Source: Octopus vulgaris
Lineage: Eukaryota
Reading direction: 5' to 3'
NCBI GenBank assembly: GCA_951406725.2
Contig: OX597817.1
Span: forward strand, 145,142,001-145,206,000
DNA length: 64,000 nt
How positions within the stretch are numbered: the first letter of the stretch is position 1; the number at the start of each line of letters is the position of its first letter. A program made the translations under genes and the position numbers. A model generated the notes under the pieces. It saw only the letters and a list, made by a program, of their open reading frames with translations. It did not search any database and was not told where the DNA came from. Shown in pieces: positions 1-64,000 of the stretch.

Positions 1-451
1 AAATTCCAAAATAAATCTGTTTAACCAATTTCTTGAAATATTTTCAGCATATTTGAAATGTGTGTGTGTGTCTGTTTATTTTGTTTTCATTTATATTTTT
101 TCATCTTGTCATTTTACACCTTATAAGGAAGTCTAAAAGAACATATCAACCAGAGTTATGTAGGGATACTAATAGCTACACGTTTTAGTTGTTTTCCCAT
201 TTGTTGTCCTTTCCATATTTGCTTTTCCTCCTGTAGCACTTTAACTTCAAGAATGTAAAGTTAATCCTTCAATACGGTATCTGTAACATGAAACAGATGA
301 GTGACAAATCTCTCTCTTTGGACAGAAGCTAGTCTGTTGCAGTTAACTTTTTCTTAAAAGATTATAACCAAGTTAGATAAAGGTGAGATTAAACTCTTAG
401 GGCATTCCAGCTAATTGTGAACCAAACTTGAGAATGATCTTTGAAATTGCC

Positions 452-679
452 TTAACTCTTTAACATTTAAACTGGCCATATCTGGCCTAAATATGCCTCC
501 TGTTTTACGTTCAAACTGGTCAGATCTAGTCTCTCACACTGATCCTATTATGTCATTCTAAATATAGACAGTAGTGTCAACAAAATCTCAAATCTATGAG
601 ATAATACAGGATTAATTCAAAATAATATGAACAATTAAGCTTTACATTTGTCAGAGTAATTTGAACACTAAAGGGTTAA
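452..679. mobile_element. piggyBac-type MITE, family D (TTAA-flanked)
   Basis: Begins TTAA-CTCTTTA, ends TAAAGGG-TTAA. The internal sequence recurs at 8312-8539 (reverse), 26413-26597 and 51959-52147. TTAA target plus CCC/GGG-type ends is the piggyBac signature. Confidence 0.7.
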
Positions 680-904
680 ATGAAATAAATCTTATGCCTA
701 GTCAATCCTGAAAACTTCAGGTCCTAATTATATAGGGTTCTGATTCTACGAGCACTCAAAGTTGTGGGCTTAGGAGCCATATTCGAGGATTTTGATAAAT
801 GTGGAGCCATATTTGACCTTTAGTATCTCGAGATTGAAACAGTTTCAGCCTTTGTAACTTTGTAAATGCACTCTACTCCAGGAGTACTTTACAAATAAAT
901 ATCA

Positions 905-1100
905 CTAGGCCTGAAATTTGGGGGGAAGGGCTAGTTGATTACATTGACCCTGGTATACAACTGGTACTTATTCTATCATCCCCCAAAAGCATGAAAGAGA
1001 AAGTCAGCTCTGTGGAATTTGAACTCAGAATTTATAAGCAGACGATATGCCATTAAGCGTTTTGTCTGGCATGCTAACAATTCTACCAGCTCACTGCCTT
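905..1100 (-). mobile_element. tRNA-derived SINE family B (decayed)
   Basis: Reverse complement of the family B sequence (...ggaatttgaactcagaa...gctaacaattctaccagctcac). Confidence 0.75.
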
Positions 1101-4100
1101 TTTCAAATAAATAATAATGGAAGACTATAAATGTCCCAAGATTGTCTTATGAGCTGGATTAAGTCAGTGCCTTCAGACTATCATCTTGGTCATTTTTGCA
1201 ACTGCTTGAATATTAGTTTCCATCTGGTATATTTTCACAGATTAAGCCTAATGTGTACATGCAGATATGCACATGCAAAGTTTCTTAATCACATGATTTT
1301 TAGTATGTTCATGTTACATTAACTTAATACTTTGATTTCATATCTAGAATATTTTCTGCTATGTTAAATCAAGTTCATTTTATTTATTCATTTTATTTTA
1401 TTTTATTTTATTTTATTTCTTGCTTTGCCTAATTTTCTATATGCTTATAATCCTGGTTTAATCACTCATTCAAAATATGCTCTATATTTCACCTGATTAA
1501 ATTACTTAAACACAGAACAGAGGCAATGAGTGAGCTTTTATACAAGTTTGCTACTAACGCAGTGCCTAAATTTTGCTATAAAATGAATTTCTGCCAAGTT
1601 AGATGTTGCTTTCAGCTGCCCTTTGTCTTAAAAATTGAATACCAAATGCTGGAAACAGCATTTTTATGGACAGAAAGCTAAATTAATAATTCATTTTGCA
1701 AGATTCCTGATGTGAAATCATGTGTTGAAACAGATATTGTTTTATTTTGGGAGAATGGAGTAAGTGAAGCAAGAACACACACGGAAACAAAAAGTGTTGC
1801 TGAAGAGGTCACAGATGTGTGATGAAAGATTTCTGGACAATGGACATGAGTTAAAGTAATAAAATAAGAACAGTAATAAACAAGTGAAGAGAACATATAT
1901 ATATATATATATATATAGTGCATGCGTTTATTTGACAAAAAGAAAAGAAAAGACCATCCCGGAATACAACAATAAATTAATAATGTTCCATTCAAATTAA
2001 TGATGTTGCTCCAGGCTGGCCTTAGCTGCAATGTCTAAAAGACATTAAAGCATTAAACCAAATCTAAGATTAGGATGGGCACATATTTTCTTGAAAAGGC
2101 AGTTTATATATCAGTTAAATTTCTGCCAAAATTAACTTGATCCTTAAAGTTAATAACATAAGTATTATATGACAACAAAATGGCCCCAAATCATTCCCTA
2201 TCATATCACAGTGTACCTGCTGTGCTATACTTGAAAATTACTTTGAATTTTTGAGCTAGCCAATCTAGGTCATAACATCTGATTCAGCTGGAATGGTTAA
2301 GGCTGATATCCAATATATTTTGAACACAAATCAACTCCATATATTCGAAGAGTACCAATACTAGATATTTTGGATCATTAATCATTATTGAATTTAATTA
2401 AGAACATTAAGTTCTTAGACTTTTTTCTTCTGTATTAGTGGGACATATTCTGTTGGCTACAATAGTTTTAATAATTTAATTATTTTAGTTTATACCAATG
2501 ATGAGTCTCTTAATTTATTCAATATAGTGGTTTTTACTGGTATTTGAAATTGTCGCTTGTCCTACCTCTTTCAGTGAAAGCTTACTTCGCTTAATTTACA
2601 CACAAACACACACTTACAAGGTGCTGCAAAAAAAAAAAAAAAAAACTCCTACATTTAACAGGTTGACAAATGCTTCAGCAGCAAACACACAATGTGCACC
2701 AGTCCAAGCCATGAAGGGAACTGAAAAAAAAAAAAAGCATTCAAACAATAGCTACTTGAAGACAACATTGCCATTTGCCTAATCTAATTAGTGCAACATC
2801 AAAAGCCATGTGAAATGTGAGATGGTTTGCTGTCCCCTCCCCACCCCTACTGCTTGACAACTAGCATTGGTTTTGTTTTCCATAAGCAAAAAAAACCAAC
2901 AGAATGAGTACTGACTTGTTCAACTAAACCCTTCAAGATAGTGCCCCAGCTTGGCCACAGTCCAATGACTGATACAAGTAAAAAGATAAAAACGTGTGTA
3001 AATTGTAAATTATTTCTGCTAATTTAACACACAAAGCGAGACAGGCCATGATTGTGGCTGTCAGGCACAGGTCAACAGGCCACAATCGTGGCCCAGGTAG
3101 ATGCATTTAATTTATGGGCGTTTGTTGGGGTCTAATGTCACTCAAACTCTCCAATACTCCTCAGAATGCAAGAGGACTAATAGTTCAACTAATGACTTTT
3201 CAGATGATGTAAAACTTGCCACCATTATATACTAAGAAGATATTTTAACTATTTTTTTGTTTTTTATCTGTGCAAGGTAGTCTCATTTTCATAAAATGTG
3301 CTCAGCACTCCATGCTATGAAAGAGCAAATCCCAGCGCTTTATGGGTTAATCTTGCAAAATTGTGTCAAGCCCTTACAACAAATGTCATATTGATTGATT
3401 TAGATGATCATACAAAATAATTCAGATTATATTAACAAGAATAAGCAGACTCTACAAATATAGAGTACAATGTTAATGTAATCTACATCAAGTGTTCGAC
3501 ATTAACTACCATGAGAATAATGGCCCGTAATTTCCTTGATGTATTGATGCATGTAAAGTATAAAATAACATTTGAGTTTCCTTCAGTGATATTAAAAATC
3601 TATATATGTATACCATCAAGCTAAATAAAACTGGTGATCGTGTTGATTAGGGGAGGGGAACTATTTAGAGTACCAGGGGTAAATTGCAAATGTATAAAGA
3701 CGTAAATTGCAAATACATAAAGACCTGTAGAGAGTGCATCTGGGCTGAGATAAAAATAATTAATTTTTAATTTTACAAATTCATAATTATGAGACTGATA
3801 TCAAATTACAGTTTTGATTTTTAAGACTCAAACGGTGAGTTTATCTCTTTCTTTCTTTTTTTGTTTGTTTTTTTTTTATATGGGAATGGGTGTGTGGTTA
3901 AGAAACTCATTTTCCAACCTTGTTTTCAGTTCGGTCTTGTGTCATATTGGGCATTTGTCTCCTGCAATGGCCCCAGGCCAACCAATGCCTTGTGAGTGAA
4001 TTTAATTGAAAGAAACTTTATGTAAGCCCATCACTTATATATATGTGTACGTGTATATTAAAAGCAATAAATTAAATAGAGAATTAAATAGAGAGATTCA

Positions 4101-4263
4101 ATTGACAATCTAATAATTTATTTATACTCTAATATAACATAATATTCTATGAATTTAATATAACATAAAAAATTATTAAAAAGCCAGATCAAAAATAAAA
4201 TCACAGATGCAAAAAAGAAAGAAACACACTATACAGCAAAAAAAATATTAACAATCACATGAT

Positions 4264-4647
4264 GAGTGGCTGTGTGGTAAGAAGCTTGCTTACTAACCAC
4301 ATGGTGCCAGGTTCAGTCCCACTGCATGGCACCTTGAGCAAGTGTCTTCTACTATAGCCTTGGGCTGACCAAAGCCTTATGAGTGGATTTGGTAGATGGA
4401 AACTGAAAGAAGCCTGTCATATGTGTATATGTGTGTAAGTGTATGTTTGTGTGTCTGTGTTTGTCTTCCCCCACCATCACTTGAAAACTGAGGTTGGCAT
4501 GTTTATGTCTCCATAACTTAGCAGTCTGGCAAAAGAGACCGATAGAATAAATACTAATCTTACAAAGAATAAATCTTGGGGTCGATTTGTTCGACTAAAG
4601 GCAGTGCTCTAGCATGGCCACAGTGAAATGTCTGAAACAAAATAAAA

Positions 4648-4650
<3 letters not shown>
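4264..4650 (+). mobile_element. tRNA-derived SINE family A, full length
   Basis: A-box-like TGGCTGTGTGG, B-box-like GGTTCAGTCC, CORE-like caccttgagcaagtgtc, internal TG/TA microsatellite, tail gtgctctagcatggccacagtgaaatgtctgaaac. More than 12 copies in the window. Confidence 0.85.
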
Positions 4651-4710
<60 letters not shown>

Positions 4711-5591
4711 GGTGTAAACACATAAATGTGAAACAAGGTGGAAAAAAAGAGTACTCAAATACCAGTGGTAGAGTAAAATGCTTTATTTAAAGCAGCAGAA
4801 AATTCTGCTACTTTTAAATAAAGTACATATATATATATATATATATATCATGATTGACCAGACTATCAAATGTTGTTATACATCACTGGTCATGATGCAC
4901 TTTGCATTGTTTCAGCTTTCATATGATGCCACTGGACTGGCTAGGCAAGTAGGCCAACATTACCCCTGATCATAAAGCTAGTCTGTTGCAAAGTTAAACC
5001 CTTCGAGGTAGTACTCCAGCATGGCCACAGTCCAGTGACTGAAACAAGTAAAAGATAAAAGATGGGGTTTTGTTGTCAGAACTTTGTAGTTGGAGTAAGA
5101 AATGGATGGAAGTTGGAGTTTCTATCTCTTTTGACAACAAGGATTTATAGATCTCTATGCAAAAGGCAGGCTGTATATTGTGCATGTGTGTGCAACCAGG
5201 TGCATGTCTATGCAACCAGGTGTAAACACTTTGGTTTTTGATTGACAAATGTAGTGTTTAGGTTTGTTGTGGTTGTTGTCCTTTTGTTAAGATAGCTAGA
5301 AAGGTTTTATTGACTTTTAGTGGGTGGGTTCAAATTTCATCCCCATGTGAGGAGTTTGCTCTCTTCCCTTCATGTAGTTAAAAACATTTATAAATCCGAT
5401 GGGAAAAATTAGTGAAAGCCATTCTAGAACACCACCTAAATATAAATCAATGGCTTTTTGAACAAAAGTTTGTTGGTTTCTTTTTAACTATTAAAGGGTG
5501 GTGCATTTGGTTCCTGGGCGAAACATGTAGAGAAGAATAGAGTGGCACTAAAGGTGATGAATGAATAAATCCTTTTCAAACAGGGACAAGG

Positions 5592-5623
<32 letters not shown>

Positions 5624-6109
5624 CTGTATTTATTTATCACTAAGGGTTCACAAAAAAAAGACTTTGGGAACGGTACAGGACAATACAATGTGGGGGTTAT
5701 ATAAATAGAAGCATGTAAACAGTAAAAGCAATGATATAAAACAAAACAGGTGTAAAATTACACAGTTGTCCATATAATTTTATGCAGTCCTTTTCTTTCC
5801 TTCTGATGCCAGTTCTAAAACTATCAAGGGTTTTTTTTTTTTTTTTTTTGCATCTGGTGAAGACATGGCTTTCTATAGAATACTGAGTGGCTAGCTTGTA
5901 GTGAATAAAACGTAGTGCATGCACACACACATGCACATGTCCATTCTCCTAAGAATACGTTATGGCTCTTGTAGGACTGTTGAGCAATGCCTTTGTTCAT
6001 TTTTAAGAAAAGCTGCAATAAAGCTTAAGCTGCAGATGCCGTTTCTTCATTATCTTCATCACTTTCAGCAAAAGGTGTGACATATGATGAAGAAAAAAAG
6101 TGTTCGTTT

Positions 6110-6204
6110 TATCTTTTATTTGTTTCAGTCAGTCAGTCATTAGACTACGGCCATGCTGGAGCACCTACCTGCCTTGAATTTTTAGTTGAATGACTCAACC
6201 CTAG

Positions 6205-6238
<34 letters not shown>

Positions 6239-6540
6239 CTTTTGCTAAGCCTAGTACTTATTCTGCCGGTCTCTTTTGCTGAACTACTAAGTTGCAACAA
6301 TGTAAACAGACCAGTACCATTTGTCAAGTGATGGTGGGGGACAAACAGAAACACAAAATTTCTCTCACGTGCACACAGAAGACCAGCTTCTTTCAGTTTC
6401 CTTTTCCTGAATACACTCACAAAGCTTTGGTTGGCCCAAAGCTATAGTAGGAGATACTTGCCCAGGGTGCCACACAGTGAGACTGAACCTAGAACCATGT
6501 GGTTAACATGCAAAGTCCTTACCACACAGCCATGCCTGCA
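6110..6540 (-). mobile_element. SINE family A
   Basis: Reverse complement of family A from tail (gtttcagtc...ggccatgctggagcacc) to head (accacacagcc). Confidence 0.8.
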
Positions 6541-6850
6541 CCTATGTTTGTTAATTTCGTTTTAACTGAACCAAGAAATGTAGTTGAAGTTTGATAAAAT
6601 CATTTCTATCTTGACTTATTTTGTCACATGTTTATTAATTAATGCAAAGATTCACAGTAACGAAGTATTGAATGGACATGGAAGTCATTATGTTTGTAAA
6701 GAAGGGGTTTGATGAGTAGTCTGAAGATGACTGTGTTGTCATTGTTTTGCTTCAAGTCAACACTGATTGAGTAAACATGAGCAAAAGTACTCCAGTATGG
6801 CGATAGTGTCTTTTTTCTTACCTAATATATAGGACTACATTATTCAAAGT

Positions 6851-7154
6851 GTCCTTCCTTTAAGACATGGGAGCTGATCCAAAAGTAAGTTGGCTGCTAT
6901 TTCTAGGAAGTCAATTAACTGTATAGAAGCCCCCTTTATTAACTGAAGGATTTCTACTGTTAATCCACATATCAAATGGTATGCATTTGTGTATGAGAAA
7001 GAGAGTCCTTCCTTTAAGACATGGGAGCTGATTCAAGAGTAATTTGGCTGCTATTTCTAGGAAGTCAATTAACTGTATAGAAGCCCCTTTATTGACTGAA
7101 GGATTTTTACTGTTAATCCACATATCAAATGGTATGTATTTGCGTATGAGAAAG
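6851..7154. repeat. Tandem duplication, about 154-bp unit x2
   Basis: gtccttcctttaagacatgggagctgat...gtatgagaaag starts at 6851 and again at 7005, with few differences. Confidence 0.9.
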
Positions 7155-8311
7155 GGAAGCAAAGAAATTTTATATCCCTGAACCCTTTCGCGATCATATT
7201 TCTAATGAAATATATGTTGTAATTAATTTTTAAAATTAATCAAGTATTCAAAGGGATTTAAGTAAAACAATTAACTTTTTCATTAAGTTGTGGTTGAAAT
7301 ATAATAATGAAAGTGTTCAAACATAAAAAAAATTGATGGAAGGTTTTAATTTAGATATGAACATTGTAAAACGAGAACCCTTCAGTTATGGAACCAGAAT
7401 TGGTCTTAGATGGATTGATTTCAGAAGGGTTAATGGGTCACGGAGTCAACACTGAAAACTTTATATTTATATAACATGTCAAACCATATATAGATCCATC
7501 AAGGTTGTTTACTACCTACCATTATTCAGCAGTGCTCACACAGGTTCACTCTTTATACATTTTATGATAATAATTCTTCGTTTATTTTTTACTGACATTT
7601 AATGACTCCTCGGCATCAATTATGACATTATTCATACATGTGTGTGTGTGTGTGTGTTTAAACAAGGAAAAGGTTGATAGTAACTTCAAGATTTCAGCTT
7701 GTTTGTTTTCATCAAGCAGTCTGCTAAAAGCAAGCAAGCTGAAAGTTTGAAGTCCGTGTCAACATTTTCGTTGTAAAAATGATTGTGTGTGTAATGATTA
7801 AATAAAAATATCATGTCTTTAAAAGAAATGATTAATGTATTGGCTCATTTGAGTATAGAACTTTTTTTAATATTAAAATAGTATATTAATTTTTGAAAGC
7901 AAAAAAAGGGGTTAAAAGTTGGCCCTTATGTTAGCATAATAGCCCAAGATAAATATTATCTATGTTTGTGCTTCTGTGACTGATTTGTTTAAGTGTCCCT
8001 ACAGTTCCCTTTAGAATTAAAATGTCACGTGTTTGTGAAAACCAAGACTAGACAAAAAAAGGTTTAAGCTTAGCTTTTATATTTGTTTGCTTGGTGTCAA
8101 AAACCTTTCCATTATTTCTCAAATGACACAAACAAAAATGGATTTGGGAATCTGGGATTGTTGTGTTTGTGGAACAAGGAACCAATTTTGAAAACCTGAA
8201 AATGGCTTTACCATAATTCACAAAAAAAAAAAGCACTTTTGCTGTGATTGCCAGTTTCTGCGTTGTTAATATTTATCATAATTTGTCTTAAACTATTCTG
8301 ACTGAATAAGG

Positions 8312-8539
8312 TTAACCATTTACCATTCAGATTATTCTGTCAAATGCATTATCTATTAATTCACATTGTTTTGAATTAATCATGCATTATCTCAGAGCTT
8401 TTAGATTTCAATGATATGATTGTTTATTTTTAGAATGACATTGTAGGGTAGGTATGAAAAGCCAGACCTGGCTGGTTTGAGCATAAAACTGGTGGAATAT
8501 TTGGGTCAGATATGGCCAGTTTAAATACTAATGAGTTAA
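8312..8539. mobile_element. piggyBac-type MITE, family D
   Basis: TTAA at both ends; reverse-orientation homologue of 452-679. Confidence 0.65.
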
Positions 8540-9106
8540 ATAGTTCTCTCAGTGACCTACATTCATTACTATATATTAGTTACGGTTTATTTGATTCTGG
8601 TAAATATAGACTTAACCCCTTCCTCAGTAACTTCTTTTGAAGAAAATATTTCATTTTCAGATGAATTTTTTTTTATCTCAGATGAGCTTGCACTCTCATC
8701 TGGTGTATCCAAGTTTCTAATAGAAGGTTCATACTCATTGTCATCTCAGCACAACATCTAGGCATAATTTGTAAAAAAAAAAATTTTTAAATAAACAAAC
8801 AGATGAAAACCAAGAAATGCCAACAATTGATGTATAAATTCATCTGTGACTGTTTTTGAAATTATATGTTTTGGACAAGCTTACTCGTTGCACTCTGAAA
8901 AAGACAAATTGGGTGAAGACAAGTTAACTCATCTTTGCCGTGATACAGAAAATAGTAGAGAGTTTCTTACAACAGGGAAAATAAAAATGCTTAATAACTT
9001 TTATATTTTGCAGGCACAAAGGTCCATCATATGAAATAAACAATCAAAGAAATTTTAGTTTCTACAGTATCAGCCATATTGATCAGCCAGTACTGTATAG
9101 ACTCAC

Positions 9107-9143
9107 ATTTCTGATGATGGGTTTTGTGCCTGAAATATAAAGC
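9107..9143 (+). ncRNA. Minimal hammerhead-ribozyme-like motif
   Basis: ttt-CTGATGA-t-ggg(ttttgtg)cct-GAAA-TATA-aag: both core boxes, short stem II, palindromic stem III, 3-bp stem I. Confidence 0.4.
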
Positions 9144-9146
9144 TTA

Positions 9147-9377
9147 TTAACCCTTTCGTTACTGTATTTCTGTTGAGATGCTCTGTGTGTTTCTTTCAAT
9201 TAATTTTAAATATAACAAAGAATTAAGTAAAATAACTTAATTATCATTCAGCTAGTGTTAGGAACATAAATTGTGACTAAGGTTTGGTGGAAGATTTTAA
9301 TTCAAAACTTATGAAAACAAGACATTTGTACTCAGAGTCAGAGTCGGTTTCAGCCAGGTTGGTAATGAAAGGGTTAA
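9147..9377. mobile_element. piggyBac-type MITE, family C
   Basis: TTAA-CCCTTTCGTTAC...GTAATGAAAGGG-TTAA; about 220 bp; further copies at 22065, 37325 and 39961. Confidence 0.85.
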
Positions 9378-9469
9378 ACTTTTTTTTTCTTTTCCATATT
9401 GTAAGAAGCTCTCCATCTTCACTAATTTACCATTTTAACTTTGAAGTATTTTGGGGAATTAATAACTGA

Positions 9470-9740
9470 ATGTGATCACCACCATTTCTTTCTTCAAACC
9501 AACACAACTACTGCTATTCAGTTCCACTCTGGACACCACCTCACCTACCATCATCATCATCACCAATATAATCAGCACTACCTTCACCAGTATTATCACA
9601 ACTACTACTACTTCTGTCAACACTCTGCTATTTTACCATCAGCTTTTTCACCACCCCATCGCTTACCTGCACTGTCACCATTGCCATCACCACCACTACA
9701 CCACCATCGCTATCAATACCAACATCACTACTACCATCAA
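9470..9740. repeat. Degenerate (CAC/CAT/TAC)n low-complexity tract
   Basis: Trinucleotide-periodic sequence; source of the His/Thr-rich spurious ORFs. Confidence 0.8.
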
Positions 9741-11426
9741 GCCATGAAAACAAAAATAAAATAGTACAAGAAAAAATAAACAACCCTGTCCCTGGACTCT
9801 GCAGTTCAAACAAAATCAATTTCAAAATAAATTTATTCCATAATTGGTAATTTGATTTTTATGGGTGTTTTCCAATCACACACATACACACACACGTCCA
9901 TATACACTTACATCTGCACTAATAAATTACCAAACTTACACACTTACATACATGTGTGCTCATACACAAATTATTATTCACACCAAACACGTATTTATTT
10001 AACATACATTAAATATTTATTTAACATACACATTTTCAAAGAGACACGCACTAGCACAGGCAAACTCGCACAAACATGGATATATGCACAAGAGCACACG
10101 CATATATGTTGCACATATTGTGACGCACATTATGACACGTTTTAAAATACACATAGACATATGAATACAAGTGAGACATGCACACTCACACACACATTAT
10201 ATAGACACATATACACATTTATACATGCGTGCACACACACACACACATTATATAGACACATATACACATTTATACATGCGTGCACACACACACACACACA
10301 CACACAGAGGCATACCATGTCCTGTGTGAGGTACACACATACGCACAGATACTAACAAACTCACAAGCACCCAAGCTCTTTGCAAAGGTTATGAGTACTG
10401 CTCGTCTTCTCTTGACTAGCATATGTAAAGACAGATGAACAAACACATACTTAACACATACACACACATGCACAAATATACATGCACACAAATACATACA
10501 TAACACACACATGCATGCACACACACTCATACATGCACACACATGCACTTATAGCTGCAAAAACAGGCAATAAGTACCCGGCTTTATATCATGTTTTTAG
10601 TGTAACCTATGTTTCCTGCTGTTATTAGGATGGCTGAGCAGTTAAGAAGTTTGTTTAACACCCATACAGCCCTGAGTTCAATTCCACTGCATGGCATTTG
10701 GACCAAACATTTTTTTTACTGCATCACTGATTCACCTTAAGCCTCATGAATGAGATTGAGTTGATGGAAACTGTATTGAAGCCCTTCAGTTGATAGTAGG
10801 TACCTGTAATTTAAAGGGCCAACTTTGTCACACTGTATCATGTTGTCTGAGGATTACGTGATGGGTACAAGTGTCTGTGGAATACTCAGTCATATATGCT
10901 ATGATTCAATGAGCAGAGACAGTCCGGTTGATTGAATGAACAGCCGGAATAGTCATTGTTGAAGCTGATGAGGGTTCATTTACTTACCACTTTATTGGAA
11001 CTTTGTTTTTCTAACGAGTAGTCTTCCACCTCCAAATTTAATGAATATTATTCATCCAGTGAAGTTTAATGAGCTTAACACCTACAAAGATTTCACATGT
11101 TGATAAATACTTTTTAGAGTGGAGAAAGTGAGAGAGAGAGAGAGAGAGGCTGTACTGATATCTATCTGAGTAACCCAAAATAGTGTTGCTGTATATTTAG
11201 TATGAATGGTCACTATTGTTTTTGACGAATAGCTGAAAACCTTGTCAGTTCTATAAACAGCAAGCCTATGTTTAGCTTGGTGAAACCATTCTCTTTTATC
11301 TAGTTGGTTTAAAGTAAACATTTCTCTACAGATATTTGTCTTCAAAACAAACTTCGAATATCTGGTGGAATTTTTGGAGGTGGGACAGAAGGATGCAGTT
11401 ATCATCATCATCATCATCATCATTAC

Positions 11427-11458
<32 letters not shown>

Positions 11459-11892
11459 GGGCAGTGAGCTGGCAGAATTGTTAGCATGCCGAGTGAAATG
11501 CTTAGTGGTATTTCATCTGCCACTACATTCTGAGTTCAAATTCCACCAAGGTCAACTTTGCCTTTCATCCTTTCAGGGTCGATGAAACATTGGGTTTGAT
11601 GTAATCGACTAGTCCACACCACCCCCAAATTTCAGGCCTTTTGCCTTTAGTAGAAAGGATTATTATTATTATTAAGAAGGTGAGGAGCTGGCAGAATTGT
11701 TAGCATGCCTGACAAAATGCTTAGCAGCACTTCATCTGCCCTTATGTTCTGAGTTCAAATTCATCTTAGGTCAGCTTTGCCAGTCATCCTTTCAGAGTCG
11801 ATAAAATAAGTACCAGTTGAGTACTGGGATTGATACAACCGACTTGCCTCTTCTTCTCAAAATTTCAGACCTTTTACCTACAGTAGAAAGGA
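11459..11892 (+). mobile_element. Two head-to-tail SINE family B copies
   Basis: gagctggcagaattgttagc (A-box-like)...gagttcaaattc (B-box)...cctttcatcctttc...gtagaaaggattatt occurs twice, separated by (ATT)n. Confidence 0.85.
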
Positions 11893-12003
11893 TTATTATT
11901 ATTATTATTTTTATTATTATTATTGCTACCCACTGCCTCCAATGTCTGTGAGTCCTATTTGATATCCATAGAAACATGTTACATCTATATATATAGCACA
12001 AGG

Positions 12004-12357
12004 TGTTTCTGTCATTTGACTGCGCCCATGCTGGAGCACCACCTTTAGTTGAGCAAATCGACCTGAGGACTTATTCTCTGTAAGCCTAGTACTTATTCTA
12101 TCAGTCTCCCATTGCTGAACCACTAAGTTATAGGGATGTAAACGCACCACCATCGGTTGTCAAGCGATGTTGCGGGGACAGACACACATACATATATATG
12201 ACGAGCTTCCTTCAGTTTCCATCTACCAAATTCACTCACAAGGCTTTGGTTGGCCCGAGGCTATAGAAGACACTTGCCCAAGGTGCCACACAGTGGGAAT
12301 GAACCCGGAACCATGTGGTTGGTAAGCAAGCTACTTACCACACAGCCACTCCTGCAC
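12004..12357 (-). mobile_element. SINE family A
   Basis: Full reverse-complement copy ending cacagccactcctgc. Confidence 0.85.
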
Positions 12358-12911
12358 CTTTAGTCTAATAACTGAAACAAATAAAGAATATATGTATAAT
12401 AATATATACTCACACACATATTCCTACACACCCATATATACATGTGGGTGATAAGAATAGACATTTCTCCCTCGAATTCTGTTCTTGGAACCAAAACTCT
12501 ATTTATTCCCGAGCAATCTGAGCCTTTCATTCTGTTTTTAAGGAGAAGGGGAACGGCTAAATATAGGAAGGTCTGGAATGCGTTAAGTAATATTATTGGC
12601 ATTACACACTGTATAAATGCATGCAAAGACCTAGTCTTTGGTGACTTAACGTCAGTGATTGTGTAGTGGTGTGTGAAAAGAGTAATGGTGTTGGGTGAAG
12701 CAATGGAGAGCCAGCCCAAATGATTTAGTTTCTATTTTGGTATGTCACAGTTCTGATTCCAGTCTTCACCCAACTATTTTTTACTTTTCTAAAGTCAGTT
12801 CAATCAACCACGAGCTCTTCTAATTGCAGCACTGACCCTCTGCCAAATCTAAACTAACACACATCATCATCATCATCATCATTATTATTATTCTTATTAT
12901 TATTATTATTA

Positions 12912-13087
12912 AAATGCTTAGTGGCATTTCACCCATCTTTACGTTCTCAGTTCAAATTCTGCCATGGTTGACTTTGCCTTTCATCTTTTCGGGGTCAATA
13001 AATTAAGTATCAGTGAAACACTGGGATCAATGAAATCAACTAGTCACCTCCTCCAAAATTTCAGGCCTTGTGCCTATAATAGAAAGG

Positions 13088-13118
<31 letters not shown>

Positions 13119-13375
13119 GTATTAGTATTATTAGTATTATTATTATCATCATCATTGTTATTATTATTATTAAAATGGTGTTCTAGTAGAAAAAATGCTT
13201 AGCTGTGTTTCGTCTGACTCTTTATGTTCGCAGCTTAAATGCCACCAGGGCTGACTTAGCCCTTCATTCTTTTCAGAATCAATAAAATAAGTACCAGTTG
13301 AGTACTGAGGTCGATGTTATCAACTAGTCCCCTTCCTCCAAATTTCAGGCCTTGTGCTTACAGTAGAAAAGATTA
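12912..13375 (+). mobile_element. Two SINE family B copies in (ATT)n tracts
   Basis: Family B body and tttcaggccttgtgc...agaaaggattatt tail, twice. Confidence 0.75.
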
Positions 13376-13834
13376 TTATTATTATTATTATTATCATTAT
13401 TATTATTTGATTTTGATTTATCACACTGATTTGTTAATTTCTGATTATATTTGCTAATTTCTCACAATCTCAATCTGCCTCATAATTTAAATGGCAAAAT
13501 TGAAGTCGCTTTCCTTTTTTTTCTTTCCCTCGTCGTATTTTGTTTTATGCGAAAGTTTTTATGCACATTGAAGGTATTTATGAGAAGTTTATCAGTTGCC
13601 GACATGTTTTCTAAGTGATTGTCTTTATCTGTGATAATCTTACCCTAAAACTTGCATGTCATTACAAGCTTTTATCAGAAAGAAAAATATATTCTCCACA
13701 TGGGGCTATTGGCAATGGAATTGCAGAGGTACTGTTTCTTTCTCGTTTTTTTTTCTTCGCTTTTTTTTTTCTTAAATAGAAGTATCAAATCAACAACAAA
13801 TTTCGATGTGAATATTTAAAACTAAGACAGTTTT

Positions 13835-13872
13835 TATATATACATATGTGTATGTGTGTAAATATATGTGTA

Positions 13873-13911
<39 letters not shown>

Positions 13912-13952
13912 CTATGTATATGTGTGTATATATATATACATGTATGTATGTA

Positions 13953-13984
<32 letters not shown>

Positions 13985-14040
13985 CATGTATGTATGTATA
14001 TATATATATGTATGTGTGTATATGTATATATATATATATT
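13835..14040. repeat. (TA)n/(TG)n microsatellite
   Basis: Seen directly in the sequence. Confidence 0.95.
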
Positions 14041-14827
14041 GTATTTGTTTTATTTGTCTTTCATGCACAGTTGTGTAATACGGTGATGTGGATTCTATTA
14101 CGGAATATCATACTGCTTGCTTCAAAACCGAAAAATAATAAACATTGGTGTAAGATGGATGAGCTTTCTCTTTCTCCTTTTCCTTCTTCTCCTTTGCTAT
14201 CACAATTTATCATGCAATCAAAATATTGGTTTAGGATTCAAGGGAGTTCTTGTATCCAATCTTGTTAGTATCTATCTGCATTCAGTGAGTTTGTTGGTAG
14301 TTGGATATTGTCTTTGGAACTGCTGCTTTACTCAATTTAGTTTTGTATCTTGCAAGCTCAACTGCTGGCAACCCTTATCATCTTCAGGTTCCATATTTCA
14401 ATGAATTATATCAAATGTCTTACTTACAGATTGAAACAGGAACCCATTGTTATTGTTGTTCTTTTCTCGCTGTTAAGATCTTTGAGATATTGTTGTTGTT
14501 GTTATTACTAAGACCCCTGTGCAGCCATTGTTTTTATGCATTTTGTTTTTTTACATATTTTACATACTTAATTATGATGATTATTTAACGTAGCGGATCT
14601 ACTTATCAAAATCTGAGCCAACATGAAAGCCTTTGTGTGTTTGCTCAACCAATTCCAGACAGCAGCCAAATCTTCCTTCAGTCACATGCTATCTTGGTAA
14701 GAAAGGAAAAGCACATTGCACAATGTATACCTTGATATACCTAGATGTAGGAAATGACAATATTGTCATGAGTCAATCCAGTATTGTTTTTATATAAATG
14801 GAATGGTGAGACCTAGTGGTATGGTTT

Positions 14828-15428
14828 CTTTTATATTTCAATCATTTCAGCTATTGGACTGTGGCCATGCTGGGGCATCACCTCGAAGAGTTTAATCAAA
14901 CAAATTTACTCCAGTACTTATTTTTAAGTCTGGTATTTATTCGTCTCTTTTGTCAAACTACTAAGTTACAGGGATGCAAACAAACTGACACTGGTTGTTG
15001 AGTGGTGTGAGGGGACAAACACAAGCACACACATGCATGTGACAGGTAAGGCGGCGATCTGGCAGAAACGTTAGCACGCCAGGTGAAATGCTTAGCGATA
15101 TTTTGTCTGTTTTTACATTCTGAGTTCAAGTTCTGTCAAGGTTGACCTTTGTCTTTCGTCCTTTCAGGGTCAATAAATTATGTACCAGTTGCATACTGGG
15201 ATCGATCTAATCAACTGGCCCCCCTCCCCCAAAATTCCAGGCCTTGTGCCTAGAATAGAAAGGAATATATGTGACAGGTTTCCACAGAATTTTGGTCCAT
15301 TTAGCAAGGCATTGGTTGGCCTGTGGTTATAGTAGCAGACATTTGCCCAAAGTGCTGTGTAGTGGAACTGAACCCAAAACCACATGGTTACAAAGTAAGT
15401 TTGGTAACCACTTGGCTGTACCTGCTCC
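14828..15428 (-). mobile_element. Decayed SINE family A interrupted by a family B insertion
   Basis: Family A tail half at 14828-15036 and head half at 15280-15428. Confidence 0.7.
15048..15268 (+). mobile_element. SINE family B with 11-bp TSD
   Basis: aaggcggcgatctggcagaaacgttagc...agaaaggaat, flanked by ATGTGACAGGT at 15037-15047 and 15269-15279. Confidence 0.9.
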
Positions 15429-15554
15429 TGTGGGGAGTTTTTTTATTTACTTTGTTGGAATTAGTAAATGTGGAATGGTTTTAGTTAGACTGCCTAAGTC
15501 AATCGAAGAATAAAAGTAAGTACTGTATTGGGTCCTTAGGCTGATGGAACTGGA

Positions 15555-15755
15555 TACTTGGTTTCCATGGCATATAAATGACTGAGATCATATTCCTCAT
15601 GAACGGGACCCCTGTCCATCACAGGGTTACTGTTTTACAGCCGAGTGGACTGGGGCAATGTGAAAGAAAGTATTTCTGCTCAAGAACACAAGGCACCATC
15701 CTGTACAGGAATTGAAACCGTGATCTTACAATTGTAAGTGCAGCACCCTTAATCA
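15555..15755 (-). mobile_element. SINE family E (decayed)
   Basis: Reverse-complement similarity to 28656-28906 (gagtggactggggcaatgtgaaa...gctcaagaacacaa). Confidence 0.6.
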
Positions 15756-15784
15756 TTTCAAATTCATTCTAGAATTGCCTATGG

Positions 15785-16085
15785 GTATATAGTATAGTGG
15801 ATAAGAGCACGGGATACTAACTCTCGGATTCTGAGTTCAGTCCCAGGTAGGGACTGGGGAAATAATATCAACAGAAAAACTAACATCAGCAAAAAAGAGT
15901 ACCTTAGGAATGAGAACAGAGTACCCCATTAGTCAAATAAAGGGTTGGGTTCGAAATTCCACCAGGACACCTGATGAAGGCTGGAGAGTACATCAGCTGA
16001 AACATTGTGGTAAGAACAAGTAAGGTTAGGACACCTATCCCTCTATTGTAAATAATGTTAATTCCTCATCTCAAAAATATAAAAT
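15785..16085 (+). mobile_element. tRNA-headed SINE-like element containing a hammerhead-ribozyme motif
   Basis: A-box-like TAGTATAGTGG (15790-15800), B-box-like GAGTTCAGTCC (15833-15843), hammerhead motif at 15968-16009. The 3' boundary is approximate. Confidence 0.6.
15968..16009 (+). ncRNA. Minimal (Penelope-type) hammerhead ribozyme motif, probably decayed
   Basis: cac-CTGATGA-a-GGCTG(gagagtacat)CAGCT-GAAAC-ATT-gtg. Two CpG-type changes separate it from an intact ...CAGCCGAAACGTTGTG. Confidence 0.6.
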
Positions 16086-16744
16086 AGTATCAGGCCATAC
16101 ACTCTCACAGTCTGAAGATGCAGGGAGCGATAAAAATAGAACTAAAATGGAAAGAAAGTACTGAAGATCTACATTGGCAAAACAAATATTTCTAAAAATA
16201 TGTGATTTAGCTTTGGAGATTTCATTCTATTTCTTTGCTTAAACTGTTGCTTTCTACATATTTCTGTGAGTCATTCCATTCTTCAGATATATTTGGAATT
16301 CTGACTAACTCAATGGTCATATTTGTAAATAAGCTTCCAGGAAGGTCTTGTGTAACTTTAGGCTTCCTTTCAATGAGCCTGAATTAACCTTTTTTTTTTT
16401 ATATATATCTTTTGATGTAACATCTAGTTTCATAGCAATGTGTCATTGTTATTGATTTTTGGCCCCAGGCCATCTCTGATTAAGCAAGCCTACAACCAAA
16501 AACTTTCCAGTCTTGTTGATTCCACCTTATTTTTATTTTTGAAGACTAAATTACCTGGTGTCTCTTTCATTGTTGAAAATGGTATAGTGTAATTTGAAAG
16601 GATTTTGGTTACTATTTTTAGCAAGATTTGTTGTGGGGAAGTCAATGAGTTTCATTTTGTGTATGACTAACTGTAAGGCAAAACTTTGAAATAACTAGTA
16701 ATCTTGCCATGTAAAATTATATATACATGTACATATATATAGAA

Positions 16745-16906
16745 GCAGGAGTGGCTGTGTGGTAAGTAGCTTGCTTGCCAACCACATGGTTCCAGGTTCA
16801 GTCCCACTGCATGGCACCTTGGGCAAGTGTCTTCTACTATAGTCTCAGGCAGACCAAAGCCTTGTGATTGGATTTGGTAGATGGAAACTGAAAGAAGCCT
16901 GTCGTA

Positions 16907-16946
<40 letters not shown>

Positions 16947-17166
16947 GTATGTGTGTGTATATGTTTGTGTGTGTGTTTGTCCTCCACATCGCTTGACATC
17001 TGATGCTGGTGTGTTTACGTACCCGTAACTTTGCGGTTTGGCAAAAGAGACCGATAGAATAAGTACTAGACTTACAAAGAATAAGACCTGGGGTCGATTT
17101 GCTCAACTAAAAGGTGGTGCTCCAGCATGGCCACAGTCAAATGACTGAAATAAAAAAATAAAGGAA
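16745..17166 (+). mobile_element. SINE family A, full length
   Basis: gcaggagtggctgtgtggtaag...ggtgctccagcatggccacagtcaaatgactgaaa. Confidence 0.9.
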
Positions 17167-17439
17167 TATGTGTGTGTGTGTCTGCTTTTATGCCAAGTTA
17201 CATACAAAACAATTTAACATTAAGTTATAGGATTACCCAATACATTTTAGTTGAGTACATATTTGTTAAATTTTTCAATTTGGTTGCCTTGTTCACCTTG
17301 ATGCTGAAAGTGAAGAAGCCAAAGCTTTGAAGTCATTGATCTTTTCATTGTAGATGTTTAATAAATGTAATACACACACACGCACATGTCTGTGTGTGTA
17401 TAGATATTTACATATCACCCCCACTATACACAAATTACT

Positions 17440-17768
17440 GGTCCTGTGCTGTTGGCATGTAAAAAGCATCATTCGAGCATGGTCGTTGCCAGTGCCGCCT
17501 GACTGGCTCCCGTGTTTGTGGCACATAAAAAGCACCATTCAAGCATGCTCGATGCCAATACCACCTGACTGGCCCTCATGCTGGTGGCACATAAAAAGTA
17601 CCCACTATACTCTTGGAGTGGTTGGCATTAGGAAGGGCATCCAGCTGTCGAATCATTGCCAGATCAGATTGGAGCCTGGCACAGCCTTCTGGCTTGCCAG
17701 CCCCCACTCAAACCGTCCAACCCATTCCAGCATCGAAAGCAGACGTTAAACGACAACGATGATGATAA
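17440..17768 (+). mobile_element. Retroposon family F with about 66-bp 5' tandem units and (GAT)n tail
   Basis: Tandem gtgctggtggcacgtaaaaagcacca-like units, then ggcattaggaagggcatccagctgt...gacgttaaacgac(gat)n. Copy at 32355 and many fragments elsewhere. Confidence 0.75.
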
Positions 17769-17801
17769 TGATTATTATTTATATGCATATATATATATAT
17801 A

Positions 17802-18350
17802 TACTTTGATACTTTGATACTTTGATAGGTTTCGGCCATTATTGGCCCAGGCCATGTCTAACTTAATAGCACCACCTGGTGAAGTCTTTCAAGTCAGAAT
17901 TTGGGCACTATGGCCCACTCAAGTAGAGAGTTATTGTTTACAGAGACATATCCGGGTGTAGGGGGTTTATCCGGGATTTCTTGAAGGAATCTGTCCAAAG
18001 ACTTCTTGAACCCTATAGGGTGAGTTTCTGTTTTAATGTGTTTTGGTGTAATGTTAAAGAGAGCGGGGCCAATTGAGGTGAAGTAATTGTGCCGTATTGT
18101 TGTTATGAGATGAGAGTGCGATTTTTGTTTTGGGCGGATGGCACGGGGCCCAAGCCTTGGATGTACCTTAAAGGTGATGCCAACATCATTTGGGCAATGC
18201 TGATGGAATATTTTCCACATCATGCAGATAATGTAGCGCTCACGACGACGTTGGAGAGAATAGAGTTTTAGCTTTTCTAGCCGACCCCAATAGTCGAGGC
18301 CTGTCATGCCATCTATCTTTTTTGTGATTGCCCTTTGAGGTGCTTCAACT
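17802..18350 (-). mobile_element. 5'-truncated CR1-group LINE (ORF2 C-terminus, 3' UTR, 8-bp tandem tail)
   Basis: Open frame [38 protein letters not shown]...GPALFN...FKKSLDRFL, typical of the CR1/L2 post-RT domain. Tail is (TCAAAGTA)3. Both flanks read tttatatgcatatata. Confidence 0.85.
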
Positions 18351-21145
<2,795 letters not shown>

Positions 21146-21832
21146 ATAATGTAAAAGCTTTGTGGAGATTTATTCTTGAAGTTTAAAATTTCTCTCATGA
21201 ATATAAATTCAGAACTTCTTTCTTTTTGATTTATTTATTTTCACTTTATTTTTATTCTTTTTCTCCTTAAGGAATAATGGTATGGAATGTTCTTTTAATG
21301 AGTTAACTTATTTATAGAATTTTCTTAGATTCTGATAGATCAGACCAGCAAAACCCAAAGAGCAATGAAGTTGAGAACAATAACTTTAAAAAAAAAAACA
21401 CCAGATATCTACAACTCATATTATATATATTTACTTTATATTACAATCGGTGAAAAATAGCATCAGTGATTACAAGTTTCCTACAAACCAATCATTGGTT
21501 TATTGCATTTTTGGAAGTGAGGTTAACAAGAGAATGTCTTAACTCAGGTACTGAACAAATATCACTAGGGACTTCGCTTGCAAAACACCTGTTTTAGGTT
21601 CATTAATGGGTGTTATACACAGTTTTGTATGATGTGGCTATATATTAGAAATAACAAGTGTTGTATTTTAAGATGGTGTGAACTCTTCCAGGTCAGTGAG
21701 TTTTTGTTTTGTTCTTTTTTAAATATTTTAATTTGATTTTTTATTGTTTTTTTTTCTCTTCTGTATTAATTGTTTGTCATTGAGTCAATATTTTCATTAT
21801 ATCTTATTACCCCTCAACAACAGTTCAGTGTG

Positions 21833-22286
21833 CTCGTTACTGTATTTATCTTGAGATGCTCTATGTTTCTTTTAATTACTTTAAATATAACAAAGAATTT
21901 AGTAAAATAACTTAGTTACCATTTAGCTGGTGTTAGGAACATAAATTGTGGCTAAGGTTTTATGGAAGATTTTAATTCAAAACTTATGAAAACAAGACAT
22001 TTGTTCTACAGAGCCATGCTGGTTTCAGCCAGGCTGGTATCAAAATGGTTAAATTAAACATTTGTTAACCCTTTTGTTACCATATTTTTGTTGAGATGCT
22101 GTTTTTCTTTCAATTAATTTTAAATATAACAAAAAATTTAGTAAAATAACTTGCTTATCATTCAGTTAGTGTTAGGAACATAAATTGTGACTAAGGTTTG
22201 GTGGAAGATTTTAATTCAAAACTTATGAAAACAAGACATTTGTACCAGAGAGCCGGTTTCAGCTGGGTTGGTAAAGAAAGGGTTAA
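21833..22286. mobile_element. Two adjacent family C piggyBac-type MITEs
   Basis: 21833-22052 (left end eroded) and 22065-22286 (TTAACCCTTTTGTTAC...GAAAGGGTTAA). Confidence 0.8.
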
Positions 22287-22347
22287 TATACCGGTGTAGG
22301 TGTTTTGTTGTAGTTTAAGATTGTAAACTCCATTCTACTTTGTTTCT

Positions 22348-23112
22348 GTGTGGCTGTACAGTAAGAAGTTTGCTTCCCAACCACATGGTTCTGGGTTCAG
22401 TCCCACTGAGTGGCATCTTGGGCAAGTGTCTTCTACTAACTATAGCCTCAGGCCAACCAAATCCTTGTAAGTGAATTTGGTATACAGAAACCGAAAGAAG
22501 CCCATCCTGTGTATATGTGTGTGAGTTTGTGTCTATGTTTGTACCCTGTTATTGCTTGACAACTGGTGTTGGTGTGTTTACATCCTTGTAACTTAGTGGT
22601 TCAGCAAAAAGAGACCAATAAAATAAGTACCAGATTTTTAAAAAAATCAGTCCTGAGGTTGATTCATTTGATTAAAACATTTTCAAGGCATGTGTTGTCA
22701 TCTTCATCAGGAGTGGCTGTATGGTAATTAGCTTTCTTATCAACCACATGGTTCCGGGTTCAGTCCCACTGCATGGCACCTTGGGCAAGTGTCTTCTACT
22801 ATAGCCTCAGGCTAACCAATGCCTTGTGACTGGATTTGGTAGACAGAAACTGAAAGAAGCCCGTTGTATAGATATATATATATGCAGGTGTGTGTATATG
22901 TTTGTGTGTCTATGTTTGTCCCCCCGACATTGCTTGACAACCGATGCTGGTGTGTTTACATCCCCGTAACTTAGTAGTTCGGCAAAAGAGACCGATAGAA
23001 TAAGTACTAGGCTTACAAAGAATAAGTCCTGGGGTCGATTTGCTCAACTAGAGGCGGTGCTCCAGCATGGCCACAGTCAAATGACTGAAACAAGTAAAAG
23101 AGTAAAAAAGAG
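22348..23112 (+). mobile_element. Two head-to-tail SINE family A copies
   Basis: Heads at about 22348 and 22708; the second copy has a complete tail ...gactgaaacaagtaaaagag. Confidence 0.85.
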
Positions 23113-23418
23113 TGAAACGGAATGACTGATAGGGGTAGCTTCGTCCCTCATTTACATCCATCCACTCCCATAAAGCTAACATTAAATACCATCTATTAGC
23201 AAAAAATCCTGAGGTGCAGAAGAATTTATATCATATTAACTAACTGCAAGAATATCAACAATAGCAGCTGATCTGTTATTATTAATAACCAACAGCATCT
23301 ATATCCGTCATTAGCAATTTATCAATGAATCGATCAATAACAACAAGGAGAGCAACTATTACTAATCAGTGAATTATAATCAACAGTCAGTTCATATAAC
23401 AATAACAACAACAACCAG

Positions 23419-23842
23419 TTGGGGATATTTAGCAACACATCATCATCATCATCATAATTATTGTCATCATCATCATCACAAGCAGTAGCAGCATCATCAT
23501 CAACAGCACCAACAACATCAACGAATTGGTGATACTTAGCAACACATCATCATCATCGTCAGCATCATTATCATCTTCATCATTATTGTCATCATCGTCA
23601 TCATCACAAGCAGTAGCATCATCATCATCATCAACAACATCAACCAATTGGCGATACTCAGCAACACATCATCATCATCATTGTCGTCATCATTATCACT
23701 ATCATCATCATTGGTGATACTTAGCAACATATCACTGAAACATTCATCAACATCATCATCTGCATCTTCATTATCATCAATGTTGTCATCGTCATCACTG
23801 TCATCATCAGCATTGTCACTACCATCATCACCGTCATCATCA
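23419..23842. repeat. (CAT)n-rich minisatellite with recurring anchor ttggtgatacttagcaacac
   Basis: Anchor variants at 23419, 23526, 23648 and 23711. Confidence 0.85.
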
Positions 23843-24395
23843 ATTTCTTTTGTTTCCTTATTTTACACAAGATGTTTGCACAACACTCACCCACGCATGG
23901 TGACTACATAAACAAACAAACTCCTCCCCACCCACCCCCGTCTTCTTGTCATAAATATTGAACATTAAAGATTAGTAAGAGTCTAAATATAGATTCAGCA
24001 CTCATGGATATCGGTTCGGTTTCTCTGTGATAAAATGTTGCAAAAAGGAGAAAGGAATGGAAACCAAAATGGAACCAATTACATCAGGATTTCTCTCTTT
24101 ACCTCAAAGAAATTCTACCTTTTATTCAATCTGTTTATTTGCTAAGGTTTTTTTTTTTTATTTATATAACTCCTTCTTCCAACGTTTTCTTTGGTTATTT
24201 GTGAGTCATAACCGTGGTGGTGGTGGCGGCAGTAGTAGAATGGTTGTGGTAGTAGTAGCAAGGTGGTGGTGGTGGAGGTGACAATGCTAATTATTACAAG
24301 AATGATTCTGAAGTCCAAATATTGCTAGAAATTAATAGGATCTGCACTCAAGTGAGTCGGTGATTGGTGTTTGGAATCAGAATGAAATCAAATCT

Positions 24396-24519
24396 ATTAT
24401 TATTATCATTTTTATTATTATTATTATTATTATTATTGTTATTATTATTATTATTATTGTTATTATTATTATTATTGTTATTGGTATTATTATTGTCATT
24501 ATTATTATTATTATTATTA
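24396..24519. repeat. (ATT)n microsatellite
   Basis: Seen directly in the sequence. Confidence 0.95.
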
Positions 24520-24562
24520 GCTATGTCAGTCAATCAGTCATATATTGAGTATTTGCCAAACC

Positions 24563-24597
<35 letters not shown>

Positions 24598-25937
24598 CGA
24601 CAACAATCAAATGATATTTGGTTATATTTCCATTTAATCGGATTGTGAGGAATTACTGGAAACGAATTTGGTTTTGCCGAGAAAACATTTGTTGTGTTTT
24701 TCAATGTACTTTTTTCGGTCTCAACCAACCACTTTGCCGTTATTTATTAAAATAAGTGACTAATTGCCATTGTGTAGCCGACCAAGAACAAGTAGGGGCT
24801 TTGGAATAATTATGCCTATGCAATAAATAAATAAATAAATAAGCAAGCATGCGAACCGAAAACTCTTCAAGTATTTGATTGTGTTTGGAGTGGGCCTGGT
24901 TAACCAAATGATTGAGTAAGGCTGGGAAACACAAACCCGAGTTCCGTAGCTTTCCAACAATCCAACATTGTTGAATCGTTTCCTTTTTTTACTTTTAAAT
25001 GCTTCAACTGTTACAACGAAACAAGAAAAGAAAAAAACAATTAGGAAACAAAACAATAGAGAAAAGAAACATTGGTATTTTCATTTCTATAATATTGTTG
25101 TTGTTGCTGTTGTTGTTAAATTGGACAAGAGAGGTATAATGTCTGTGATTGTTGGCTCTGAATAGACATTGTCAAAGCAGCACATTGGCACCTTTTGTTA
25201 GAGATTGTTGCAGGAGTGAAGTACTGTTCTGTGTGCATGTGGTGTGTGTGTGTGTGTTTTTCTTTTTTTTTCTTTCAAAGCAACAACAAAGAAATAAATA
25301 AAGTAAAACATAGAATTTCAGAAACTAAATATGAATAAAAAAAAAAAAATGAGATGACATACGCCACTGCTATTTTTTTAAGATTGGTTCAATGAAGTGT
25401 ATTAACATTTACAATGCAAGTTGTATTTTTATGGAAATGCTTCCGCGATGAGGAAAACAAGAGATTTATAATAGAAACAACAACAACAGCAACACTGTTG
25501 ATTGTGTTAAAGATTGTAATCCGTAGCAATTGAAACAATACCTCTGAAATTCCAAATATGCCACATTAAATCAAGTGACTGATTACTTGAGATAAAACAA
25601 AATATATCTACCATGCTGATATTTTAATTTGTTATTTGAGTTTCACAAAAAATTAGTGTCATTTTAAAATAAGTTCCTTGATCAAAAGATGTTATATAAG
25701 TTGTGTACACAGAGGTCATTCCTCGAAAAACACAATGGAAACCTGGACCAAATAAATCATAATGATTCAGTGAGTGAACAAGGAAATTTCTGGAAAAAGA
25801 ATTTTGACATGATCAGTTTTGTTTATTATGTTCAATATTTCACTATTCAATATATATGAAATATGTCAATATTCTCTGACACACTGTTTGCCAGTTCCTG
25901 TGATTCCCAATCTTTTATGGCTGACTTGCACTCACAT

Positions 25938-26189
<252 letters not shown>

Positions 26190-26633
26190 AACTGCAATTT
26201 GTCTGCCATAACAGTTCTATGTATAAACTGCCATACAGAATCAAACTACTGACATATGTATCGCTTAGTCTTTGCCTTCTCTCCAATGACGGAATCTTTT
26301 TGTTGCCAACAGAGATAGCACTTCTGTCTCTAAACTTATATCATTTTCTTCATATGTTAGATTCAATCAGTTGAGACAGCTAACACTTCTCACTTCACAA
26401 AGTATTTAGGTATTAACCCTTTAGGGTTTAAACTGGCCCTATGTGGCCCAAATAGTCTACCTGTCTTGTGTTCAAACTGGCCAGATCCAGCCTCTCACAC
26501 CTACATTCTAAAGATCAACAACCTCATCATCAAAATCTCCAAGCTACAAGACAATGTATGATTAATTCAAAATAAATAAGGATTACATTTGACAAACTAT
26601 AACAATTATAACAATTACAATAACAATAAAAAC

Positions 26634-26845
26634 AAGGCGGTGGTGAGCTGGCAGAAATGTTAGCACATCAGGCGAAATACTTAGCGGTATTTCGTCTGTC
26701 TTTACATTCTGAGTTCAAATTCCACTGAGGTCGACTTTGCCCTTCATCCTTTCGGAGGGTCAATAAATTAAGTACCAATTACGTACTGGAGTCGATGTAA
26801 TTGACTGACACCCTCCCACAAAGCTTCAGGCCTTGTAGAAAAGAA
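26634..26845 (+). mobile_element. SINE family B
   Basis: aaggcgg...gagctggcagaaatgttagc...gagttcaaattcc... Confidence 0.85.
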
Positions 26846-27202
26846 TAACAGTAACAACAAGAAAACAACAATGATTAACTTTAATAAGTATAACAGTATC
26901 AATAATAATAACAACAACAACAACAACAATAATAATAATAATAATAATAATAATAGAATGACAACAGAAACAACACCAATAATAATAATAATAATGCACA
27001 TCTTAAAACTCCTATACTGTCTTACTTGATCCATTTCCAGAGCAAAGTAGATTACTGAAGTAAAACATCTTACTTAATCCCTTCAATTTATGGTCTTTAA
27101 TCTTTGACTACTAATTAACGTTGCTTAATTACACTAGACAATATGTGAGTCTGTTAGCATTTCATTATACTTGTAGGATAATGGATTTTTACTACTATTA
27201 TT

Positions 27203-27775
27203 AAGGCGGCGAGTTGGCAGTGTTGTTGGCACACTGAGCAAAATGCTTTGAGTTCAAATTCCACCAAAGTCAACTCTGCCTTCCAGTCCTATCAGGATCA
27301 ATAAACAAAGTACCAGTTGTATACTGGGGTGGGGGTCAATGTAATTCACTCGCCCCACCGCCTCCCCTGCACTTGTTGGCCTTGTGATGCATTTTGTCCA
27401 TTTTTATTGTTTTGCGTTTAAATTCTGCTGAGGTTGACTTTGCCGTTCATCCTTTTGGGGTTGATGAAATAAATACCAGTGAAATACTGAGGTTGATGTT
27501 ATCAACTTATCTCCTCCTCCAAATTGCTGGCCTTGTGCCAAAACTGACATCATCATCATTATTGGCAGCAAGCTAGCAGAATCATTAGCATATCTGACAA
27601 AATGCTTAGTGACATTTCTTCCAACTATGTTCTAAGTTCAAATCCTGCCGTGGTCAGCTTTGCCTTTCATCCTTTCAGGATTGATTTAAAAAAAGCCCAG
27701 TTGAGCACTTGGGTCAATGTAATTGATCCCCCCCCCCCCCCCAGAATAGCTGGTCTTGCTCCAAAATTTGAAACC
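27203..27775 (+). mobile_element. Cluster of three decayed SINE family B copies
   Basis: Repeated gttcaaat...tttgcc..tcatccttt...ggccttgtg modules. Confidence 0.7.
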
Positions 27776-28655
27776 TTTATTAGCATTGAACCTTATTAGT
27801 ACTGTTTAGCTCTACATCAACTCTGAGTGGACCTATGATCAGAAACATTCCAATAGTGACTATCCTGTCTTTTTTTAGGGGTATCTGTGACTACATAGTT
27901 AATGTATTTTCTTTTGTTAATATGAGAGGATGTGATTTGAGGGAGATTTGGCTGCTATTTATTCTAGTTTGAGCAGCCACACAGAATAAGGGTTCTCACA
28001 CAAAATCCCAAATCTGGATTTTTTTAGGGGACTGCACCAACAAAAGTAAAGCATAAGTTAATTAAATAAAAAATTATAATATATATTGTGGGAAGGCCAT
28101 CAGGGGCTGCTGAAAGAATGCTTGAGGGCCACATACAGCTCTGGAAGCCATAGTTAAGAACCACTGACATAGACGCTTCTTCATTTGGTTGAATAATGGA
28201 TGGGGTTTCCTTCTATCATTCATTCCTTAACTTGTTTTCAATAAATCCTGAAAACTTTAATATTATTTTAAACATTTCCCAAATCAGTAAGACCTCAGTT
28301 CATAGACTGTGGACATTTTCTTGACTTAGAAATCACCATCATCATCGTTTTTACATCCTCCTTTTCCTACCTGCATAGGTTTGATGGAAGTTTCGAAGAT
28401 AGTGTTTTACAGTTGGATGTCTTTCCAGATGCCAACCTCTTCAGTCGTCTTTTATGACAATCATCAATATTGAACACCTATTCTAGAAATCAAGATGCTC
28501 AAAGGAATAAGGAAACTTTAAAGAAAGCATATTTAGCAGCACCAAGACAGCAATGAATAATATCTCTAAATTTATTTCATAAGAATTCTATTTTTCCACA
28601 GCAGTAAATATATAATTTTGAATATTTACTTAGTGATTCGTTCACTACTAGTTCA

Positions 28656-28906
28656 GAAGGCGCGTGGCTTAGTGGTTAGGGTGTTAGCATCATGATCATA
28701 AGATTGTAGTTTCGGTTCTTGGACCGGGCGACGCGTTGTGCTCTTGAGCAAAACACTTCATTTCACGTTGCTCCAGTCCACTCAGCTGGCAAAAATGAGT
28801 AACGCTGCGATTGACTGGCGTCCCGTCCAGCTGGGGAATATATACGCCATTGAAACCGGGAAACCGGGCCCATGAGCCTGGCTAGGCTTTAAAAGGGTGC
28901 ATTTAT
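28656..28906 (+). mobile_element. tRNA-derived SINE family E, CpG-rich (young-looking) copy
   Basis: A-box TGGCTTAGTGG, CORE-like ttgtgctcttgagcaaaacact, gactggcgtcccgtccag. Related copies at 40320 and 63410, and on the minus strand at 15555 and 32065. Confidence 0.75.
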
Positions 28907-29193
28907 TAATTATTTATAGAAACCACAGAGAAGTTATATCGTTTAGTTGAGGAAGTCAAAATATATACCAGGAGATATTTTCTGTACTTGCCATGTGTGT
29001 GTGTGTGTGTGTTATTAGTCATTGACTAATATCTTTTCCTTCATAAGATATTTATATCTAGTTTAAGATGGTTAATGCTCCTTGCCTTAAATTTGCTAAC
29101 ACCCACTAAACTATTATTTTTCATATGGATGGCGTCTCTGAATTATATAATTAACAAGTAATTCTATAAGAGAAGAAATATTGGTGGAGTTCT

Positions 29194-29330
29194 TTAGTGA
29201 GCAAGAAAACTTAAGTTAGAAGTAATTAGAAGACAAATGGATATGGTTAATGGAATTGTGATGGTGTTTCTGTTGATATTTTTGTTGGTGGGGTGTTTTT
29301 GCATAAAAAGAAACCAAGCAAGATTGAATG
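29194..29330 (-). pseudogene. Possible decayed Penelope-like element RT fragment
   Basis: The minus strand reads ...WF...TN..INRNTITI, reminiscent of the PLE WFNPPF...TN / KIFNRNTVKISY region. Heavily eroded. Confidence 0.3.
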
Positions 29331-30254
29331 TGTTTTTGTTTAAAATGGAAAGAGAAATTAAGGTCAGGGAGATGTTGAAATGCTTGAGTTGTGATATACG
29401 AGAAATTTGAATCAATTAATGATAATAATAGAAGAAAACTTTGCTTAGGACTGTAAAAATTGTGACTCGGTAAATTAGTAATTAAGACATGAGGGAATGA
29501 AATTATAAAGTATACCTGCTGAAATCATACCACAGCAGTAGAGAAATGGGAAAATGAAAAACAGATGGAAATATATCAGAAGCAATAGGACCAAATTTCA
29601 ATATGTATATAACATTAATTTAGTCTCTTGGGGCATTAGTATTAATTCTTTGTAGCATTGATACAGGCTACACCATCATCATCATCAATATTACTGTTAT
29701 TTCTAGGGCAGCCAAATGTAGGATAAAATGTTAACATATCTTAATAAATACTTTACAATGTTCATTGCCCTTTTACTGTCTAAGGTTAACTTTGACGGTC
29801 CAATTCTGTCCTTTTGTCCATTTAGTATCTGTCAAATAAACAGCTGTCATATACTAGGGTAAATTCAGTCAACCACATTCTTTCCCTTTCACATATTGGT
29901 CTTAACCCTTTTATCTCACTGTGACTCTCCCTGCCTCCACCTCTTTCGTAATTTATCAAAGTAATGCCCCATCACCACTCACCTTATTGCTCCCTGTGAC
30001 AAGAAAAGAAATACTTATTCAGAGAATTGGCTTTTAAGAAGGTGGATTGACAGAATCATTAGTTTTAGATAAATACCTTGTGGTATTTGTTCTGGCTCTT
30101 TATATTGTGTTCAAATCCCCTACAATATCAACTTTGTCTTTCATCCTTTCAAGGTGAATATGATAAAATGCTGGTTAAATACTGAGTTTGATGCCACTAG
30201 TTAACCCCCTTGCCCCTCAAATTGGCTGGCCCTGTACCTCCATTACAAATTATC

Positions 30255-30812
30255 GTTATTATTATTGAGTGAGAGAGCAGTGCATGCCACCAAAGTGACA
30301 CTTGGGTAAAATATACGAAGCCCAGCATACCCATCATCACTACACAGTTGATAAGGCGGTGAGCTGGCAGAAGTGTTAGCGCACCGGGCGAAATGCTTAG
30401 CGAGTTCGACTTTGCCTTTCATCCTTTCGGGATCGATAAATAAAGTATCAGTTTTGCACTGGGGTCGATGTAATCGACTTAATCCGTTTGTCTGTCCCCT
30501 CTATGTTTAGCCCCTTGTGGGTAGTAAAGAAATATACACATTTGATAAGGGTACACCAGGCATATGCATCACAACTGTATGTGCACGATATGGTGATCTC
30601 ATATCAAGATAAATAGTGCACGCCCTTGCAGTGGGGCCCAGTTAGAATTATCTTTAGGTTGAGTAGCCCATCCCGATCAAAAAGTCCTTGAATAAGGCTT
30701 GTTTAAGGATGTTGAACGAACCACCCATGTTACAAGAGGTGAGTTATTTAAACCCTAAAGAATTCCTAACACATGGCTATGATGCTCTCCTACTACTTCT
30801 GCTCATGATCAT
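30255..30812 (-). mobile_element. Non-LTR retroposon 3' fragment with (TAA)n tail, interrupted by SINE B
   Basis: The minus strand ends ...gcactgctctctcactcaataataat. The sequence is continuous across the SINE B insertion via its TSD. Family not assigned. Confidence 0.5.
30353..30534 (+). mobile_element. SINE family B (ccccttgtgggtagtaaagaaata-tail variant) with TSD
   Basis: Flanked by tacacagttgat (30341-30352) and tacacatttgat (30535-30546). Confidence 0.85.
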
Positions 30813-31189
30813 CTGTAATGGTCCACAATTGACAAGATGAACTGCCACAAATCACACTATCCCAAAGTGTGTATACATGTGACTGGAACCACATGTGAAC
30901 TTGTATTTCCACTGAAACTTCGAAAATATCAGAGCCACCTCAATCCATTCTGTATGAATGCCATGACAAGTGCATTATATTGTAACAATTTTTTTTTAAT
31001 GCAATTCCTAATAATATTTAATTCTAAAAGTGTATTATGGCTGAAGCAGGAAGACCAAAAATGACTTGAAAGTCATAACATGCCGGCGGGAAATAACATC
31101 ACTAGGTGAGACAAGCTGACACTGAATCAGCGTCGCTGACTGACAGGTGACGGTCGTTTAGAGAATGCGTGGGCTAAGACTACGCGCCT

Positions 31190-31300
31190 TCATTGGTCAG
31201 TTAAATTTGAGACAGTGTCATGTGACAACTTGCTGGGGCTGCCTGCTGGAGCCTAGCGGCAGGTATTTAAAGGGAAAAAATTTGACAAGTTAGTCAGTCG
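31190..31300 (+). promoter_or_regulatory. Pol II core-promoter-like arrangement (inverted CCAAT, TATA-like, Inr)
   Basis: ATTGG at 31192, TATTTAAA at 31264-31271, TCAGTC at 31294-31299 (about 32 nt spacing), in a locally GC/CpG-rich block. Confidence 0.4.
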
Positions 31301-32283
31301 CCCGCTGACACACGTTGACACTACATCTAAGAGGTCAGGGAACAGAAGAAAGAAGACATGCAACCCAACACCAGAGCTGAAGACACCTCCGAAAGGGCCC
31401 CCCCCCCCCGCCACGTCAAAACGGTAGAGGAGTAGGGGTCAAAACCGGACATGGTTCCTCCTGATGATGTCTTGAGCTAACTGGATCCTATAAAGGAGCT
31501 GTTGTGGTAGCAGACCACGAAACACGGTTGTAATTCCTCCTTTTAAACATCAAATAGCCTTGAGAGTACAGTAGAGTGAAATAGGGATCAATGTGTCCTT
31601 AGGGGACAAAAATGGTTAAGAATCACTGGAGCAAAGGGTTTCACATATCATTTCTATTCGTAAACATCTGGTGATATAGTTTCATTATTTTGAAAGTAGA
31701 GTTTGAGAGGAAATTCCTACAGAAAATATTTAATTCCCAATGTAAATTTAAGGCTGTTTTTTTTTAATCCTTGGAAGGGAACACTGTAAAATTCATTCTT
31801 TCACATATTCTCAATTATTATTTTAATTTAGGGAAATTCTGTTTATATATACGTTTTTCTTTTATGTTTTTTTTTTACTACTTTTATGATAATGGCTTGC
31901 TAATGACACCTAAAGAGCCAGCTGTCACCCAATGTAGTTGTGAGCAGAGATAGACATGCCCTTGTCTCAGTGACATCCAAGATGAGAGAGAGAGAGAGAA
32001 AAACAGACAAACAGAAACAAAGAAAGTGAGCTGCATCAGCACTTGGCTGCTTTTCTCTTCAGGCTAGATAGAATGGAGCAATGTGAAGTGAAGTGCCTTG
32101 CTCCAAAACACAACATGCTATCTGGTTCAAGATTTGAACCCATGACTTTATGATAACCTGCTGAACACTTGAACCACTTAGCTACATGCCTTCACCTAAT
32201 GATGTCACAGTAAATTGCCAATTAGATCGTCTGCAGACTGACATCAAATCAATATTACACTTACTTAATACATACACACACAT

Positions 32284-32342
<59 letters not shown>

Positions 32343-32354
32343 CTAGGGTCACAG

Positions 32355-32756
32355 ATTGGCTTTTGTACTGGTGGCACGTAAAAAGCACCATTCGAGTGTG
32401 ATCATTGCCAGCGTTGCCTTACCGGCACATGTGCTGGTGGCACATGGAAAACAACATTTGAGCGTGGTTGTTGCCAGTGCCGCTAGACTGGCTCCTGTGC
32501 AGGTAGCATGTAAAAAACACCTTTTGAGCGTGGTCGTTGCCAGGACTGCACTGACTGGCACTTGTGCTGGTGGCATGTAAAAGCACCCAGTACACTCTGA
32601 GTGGCTGGTGTTAAGAAGGGCATCTAGCTGTAGAAACTTTGCCAGATCAGATTGAGCCTGATGCAGCCTTCTGGCTCATCAGTCCTCAGTCAAATCGTCC
32701 AACCCATGCCAGCATGGAAAGCAGACATTAAACGACAATAATGATGATGATGATGA

Positions 32757-32760
<4 letters not shown>
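32355..32760 (+). mobile_element. Retroposon family F with 3.5 tandem 5' units
   Basis: Units at about 32365, 32431, 32497 and 32564, then aagggcatctagctgtagaaac...gacattaaacgac(gat)n. Confidence 0.8.
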
Positions 32761-32806
<46 letters not shown>

Positions 32807-33689
32807 CAATCAGTCTCTGGTTAGTTTTTGAACTATTTAAAAGGTTGTGTACAAAATCTGGAAATTTAAAGGAAAAGAAAAACAGGAAAATTTGCACTGG
32901 ATAATGATTGTCAATCCTTTCAAATATTTCAGACATTTATGTACGTAGACCAACATTTTAGTCATAAAAGCTCATCTCGTTACCAGGTTATAATATTAGT
33001 AATTTGTTCCGGTTTATTTGAGATTGTTAATGAACTTTTCATCAATTCACACACTCCTACATTATGCTTGCTGGCCAGCTGGATGGCATGCGTGTCAGCT
33101 TTCCATTGGAAGTGAAGTCTATTTCTGTTTCACTTTCATCAATGTTCAGCCATTCACACAAATGGCTTCATTAACAGTGCATATCATTAACATAATAATG
33201 AGGAACATTGCTGGTAATTATTCTTTCTGCGAGGATCAATCATGTCGGTTATGGAGTGGATAATGATGCAGGCTTTATCGCAAGATAACAGTTCTGGTAA
33301 TGTAGTTTTTTTATATATTTTTCTACAAAATTCTGTGCAAGTCATGGTGTTTTTTTTTTTGAAACTTTGAGGAATACTTTGAAGGGAATATCTAGATTTG
33401 TTAGTAATTATCAGGGGACACTTTATTAATTACATTAATTATTATTATCCCTAATGTTACCCATTTACCTCACTACATATTCTGTTTTTTCTTTAGTATG
33501 GTCAGATCTTGATGCTTACACATGCACATATAAATGTACATATGCATATACATACATTCATGTCTTTACACACACACACATATTTATATATACATATGCA
33601 CATATATATATCCATATACATACATTCATGCTTTTACACTCACACACACACATTTATACACACGTACACACTTGTACAAATTTGTTTTA

Positions 33690-33803
33690 TATCATCATCA
33701 TCGTTTAACATCCGCTTTCCATGCTAGCATGGGTTGGACGTGTGACTGAGGGCTGGTGAACCAGATGGCTGCACCAGGCTTAAATCTTGATCTGGCAGAG
33801 TTT
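33690..33803 (-). mobile_element. Family F 3' fragment
   Basis: catcatcgtttaacatccgctttccatgctagcatggg...tctggcagagttt. Confidence 0.75.
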
Positions 33804-34084
33804 ATATATATATGTGTATATAAAACATACTTGTTTGTTTAAAAAATTAAAATATAGTTTATAGTATCAAACTATGAGAAAGTGATATAGGGGCCTGATG
33901 ATTGGGGTTATATTTTATGAATGGTTCCAGCAAAATACGGCGTGATTAAGGAACTGGGAAATGTACCTCATGAAACACATGTAACCAAGTTATAAAGTAG
34001 TAAGTATTTAAATTAAATTTGTTTTACATGGTGAGATGAAGGGGCCTACTCTCTCTAAATGAAAATATATATATATATATATAT

Positions 34085-34086
<2 letters not shown>

Positions 34087-34134
<48 letters not shown>
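34087..34134. repeat. (GATA)n microsatellite
   Basis: Seen directly in the sequence. Confidence 0.95.
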
Positions 34135-34135
<1 letters not shown>

Positions 34136-34595
34136 TGTGTGTATATCACCAATTTAATGTCCACTTTTCCATGCTGGCATGGGTTGGATGGAATTTGTTG
34201 AGGCAAATTTCCAGCTGCCAGATATCTTTCCTGACACCAATTCTCACCTGTTTGTTTACAAGTAGAACAATATTCCCCTTGACTAAACATTTCCACAGAA
34301 AACTGAAAACAAAGGATTCCACTTGCATGTGAGTGACATTTGTTTATAAATATCACGTGATTAACAAAGCAAGGAGACAGTAACACACACACACACGCTT
34401 CACCAAATAGTTTATTCAATTCGTCTGATAGAATAAGCTGTAAGTTGAAACTTGTTCCAGTCAACTTCAGAAGTGAATTTAACTCTACTGAAACTCTACT
34501 CTCAGCAGTGAATTACTCCATCAATAAATACACTTTACTATTCTTGAACTAACTTCAAATTAATAACCTCAATTAATCTCTCACGCACACATACA

Positions 34596-34980
34596 TAACT
34601 TTGGTAACTTTGAAAGGTTTCAGCCAGTATAGGCCCAGGCCGTGTCTAACTCAATAGCACTGCTTGGTGAAGTCTTTTAGTCATATATGGGGCACCATGG
34701 CCCACTCTAGCAAAGAGTTATTATTGTTGGAGACATATCAGGGTGTAGGAGGCTGGTCTGAGATTTTTTGGAGAAATTTGTCCAGTGAATTTTATGGGAT
34801 CCGTTTCCGTTTTGACGTATTTTGGAGTGGTATTAAAGATAGCCGGCCCGGTTGATGTAAAGGAATTGTGACGTAATGTTGCTATGTCTACCGAGTTCGA
34901 TATTTGTAGTGGGGGATATAGCACGGGGGCCAAGTCTTGGATGGATTTCAAAATTAATGCCAACATCATTTGTGCAATAT
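34596..34980 (-). mobile_element. Older CR1-group LINE 3' fragment (same family as 17.8-18.3 kb)
   Basis: Peptide LRHNSFTSTGPAIFNTTPKYVKTETDPIKF, frameshifted; the 3' UTR is colinear with the 17.8-kb copy. Confidence 0.8.
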
Positions 34981-35702
34981 TAACCCATTCAGTCATACAA
35001 AGATGAGAGGTAGTTTCCTTAAACGTTAGTTCAACTTATGTTTTAAGCTGAAATAAAGATTCCAAGCTAATGCACTAATGCAATTACACCAGGGTAGATA
35101 AAATATTTTTAAAAAAGTAGTCATAGGCCAATGTAGTCTATGGAGAACTGATATGAATAGCTACAGCTTCTCTAAGATAAATCTAATTTAAATGATTGTT
35201 ATAACTTGTAAAGACAGGGATTAATCAAACTTTTGGATTGGACACTTCTACACTTTCAATAATGCTTTGACAAAAACTGACTGGCCACAACAATCAAATC
35301 AAATCCGTCTGGGAAGAGAAGTTACAAGCATTCCCATATATATGACACATTACTACACACATGCATGAATGAAATGATAGAAATACATAAATACACATTT
35401 TATAGTATCTTGCTGTTTTTCGGGGATTACTGCCAACTATAAATACTTTTGATGATACATCAGTTCTAATATAGTCAAATGTTAGTGATATTTCTGTGTG
35501 AAATCATCTTGTAAAAACCTGTAATCTTCAAACCTGAAATTATTTGGCAATTTACTCACAGGTACACTGTCATTAGAACATGCGAATCATTAATTGAGAA
35601 TTGTTCTAATTAGGTGTTTCTGAACTTCATGGTTTATCTAACCATAGAGTAATGGCTTCTAAACTACAGTTTTAAAATTTCTTTTTCATTGTCTTAATTT
35701 CA

Positions 35703-36082
35703 TGAGCTGGCAGAAACATTAGCACGCCAGGCAAAATGCTTAGTGGTATTTCGTCTGTCTTTATGTTCCGAGCTCAAATTCCGCTGAGATCGACTTTGCC
35801 TTTCATCCTTTCGGGGTCGATAAATTAAGTACCAGTTACGCACTGGGGTTGATGTAATCGACTTAATCCGTTTGTCTGTCCTTGTTTGTCCCCTCTGTGT
35901 TTAGCCCCTTGTGGGTAGTAAAGAAATAGGTATTTCGTCTGAGTTCAAATTTCGCGCTGGTCAGCTTTTCCTTTCATCCTTTTGGGGTCGATAAATTACG
36001 TACCATTTGCATATTGGGGTCGATCTAATCGACTGGCCCCCTCCCCCAAAATTTCAGGCCTTGTGCCTAGAGTAAAAAAGAA
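35703..36082 (+). mobile_element. SINE family B dimer (both tail variants)
   Basis: The first unit ends ccccttgtgggtagtaaagaaata; the second, headless unit ends ggccttgtgcctagagtaaaaaagaa. Confidence 0.85.
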
Positions 36083-36142
36083 CATTTAATATTTCACTGA
36101 AATAATTTCAGTTTTTCATATTTTAGGGAAATACCTTCTTCA

Positions 36143-36552
36143 TAGGCTGTGTAGGTAAGAAGCTTGCTTCCCAACCATGTGATCTCAGGTTCAGTCCCAT
36201 TGCATCACACTTTGGGCAAGTGTCTTCTACTTTAGCCCTCAACTGACCAAATCCTTACGAGTGGGTTTGATGGGCAAAAACTGAAAGAAGCTCATCGAAT
36301 GTGTGTGTGTGTGTTCCCACGCACATTTCTCTACTCTTGTCTTGACATCTTGCACCAATTGTAAATGATCATCACAGTTATACAAGCGCTGCCGTTCATT
36401 TCCAGTCTTCCTTCAGGAAATATTTCTCTGCTAGGAAAACAGATAAGAATTGGTAATGAGAAGGGCATCCAGCCATGGAAAATCTGCCTTCACATTTTCT
36501 GTCTGACTCATGCAAGCATGAAAAAAGTAGATGTCAAAACAATGAAGGTCAT
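36143..36552 (+). mobile_element. Chimeric SINE: family A head with a family F-like 3' end
   Basis: ggctgtgtaggtaagaagc...aaactgaaagaagc, a different body, then agaagggcatccagcc...gcaagcatg...gatgtcaaaac. Confidence 0.6.
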
Positions 36553-37324
36553 CATCATTATCATCATCGTTTAACGTCCACTTTTCATGCTAGCATGGGT
36601 TGAACGATTTGACTGAGGTCTGGCAAACTAGATGGCTGCACCAGGCTCCAATCTTGATCTGGCAGAGTTTCTACAGCTGGACGCCCTTCCAAACGCCAGG
36701 TTGCCTTTCTTAACACCAATTATGATAATAACAATTACTACTACTACTACTACTGCTGCTGCTGCCATCGCCGCTGCCAACACCACCACTACTACTATTT
36801 GTTCATGACATTTCATTTGAAAAATTCTAGATTTTGATCCTTCTGTGTTAAGAAGAGTTATATTCTTAGCCACCTGAGTTAATAACCCAGTTTTAATTCT
36901 TGGTTTAGCTATTTAATGTTTCTGGTGTTGTTGAGGAATTCGGAAGAGGTATTAACATTAAAACTTTCCATTTTATTTACACATTTATTTTTCCTAAAAT
37001 TTTCGTTGCGTCTTGCCACCTTTTCAATAGTCTTTGACTCTGGCCATTATCCAAGCTACCTTCTTTTTGTTTGTTTGTGCACATGTGTGTGGGTCAGAGT
37101 ATGTACACATACACATGTATGAATGTATGTTTGTATCCATGCATAAAATTAAGTGTGTGTATAATTCTCTGTAAATTACAAGCATTTGGTTTTTATAGAT
37201 AATGAATTCTGCAACAGGCCGATCTTAGTGTTTTTGTTTATTTGTTCTCGATGGCTTGGTCTAGCGGTAGGGACTGTATCAACATAGTCTGACAGGACCA
37301 GCTATATGAACTACATGTTGCCTC

Positions 37325-37550
37325 TTAACCCTTTCGTTACCAACCCGGCTGAAACCAGCTCTGGCTCTGAATACTAATGTCTTGTTTTCATAAGTTCTGA
37401 ATTAAAATCTTCCACCAAGCCTTAGTCACAATTTATGTTCCTAACACTAGCTTATTGATAACTGTTATTTTAATTAATTCTTTGTTATATTTAAAGTAAT
37501 TGAAAGAAAGACAGAGCTTCTCAAAATAAATATAGTAACGAAAGGGTTAA
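37325..37550. mobile_element. piggyBac-type MITE, family C
   Basis: Perfect TTAA-CCCTTTCGTTAC / GTAACGAAAGGG-TTAA ends. Confidence 0.9.
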
Positions 37551-37727
37551 ATGTTTTGCAAGCTGACAACTGCAGGGAAGACATATTGCAGACAGAGGCA
37601 ATAAGTACCAGACTTTACTTGAAAAAATAAGTGCTGGTGTTTATTTGTTTGGTTAAACCTTTCAAGGTGGTGCTCCAGTATGGCTGCAAGTCCAATGATT
37701 AAAACAAAGAAAAGATAAAAATACTCT

Positions 37728-38030
37728 ATAGTGAGGACCATGTACTGCAATAGCTTGGGATTCAAGGGCCCACAGCTATTTAACTCCTTGCCAAAATATA
37801 TGAGGGATCTCCATGGAGAGGGGGTAGATGTTTTCAAGAAACAACTTGACCTCTTGCTGTCCAAGATCTCAAATGAACCAATATCAAGGAGGAAACTCAG
37901 AAGAGGGTAGCAGTGCCAAACTCCTTCACCAAAAGCCAATCATATAGAATTGGCCAATTAAAAGGTGATTATACTGACAAGTGCCCCAGCATGGCCACAG
38001 CCTTAGGGCTGAAACACATAACAGAATAAC
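37728..38030 (+). mobile_element. Second CR1-group LINE family, 3' end
   Basis: The frame from 37728 reads IVRTMYCNSLGFKGPQLFNSLPKYMRDLHGEGVDVFKKQLDLLLSKISNEP, homologous to the 17.9-kb peptide. Tail gtgccccagcatggccacagccttagggctgaaac. Confidence 0.75.
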
Positions 38031-38849
38031 ACACACCAACTTTAGTCCTTCTAGTGCTCTGTAATAATAAAGATATATAAATTTAAAATGACACCAGGAA
38101 TATTAAAAAGTGAAGCTCTTAACAAGAGAAGCGAGAAGTGATTGTAGTTATGCAATCATTTTCACATTAATGGAATGGGGTTTTTTTTCCCTCCAATGTC
38201 TACACATCAATTTTAAGGACCAAATTTGATCATTTGATTGAATAATTTCAGTTTCTTTCATTGGTTAAATCAATTAAAATTAAATTTTCTCTTCTCATTG
38301 ACACTAGAACATACAGCTTTCAAGGAATTTTTTAATTTGTAAAAAAAAAATTTTCTTTTTTTTTTTCCCAACTCTATTCATTTCTGTGTAATTTAGAATC
38401 AATTCTGGTATCTCGTCCTTTTATTGTCATCAATAAAAGAAAATGTTAGTAATTTGCTAAGATTGATCCAATCAGAAACATTATTCTTCCCCAAAATAAC
38501 ATTTTGCATTCCCCATTCCTTTTGTTGTTTTATGTTTTTTCTTTCGTTTTCCCAAATAATTTTGCATCCATTTTTCATGCCAACATATTTCGGATGTTTT
38601 TATTTTTTTTCTAAAATTTGAACAGTTTGTATTTTGTATGAATTATAGCACTTTCGGCTTATCTTCCGATGTCTTTCCTCTAGCTGTACTAGGACTACTT
38701 GTCCATGCTCAGGTCTCTGCTACTCTGCTTGTTTTACAGTTAGATTAACTTCAGAAGATAAAACAATATCTTAGAATTATGCAGATTAGCATACCCGAAT
38801 CCCACCTTCACCACTCTTTCTCTGCCATCTCCATAGATTCCATCTCCAT

Positions 38850-39378
38850 AGATTCTGAGTTCAAATCCTGCCAAAGTCAGTTTTGTCTTTCATCTTTTCT
38901 GGAGTGTGTGTGTGTAGTGGTGGTGGTGGTGAATAAAATAAAGTTACAGTCAAGTACTGGGGTTAACAGGATCATCTAATCACCTTCCCCTCAAAAATTG
39001 CTATCCTTGTGCCTAAATCAGAAAATATTTGTTCATCTTTATGTTCTGTGTTCAAATTCCACCAAGGTCGACTTTGCCTTTCATCCTTTTGGGGTCAATA
39101 AATTAAGTACCAGTGAAACACTGGGGTTGTGCCTCAAGTAGAAAGGATTATTATTATTGTAAGGTGGCTAGCTAGGATTGCTAGCATATCAGGCATAGTG
39201 CTTTGCAGCATTTTGCCTGTCTTGATGCTTTGAGTTCAAATACCGCCAAGGTCAACTTTGCCTTTCATCCTTTTGGGGTCAATGAAATATGTACCTGTTA
39301 AGCACTGGGATCACTGTAATTGACTAGTTCCCTCCCCCCAAATTTCAGGCCTTGTGCCTTTGGTAGAAAGGATTATTA
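38850..39378 (+). mobile_element. Cluster of three SINE family B copies
   Basis: Repeated gttcaaat...gtc(a/g)actttgcctttcatcc...agaaaggattatt. Confidence 0.75.
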
Positions 39379-39960
39379 TCATGTGGGAATTTCCTTCATA
39401 AATTAGATGTTTAATTAATTATAGACCATACTTTAATTTTAGAAAGAGTTGGAAACAACTGAAATTTTGTGCCAATTTTCTCTAGATTATTTATGTATTC
39501 TAATGTTAACCTAAATTCATGGTCTCCAAGAACAAAATCCTCTAAGACTTTGTATATAAGATCATTCCTTGCCATTTCCACTAAAAGAAAAGAAAATGAT
39601 ATGCGTGTATGATATTGCATAACCTAAAAATATGAAGAGCTCACAAACATTTGATGCACAAAAAGTATTATATTTAGGTTTAGAAGTAGAGTGCCTTGTA
39701 AGTGTAGCTGAATAGTTAAGGGCTTTGCTTCACGACCATGAAGTCTTGGGTTCAATACCACCACTTGGCATTTTAGGCAAGTATTTTTATTATAACTTTG
39801 GGCAAATCCAAACTTTGTGAAATTGGGTAGAGAGAAACTATAAAAGCTCATCAGATGTGTGTGTGTGTGTGTGTTTATACCCTTGCCTTGACATTATGTG
39901 TAAAGCCAATTTTGTATGTTTCTGGTCTTGCTTGAGAAAATGTCTGCCCATGGGGAAATA

Positions 39961-40189
39961 TTAACCCTTTCGTTACCAACCCGGTTGAAACCGGCTCTGG
40001 CTCTGTAGTACAAATGTCTTGTTTTCATAAGTTTTGAATTAGAATCTTCCACCAAACCTTAGTCGCAATTTATGTTCCTAACACTAGCTTAATGATAACT
40101 AAGTTATTTTACTAAATTCTTTGTTATATTTAAAATAATTGAGAGAAACACGAAGCATCTCAAAATAAATGCAGTAACGAAAGGGTTAA
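39961..40189. mobile_element. piggyBac-type MITE, family C
   Basis: Perfect TTAA-CCCTTTCGTTAC / GTAACGAAAGGG-TTAA ends. Confidence 0.9.
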
Positions 40190-40594
40190 TGAATTCATAA
40201 AGGTGACCAGCAGAAGTTGGTGTTGTTATTGTTGAAAAGATGGTGAATAACTTTGTAGGTTTCTACTAAGTCAGTGGCTAAATATTGAAACTTTAGTAAC
40301 AACCTACTCAAATAAGCTTCTGGCCTTGTGGTTAGGGTGTTGCATTCAGAAACAAAAGATTGTGGTTTCAATTCCCAGACCAAGCAGTGCATTGAGTTCT
40401 TGATCAAAACACTTCATTTCACATTGTTTCAGTTTTACTTAGTTGTAAAATGAGTCACCATGTGACGGACCGGTATCCCATTCAGAGGGAGTGTTGTGAT
40501 CTTTGTCACTTACATGACATGTAAACCATGCTGACCAGCCCTGAGTCCTTGGAATCAGGACACGAAAGATCTTATTCAAACATGATTAGCTTTT

Positions 40595-40950
40595 TCTTTT
40601 ATCTTTTACTTGTTTCAGTCATTAAACTGCGACCATGCTGGAGCACTACCATGAATCAACTCCAATATTCCTGGTGCTTATTCTATCATTCTCTTTTGCC
40701 AGACTACTAAATCACAGGGACGATAAACAAACCAACACCAGTTACCATGTGGTGGAGAGCACAAAGGCACACACACATATACACACACGAAAGGCTTCCT
40801 TCAGCTTCCATCTACCAAATCCACTCATGAGGGTTTGGTTGGTTCGAGGCTATTGTAGAAGACACTTGCCCAAGGTGCCATACAATGGGACTGAACCCAG
40901 GACCATGTGGTTGGGAAGCAAACTTCTTACCATACAACCACACCCGCACC
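40595..40950 (-). mobile_element. SINE family A
   Basis: Reverse complement of family A. Confidence 0.75.
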
Positions 40951-41543
40951 TATATTTATTTATTTATTACTTTGTCATGTTCTAGTTTTTTTACCCCACC
41001 ACTAAACAAACTATCATAGTAACATCTTCGAAAATTCTAATTATCAGAACAGATTGATAAACTGCATCTTGTATCTCGATAAAATACAGTTTACCCCCCA
41101 TTCCTTGTCATCTCTCATCTCTGTAATCAAAAAAATATGTATCTTGATATTCTTTGCTCTGTCATCTTAAATATTGTTGGTATCATATTAGCTCCAGACC
41201 AATTTTTCTTATCATGCATCATTTCGGTTATCTAACAAACAAAGCACTCTACTGCTATTATCGCCATCACCACCACCACCAACTTCTCGTAGTTTGTTCA
41301 TTATCAAATAATAAGGTATCATATTTTAGATAGCGAGATAGACAGACAGACTGACACATGCATATATATTGTTGACATCATCAGCATCATTGTTTTACAT
41401 TCACTCTCCAGCATCCAGTCTATGCTACCATAGAAAGTAGATGTAAAACAATGATGATGTGTATTTGTGTGTGTGTGCTTACACACACACACACATATAA
41501 TGCCAGCATGGAAAATGGACATTAGATGATATATATATATATT

Positions 41544-41760
41544 CTTTTATTCTTTTACTTGTTTCAGTCATTTGGCTGCAGCCATGCTGGAGCACCACTT
41601 TTAGTCAAGCAAATCAACCCCAAGTCTTATTCTTTGTAAGCCTAGCACTTATTGTATCGGCCCCTTTTGCAGAAATGCTAAGTTATGGGGACATAAACAC
41701 ACCAGCATCGGTTGTCAAACATATACAAACAAACATATACATACATATGAAAGAAGCCCG

Positions 41761-41804
<44 letters not shown>

Positions 41805-41955
41805 CGGGCTTCTTTCAGTTTCCGTCTGCCAAATCCACTCACAAGGCTTTGGTCAGCCTGAGACTATAGTAGAAGACACTTGGTCCACGCAGTGGGACTG
41901 AACCCAGAACCATGTGGCTGGTAAGCAATCTTCTTACCACACAGCCACTCCTGCA
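41544..41955 (-). mobile_element. SINE family A
   Basis: Reverse-complement, near full-length copy. Confidence 0.85.
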
Positions 41956-42190
41956 ACTATATATATATATAATTAATCCAAGAAAAAAAAAACAAAGAAA
42001 GATCACAACAAGAAAAAAATATCAACACAAGGACGTTGTACATGCAAAGTATTAAAAGATTGTCAGGGAAGGAAAGAAAGGTTGTTTTACATTTCAAGCA
42101 AAGCTCCTCTTCAGAAACAGGATTTGGAGGAAAGTCCAAGAGAAAAGGAAGACGGAGGAAAAAAATTGCCAACAATCCACATATAGTTAC

Positions 42191-42221
<31 letters not shown>

Positions 42222-43737
42222 CAGGCGTGCCTGTGTGGTAAGAAGCCTGCTTCCCAACCACATGGTTTCGGGTTCAGTCCCACTACATGGCACTTTGGGC
42301 AAGTGATTTCTACTAAATCCTCAAACCAACCAAAGCCTTGTCAGTGGATTTGGTAACTGGAAACTGGAAGAAGCCCATTGTATGTGTGTGTGTGTGGGGG
42401 GGGGGTTATTCCCCCAACATAAAAAAGTACCAGCATGAGACTTGAAAATTGCACTCCTGCATTTCATGGAGATTAAAAACTGCATCATTTCCTTAAATAT
42501 TCCTATGTTTTATCAAAATGCATCCCTCATTTAAATAAGAAACTTTTTTCCTTCTCCAACACACACACAATTTATTGAGTTTTTTTTTTTAAATAGATGT
42601 GAAGCTGCAAATTCAATGAATACATCAATATAAGAATAACTATCTGCACATTCCCATAAGTCTAGTCTTATGTAGTTTGAAAAAAAGTTAGGAGTAAAGA
42701 AATGAGGGTTGCATTCTCACACTTGTAGTATGTGTAACACCTGTTCAAAGAATCAAAATAGATTAGTTATTTGCAGCTGTGTGCACTTGTGTAAATCTGG
42801 TAGCTCTGTGTTATACATTTGTGCATCTGTTCATCAATGTACATGCAACCATAAAGAATTTGCTGGTTAATAATTATGGATGGTTAATTTATTTATTGGC
42901 ACACGTCCAAACTGGAAGCTTGTATCACACACACACACACTGCAGGTATTGTGTTGTGTATGTAATTTGAGAAATATACTTATCTTTCCTTTGTAGGAAA
43001 GTTGGGAAACCTGCCTAATATTTTATGCATATTATTTATAATTGCCATTAATTTTGCCGCTGTAATTACTTTTTTTTTAAAGTATTTTAACTGCTGATGG
43101 TAATTGGTTTGGCATCTTGCTGACCCTTTTTTCCATTCCTCCCTTTAATTTGGCTTTTAGTTGACCTTCTCTTCAACCTCTGCTAATAATATATCCACCA
43201 CTCTCCAGACAGTCTCTTCTCCTCCAAAAGTCATTAAGGCAGGTCTTTTAGGCCCCTATTCTTAATCCCTATCCCTACCCTTTATTTTCATAGAAGAGGG
43301 AAGGATGTCATGTAGCTTAATGATTCTGATGATGGATTTAGTAGGTTCATGGCATCTGACAAGTACTATCCAAAAGTATTCACTTGATGCTTCTTAACTC
43401 CTTCCCTCCAACACTTTCAGAATCAGAAAGGGTTAAGGGGCTACTAAAAAAAAAAAAACTATTCTTAGATTCAAATAACCATGTCCATAACCATGTTCTT
43501 CTTTCTCATATTGATTTATTTTGTCTAAGCACTAGACTGACTTTTGTTTGAAAATGGATAGAGTTGCTGGAACCAGGCTTGTATTTTGGTACTTTTTAAA
43601 TAATTCTGGTGGGGGTTGAAAATGGTGGAGCTTATGTGAGTAGAACAAGAACAGTGGACTATAAATCTGTAACACATGCATTAATTTAGTTCTGTTATTC
43701 CTGCCAATTCCACAAACAACCATTTTTTGTCTGTAAA

Positions 43738-43968
43738 TATTTATTTGTTTATTGCCCACATGTGGGGGAGGGCTGAACATAGAGGGGACAAGCAAGGACA
43801 GACAAAAGGATTAAGTCGATTACATCAACCCTAGTGTGTAACTGGTACTTATTTAATCGACCCTGAAAGGATGAAAGGCAAAGTCGACCTCAACGGAATT
43901 TGAACTCAGAACGTAACAGCGGATGAAATATTGCTAAGCATTTCACCCGGCATGCTAATGCTTCTGCC
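43738..43968 (-). mobile_element. SINE family B
   Basis: gaaaggatgaaaggcaaagtcgacc...ggaatttgaactcagaac...gctaatgcttctgcc. Confidence 0.85.
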
Positions 43969-44483
43969 CTTTTTTCTTTAAATGTTACCATTTTCTTTAG
44001 TAATTGCTAAGCAAAGACATTTTGCTGGTTTTCTTAAAATTATTTCTGCTTTCCATCCTCTCTTTTACCCTCTTCCAGTGATTTGTAGGATACCTGAGTA
44101 CTGTATTCAATAAGCTCATCAGAGGGCAAAGTGGCAGGGATCATTAATGTTGGACAAAATGTTTTGCAGTTTGTGTCCTGGCACTTTATGTTCTGGGTTC
44201 AAACTGCTTTGGACAACTTTGCTTTTTACAGCAAAGTTATCCTTAACAAAAAGACAGCAAGCTGACAAATTCATTGGATCATCAGAAGAAATGTTTTGTG
44301 ATATTTCTTCTGGTTCTTTATATTTGAATTCAAATTCCACCAAGGTCAACTTTGCCTTTCATCCATTCATCCAAGGTTCATAGAATAAAATACCAGTGAA
44401 GCACTTGTGTCAATGGTATCGACTAACCACCCTATTTTCTTCAAAATTACTGGCATTGTACCTTAATCAGAAGCCATTATTAC

Positions 44484-44523
<40 letters not shown>

Positions 44524-44525
44524 GC

Positions 44526-44888
44526 CGCCACCTTCGCTAAGGCAGAGGTGTTGTTTTTAGTTGTATTTGTTTGTTTGTCTGTGGACAAGATATCTCAAGA
44601 ACCACTGGATGGATTTGGATGAAACTTTCAGGGATGTTTGGCCTCGTGACTGGCACGAACTGATTAGATTTTGGGATCAGTTTAGTACCGTACAAAGATT
44701 CTGAATTTCTTTTCGTGTTTTTTTTGCTTAATTTTTGAGAGCAGTCAGGTTCCTTTTTAGTATTCTTGTTTGTGAGAGCAGTTGAGTTTATTTCAGATAT
44801 TCTCATTTTAAAAATCATCTCCAGCTAATCATTGAGAGGACATTGGTGTTGCCTTGGCGGAAGTCTGCACTCTCTGAGTGCTCTTGTT
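44526..44888 (+). mobile_element. Helentron/DINE-1-like non-autonomous element
   Basis: Subterminal inverted repeat ttcgctaaggc / gccttggcggaa, (GTTT/GTCT) microsatellite, 3' hairpin gcactc-tct-gagtgc, inserted in (ATT)n. A second copy lies at 47925-48279. Confidence 0.7.
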
Positions 44889-47696
44889 ATTTTTATTATT
44901 ATTGTTGTTATTATCATCATCATCATCATTATTAGCTGCAGCTACAGACTAGTATATACTCTAAATTTATGTTCCATCTAGATAATGGTATTTTAACACA
45001 TTAGACCCTTTGTTGTATTTATGTATTTACTTTATATCCTACAAGGGAGAAGAATATAATGTGACCTCCACATTTTGTACATAGAAAAAAAGTCAATAAT
45101 GTATATTTTATCCCCTTTTTGTTTTATTACACTCCAAATATGATGTTCCCCTACAATGTTGACGCTGATCTTTGTTTTGTATCAAATTTCATGCATCATA
45201 CAGTAGGCTGTTGAAAACTGGGTCTTTGAATTATAATGTATATATATATATATATATATGAATGTTTTCTCTATGTCTTCTTTTAGTTACTGTTATGTTT
45301 CTGTGGAATGGGTTGTAAAAAGGAGTAAAAAGACTGACAGTTTGATTTTTCCCTTTAGATTATCATTCTCACACCATCCACTGCCAAACAGAGTCACCTC
45401 ATTCCTACCACAATTCCCTGCCCTTCACCCTGGTCCCTCTTTCCTCACCAGAAACTACCCAAGTCACTTGACATTAATCTGAAATGAGATAATTCTCGGC
45501 AACACCATGTGATGTTCTTTTTTTTTCCCTACCAACTTTCAGCCATTTAAAGTCAATGAACAAGAAGCAAACGTCTATGTAATTGTATATTTTGGAAATA
45601 CACAAAGAATATTTGCTGATTCAGAAGAACAGGAATTTCTTAAAACCAAAACTACATAAAAAACAAACAAAAAAATTGACTTCAAATTACCAGTGCTAAT
45701 GAGGAAACCTTATGCAGTCCCTGAATCTGGTAGAAATAGAAGCTAAACCTTCCTCAAATCATGACCTATCTCTTTAAAAAGGGAAGGAAATTGTGGATAA
45801 TATAGTACTGGATAAACTTAGAAGGGATGGTCATGGCTGGAATGTTTTTATCATTATTATCATCTTCAGAGCCTTAATTATTAATTATGAAGGTCTTTAT
45901 CCTTATATCTCTGTTGTTACCATCATCAAAGATCATTATCACCATCCTCATCGCCACCATTATTTCTGTTTCTCTATTATTAAATCTTGTCTCAATAAAA
46001 AAAATCTCTTCATGATAGGTCAACTAGCTAGATGTAGCAGCCAAATCTCCCTCAGTGGAAAAGAAATTCCTTAAAACCAATCTACATCCAACAAAAAAAA
46101 ATACATACTTATCATATTTCAAATCATCATTGCAAAAGGAAACCGCTATGTGATCACTTAACCTGCTAGAAATAGCAGCAAAATCTTCCTAAAATCAAAT
46201 TTTATGGCCTTCAAAATTAAATGTCACATTAAATAATCTAGATATAGATATACATTGTTCTCTGACACAGAAATAAAGTGATTATCACAGGAACAACTCC
46301 AATTTATTGGCCAACTCAGTCACGATTGATTTGAGTATTTATAAGTAAAGTCTATACTTAGCTGAGGAGGTCTAATAATAAGGAAGCCTGTTTGCAGTTG
46401 CCTCCCATACTTTCTAGACTAAAATACGAGTCATTAAGCTTTCGTTGTCTTTCCTTTGCTGCATTTTTGGTTATTTTTATTTCCTGCATGAAATATGTTA
46501 ACACTTATATAACTACATTGAATAGCTTGTTATAATATCACCATATTTCTGGCAAACGAGAGAGGGAAAGAAAAGAACACTGGTTTTATTCTATTACTTC
46601 CAACTGTAACCAAAATAAGGTCTTGAGAGAAATGAACAGATGTTATTGTCAGGAATGTAACACCAGCAAATATAAAACTCGGTTTTCTGTGACATGCACA
46701 GATGGGTTTCAAAATACGATACGTTTTTATAGCGCCAGTTAAAGAAAAAAAAATTATTTGAAAAGTAGCTATTATTAAAGTAAATTATATTTTCCTGTCT
46801 GGATAAACAAAATTTTAAGGAATTATATTAGAATAAATACGTGGCCAATTTTTCTTTCTCGTTGATTAAATTATATTTTATGAGTTCTATACTCTAAGGG
46901 AAATAACTTTTAGTTGCACCTTGTTTCCATCAGTTTCTTGTAGAAATGTTTTTCTTCTCTTTTTTTTTATTAGATCAAATTTTCTTCAGATATTTTGTTA
47001 ATAATAATTATTATTTTACTATTGTAAAGAATTTGTAAACATCAATTTTTTCCTTCTTATTTTTCGTTAAACGCTTCCTTAATAAATATTATTTTCTACA
47101 TAATGTGGTTTATTCAAGGGACATAACAACCGCTTATTCAGGTTTAGTCACCGTCTCTCCTTTTCTTTTTAATTAGCTATTGACTAATTGTCTAAATCAA
47201 AATAAATAAATAAATAAAATTATTAGTTTTGATTGTTTCCTGTTTGTTAACAATGGTAATTATTTGTTCCTGTCTCCTTAACAGTTTTAATATTCGTTGA
47301 AATACCTCTTCTTTGTATAGTTAAAGAAAACATTATTTTACAGAAAGGAGCATAGAAAAAAACATGACTCATTTTTGATAGAATTCTTTATATTTTTGTT
47401 TTTTTCGTAAAACATTGCTGCTGAACAATAAAAATTTTAATTTTCTGTTTATAGAGCTGGGCTTATTTAATAAAGACAAAAAATATTATAAGTGTTTCTA
47501 ATTGTAGCACAAAGCCAACAATTTTGAGGGGAGGGGGTTAATTGATGCCATAGACACCAGTACTTCATTGGTACTTTATTTTATCAATCCCGAAAGAATG
47601 AAAGGCAAAGTTGACCTCAGCAGAAATTTGAACTCGCAATGCAAAGAGAAATGTCACTAAACTGTTTGTCCAGAGAGCCAGCAATTTTGCTTAATA

Positions 47697-47898
47697 TCAT
47701 CATCATCATCATCATTTAACGTCTGTTTTCCATGCTGGCATGGGTTGGACAGTTTGGCAGAAAACTGGTAAGCTGGGGAGCTGCACTGGGATTCAATCTG
47801 ACTTGGCATGGTTTCTACAGCTGGATGCCCTTCCTAATGCCAACCACTCTGAGAATGTAACAGGTGCTTTTTTACATGCCACTAGCATGGGTGCCAGA
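47697..47898 (-). mobile_element. Family F fragment
   Basis: catttaacgtctgttttccatgctggcatggg...ctacagctggatgcccttcctaatgccaaccac. Confidence 0.75.
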
Positions 47899-47924
47899 TA
47901 TAATAATAATAATAATAATAATAA

Positions 47925-48279
47925 TGAGCACTCAGAGAGTGCAAAACTCCACTAAGGCAACACCAATGATTAGCTGGAGATAATTTTTAAAATAAGAATA
48001 TCTTAAATAAACTCAACTGCTCACACAAACAAGAATGCTAAAAAGGAACCTGACTGCTCTCAAAATTTAAGTAAAAAAAACAGAAAAATAATCCAGAATC
48101 CTTGTCCGGTACTGGATCGATTCCAAAATCTAAGCAGTTTGTGTTAGTCACGAGGCTAAACATCCCTGAAAGTTTCATCCGAATCCATCCAGCAGTCCTT
48201 GAAATATCTTGTCCGCAGACAAACAAACAAACAAACACAACTGAAAGCAATGCTTCCGCCTTTGTTAAGGCGAAGGTAA
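47925..48279 (-). mobile_element. Helentron/DINE-1-like non-autonomous element
   Basis: Reverse complement of 44526-44888, flanked by (AAT)n. Confidence 0.7.
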
Positions 48280-48612
48280 TAATAATAGTAATAATAATAA
48301 TTGTAATAATAATCCTTTCTACTATAGTGTTTGAGAAATGATAGTTAACTGAAATTTCGAGGGAGGGGGCCAAGACGATTACATCGACCCTAGTGTATAA
48401 CTGGTACTTATTTCATCAACTCTGAAAGGATGAAAGGCAAAGTCAACCTTGGCAACTTAATAATTGAGGTACAAGGCCAACAATTTTGAGAGGTGTATAT
48501 TAGTCAATGCAATCAACCCAGTACTTAAGTGGTTCTTTATTTTATCAGCACCAATAGTTGAAATTGGCAGGGTTTGAACTAAGAACGTAGGAAAAAAAGG
48601 AAAAAATAACAA

Positions 48613-48760
48613 GGTGGCTGTGTGGTAAGTAGTTTGCTTCTGAACCACATGGTTCCAAGTTCAGTCCCACTGTGTGGAACCTTGGGCAAGTGTCTTCTAC
48701 TATAACCTCAGGCCAACCAAAGCCTTGTGAGGGGATTGGCAGACAGAAACTGAAAGAAGC

Positions 48761-48819
<59 letters not shown>

Positions 48820-48953
48820 TTGTGTGTCTGTGTTTAGGTCCCAGTAACTTACCAGTTCAGTAAAAGAGACCGATAGAATAAGTACTAGGCTTACAAAGAA
48901 TAAGTCCTGGGGTCGATTTGTTCAACTAAGGGTGGTGCTCCAGCATGGCCACA
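48613..48953 (+). mobile_element. SINE family A (internal deletion)
   Basis: Head and tail present; part of the body is missing. Confidence 0.8.
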
Positions 48954-49487
48954 GGTTATAGAATAAATGAATAGAACCGGGCATATTTTGTCCAACTCTC
49001 TTGTGCCGGAAAAATTGCTGTGAAATGTCTGTTCTGGTTTTTTACTTTCTGGGTTAAAATCCTGCCAACCTCAATTCTGCCTTTCATGCTTTTCAGGGTT
49101 GATAAAATAAGGTGCCATACAAATACTGAGATCAAGGTTATTGGCTTACTCCCCTCTTGGAATTATTGGCTTTGTGCCAAAATTAGGAGCTGTTGAAGGT
49201 TGTGAGCTGTCAGATTCATTAGCAGATTGGTAAAAATGCCTTGTGGTATTTCTTCTGTCTCCTTACATTCCTAGCTTAAATCTTACCTAGGTCAACTTTG
49301 CCTTTCATCCCTTCAGGGGTCAATGAAACAGTCAAATAGTTGGGGTTGATGTTAGCAACTAACCCCTTCCCTCAAAATTGCTCCCCTTGTGCTGAAATTG
49401 CTTTATAGTGATATATTTCTGAATGGTTGTTTTGTAGGTTAGTATTTAATATCTTCATCATTATTGCCATTTAACGGCTGCTTTCCA

Positions 49488-50109
49488 GGATCTGTTCAGT
49501 TTGGCTCACAGATGTTCTAATTAAATTTTTTTAACTAAACAGTTTGAAACTTCGTATACTGGTGGAATGTCTCAGACAGAACATGGTTTACTTTGAACAT
49601 TTTTGATGAAATTTCATCTTTTAGAAGTTATTTCGTGTTAAAGTTGTCATGTTCAGGTAATTTCAACCAATCAACAACGTGTATTCAGTTGAAGAAAGCT
49701 ACTTCTGTTTGCAATAGTAATCGAAGAGGAACAATTTTCTAGGTCATCTCTACTAAATGTCACCTCTCTGTTCTATTCATATGGCGAGTGAAGACAATGC
49801 CACCTTTATCCTTTCTTCCTTTCTAGTCAGTACTGTACATTCCTTACTTTTTTTCCCCCGGAAGTTGTTCCTCTTCGATTACTATTGCAAACAGCAGTAG
49901 CTTTCTTCAACCAAATACACATCATTGATTGGTTGAAATTACCCAAATACGACAATTTTAACATGAAATAACTTCTAAAATACCAAATTTTGTTAAAAAT
50001 GTTCAAAGTAAGCTGTGTTCTGCTTGAGACATTCCACCAGTATACAAAGTTTTAAACTGTTTAGTTAAAAAAAGTTAACTAAAACATCTGTGAGCCAAAC
50101 TGAACATCC
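49488..50109. mobile_element. Foldback/MULE-like element with about 250-bp inverted arms
   Basis: 49488-49740 is the reverse complement of about 49860-50109. Flanked by gctttcca / actttcca, and it splits a family F copy. Confidence 0.8.
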
Positions 50110-50544
50110 ACTTTCCATGCTGCTATAGGTTGGATGGTTCAACAGGAACCATCCATACAGAGGACCGTATCAAGTTCCAGTGTGTATTTGACATGGCTAC
50201 TACAGACTGATGCGATTCCTCGTGCCAACCTCTCCACAGAATGTATTGGCTGTTTTTTGTGTTTGTGCAATTCTGGCACTAATGAGGTCAACAAGTAACT
50301 CACTAGACAAGACCCCTCAACTGTGTGGGGTTGCAGAATTATGGGAGGTGGATGGATGATAAAGAGACCAAAACAGCTGTCCTCATGAAGAGAAGATACA
50401 TGGCTTCATAACAGAAAAGAGAGAGAGAGAGAGATGGTGAAAGTGTACCCTCGAGGTACAAGGTGAATATAAGAGTGAAAGAGATTGGGTTGAGGAGTAG
50501 AAAGGATGGGTTGGTAGCTAAGAATGTGAAAGAAGTGTGACATA

Positions 50545-50763
50545 TATTTCTTTACTACCCACAAGGGGCTAAACACAGAAGGGACAAATAAAGATAGACA
50601 AAGGAATTAAGTCGACCCCAGTGCGTAACTGGTACTTAATTTATCGACCCCGAAAGGATGAAAGGCAAAGTCGGCCTCAGCAGAATTTGAACTCAGAACG
50701 TAACGACAGATGAATTATGGCTACGCATTTCACCCAGCATGCTGACATTTCTGCCAGCTCGCC
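50545..50763 (-). mobile_element. SINE family B with 10-bp TSD
   Basis: Flanked by GTGTGACATA at 50535-50544 and 50764-50773. Confidence 0.9.
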
Positions 50764-52310
50764 GTGTGACATAGTTAAAGATGGACACCACTTATTGCTC
50801 TCCCCCACCCCGCCACCACCACCACTATCACCAATTTGTTTGATTTTTTCTGTAAAAGGAACACATAATGTCGTTGACTTTTTGATTTTCTCTCTGTTTG
50901 CGTACAACAAACCACCTTGACAAACATATTGTAATTCTCTCCTAACTACTTCATATAAACCCCCATCACAAACCCCTCTTAGAAACCACCCCTGTAAAAC
51001 TCGTCTTACAACGTCATTAACTTCTTGGTTTTTTATCTCTGTTTACACACATCAAACCACCTTGATAAACAAATTGTAATTCTCTCTAAACTCCTCATAA
51101 ACCTGTCCTATAAGTCTACCTTGGCAAACCTGTCATATATGTCTCCGTCATCTACTCTCAACTCTTATCAATCACTAGAATCAAAAATAATATAAAACGA
51201 ATGTTTCTTTGCTGTTGTTTCTTTTTTACTTCCTTAAGCTTTTCAATATTAGTTTATTCCAATTCAGCAGATGGAATTATTGATTTTTGTATGTTTTTTC
51301 CATTTATTTATATATTTATTCATAGTATTTTTTTTAACAAAATTCAATTTATTCCATTAGTCGCAGATGATTTATTGACAATATGGACAGCATTCTATTG
51401 TATTTATTTCTTGAAAAAGAAATTATTATTATTATTGGATTAGAGTTTCAGAAATGATATTTAACTGTTGGTCTTGAAAATCTTGCTACAAGCACTTTGA
51501 ATTATGTCCTTAAAAGTAAGACAGATTACATTAACTCTTATCCGAATTTATTGCTGAGTTTATTCGAGTGTTAAGCATGGCTGTGTGGTTAAGAAGCTTG
51601 CTTTGCAACTGTGTGATTCCAGGTTCAGTTCCACTGCACTGCAACTTGGGCAAGTGTTTTCTACTATAGCCCTGGGCCAACCAATACCTTGTGAGTGGAA
51701 GATGGAAACTGTGGAAATCATCATTGTGTGTGTGTTATAAAGTGGATTCCTCCCACTGGTGTGATGTGTGACTGCCATTGTACTATAGTTACTGTTTTAC
51801 ACTAGTAGCCACAATAGTTACTAGTCATCGGATACAGTTGTATCTCTTCATACTAGAATAGTAATACGCTGGAAGGCCTTACATTAAATATGAAGTCTAA
51901 AATAGGTTTTGTATCATAAAAAACCGGGGTGGTTTCGGGTGGGACACTATTAAAAGATTTAATCCTTTACCATATCTGGCCCAGATATTCTACTTTTTTC
52001 TATGTTCAAACAAGCCAGATTCAGCATCTCTCACCTACTCTGCAATGTCATTTTAAAAAACACATCTACAAGACAAAGCATGATTAATTGAAAACAATGT
52101 GAATAAATAAATGTTACATTTGACTGAGTAATCTAAATGCTAAAGAGTGTGTTGCCTTATATTATTCATAATAGTATTAAAGCTGATATTTTGCAATTTA
52201 TGTTTGGTTACTGGAAGTTGTTCCATCTCATGTTTGGTTGCTAAAAATGGTTTCATGTTATGCTTGATGTTTGATACAGAAAGCTACTCAATATTGTAAT
52301 CTTATGTAAT

Positions 52311-52560
52311 TGTATAAAATATGTATGATGATACAGAAAGTATACGAAATATAAGTATTGGTAAGGAATTATACAGAATATAAGCATTAAGATATTATGT
52401 GAAATATAAGCATATTTCATTTCAATACTTGTGAAATATATGTATAGCTATAGTAACTGTATGAAATCTAAGCAATGATACAATAATTATATGAAATCTA
52501 AGAATTAAATCTGTAATTAATTATATGAAATATTAATCTTGGTTTAATTCTATAAAATGA
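52311..52560. repeat. Degenerate about 30-bp AT-rich minisatellite
   Basis: Recurring (t)gaaat(a/c)taag core at roughly 30-bp spacing. Confidence 0.55.
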
Positions 52561-52742
52561 GTACGTGAACTATGGCAATTATATACAAGAGCACTGTGTG
52601 AACGTGTTTTAAATTTTTGTGTTGATTGCTTTCATTTGTGTGTTTTAAACACATTGCCTGATGCCATGCAATAAATATCTTCACCTGTAACAGAAGCAAA
52701 ATTTCTTTTTTCTCACCTTGCGTATGTGTTTACTTGTGATAT

Positions 52743-52783
<41 letters not shown>

Positions 52784-53861
52784 TGATATTTACTCAGTAG
52801 ATAAATACTTGCTTTTTTTTCTCACCTACATGTCAGGTATCTTCACCTGTGAAATAAACAGTTTGCCCCTCCGTTTGTCATCATTTTGTCAGTTTCTTAT
52901 TTCAAGACCGTGTAATTTTTTGTTGCTTGAGAGAGAAAGAAAGAAACAGACAGATAGAGTCTTTTATGTTTTATTTCCATTCGGTGAAATTTAAAGCAAA
53001 TTCACCTCTGTAAACACTAAACTAAATTATTTCTCAAAGTCAAGACATTTGATAAGGAATCTTCTCTCTTCTCATTAAGATAAAGTAAAGACTGAATTAA
53101 TTGGTCCTGGGTGTGTATATTATAGCTTCTACACACACCTTTCACTCTACCAAAAGATACAGATCAATAAATAACAGGTGCTGTAAAAAATATAAAGCAC
53201 TGAGAAAAAAAATGGTTATTTGGAACAGAAAGTTTTATTATTAGGACAGCAAGTGGCCATATCATTGGTGTGCCAACAATTACTGACTTACGTATCTTTA
53301 TGTTCTATGTTCAAATCTCACCAGAGTGGAGTTTGCTGCTGAAGTCAATTTTACCTTTCAACCTCTCTCTTGTTTGGTGGTGGTGGTCATGGTCGTGGTG
53401 AGGTTGATAAAATAGAGTCAAGTACTGGAGTTAATAAAATTAACTAGTTTCCTCTCCTGAATTTTATGCCTTGTGCCTATATTAGAAACATTATTATTAT
53501 TAATAATAATAAGCAAGATGGTGAGCTGGCAGAATTGTTAGCATGCTTGAGCATTTGCTCAACAGTGTTCCTTTCAGCTCTTTTACATTCTGAGTTCAAA
53601 TCCTGCCGAGGTCAACTTAGCCTTTTATTCCTCAGGGATCAATGGAATGCGATCACACTGCAGTCAAAGGTATTGGCTATAACTCCCCACCACCTCAAAA
53701 TTATTGACCTTGTGCCTAAATTAAAAACTACTACTACTTGTTGCTAGTAGTAGTAGTAGTAGTAACTATTTACCATGAGGAGAGTAGGTTAGATTTTTCT
53801 CTGCTAGAAAGACAACATGCACTGTATTTGAGAGTCCCTTTGCCTACATTCACACACACAT

Positions 53862-53901
<40 letters not shown>

Positions 53902-56074
53902 CTATGTATGTATTTGTGTGTGTGTTATATCTCATAAAAAGACAAAAATGATGGGCAAGCAGTTATGGTATCAAATCACTTACAAAGATATTACATAAAC
54001 GTAACTATGATTTAGAATAAAAGAGACAGACTTTGATATTTAAGTGTGTGTGTGTGTAAGCGTTTGTTTGTACCTATTTCGTCTCCATTATAAGAGAGCA
54101 ACAGGAACAACATCAGACAAGCTAAAGTTTACATTATCAGATCCTCTTCTACCTACACCTTACTATTTACTGCCTCCTCAACTGACTGGATCCCTTGAAT
54201 GGTTCTTACTGCCACACCTCTCATTTCCACTTTCTTTTTTGCCTCTACACCTGGTAAGTTTTGCTTTATGCTTCTGTTTACTTGCTTTCTCCTCTCTCTC
54301 TGTGTGTGTGTGTGTGTACTCTATGTGTCCTGGTCTTAGAATGGATAAATACTTTGGATTTGCTGGAGACTAAACGAGTTGATGATGAGAGGGTCACTCT
54401 GCCAAAAAAGCCATGCCTCAGAAAAACTACTCAACTCATGCCAATGACCTCATGCTTTTGTCAGTGGTCAGCTTTGTCAGATAAGTCAATGACTACTGAA
54501 ACTTCGAAGTCACTATCAGACTTTTCCATATAAATATATGTGTACATACATGTAAGTGCAAATATATCTGACTGTGTTGTGTGTATCTGTGTGTATAATG
54601 TATGTGTGTGTTTATAATGTAAGTTTGTGTGTAGTTTTTAATTTAGGCACAAGGTCAATAATTTTGACTGCAGTGTCACCACATTCCATTGATCCTAAAG
54701 CTATTTTGAAGCAATTTTAAGAATAATGGTGAAAATATGTATTTTAGTATCATTTGATATGTATATTTATATACTTGTGTGTATATATATTTATATGTGT
54801 GTCTGTCTGTGTACATATATGTATATATGTGTGTGTAAATGTGTATGGACTTTGGCCAGGATGTGAGCAACTTAGCTCCTAAAATATGTGCAAAAATTGA
54901 CTCAACAGACTACAGAACTCAAATGAAACATGAAGCAGAGCAAACTGATTCTGTTTGTGTGTTTGAAGTTTTCAGAAACAAAATGACATCCTATTCAAGA
55001 TCACTTTATACTTTAAACTGATTCTCTCTGTAATTGAACCAAATCTGTGAAATGCCAAAGTAAAATATTTTAATCTGACTCGTACCCTGCGTCACTGATC
55101 TGATTTCATGTGAGTTGACATTATCTTTCACCCTGGTAAAGTCAATAATATAAATACCAGTAATACACTGGGCCAATCTAATCAGCTATTTTTTTATCCC
55201 TACAAGACAATTTGACTGTATTTTTGATCAATATTCTTAGACGTGTCCTGAATTTAGCTTCTACCTACTGTCCTTCCTGTATTATTATTAATAATGCTCT
55301 TAACATTCTTTCGTCCTTAATAAGAATCTCCTCTACAAGTACAAAGTCAGAAATTTGTAGGGAAACAGAGTTAGTCAGACTCAGTTCTTAGATTGATCAT
55401 TCATTCTATCAAACTCTAACAGCTATAAGACAAACCTAAATTTGGCTGGACTTGAACTCAGAGCTGTAAGATAGTTTGGCCAATGGCGTAACGATTTTGT
55501 CAGTCCACTCAATAAAGTAAAAACATAAAATAATTGGTGCCGGTCAAGCAGTGAGGTCAATTTAACCAAGTTATACAGGCTGTGTACCATCATTATCATT
55601 AATGTTTTATGTCCACTTTCTATGTTGACATGGGGTGGATGGTTTGTCAGCACATATTCAGTGGTACTGTCCACCTAGATAGGTCTGGGAACCTTATCCC
55701 ATTCACATTCCATTTTTGGCATGGTTTCTATGGCTAGATGCCCTTCCTAACACCAACCACTTTATAGAATGTACTGGGCACCGTTTCATGGTACCAGCAC
55801 AAGAGAGATGTTACATCCTCAACAAGAAGACAAGACTACAGAGTAAAGCTAGATGCATTATCATGGCACCAGCTCTAGAGAGGTAGCCATGTCCTTGACA
55901 CAACTAAATTGGTAAATCTAGCACATCTTTCATTTTACAGATGTGGATTCCATTACCTATAGGGAGCTTTTAACTTTTCCCATCCAAAGGTATTTTTTAA
56001 ACCAATTTTCTATAAGCTGTCATTTATAGCTTTTTCTACTTCAATTTCCACTATTAAAAAAAATTTACTTAAAG

Positions 56075-56205
56075 AAACTTGCTTCACAGCCACATGGTTC
56101 TAAGTTCAGTCCCACTGCATGGCACCTTGGGCAAGTGTCTTCTACTATAGCCATGGGCTGACCAAAGCTTTGTGTTTAGATTTGGTAGATGGAAACTGAA
56201 AGACG

Positions 56206-56289
<84 letters not shown>

Positions 56290-56570
56290 TCATCATCATC
56301 ATCAACATTTAATGTTCGTTTTTCGTGCTAACACAGGTTATATATATATATACACACATACACACACGTGTGTGTCTTTGTGTCTGTGATAGATCTCCCA
56401 CCTCTGCTTGGCAACCAGTGTCGGTGTGTTTACATCCATGTAACATTAGCAGGTCAACAAAAGAGACCAATAGCCTAAGTACCAGACTTAAAAGAAAAAG
56501 TACCGGGTTCGATTCGTTCAGCTAAAAAATTCTTCAAGGCGGTGCCCCAGGATGGCCACAGTCTGTTAAA
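56075..56570 (+). mobile_element. SINE family A with expanded internal microsatellite
   Basis: Head (gttcagtcccactgc...) and tail (ggtgccccaggatggccacagtc) are both present. Confidence 0.75.
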
Positions 56571-58779
56571 AGACAAAACAGAAAATACCTTTTAATAACC
56601 ATTATGTCTCTGATATTTCTTTGGACTAGATTCAGGGAAGATGTTATAAAAGGAAGTAAGTACTTCCATTCGTTAACATTATCAGTCTTTAAATTCATTA
56701 CAGCCTGCCTATATTATATTGGTTGATGCTACTATTTATATAGAATGTTTCCTTCAGAAGGAAATAGTCTTGTAGCAGGGTTTATTATCATTTATATAAG
56801 TCACCTGAAGATGAAGTGGCAGATGTGAAGAAGAGAGATCTCTTATTTTTTTCCTAAGGTAAAGAAAGTTTTCTAACTTTGTGCCTCCCCATACTATTTC
56901 AGACTTCACTGGCACCGTATTCCCTAGTATTCCCTATCTTCTCTCTGCTCAGCTCTGGGGAGAAGAGATGTTTTGTTTTAAGCGTTGCTTATGCGTCTTG
57001 TTTTTACAACTTCATGTGTTTGCGTATGTGTGTGTATGAGAAGAAACCAGAGAAAATTGTGTGTGTGTGTGTGTGTATGTGTGTGTGTTCATGCATGTGT
57101 TTGTGGCATGTGCCGGCTTATTTTGTTTGTTTGATTGTTTGTCTTTTATGTGTACCAATTGCTTTTACAAATTATGTTCTTTTTAGAAGTATGTGTGGGA
57201 ATACATGTGGCTGTTGTTTTCATAAGTTTTTGGTGTATGTATAGGTAACTGGTTTTATAAATTGTGTGTGTGTGTCTCTCTGACACTGTCTGTGTATGTG
57301 TGTGTCTGACTGTGTGTGTATGTGTGTCTGACTATGTATGTGTGTGTGTACATAGTAATGGCGTTTTACCATAAAGGCTTACATTTACCTCCAACAAATT
57401 TTTTACAGTATCAAATTATTTATTCTTCAGCTTGAAAATATTTTAGTCAATAGTTTTAAATATTCCCACCCTGCATCATCATTTTCTTCATCCATCCCAT
57501 TCCTCTTTCTTTCTCTCTTCTCCTTCCCAACATTTCCCCTTCCTACCTCCAAGTAATGATGTCCAGAGAGACATTTCCGTAGGTGTGTTCACAGACCTGC
57601 ATATGTGTGTGTGTATGTGTGCAATAGGTGTGTTTCTAAGATTGTATGTATATGTGGTAGGTCTGGGGTTCCTTTCACATATCCTGTTTGTAGCAACTGC
57701 ATTATCATTCACCAACTGGAGTAGGTTGCACGGTAAAAAAGCTAGGCACCCTTTTTACTACCTAAGAAGAGTTTGCTGCCATCATTTCCCACCAAGTGGA
57801 GGTTAACTTCACTTGAGAAAATGGCCAGGTGTTTTTTGTGGTGAGCCTTATTATCTTTTTCTTTCACCTTTTTTTCTTTTTTGACTATTTGTCTTCCATA
57901 AATGACTCCATGTTGTTTTCTACCAATCTCTACCAATTTCTACCAGACAGTCTAGACATTTGATGAGTCTGTTGATATTAGAAATTCTTAGAGTGGTTGG
58001 ACACTGGCATCACATGCACCCCACTCCCTGCCTTAAATCCTTAGGAAAATGTGAAATCAGTACTGCAGACTGTCATAACTTATATACAAGGTGGACTAAG
58101 CCAGTTTTGTCTGTAATACAGAACAGCATCAATAATAACATGAGATAAAGCAGTGAACATTTAGTCAATAGTCTGACATTTCATATACTTAACTAATATT
58201 GGGTCTAATCTATTTCCGTTCTTCAAGTTAAAAGAATGGTTTATATCACTCTTTGTGTAATTATATATATATATATATATATATATAATTATGTATATCA
58301 TCATCATCTTTAACATTGGTTTTACACACACATTCACTTTATGCTCATTTTCCCATGTCAGTATGAGTTAGAAGAGTACGTGCTACTGAAGCATTGTTTT
58401 ACAGCTAGATGCCTTTCTTGTCACTAACCATTACCTGTTTTACCTCTCAGAATACAGAAACTGAATTGTAAAGAGCCTCCTAACTGGTTCATTTAAATTT
58501 CATTCCTTTATATTAAGTTCAAATCCTGCTGGAGTAGATTTTGATGACAAATTTTAATTATTTATTTGGGTAAATACAAGTGATTATCCTAGTCTCTTCC
58601 CTCTACCCATTTATAAGAAATTGTTGTTGTTGATAATGATGGTGATGACCTCACCCCCAGGTTTGGCAGCAGTGATGGAAACATTACAGCATTTGTCTAA
58701 ATCTCTGGCATTGTACAGTTTTGCAATTCTGAATTCTGAGTTCAAATCACTCTGAGGACAACAAGTAAACAGTAATCAT

Positions 58780-59280
58780 AGGCACAGGCATTTGCTTCCC
58801 AACCACATGGTTCTGCGTTCACTCCCACCGGTAGACAGAAACTGAAAGAAGCCTATCGTGTCTGTGTTTGTCCGCCCACTATTGCTTGACAACTGATATT
58901 GGTGTGTTTACATCCCTGTAACTTAGCAGTTCGGCAAAAGCAACTGATAGAATGAGTACTAAGCTTACAAAGAACAAGTCCTGGGGTCAATTTGTTTGAC
59001 TAAAAGCAGTGCTCCAGCATGGCCACAGTCAAATAACTGAAACAAATAAAAGAATATATGTGTATATATATGTGTGTGTGTGTGTGTGTGTATATGTATC
59101 TGTTTATCCGTCACCACTGCATGACAACTGGTGTTGGTTTGTTTACCTCCCTGTTGCTTAGCAGTTCAGCAAAAGAGGCCGATAGAATAAGTTTTTGGGT
59201 TTGACTCATCTGACTGAAAATTCTTGAAGGCAGTGCCCCAGTATGGCCATAGTCTGAAACAAGTAAAAGTTAAAAGATAA
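58780..59280 (+). mobile_element. SINE family A (deleted) plus a second 3' half
   Basis: The body and tail module occurs twice. Confidence 0.7.
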
Positions 59281-60192
59281 ACACAATGAGGTGGCAAGTT
59301 GGCAGAGTCGTTAGCACATCAGACCAAATGCTTAGCAATGGTACTTCCAGCTCTTTAGTTCTGAGTTCAAATCCTGCTGAGATCAACTTTGTCTTTCATT
59401 CTTTAAGGGTCGCTAAAATAAAATACTTGTCATGTACACGGGTTGATGTAACTGACTTGTCCCCTCCCTTCAAAAATTGCTGCCCTTGAGCCCTATTGCT
59501 GTGAAGGACCAGCACACCATTCAGAAGAAAATTGCAATCTCAGTCACTTACATACCATGGAAACTTGGTATCCAGCTTTATGGGTCCTTGAGCTGCACCC
59601 AGTGGCATTGATTCCAATCAACTGTATTCCTCCTCTATTATATTCTGGTCTTGTACCAACCATTGTTAATATATTCTTATTACCATTTTTTATGCATGAA
59701 TTACAAGCAAGATCAGTTCTGGGCTGAATTTTAACTTCCAATCAAATTCAATCTATTTATTAGATCATAATGTCATTGGAGAATGGCAAACATGCCATTC
59801 AATCCCATCATTCTCTCCTCTATAATTCTGTAGACTTTTGTCTTTTGTAAGAAACCATCATTATTAATCCTTTTGAATAAGTATCCCATTCATGTCATTC
59901 GATTCGACATGTTCTGTTTTCTGCTAATTGAATTAAGAGTCTAGTATCAGTTATTGGAATTTTTCTTCCTTTGTTTAATACTTATTGTTTTGGTGAATTC
60001 TTCAGGATCTTTTGAATGTCTGTTCCAATATTTAATTTGGAAAACCAACCGATACAACTTGTTGTGATAGTGGATTAAATTTTGTTGTTTTTCCTGAATT
60101 CCCATATAGAATTCCATTATTTTTCAAAGCTAACTTATATAGATATGGTTTCTGAGATGTACAACATACGTTATGTTCGTGCTAAATTACAT

Positions 60193-60599
60193 AGGCGCAG
60201 GAGTGGCTGTGTGGTAAGTAGCTTGTCTACCAACCATATGGTTCCGGGTTCAGTCCCACTGCATGGCACCTTGGGCAAGTATCTTCTACTATAACCTTGG
60301 GCCGACCAAAGCCTTGTGAGTGGATTTGGTAGACGGAAACTGAAAAAAGCCCGTCGTATATATGTATATATATATATATATATGCTTGTGTGTCTGTGTT
60401 TGTCCCCTAGCATTGCTTGACAACCGATGCTGGTGTGTTTACGTTCCCGTTACTTAGCGGTTCGGCAAAAGAGACTGATAGAATAAGTACTGGGCTTACA
60501 AAAGAATAAGTCCCAGGGTCGAGTTGCTCGATTAAAGGTGGTGCTCCAGCATGGCCGCAGTCAAATGACTGAAACAAGTAAAAGAGTAAAGAGTAAGAG
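60193..60599 (+). mobile_element. SINE family A, CpG-rich young copy
   Basis: aggcgcaggagtggctgtgtgg...ggccgcagtcaaatgactgaaacaagtaaaagagtaaagag. Confidence 0.9.
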
Positions 60600-61811
60600 T
60601 ATATGTATGTATATGTGTGTGTGTATATCATCATCATCGTTTAACATCCGCCTTCCATGCTGGCATGGGTTGCACATGTGTGTGTGTGTGTGTGTGTAGT
60701 ATTTTCTAAGTAGTTAAATAAACATTTATGAGTTCCATAGGTCCTGTAGTGTGGTTAATGGTTAGTAAGAATTAAAAATGGTAAATTTGTCGGATGCAGT
60801 TAGGCATGAGTTTGGAAATGGTTGTGTTACAATGTGTGAGTATCCAGAGATTTATATATTTCATCGTTTATATGCCTACATAATCACACACACACACTCA
60901 CTCACACACACACATACACACACACACACACACACTCACAAACACACACATGCACACTCACACACACACATACATATGTACGTATATAGCTTTCACGTCA
61001 AGAATTATGCAAACCAATTCAAAAACAAGACATATATGCATGCATAACATGCATGTATAACATGCATGCATATTTGTGTGCATATGTGTGCGTATGTGTG
61101 CATGCATGTGCATGATGCATATTTAAAGCTATTCAATTGCTTTGAAAGTCTGGTTTCAGTTATGTAGTTGTTTCTTTCTCTCTCTCTCTTTCTTTTTCCC
61201 TCACTCTCTTTCTCTCTCCCTCTCTCTCTCCTTCCCTCTCTCCCTTCCCCCTCTCTCTCTCTCTTCATATCATCCATCTCACCTGTATCCAGTGTTAAAA
61301 GCTTTGTATTAAAATAAAATATTTAAAAAATTCATGAAAAGGAAATAAACAAAACCAGAATAAATAAATAAATAAAAAGCACAAACAAACAAAACCTAGC
61401 CAAAACATTCTGCTAGACACATGTATTATGTGTATAGCTTTAATTTGGGGGGAAACATCTCCGAACATCTCCGCAGTAGATAGCAAATAAAGTGAAATGG
61501 CTTTTATTGATATCTTAGAATACTTTCCTGGGAATAGGATTTATTTACTCAAAGATTTACCATTAGAAAAACAAAAAGACAAAATAAAACCAGAAAAATA
61601 AACATAATAGCAAAATAATGTTTTTTGGTTCAGTTTTGCATGAATTTTTAACAATATTATTATTCCGTGTAAGTAGTTTGGTGCATTTTATCTTTTATCC
61701 TATACTTGTTGTACTTGATCTTTTATCCTATACGTAGTCAGTTATTGGACTATGGCCATTCTGGGGCACCACCTTGAAGAGTTTAGTAAAACAAATTGCT
61801 CCTCTTTACCC

Positions 61812-61981
61812 TCTTTTACTTGTTTCAGTCATTTGACTGTGGCCATGCTGGAGCACCACCTTTTAGTCGACTTATTCTTTGTAAGCCCAGTACTTATTCT
61901 ATCGGTCTCTTTTGCCAAACTGGTAAGTTACGGGGATATAAACACACCAGCATCGGTTGTCAAGCGATGGTGGGGAGACAA

Positions 61982-62056
<75 letters not shown>

Positions 62057-62218
62057 TACGATGGGCTTCTTTAAGTTTCTGTCTACTAAATCCACTCACA
62101 AGGCTTTGGTTGGCCTGAGGCTATAGTAGAAGACACTTGCCCAAGGTGCCACACAGTGGGACTGAACCCAGAACCATGTGGTTGGTAAGCAAGCTACTTA
62201 CCACACAGCCACACCTGT
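61812..62218 (-). mobile_element. SINE family A
   Basis: Full reverse-complement copy. Confidence 0.9.
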
Positions 62219-62718
62219 ACTTATTTTTATTTTATTTTATTTTATTTTTTTCAAGTTAGGTACAGATTCTATTGGTTTCTTCTGCCAAATCACTAAGTTA
62301 CAGAGAGGTAAACACCCCCAGCACCAGTTGTCAAATGTCTGGAGGACCAACACAAAGACAACCTGCATATACATATGTTATAAAGTGGTTGGCATTGGAA
62401 GGCTGCCCAGCCATAGGAACCATGCCGAAGTAGAGATTGGAGAATAGTGCACTTCTTGGATCCATGCCAACATGGAACATGGACATTAGATGATTATGAT
62501 ATTGATATACCATCATCATTGTCATCATCATTCGGTGCCTGCTTTCCATGCTTTGACTGAGATTGGTAAACTGGAGAGCTGCATCAAGTTCCAGTCTGAT
62601 TTGGCACGGTTTCTACAGCTCGATGCTCTTCCTAACACCAATATATACAGGGTGATTCAAAAGTCTCCATACATAGGAAAACAATTTATTTTTTTATAAG
62701 AAACAGTTTATAAGAACC

Positions 62719-63290
62719 CCTAGATCCCCTGATCTGACCCCTCTTGATTTCTATCTTTAGGGGCATTTGAAAGGCATGGTGTATCACGGAAAGATAAAAG
62801 ATATAAATCATTTGATGGAACGCATCACCAACTCAATTGCACACGTATCACCAGATGTGGTGTTATGAGTTCACAATGAATGGGGTAAACGTAGTGCAAT
62901 GTGTACTCAAAACAATGGTAACCATATAGAGCCTCATGAAGTATATTTGCCACTTAAATGTAACTAACCCTTAAGGGTTGATGCTACTGTAGCTTGTAGC
63001 CCCAGGAAGACGTCTCCTCCAGCTGGCTATTGACACACTTTCTATGCCCTATCAGTATTTGCAAAGGCTGGAGATGGGAAGGATAACATCCTTTTGCAAA
63101 TATTGATAGGGCACAGAAAGTGTGTCAATAGCCAGCTGGAGGAGACGTCTTCCTGGGGCTGCAAGCTGCAGTAGCATCGACCCTTAAGGGTTAGCCACAT
63201 TTAAGTGACAAATATACTTCACAATGTCAAGCAGCTACTGTTTATACCTCACTCGTGGATTTATTATTGCATATAGAGCCTGTTAAATAA
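62719..63290 (+). pseudogene. Tc1/mariner (DDxD-type) transposase C-terminal remnant
   Basis: PRSPDLTPLDFYL*GHLKGMVY...MCTQNNGNHIEP (62719-62934), resuming VK* after the insert (63282-63290). Two in-frame stops. Confidence 0.85.
62935..63269. mobile_element. Hairpin insertion with 12-bp TSD
   Basis: Arms 62937-63067 and 63090-63221; flanked by CATATAGAGCCT at 62923-62934 and 63270-63281. Confidence 0.85.
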
Positions 63291-64000
63291 AAAAAAAACT
63301 GTTTCTTATAAAAAAGATAAATTGTTCCTACATATGGCAACTTTTGAATCACCCTGTATATTGATATAAATATATGCACACACATACACGCATACACAGT
63401 GTGAGGGTGCATAGCTTGGTTGTTAGGCTGTTGCACTCACTGTCATGAGATCGTGGTTTCAATTCCTAGACAGGGTGATGCATTGTATTCTTCATCTTAT
63501 GTTGCTTTCCAGTCACTTTAACACTTGACACATGGTGGTCCTGTTGATTTGATGGAAAGATTAATCCAATGTGCGGCATGAGCATTTGATCACCACAAGC
63601 AAATCATCTGTCCAGGTTGTTCATCAAAAGCTGAACAGTCATACATTGTCTTTGACAGGAAAGTCCATCATATACACACACACACAACCATATATATATA
63701 CCCTCTTTATAATGTTGGCAAACGAAATAGAGATAAGAATGTGCATTGTCCGTTTGATTGGAAAATTTCTATAAGTGGCTGAAGATTGCTCGACATTTTA
63801 AAACTGATGTAAAACTTACAGTGTTTAATAAAATGAAGTAGCATGAAACGATCGTACCACATCACCTCAGATATACTTGTTGCTTATTTTGATTATACAT
63901 ATATATATATATATATGATAAGCTTCCACACAGTCTACCAGATTAACTCATAAGGTATTGGTTGAACTTGGTCTATAGTAGAAGAAGACACTTGCCCAAA

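What the first reader, a model, noticed from the sequence alone, without database searches (positions are those of the whole stretch)
15785..16085. tRNA-promoter SINE that carries a hammerhead ribozyme (candidate Pol III retrozyme / Penelope-dependent SINE)
Seen: a tRNA-like head with A box (15790-15800) and B box (15833-15843). About 130 nt downstream lies cac-CTGATGA-a-GGCTG-loop-CAGCT-GAAAC-ATT-gtg. The two departures from an intact minimal hammerhead (T15998, A16004) are both what CpG deamination of CAGCCGAAACGTTG would give. Established: minimal type I hammerheads with an extra nucleotide after CUGANGA, a palindromic mini-stem III and a short stem I are hallmarks of Penelope-like element terminal repeats and of animal retrozymes, whereas ordinary SINEs end in LINE-derived tails. 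Inference: this is a Pol III-transcribed non-autonomous element that self-cleaves (probably as a dimer) and borrows a PLE RT rather than a LINE RT. I do not know this combination as a described system. Only one copy is in the window.
Basis: partly seen in the sequence, partly recalled or inferred. Interest (0 to 1): 0.85.

Follow-up and report, generated by a model that had tools for sequence, protein, structure and literature searches.

The report
Penelope retrotransposon with tRNA-gene promoter
This is not a SINE but the broken-off end of a protein-coding Penelope-type jumping gene; that end holds a hammerhead ribozyme motif and a tRNA-gene-like promoter at which many copies begin, so the element was likely transcribed by RNA polymerase III, an enzyme thought to serve only non-coding elements.

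Summary
The A box, B box and minimal hammerhead are real, and both hammerhead defects are CpG decay. The unit is not a SINE. Window 15760-16090 is a 5'-truncated pseudo-LTR (pLTR) of an autonomous Penelope/Poseidon element of about 2.65 kb with a single RT + GIY-YIG ORF. The tRNA-like head lies about 30 nt after the ORF stop. The next unit's ATG lies between head and hammerhead, and the ORF reads through the ribozyme. In the abundant sister subfamily, 30 of 46 copies that reach the head stop within 8 nt of tRNA +1 (3.3 expected), which marks the RNA 5' end. These short copies carry no private change or shared frameshift, so they look like by-products of the coding element. The majority sense strand has no T4 Pol III terminator in 2,642 nt (P 0.008-0.08). 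One unrelated intact PLE (L231) has a similar layout. Best reading: a protein-coding PLE whose template RNA is made by Pol III (about 0.6). Main rival: a TATA-driven Pol II start at the same place. Pol III plus hammerhead is already known in non-coding schistosome SMalpha; I found no report of it in an autonomous element.

The parts
15760..16090 (+). 5'-truncated pLTR of a Penelope/Poseidon element, subfamily A (whole insert)
   Evidence: 308 of 330 identical to the subfamily A majority; same pLTR follows GIY-YIG and RT sequence in longer copies L180, L186, L183, L172
15760..15782 (+). spacer between ORF stop and tRNA-like head (the stop codon and the TATAA motif at -34 are cut off in this copy)
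   Evidence: aligns to the majority upstream of +1; shared by EN-bearing copies
15783..15855 (+). tRNA-derived head; +1 = 15783, inferred transcription start region -7..+1
   Evidence: subfamily B head 48 of 72 identical to a genomic tRNA-Arg(TCT), best of 30 tRNA loci of six isotypes; 5'-end pile-up
15790..15800 (+). A box (CpG-decayed)
   Evidence: column counts
15833..15843 (+). B box, with A58>G in this copy
   Evidence: A in 25 of 34 other copies
15856..15909 (+). A-rich linker ((AAT)n microsatellite in subfamily B)
15910..16090 (+). 5' end of the ORF (ATG 15910), reading through the hammerhead; stopped at 16021-16023 by mutation in this copy
   Evidence: translation; open into the RT body in natural tandem copies L106 and L098; matches N-terminus of intact relative P0003, 9 of 19 identical, E 0.008
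15968..16009 (+). minimal type I hammerhead motif (palindromic mini-stem III, GUU triplet, predicted cut after 16006); two CpG hits in this copy
16059..16090 (+). optional ~30-nt PLE 'tail'
   Evidence: 3' ends are bimodal about 30 nt apart: 54 and 37 of 99 B segments, same in A

Best explanation
The segment is the truncated pseudo-LTR of an autonomous Penelope/Poseidon retrotransposon whose pLTR carries tRNA-derived A and B boxes, and copies pile up at the tRNA start, so the element's template RNA was likely made by RNA polymerase III. Shown: unit order is ORF (RT, GIY-YIG) - stop - TATAA - tRNA-like head - A-rich linker - ATG - hammerhead - tail - next ORF body. Inferred: in a partial tandem the upstream pLTR starts a transcript at about -7..+1 that can run through the T4-free unit. 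The element's RT starts internally at the two tail ends (by analogy with PAc). A start in the 5' pLTR runs off at the transcription start and leaves 265-295-bp SINE-look-alikes; a start in a downstream pLTR leaves randomly 5'-truncated copies such as the window's. Uncleaved RNA is the main template; the hammerhead would cut only as a dimer or with protein help, and a cut would separate the ATG from the rest of the ORF. How an uncapped RNA would be translated is open; protein may come from Pol II read-through of other copies. The window copy is probably dead (B-box and core mutations, in-frame stop).
For: Full ORF in the majority of 20 long copies; Pfam RVT_1; GIY-YIG motif; A and B lineages differ at 33 synonymous vs 19 non-synonymous codons of 281. 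5' ends of 99 B segments: 30 of the 46 that reach +8 stop in -8..+8, hazard 0.058 per nt against 0.0044 downstream and 0.0036 upstream, P about 1e-23. L106 starts at +4 and runs 910 nt into the body; L098, L110, L120 have new pLTRs starting at -5/-4/-5. 30 short vs 64 ORF-linked pLTRs: no private allele, no shared frameshift. No T4 in 2,642 nt of B or 1,185 nt of A majority. Relatives: 59 T4 in 23.7 kb, 15 of 16 intact ORFs and 29 of 32 ORF-to-HHR intervals have T4. 23 of 29 host tRNA loci have T4 within 25 nt downstream. L231, an intact tandem PLE from another source, has TATAAG at -31, A box, B box, A-rich linker, ATG and hammerhead; chance of one such hit in 32 shuffled intervals 0.007. Inverted 5' neighbour in 68 of 99 and bimodal tail.
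Against: No transcript data: only assembled contigs were available, which cannot show starts. T4 absence alone is weak: P 0.008 (mononucleotide), 0.079 (dinucleotide), 0.044 (synonymous shuffle); G4 is also absent; T4-free stretches of 1.7-2.1 kb occur in relatives without boxes (L243, L262, L237, L483). TATAA at -34 puts a Pol II start at the same place. Box conservation between A and B is not by itself significant (about 10 differences in 75 nt, none at 11 invariant sites; rough P 0.2, my estimate by eye). L231 has two T4 runs, and its head scores only 6.1 bits (E 3.6) on a host-tRNA profile; the window head was not reported at E<=20 and the B majority scored 12.6 bits. The pile-up is much weaker in the A-pattern sample (5 of 30 at +1..+6, 12 of 30 extend >90 nt upstream), which also held B-like copies. 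The 99 segments are the first listed on one contig, and both arms of one insertion were counted. L104 and L099 have upstream pLTRs starting at -61/-65, which need a longer-than-unit template.
Confidence: 0.6

Rival explanations
1. Same autonomous PLE, but transcribed by Pol II from the TATAA motif at -34; the tRNA-like sequence is a captured remnant that happens to sit at the start site or acts as a downstream element.
For: TATAA first T at -34 predicts a start near -4, where many ends lie (11 of 42 anchored ends at -3..-7). Other PLE pLTRs have TATA/Inr-like or internal TATA-less promoters (PMC3846280 passages; PMC2377424 abstract and Discussion). A capped RNA explains translation. T4-free ORFs occur in some relatives.
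Against: Intact box spacing exactly at the start; whole unit T4-free while 29 of 32 control pLTR intervals have T4; 10 of 29 host tRNA loci also have a TATA-like motif at -40..-21; L231 repeats the layout; L106 suggests tandems that lack the TATAA exist.
Confidence: 0.25
2. One reading: a separate non-autonomous Pol III SINE/retrozyme lineage that self-cleaves and borrows a PLE RT.
For: Short copies starting at +1 are the commonest single class and far outnumber ORF-bearing ones (4,734 exact B-type HHR words vs 1,837, 486 and 256 candidates for EN, RT and N-terminal probes). Masters made of a pLTR plus a body fragment cannot be excluded (L106, L110, L120).
Against: Short copies match ORF-linked pLTRs, with one site differing (+64, polymorphic among ORF-linked copies) and no shared frameshift. 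Ends carry the PLE tail and inversion, not HHR-defined ends. The window copy starts upstream of the head. No tandem arrays of the short unit seen in the loci examined.
Confidence: 0.08
3. The pile-up at +1 comes from RNase P-type cutting of a longer transcript or from RT stalling at a structure, not from a promoter.
For: The modal end is +1..+3, where RNase P would cut a tRNA.
Against: Acceptor and T stems are broken, which RNase P needs (established knowledge, recalled); 11 of 42 anchored ends keep 3-7 nt upstream of +1.
Confidence: 0.07

Closest known systems
Penelope/Poseidon PLEs, e.g. PAc of Anolis carolinensis (PMC11167929, parts 1-2 of 4 read; PMC4209133, parts 1-2 of 4; PMC8557442 passages)
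   Same: Single RT + C-terminal GIY-YIG ORF, partial tandems, inverted 5' arms, optional 30-nt tail, min-HHR in the pLTR overlapping the ORF start, uncleaved RNA as main template. RT-EN part 38-44% identical to an Anolis protein, P0091.
   Different: pLTR holds a tRNA-derived A/B-box head at which copies begin; no such box pair in 31 of 32 related pLTR intervals. ATG lies about 60 nt (A) or 34 nt (B) before the core rather than at stem II.
Schistosome SMalpha / Sjalpha SINE-like repeats (review PMC6765202 and PMC8490949, passages; original papers not held)
   Same: Pol III-type promoter followed by a hammerhead; upstream copy drives the downstream one in tandems.
   Different: SMalpha is non-coding with a canonical, efficiently cutting HHR; here the unit is part of a 2.65-kb coding element with a minimal HHR.
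Animal non-LTR retrozymes (PMC7229834 passages; bioRxiv 10.64898/2026.07.22.740005, parts 1-3 of 5)
   Same: Type I HHR, short units related to PLE pLTRs.
   Different: Retrozymes are tandem non-coding arrays with an HHR in each unit; here short copies are dispersed solo or inverted pLTRs that end at PLE tails.
TRIMp3: Cassandra, Helenus, Ajax (PMC10886601 passages)
   Same: Small-RNA-derived Pol III promoter inside a terminal repeat.
   Different: Those are non-autonomous LTR elements of 0.3-1.3 kb; the paper argues autonomous partners must use Pol II.
Octopus tRNA-Arg-related SINEs OR1, OR2, OK (Ohshima and Okada 1994; not held, recalled)
   Different: OR2 is a CORE-SINE (PMC4758252 passage), whereas this body is coding sequence plus HHR. 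OR1 and OK could not be compared.

Membership tests
Penelope/Poseidon PLE | Single ORF with RT and C-terminal GIY-YIG endonuclease, no linker Zn finger | tested here: met
Penelope/Poseidon PLE | Partial tandem pLTRs and inverted 5'-truncated arm | tested here: met
   tandems; inverted arm in 68 of 99
Penelope/Poseidon PLE | Optional 30-40-nt tail | tested here: met
   54 and 37 of 99 3' ends in two modes about 30 nt apart
Penelope/Poseidon PLE | Minimal hammerhead in the pLTR | tested here: met
   free position N7 varies (A in 13 of 55 ORF-linked copies)
Penelope/Poseidon PLE | Placement against named clade references | tested here: inconclusive
   quick tree of 36 rows held no Neptune/Nematis outgroup; assignment rests on domain layout and homologues
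tRNA-derived SINE | A and B boxes from a tRNA at the 5' end | tested here: met
   for the short +1 class; not for the window copy, which starts 23 nt upstream
tRNA-derived SINE | Non-coding lineage separate from its partner | tested here: not met
   body is the ORF 5' end; no private alleles or shared frameshifts
tRNA-derived SINE | Simple-repeat or LINE-derived 3' tail | tested here: not met
   3' ends are PLE tail ends
tRNA-derived SINE | Transcribed by Pol III | not testable with these tools
   indirect only; no raw reads
Non-LTR retrozyme | Tandem non-coding units each with an HHR | tested here: not met
   dispersed solo/inverted copies and ORF-linked copies
Non-LTR retrozyme | Self-cleavage and circular RNA | not testable with these tools
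   proxy: 4 of 92 5' ends at the cut site vs about 1.1 expected, P 0.025, two from one insertion

The most novel reading that the evidence does not exclude
A protein-coding, autonomous retrotransposon that is transcribed end to end (2.9 kb) by RNA polymerase III from a captured tRNA promoter, has purged Pol III terminators from its ORF, sheds tens of thousands of SINE-look-alike copies as by-products, and has arisen at least twice among Poseidon-type PLEs (G000 and L231): a direct route from an autonomous PLE to SMalpha-like Pol III retrozymes.
Probability: 0.4. Interest if true: 0.85.

Novelty: new variant of a known kind. Interest (0 to 1): 0.62.

Why it matters
The papers I read state that autonomous retrotransposons use Pol II and only short non-coding ones use Pol III (PMC10886601, PMC5786205, passages). 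A coding element run by Pol III would break that rule and raise a testable question: how is an uncapped RNA, whose start codon sits just before a ribozyme cut site, translated? The pile-up also maps a PLE transcription start from genomic copies alone and fits the internal-initiation model shown in vitro for PAc. It offers an origin for Pol III + hammerhead repeats like SMalpha. It also warns that repeat pipelines may file many PLE by-products as SINEs.

Tried and rejected
Rfam (gathering on the window, E-value mode on the element, on L231 and on nine loci) and ARAGORN found no tRNA or hammerhead family match. Pfam missed the isolated EN piece. A search of G000 with a distant PLE protein returned only this family in 30 of 30 loci, so there is no within-genome control for T4 content. 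Viral contigs held no relatives. tRNA-like hits in other control loci (L233, L244, L258, L260, L271) were neighbouring SINE-like repeats, not pLTR parts. The covariation count on six hammerheads is void: my structure string and the alignment were out of register. Unconstrained folding of monomers and dimers did not give the hammerhead fold, so it says nothing on activity. An empty-site test for insertion into an older SINE found 0 of 17 hits spanning the junction. Laying contigs of four runs showed the element in all four but no starts or ends; depth there is not copy number. The careful tree did not finish; the quick one puts L231's protein (P0089, identical) on a long branch away from the G000 clade. 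OR2 identity rejected; OR1/OK and Repbase entries could not be checked. Identity with a pure 'ordinary pLTR with chance boxes' was rejected on the 5'-end pile-up.

Full report
OBSERVATION. Rfam and ARAGORN see nothing in the window. The segment is a repeat of G000 with 3,425 first-look candidates (40 scored). In 35 aligned segments head and hammerhead go together. Column counts over the 34 other segments show the core kept in 31-34 of 34 at non-CpG sites and split C/T or G/A at 15998, 15999, 16003 and 16004, which is CpG decay; 2 of 34 are fully intact.

THE HEAD IS NOT THE 5' END OF THE ELEMENT. Several copies share 330-520 nt upstream of the head, which translate to a GIY-YIG endonuclease. 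Walking upstream gave a 2.65-kb element. The majority of 20 long copies has one open frame of 782 codons with RT and EN (Pfam RVT_1). There are two pLTR types. A (the window's) has 213 exact matches of a 27-mer hammerhead word, B has 4,734; the reversed controls have 0. A has its own RT/EN copies (22 of 30 loci carry an A-specific motif, the longest over 2.2 kb). Its ORF differs from B at 33 synonymous and 19 non-synonymous of 281 codons, so both were coding lineages. Long copies are 89-96% identical to the B majority; none seen was intact. The window copy spans 15760-16090, starts 23 nt before tRNA +1, and is 93% identical to the A majority.

PLE SIGNATURES. Partial tandems, an inverted arm at the 5' end in 68 of 99 B segments, and two 3' ends about 30 nt apart (54 and 37 of 99) match PLE descriptions (PMC8557442 passages; PMC3846280 passages). 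The ORF starts in the pLTR (window ATG 15910) and reads through the hammerhead into the body in natural copies L106 and L098 (2 of the 5 tandems in which the ATG was found; the others carry stops or shifts). Intact relatives P0003 and P0149 begin with the same hammerhead-coded peptide. The A/B difference here is an in-frame 27-nt indel. ORF-HHR overlap, internal RT starts that define the tail, and use of uncleaved RNA are reported for PAc (PMC11167929, parts 1-2 of 4).

WHERE COPIES BEGIN. I took the first places listed on contig C1 for the B word (90 loci, 99 segments, selected only on the hammerhead word). 53 end between +170 and +9, 30 end in -8..+8, and 16 go further up, 12 of them by more than 20 nt. 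Of 46 that reach +8, 3.3 were expected to stop in the window at the downstream rate; 30 did (P about 1e-23). Both arms of an insertion were counted, so the segments are not fully independent. With an anchored walk, 23 of 42 ends lie at +1..+7 and 11 at -3..-7. L106 starts at +4 and continues 910 nt into the body; L098, L110 and L120 have a pLTR starting at -5, -4, -5. The RNA template therefore began at the head. In the 30 A-pattern loci the pile-up is weaker (5 at +1..+6, 12 far upstream), and that set includes B-like copies.

NOT A SEPARATE SINE. 30 short copies and 64 ORF-linked pLTRs differ at P<0.01 at two sites: +64, polymorphic among ORF-linked copies, and +174, fixed by my selection word and the free N7 of CUGANGA. 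No frameshift is shared by more than two short copies. Ends at the hammerhead cut are few: 4 of 92 at +205..+207 against about 1.1 expected (P 0.025; two are one insertion). The simplest reading is that short copies are run-off products of RT started at the 5' pLTR of the coding transcript (inference from PAc).

POL III OR POL II. For Pol III: the boxes sit at the start; the B head is 48 of 72 identical to a host tRNA-Arg(TCT), best of 30 tRNA loci covering six isotypes; stems are broken while boxes are kept. The sense strand has no T4 in 2,642 nt of B or 1,185 nt of A; 6 of 20 decayed natural copies have none and 2 of 20 have a T5. Among 79 related loci from other sources, the 16 intact ORF matches of 1 kb or more hold 59 T4 in 23.7 kb and 1 of 16 has none (two rows are the same element); 3 of 32 ORF-to-HHR intervals have none. 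23 of 29 host tRNA loci have T4 just downstream. L231 is an intact tandem PLE (855 aa; 38% identity to the query) with TATAAG at -31, A box, B box, A-rich linker, ATG and hammerhead; it is 1 of 32 intervals matching a box pattern fixed beforehand, chance 0.007. Against: T4 absence has P 0.008, 0.079 and 0.044 under three shuffles and G4 is absent too; several box-less relatives have 1.7-2.1 kb without T4; L231 has two T4 and a weak tRNA score; TATAA at -34 fits Pol II as well, though 10 of 29 host tRNA loci have a similar motif. No raw RNA reads were offered. An uncapped RNA poses a translation problem that I cannot resolve.

WHAT IS KNOWN. min-HHRs in pLTRs with an extra base after the core and a palindromic stem III: PMC4209133 (parts 1-2 of 4). 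Pol III plus hammerhead in non-coding schistosome repeats: PMC6765202 and PMC8490949 (passages; the 1998 original not held). Retrozymes as PLE derivatives: bioRxiv 10.64898/2026.07.22.740005 (parts 1-3 of 5; its supplements are closed) and PMC7229834 (passages). Pol III promoters in non-autonomous LTR elements, with the statement that autonomous partners must use Pol II: PMC10886601 (passages); similar in PMC5786205 (passages). Penelope's own promoter: PMC2377424 (abstract and Discussion). An octopus repeat annotation lists Penelope families without this feature in the passages seen (PMC13282606). Ten full-text searches showed no autonomous PLE with a tRNA-derived promoter; most hits were seen only as listings, and Repbase, SINEBase sequences and subscription papers were out of reach, so it may be noted there. 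That some ruminant BovB LINEs carry captured tRNA-SINE sequence at their 5' end is recalled, not checked.

EARLIER NOTES OF THIS SCAN. Three notes describe non-coding tRNA-bearing units with PLE-type insertion marks in other genomes. I did not test them; they suggest tRNA modules and PLE mobilisation meet more than once.

VERDICT. Observation confirmed; the SINE reading is replaced. Membership in the PLEs is firm (about 0.97), an RNA start at the tRNA head is strongly supported (about 0.85), and Pol III is the favoured but unproven polymerase (about 0.6). New variant of a known kind; interest 0.62.

Noticed in passing
window about 15600-15759: An older, minus-strand tRNA-headed repeat abuts the 5' end of the insert (matches L020:2214-2341); by eye 16091-16110 could continue its A-box region, but the empty-site test found no spanning match.
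   Followed up: partly
window 60221-60263, 40328-40377, 40881-40924, 62152-62194, 12290-12331, 28662-28718, 15364-15419: Further tRNA-like heads, probably other SINE families (host-tRNA profile, 10-13 bits).
   Followed up: no
L231:2790-3030 (JGI1357J11328_10009043): Intact tandem PLE (two identical 2,791-nt units) with A/B-box-like head before the hammerhead; host unknown; by eye the head resembles an intron-bearing tRNA-Tyr (recalled, not tested).
   Followed up: partly
P0001-P0009, cluster of P0006: The closest relatives (53-72% over the RT piece) are mostly unnamed; the cluster of P0006 holds barnacle (Amphibalanus amphitrite) proteins, and the quick tree groups them with the G000 element: possible horizontal transfer.
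   Followed up: no
L098, L103, L109, L110, L117, L119, L120: Body fragments of 460-720 nt joined directly to a new pLTR piece: template jumps or short non-autonomous units; several junctions fall near body position 460-500.
   Followed up: no
L232, L238, L243, L258, L262 (3' of the ORF): Related PLEs have T-rich tracts just before the hammerhead, like an intron 3' splice site as in Drosophila Penelope; the G000 element and L231 lack such a tract.
   Followed up: no
L480-L486: Penelope-type ORFs inside contigs filed under bacterial MAGs, most likely host DNA contamination.
   Followed up: no
window 18360-20000 and beyond: Very long AT dinucleotide array.
   Followed up: no

Follow-up and report, generated by a model that had tools for sequence, protein, structure and literature searches.

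Two head-to-head truncated copies of an abundant repeat in an octopus mariner element: a probable Penelope-type insertion

A 335-nt hairpin insert in an internally deleted Tc1/mariner element of Octopus vulgaris is best read (probability about 0.6) as two head-to-head, 5′-truncated copies of the terminal part of a single abundant repeat, left by a single Penelope-type insertion that was probably primed on two strands. A Penelope-type origin overall is very probable on the sequence features set out below, and the insert is most likely a footprint of a known and ordinary kind, not a new hairpin-RNA element. We analysed it within a window of 64,000 nt (the whole stretch of DNA studied), in which its layout and target site duplication (TSD) are directly visible:

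62648–63356, plus strand: internally deleted Tc1/mariner, host of the insert (terminal inverted repeats (TIRs), TA flanks, transposase matches)
62648–62709, plus strand: left TIR of the mariner (sequence comparison)
62719–62934, plus strand: C-terminal remnant of the transposase, with two stops; the frame closes as VK* at 63282–63290
62923–62934, plus strand: left copy of the TSD (single copy in an empty mariner contig)
62935–62936, no strand: two-base spacer between TSD and inverted arm (no in-register match to the repeat family)
62937–63067, minus strand: inverted, tail-less, 5′-truncated copy of the family end (122/131 complementary to the right arm)
63065–63067, plus strand: 3-nt microhomology AGG, in both the inverted arm and the native family sequence (contigs of all four runs diverge before 63065 and behind 63067)
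63068–63090, plus strand: loop, family sequence of the tailed copy only (contig loose ends, read by eye)
63091–63221, plus strand: direct arm of the tailed copy (contigs and arm pairing)
63222–63269, plus strand: tail of 48 nt on one side only, consisting of family sequence and with a fixed end (contig ends behind 63250 in runs X1, X2 and X6)
63270–63281, plus strand: right copy of the TSD (exact duplicate; its first C may double as the last base of the family)
63296–63356, minus strand: right TIR of the mariner (sequence comparison)

Exactly two copies of the 12-bp TSD, CATATAGAGCCT, lie in the window (62923 and 63270, 347 apart) and enclose 335 nt, as originally predicted; the chance of such a 12-mer pair is ~0.003 among ~120 × 120 position pairs. 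The arms, 62937–63067 and 63091–63221, form a gap-free duplex in which 122 of 131 positions pair, with nine differences and a longest perfect run of 46 bp, and both contain ACCCTTAAGGGT, the palindrome that had been claimed for each arm. The arm, loop and end layout of the original prediction holds, as do its roughly eight substitutions. The indel that it counted beside them is more plausibly another substitution, the ninth (63092), and the loop is 23 nt rather than 22, because the family is equally long at 63085–95. The hairpin has a folding energy of ~−244 kcal/mol on both strands (z ~−27), which is what any long inverted repeat would be expected to give. Stops are found in all six frames of the insert, and the 64-kb window holds no second copy of either arm or tail.

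Contigs of four public DNA runs (X1, X2, X6 and X8, from three coded organisms) were aligned to positions 62610–63355, and bear on both the host element and the repeat. The host carries the hallmarks of Tc1/mariner elements, namely a DDE transposase, TIRs (89% alike over 66 columns) and a TA duplication (62646–47 and 63357–58), and is ~362 bp long without the insert. The frame that the insert splits between NHIEP and its closing two residues is real and corresponds to the end of a Tc1/mariner transposase: the remnant shares 44% identity over 72 aa with residues 283–354 of the 357-aa P0004. Five of six transposase candidates pass, at 41–46% identity (E 1e-6 to 7e-8), and three of these five match DDE_3 or PF16087; the 72-aa piece itself, scanned against Pfam and PDB, gave no relevant match. 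A joint skipping from 62934 to 63311 is present in three of the four runs (1, 2, 1 and 0 contigs), and one contig reads a single GAGCCT followed by GTTAA, an empty mariner site. Joints 62717/62931–34, found in every run with 2–6 contigs per row, would represent the frame end continuing directly into the right TIR. The comparison with empty mariner copies that had been proposed as a check thus finds the insert absent from contigs of the public runs and, in one of them, a single 12-mer site. The hairpin is not part of the transposon, as other mariner copies lack it, and the proposal that it is a retro-insertion into mariner, formed during integration, is supported by these empty copies. Mariner contigs also include TIR-to-TIR short forms with skips of 580–622 nt, which are MITE-like derivatives.

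The contigs show directly that arms, loop and tail belong to one repeat family. Relative to the mariner body, the arms have a summed depth of 47×, 49×, 45× and 17× in the four runs, a depth ratio that is not a copy number. Upstream of 63065 the native sequence differs from the inverted arm (43, 33, 43 and 30 contigs in X1, X2, X6 and X8), while in the four runs 23–49 left-arm contigs run past 63067 into loop sequence in reverse complement. The family thus contains the loop, right arm and tail as an uninterrupted stretch, of which the left arm is a partial copy in inverted orientation; the AGG at 63065–67 is common to both. The hairpin is not the native form of the repeat, and the 48-nt end, which had been described as unique, is family sequence like the loop.

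The outer end of the family is fixed. Behind 63250, contigs of X1, X2 and X6 (31, 36 and 25, respectively) share the ending ATTTATTATTGC, and beyond it part into AT-rich letters; the median loose end is 14–18 nt, hence the last letters are backed by fewer contigs. This common end in three runs replaces the variable (TTA)n, or simple-repeat LINE-type tail, of the original prediction. A second fixed end is marked by 25 contigs of X8, from another organism, that depart at 63222 into (AT)n, and the outer end of the inverted arm lies within ~2–4 nt of this point. The 48-nt one-sided tail thus lies between two fixed ends, the second of which is seen in at least one of the four runs, among the 24 of 1418 loose-end rows listed; the missing 63222 row for the other three runs is uninformative because of that same fraction. 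The 9-mer TATAC[T/C]TCA occurs twice, 30 nt apart, at 63213–63221 (the inner family end) and at 63243–63251 (in the tail), and could mark start sites of reverse transcriptase (RT).

At least 7–8 other head-to-head junctions, of which two are perhaps identical, are found in the contigs (four of 15 rows listed in one table and four of 12 in another; the tables hold 127 and 87 further rows). Four of them (of the 12 rows listed) have a depth of 59–67, like single contigs of the same run. In three of the junctions the tail-bearing arm appears to be the shorter, judging by side lengths; the contigs do not reach the outer ends of these other inverted copies. Several junction ends fall at 63086–63093, the base of a family stem-loop (63076–63092, read by eye as a 6-bp stem with a 5-nt loop), a clustering that is a weak hint because reference mismatches there can also clip alignments. 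The present-day loop letters fold in a register shifted from that of the family stem, and in 63079–63093 three departures from the family majority (63085, 63088 and 63092) move the stem-loop to a new 6-bp register, which could reflect either perfection by template switching or a trait of a subfamily. An opposite-strand joint, 63007/63154, was discarded as it has the same orientation in family coordinates.

The two arms share one parent. The paired variant 63146C/63012G is present on both, at no more than 0.3–1.1% of depth, and both arms therefore derive from a single RNA or parent locus. Polarised against family majorities (40 of 87 rows listed), five derived changes lie on the right arm and two to three on the left, with one unpolarised (63114/63044). 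They comprise two A>G changes (63161 and 63168), five C>T or G>A changes (63092, 63103, 63208, 62962 and 62963) and one likely case of CpG decay (62979). All nine arm differences are transitions, a pattern we reject as a signal, as other repeat pairs of the window are also mostly transitions (157 of 210 substitutions in ten pairs; p ~0.07). G-U wobbles number five on one strand and four on the other, showing no strand preference. An imprint of ADAR in the DNA is likewise rejected: only two derived changes are A>G, so the arm DNA carries no editing imprint. If transcribed, the hairpin would be a candidate substrate for Dicer or ADAR, as the original prediction suggested. The arms have diverged through ordinary mutation, by ~3.5% each, and an intact TSD is to be expected at this divergence (p 0.43).

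An inverted, 5′-truncated copy with a tail on one side and a TSD of 8–10 bp is the layout published for Penelope-like elements (PLEs), as far as the available parts of the reports go (PMC3846280, PMC8557442); the remark in the original prediction that PLEs often make inverted terminal copies is correct and matches this layout. The octopus insert has the inverted, 5′-truncated head-to-head copy, and its 12-bp TSD lies in an AT-rich target with AT-rich flanks; from these features we infer that the family belongs to the PLEs. Among its closest likenesses are complex insertions of EN+ Penelope-like elements such as Pen2a_Av of Adineta vaga, with the same head-to-head truncated copy, one-sided tail, outer TSD and junction overlap (PMC3846280, PMC8557442), although the octopus insert consists of two stubs only, with neither an ORF nor a direct pLTR. 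Compared with the EN+ element values given there, the tail is 48 nt rather than 30–40, the TSD 12 bp rather than 8–10 and the overlap 3 nt rather than 15. Poseidon_Ac of the green anole is described as having two fixed ends that bound the tail, downstream of a hammerhead site, and AT-rich targets (PMC11167929, in part), much as here, where the hammerhead is a candidate, whereas its tail region is the start of an ORF and the octopus family has no visible open frame there. Recently active Penelope families are listed in an octopus in the part of PMC13282606 consulted. No RT or GIY-YIG frame was seen in the insert, with its stops in six frames, or in the 30 nt of the family visible upstream. Among 115 frames (114 selected or cut from stop-to-stop frames of the window, and the transposase piece) none matched Pfam at the curated cut-off, so the search gave neither a host exon nor a PLE protein.

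In the preferred reading, a Penelope-type RT/endonuclease would nick both strands of AT-rich mariner DNA at a spacing of 12 nt. Primed by the end of the bottom strand, RNA would be copied from 63269, the outer start that takes in the tail, as far as 63065, while the top-strand end would copy from the inner start (~63221) and halt at 63091–93, the base of the small RNA stem-loop; the two cDNA ends would then anneal via AGG/CCT, followed by fill-in. In vitro, a PLE protein cuts and extends both strands and starts at two RNA sites bounding the tail, according to the available text of PMC11167929, and two-sided priming is therefore preferred to snap-back. That such stubs are a natural record of two cut strands priming independently at two fixed RNA sites, with RT stalling at the stem-loop (63086–63093) to set the hinge, is a bolder idea that we think rather doubtful.

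Within the same Penelope-type family, the cDNA could alternatively have paired its 3′ CCT with the AGG across the 23-nt loop, copied itself and been cut or joined at the tail boundary. Such a snap-back agrees with the rare variant common to both arms and with the 3 nt of microhomology at the hairpin apex, and at the present locus, where the tailed arm is the longer one, this copy alone fits it equally well. Self-priming is, moreover, how Arkhipova 2013 accounts for PLE junctions of this type in the passages available (PMC3846280), and snap-back 5′ junctions have been observed with the R2 protein, an antisense cDNA copy being joined to the upstream target as here (PMC11371274); the part of that report consulted describes no second fixed end or one-sided tail. 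We consider this explanation possible but unlikely, and it is our second choice because the tail-less arm ends at the second family end, where copying would have to halt. Present-day minus-strand DNA also forms an inner stem of 6 bp in which the 3′ end takes no part, and for the three junctions whose tail appears to lie on the shorter arm a single snap-back would be insufficient unless both arms were tailed.

An ordinary LINE or SINE 3′ end (e.g. RTE-tailed) that snapped back once at its 5′ junction would account for the 12-bp TSD, the ATT-rich end and the very high depth, and small-hairpin inverted duplications are known from the DNA flanking L1 sites (10.1101/2024.12.14.628481). It is nevertheless improbable, given a family end that is fixed rather than a variable simple repeat or poly(A), a candidate hammerhead half upstream, the second fixed end and the many inverted junctions. 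The original prediction had offered, as one of two options, a hairpin RNA transcribed and retroposed as a unit. The fold is very stable, and a few daughter copies would escape notice because contigs collapse inverted repeats; against this, family contigs leave the apex for non-inverted sequence (30–43 in each of the four runs), other junctions differ and no second copy lies in the window, which makes it highly improbable. The same low standing applies to a TIR MITE, a possibility raised in the original prediction, as the right arm stands 48 nt from the TSD, the repeats are therefore not terminal, and the family is natively non-inverted. Least probable is that the hairpin arose as an artefact of the assembly or library, or from a pair of unrelated insertions at the same site: no contig among those listed spans the insertion, but the nine arm differences, derived changes on both arms, shared rare variant and single enclosing TSD argue otherwise.

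The 30 upstream letters of the family hold GAAA-C-UCGG-G-UC, a candidate hammerhead 3′ half, in loose ends of four out of four runs. It has a 2-bp helix III and a near-palindromic 4-nt loop, of the kind described for metazoan type I/PLE hammerheads in the portion of PMC4209133 consulted. Counting both strands, the strict motif occurs once in the window and a relaxed one 25 times. A ribozyme in this repeat family is a lead, not a result, because the other half, CUGANGA, would lie beyond the 30-nt contig view and the base before GAAA is A rather than the conserved C. The predicted cut is ~15 nt before the start of the present copy, which therefore lacks the ribozyme and is likely inert. Downstream, CTGGAGA followed by TGG (63068–63077) resembles the hammerhead C block and could pair with the CCA before the upstream GAAA; this CTGGAGA is non-canonical and differs between runs. 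A still bolder and equally doubtful idea is that the family may carry a ribozyme in non-type-I order, with CTGGAGA-TGG as a C-block variant downstream of the GAAA block (for permuted hammerheads compare PMC10085705, seen in part).

The parent element may be either an autonomous PLE or a retrozyme. Animal non-LTR retrozymes are non-coding, hammerhead-linked, have larger TSDs and have been proposed to derive from PLEs, all of which are likenesses, with the hammerhead here a candidate, though their tandem units and whole ribozyme are not seen in this stub, going by the available text (PMC7229834, bioRxiv 10.64898/2026.07.22.740005). Five exact motifs of 12–15 nt had no match in a Naiad/Chlamys consensus set, in which line breaks may hide some, and three of four shorter ones matched once each, in records not alike by eye. 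None of 20 Rfam matches reached the gathering score, with only generic hairpin matches below it, and exact 22–24-nt patterns had no match in metagenome, viral or prokaryote contigs, as expected of an animal repeat. The family was not named in the literature searched, which covered papers rather than repeat libraries.

A single insert of this kind matters little, being one probably inert copy of a described layout, but its mariner host provides the empty site, which makes the case a clean one. Taken together, stubs like it could settle whether PLEs integrate by self-priming or by priming from two sides, a question held unresolved in the parts of the literature consulted, and they add long perfect duplexes to the genome. 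Another possible duplex in the window, if transcribed, is an inverted pair of SINE-like copies (60191–60586 and 61811–62224), ~1.2–1.6 kb apart and 89–98% complementary in blocks. Elsewhere, within 17894–21148, a 2.8-kb (AT)n array adjoins a 152-aa minus-strand frame with no Pfam match, presumably the end of a CR1/L2-type LINE, which it resembles. A 154-bp tandem pair (94%) lies at 6851–7154, and two arrays, at 17447–17602 and 32350–32582, have a related-looking 66-bp unit.
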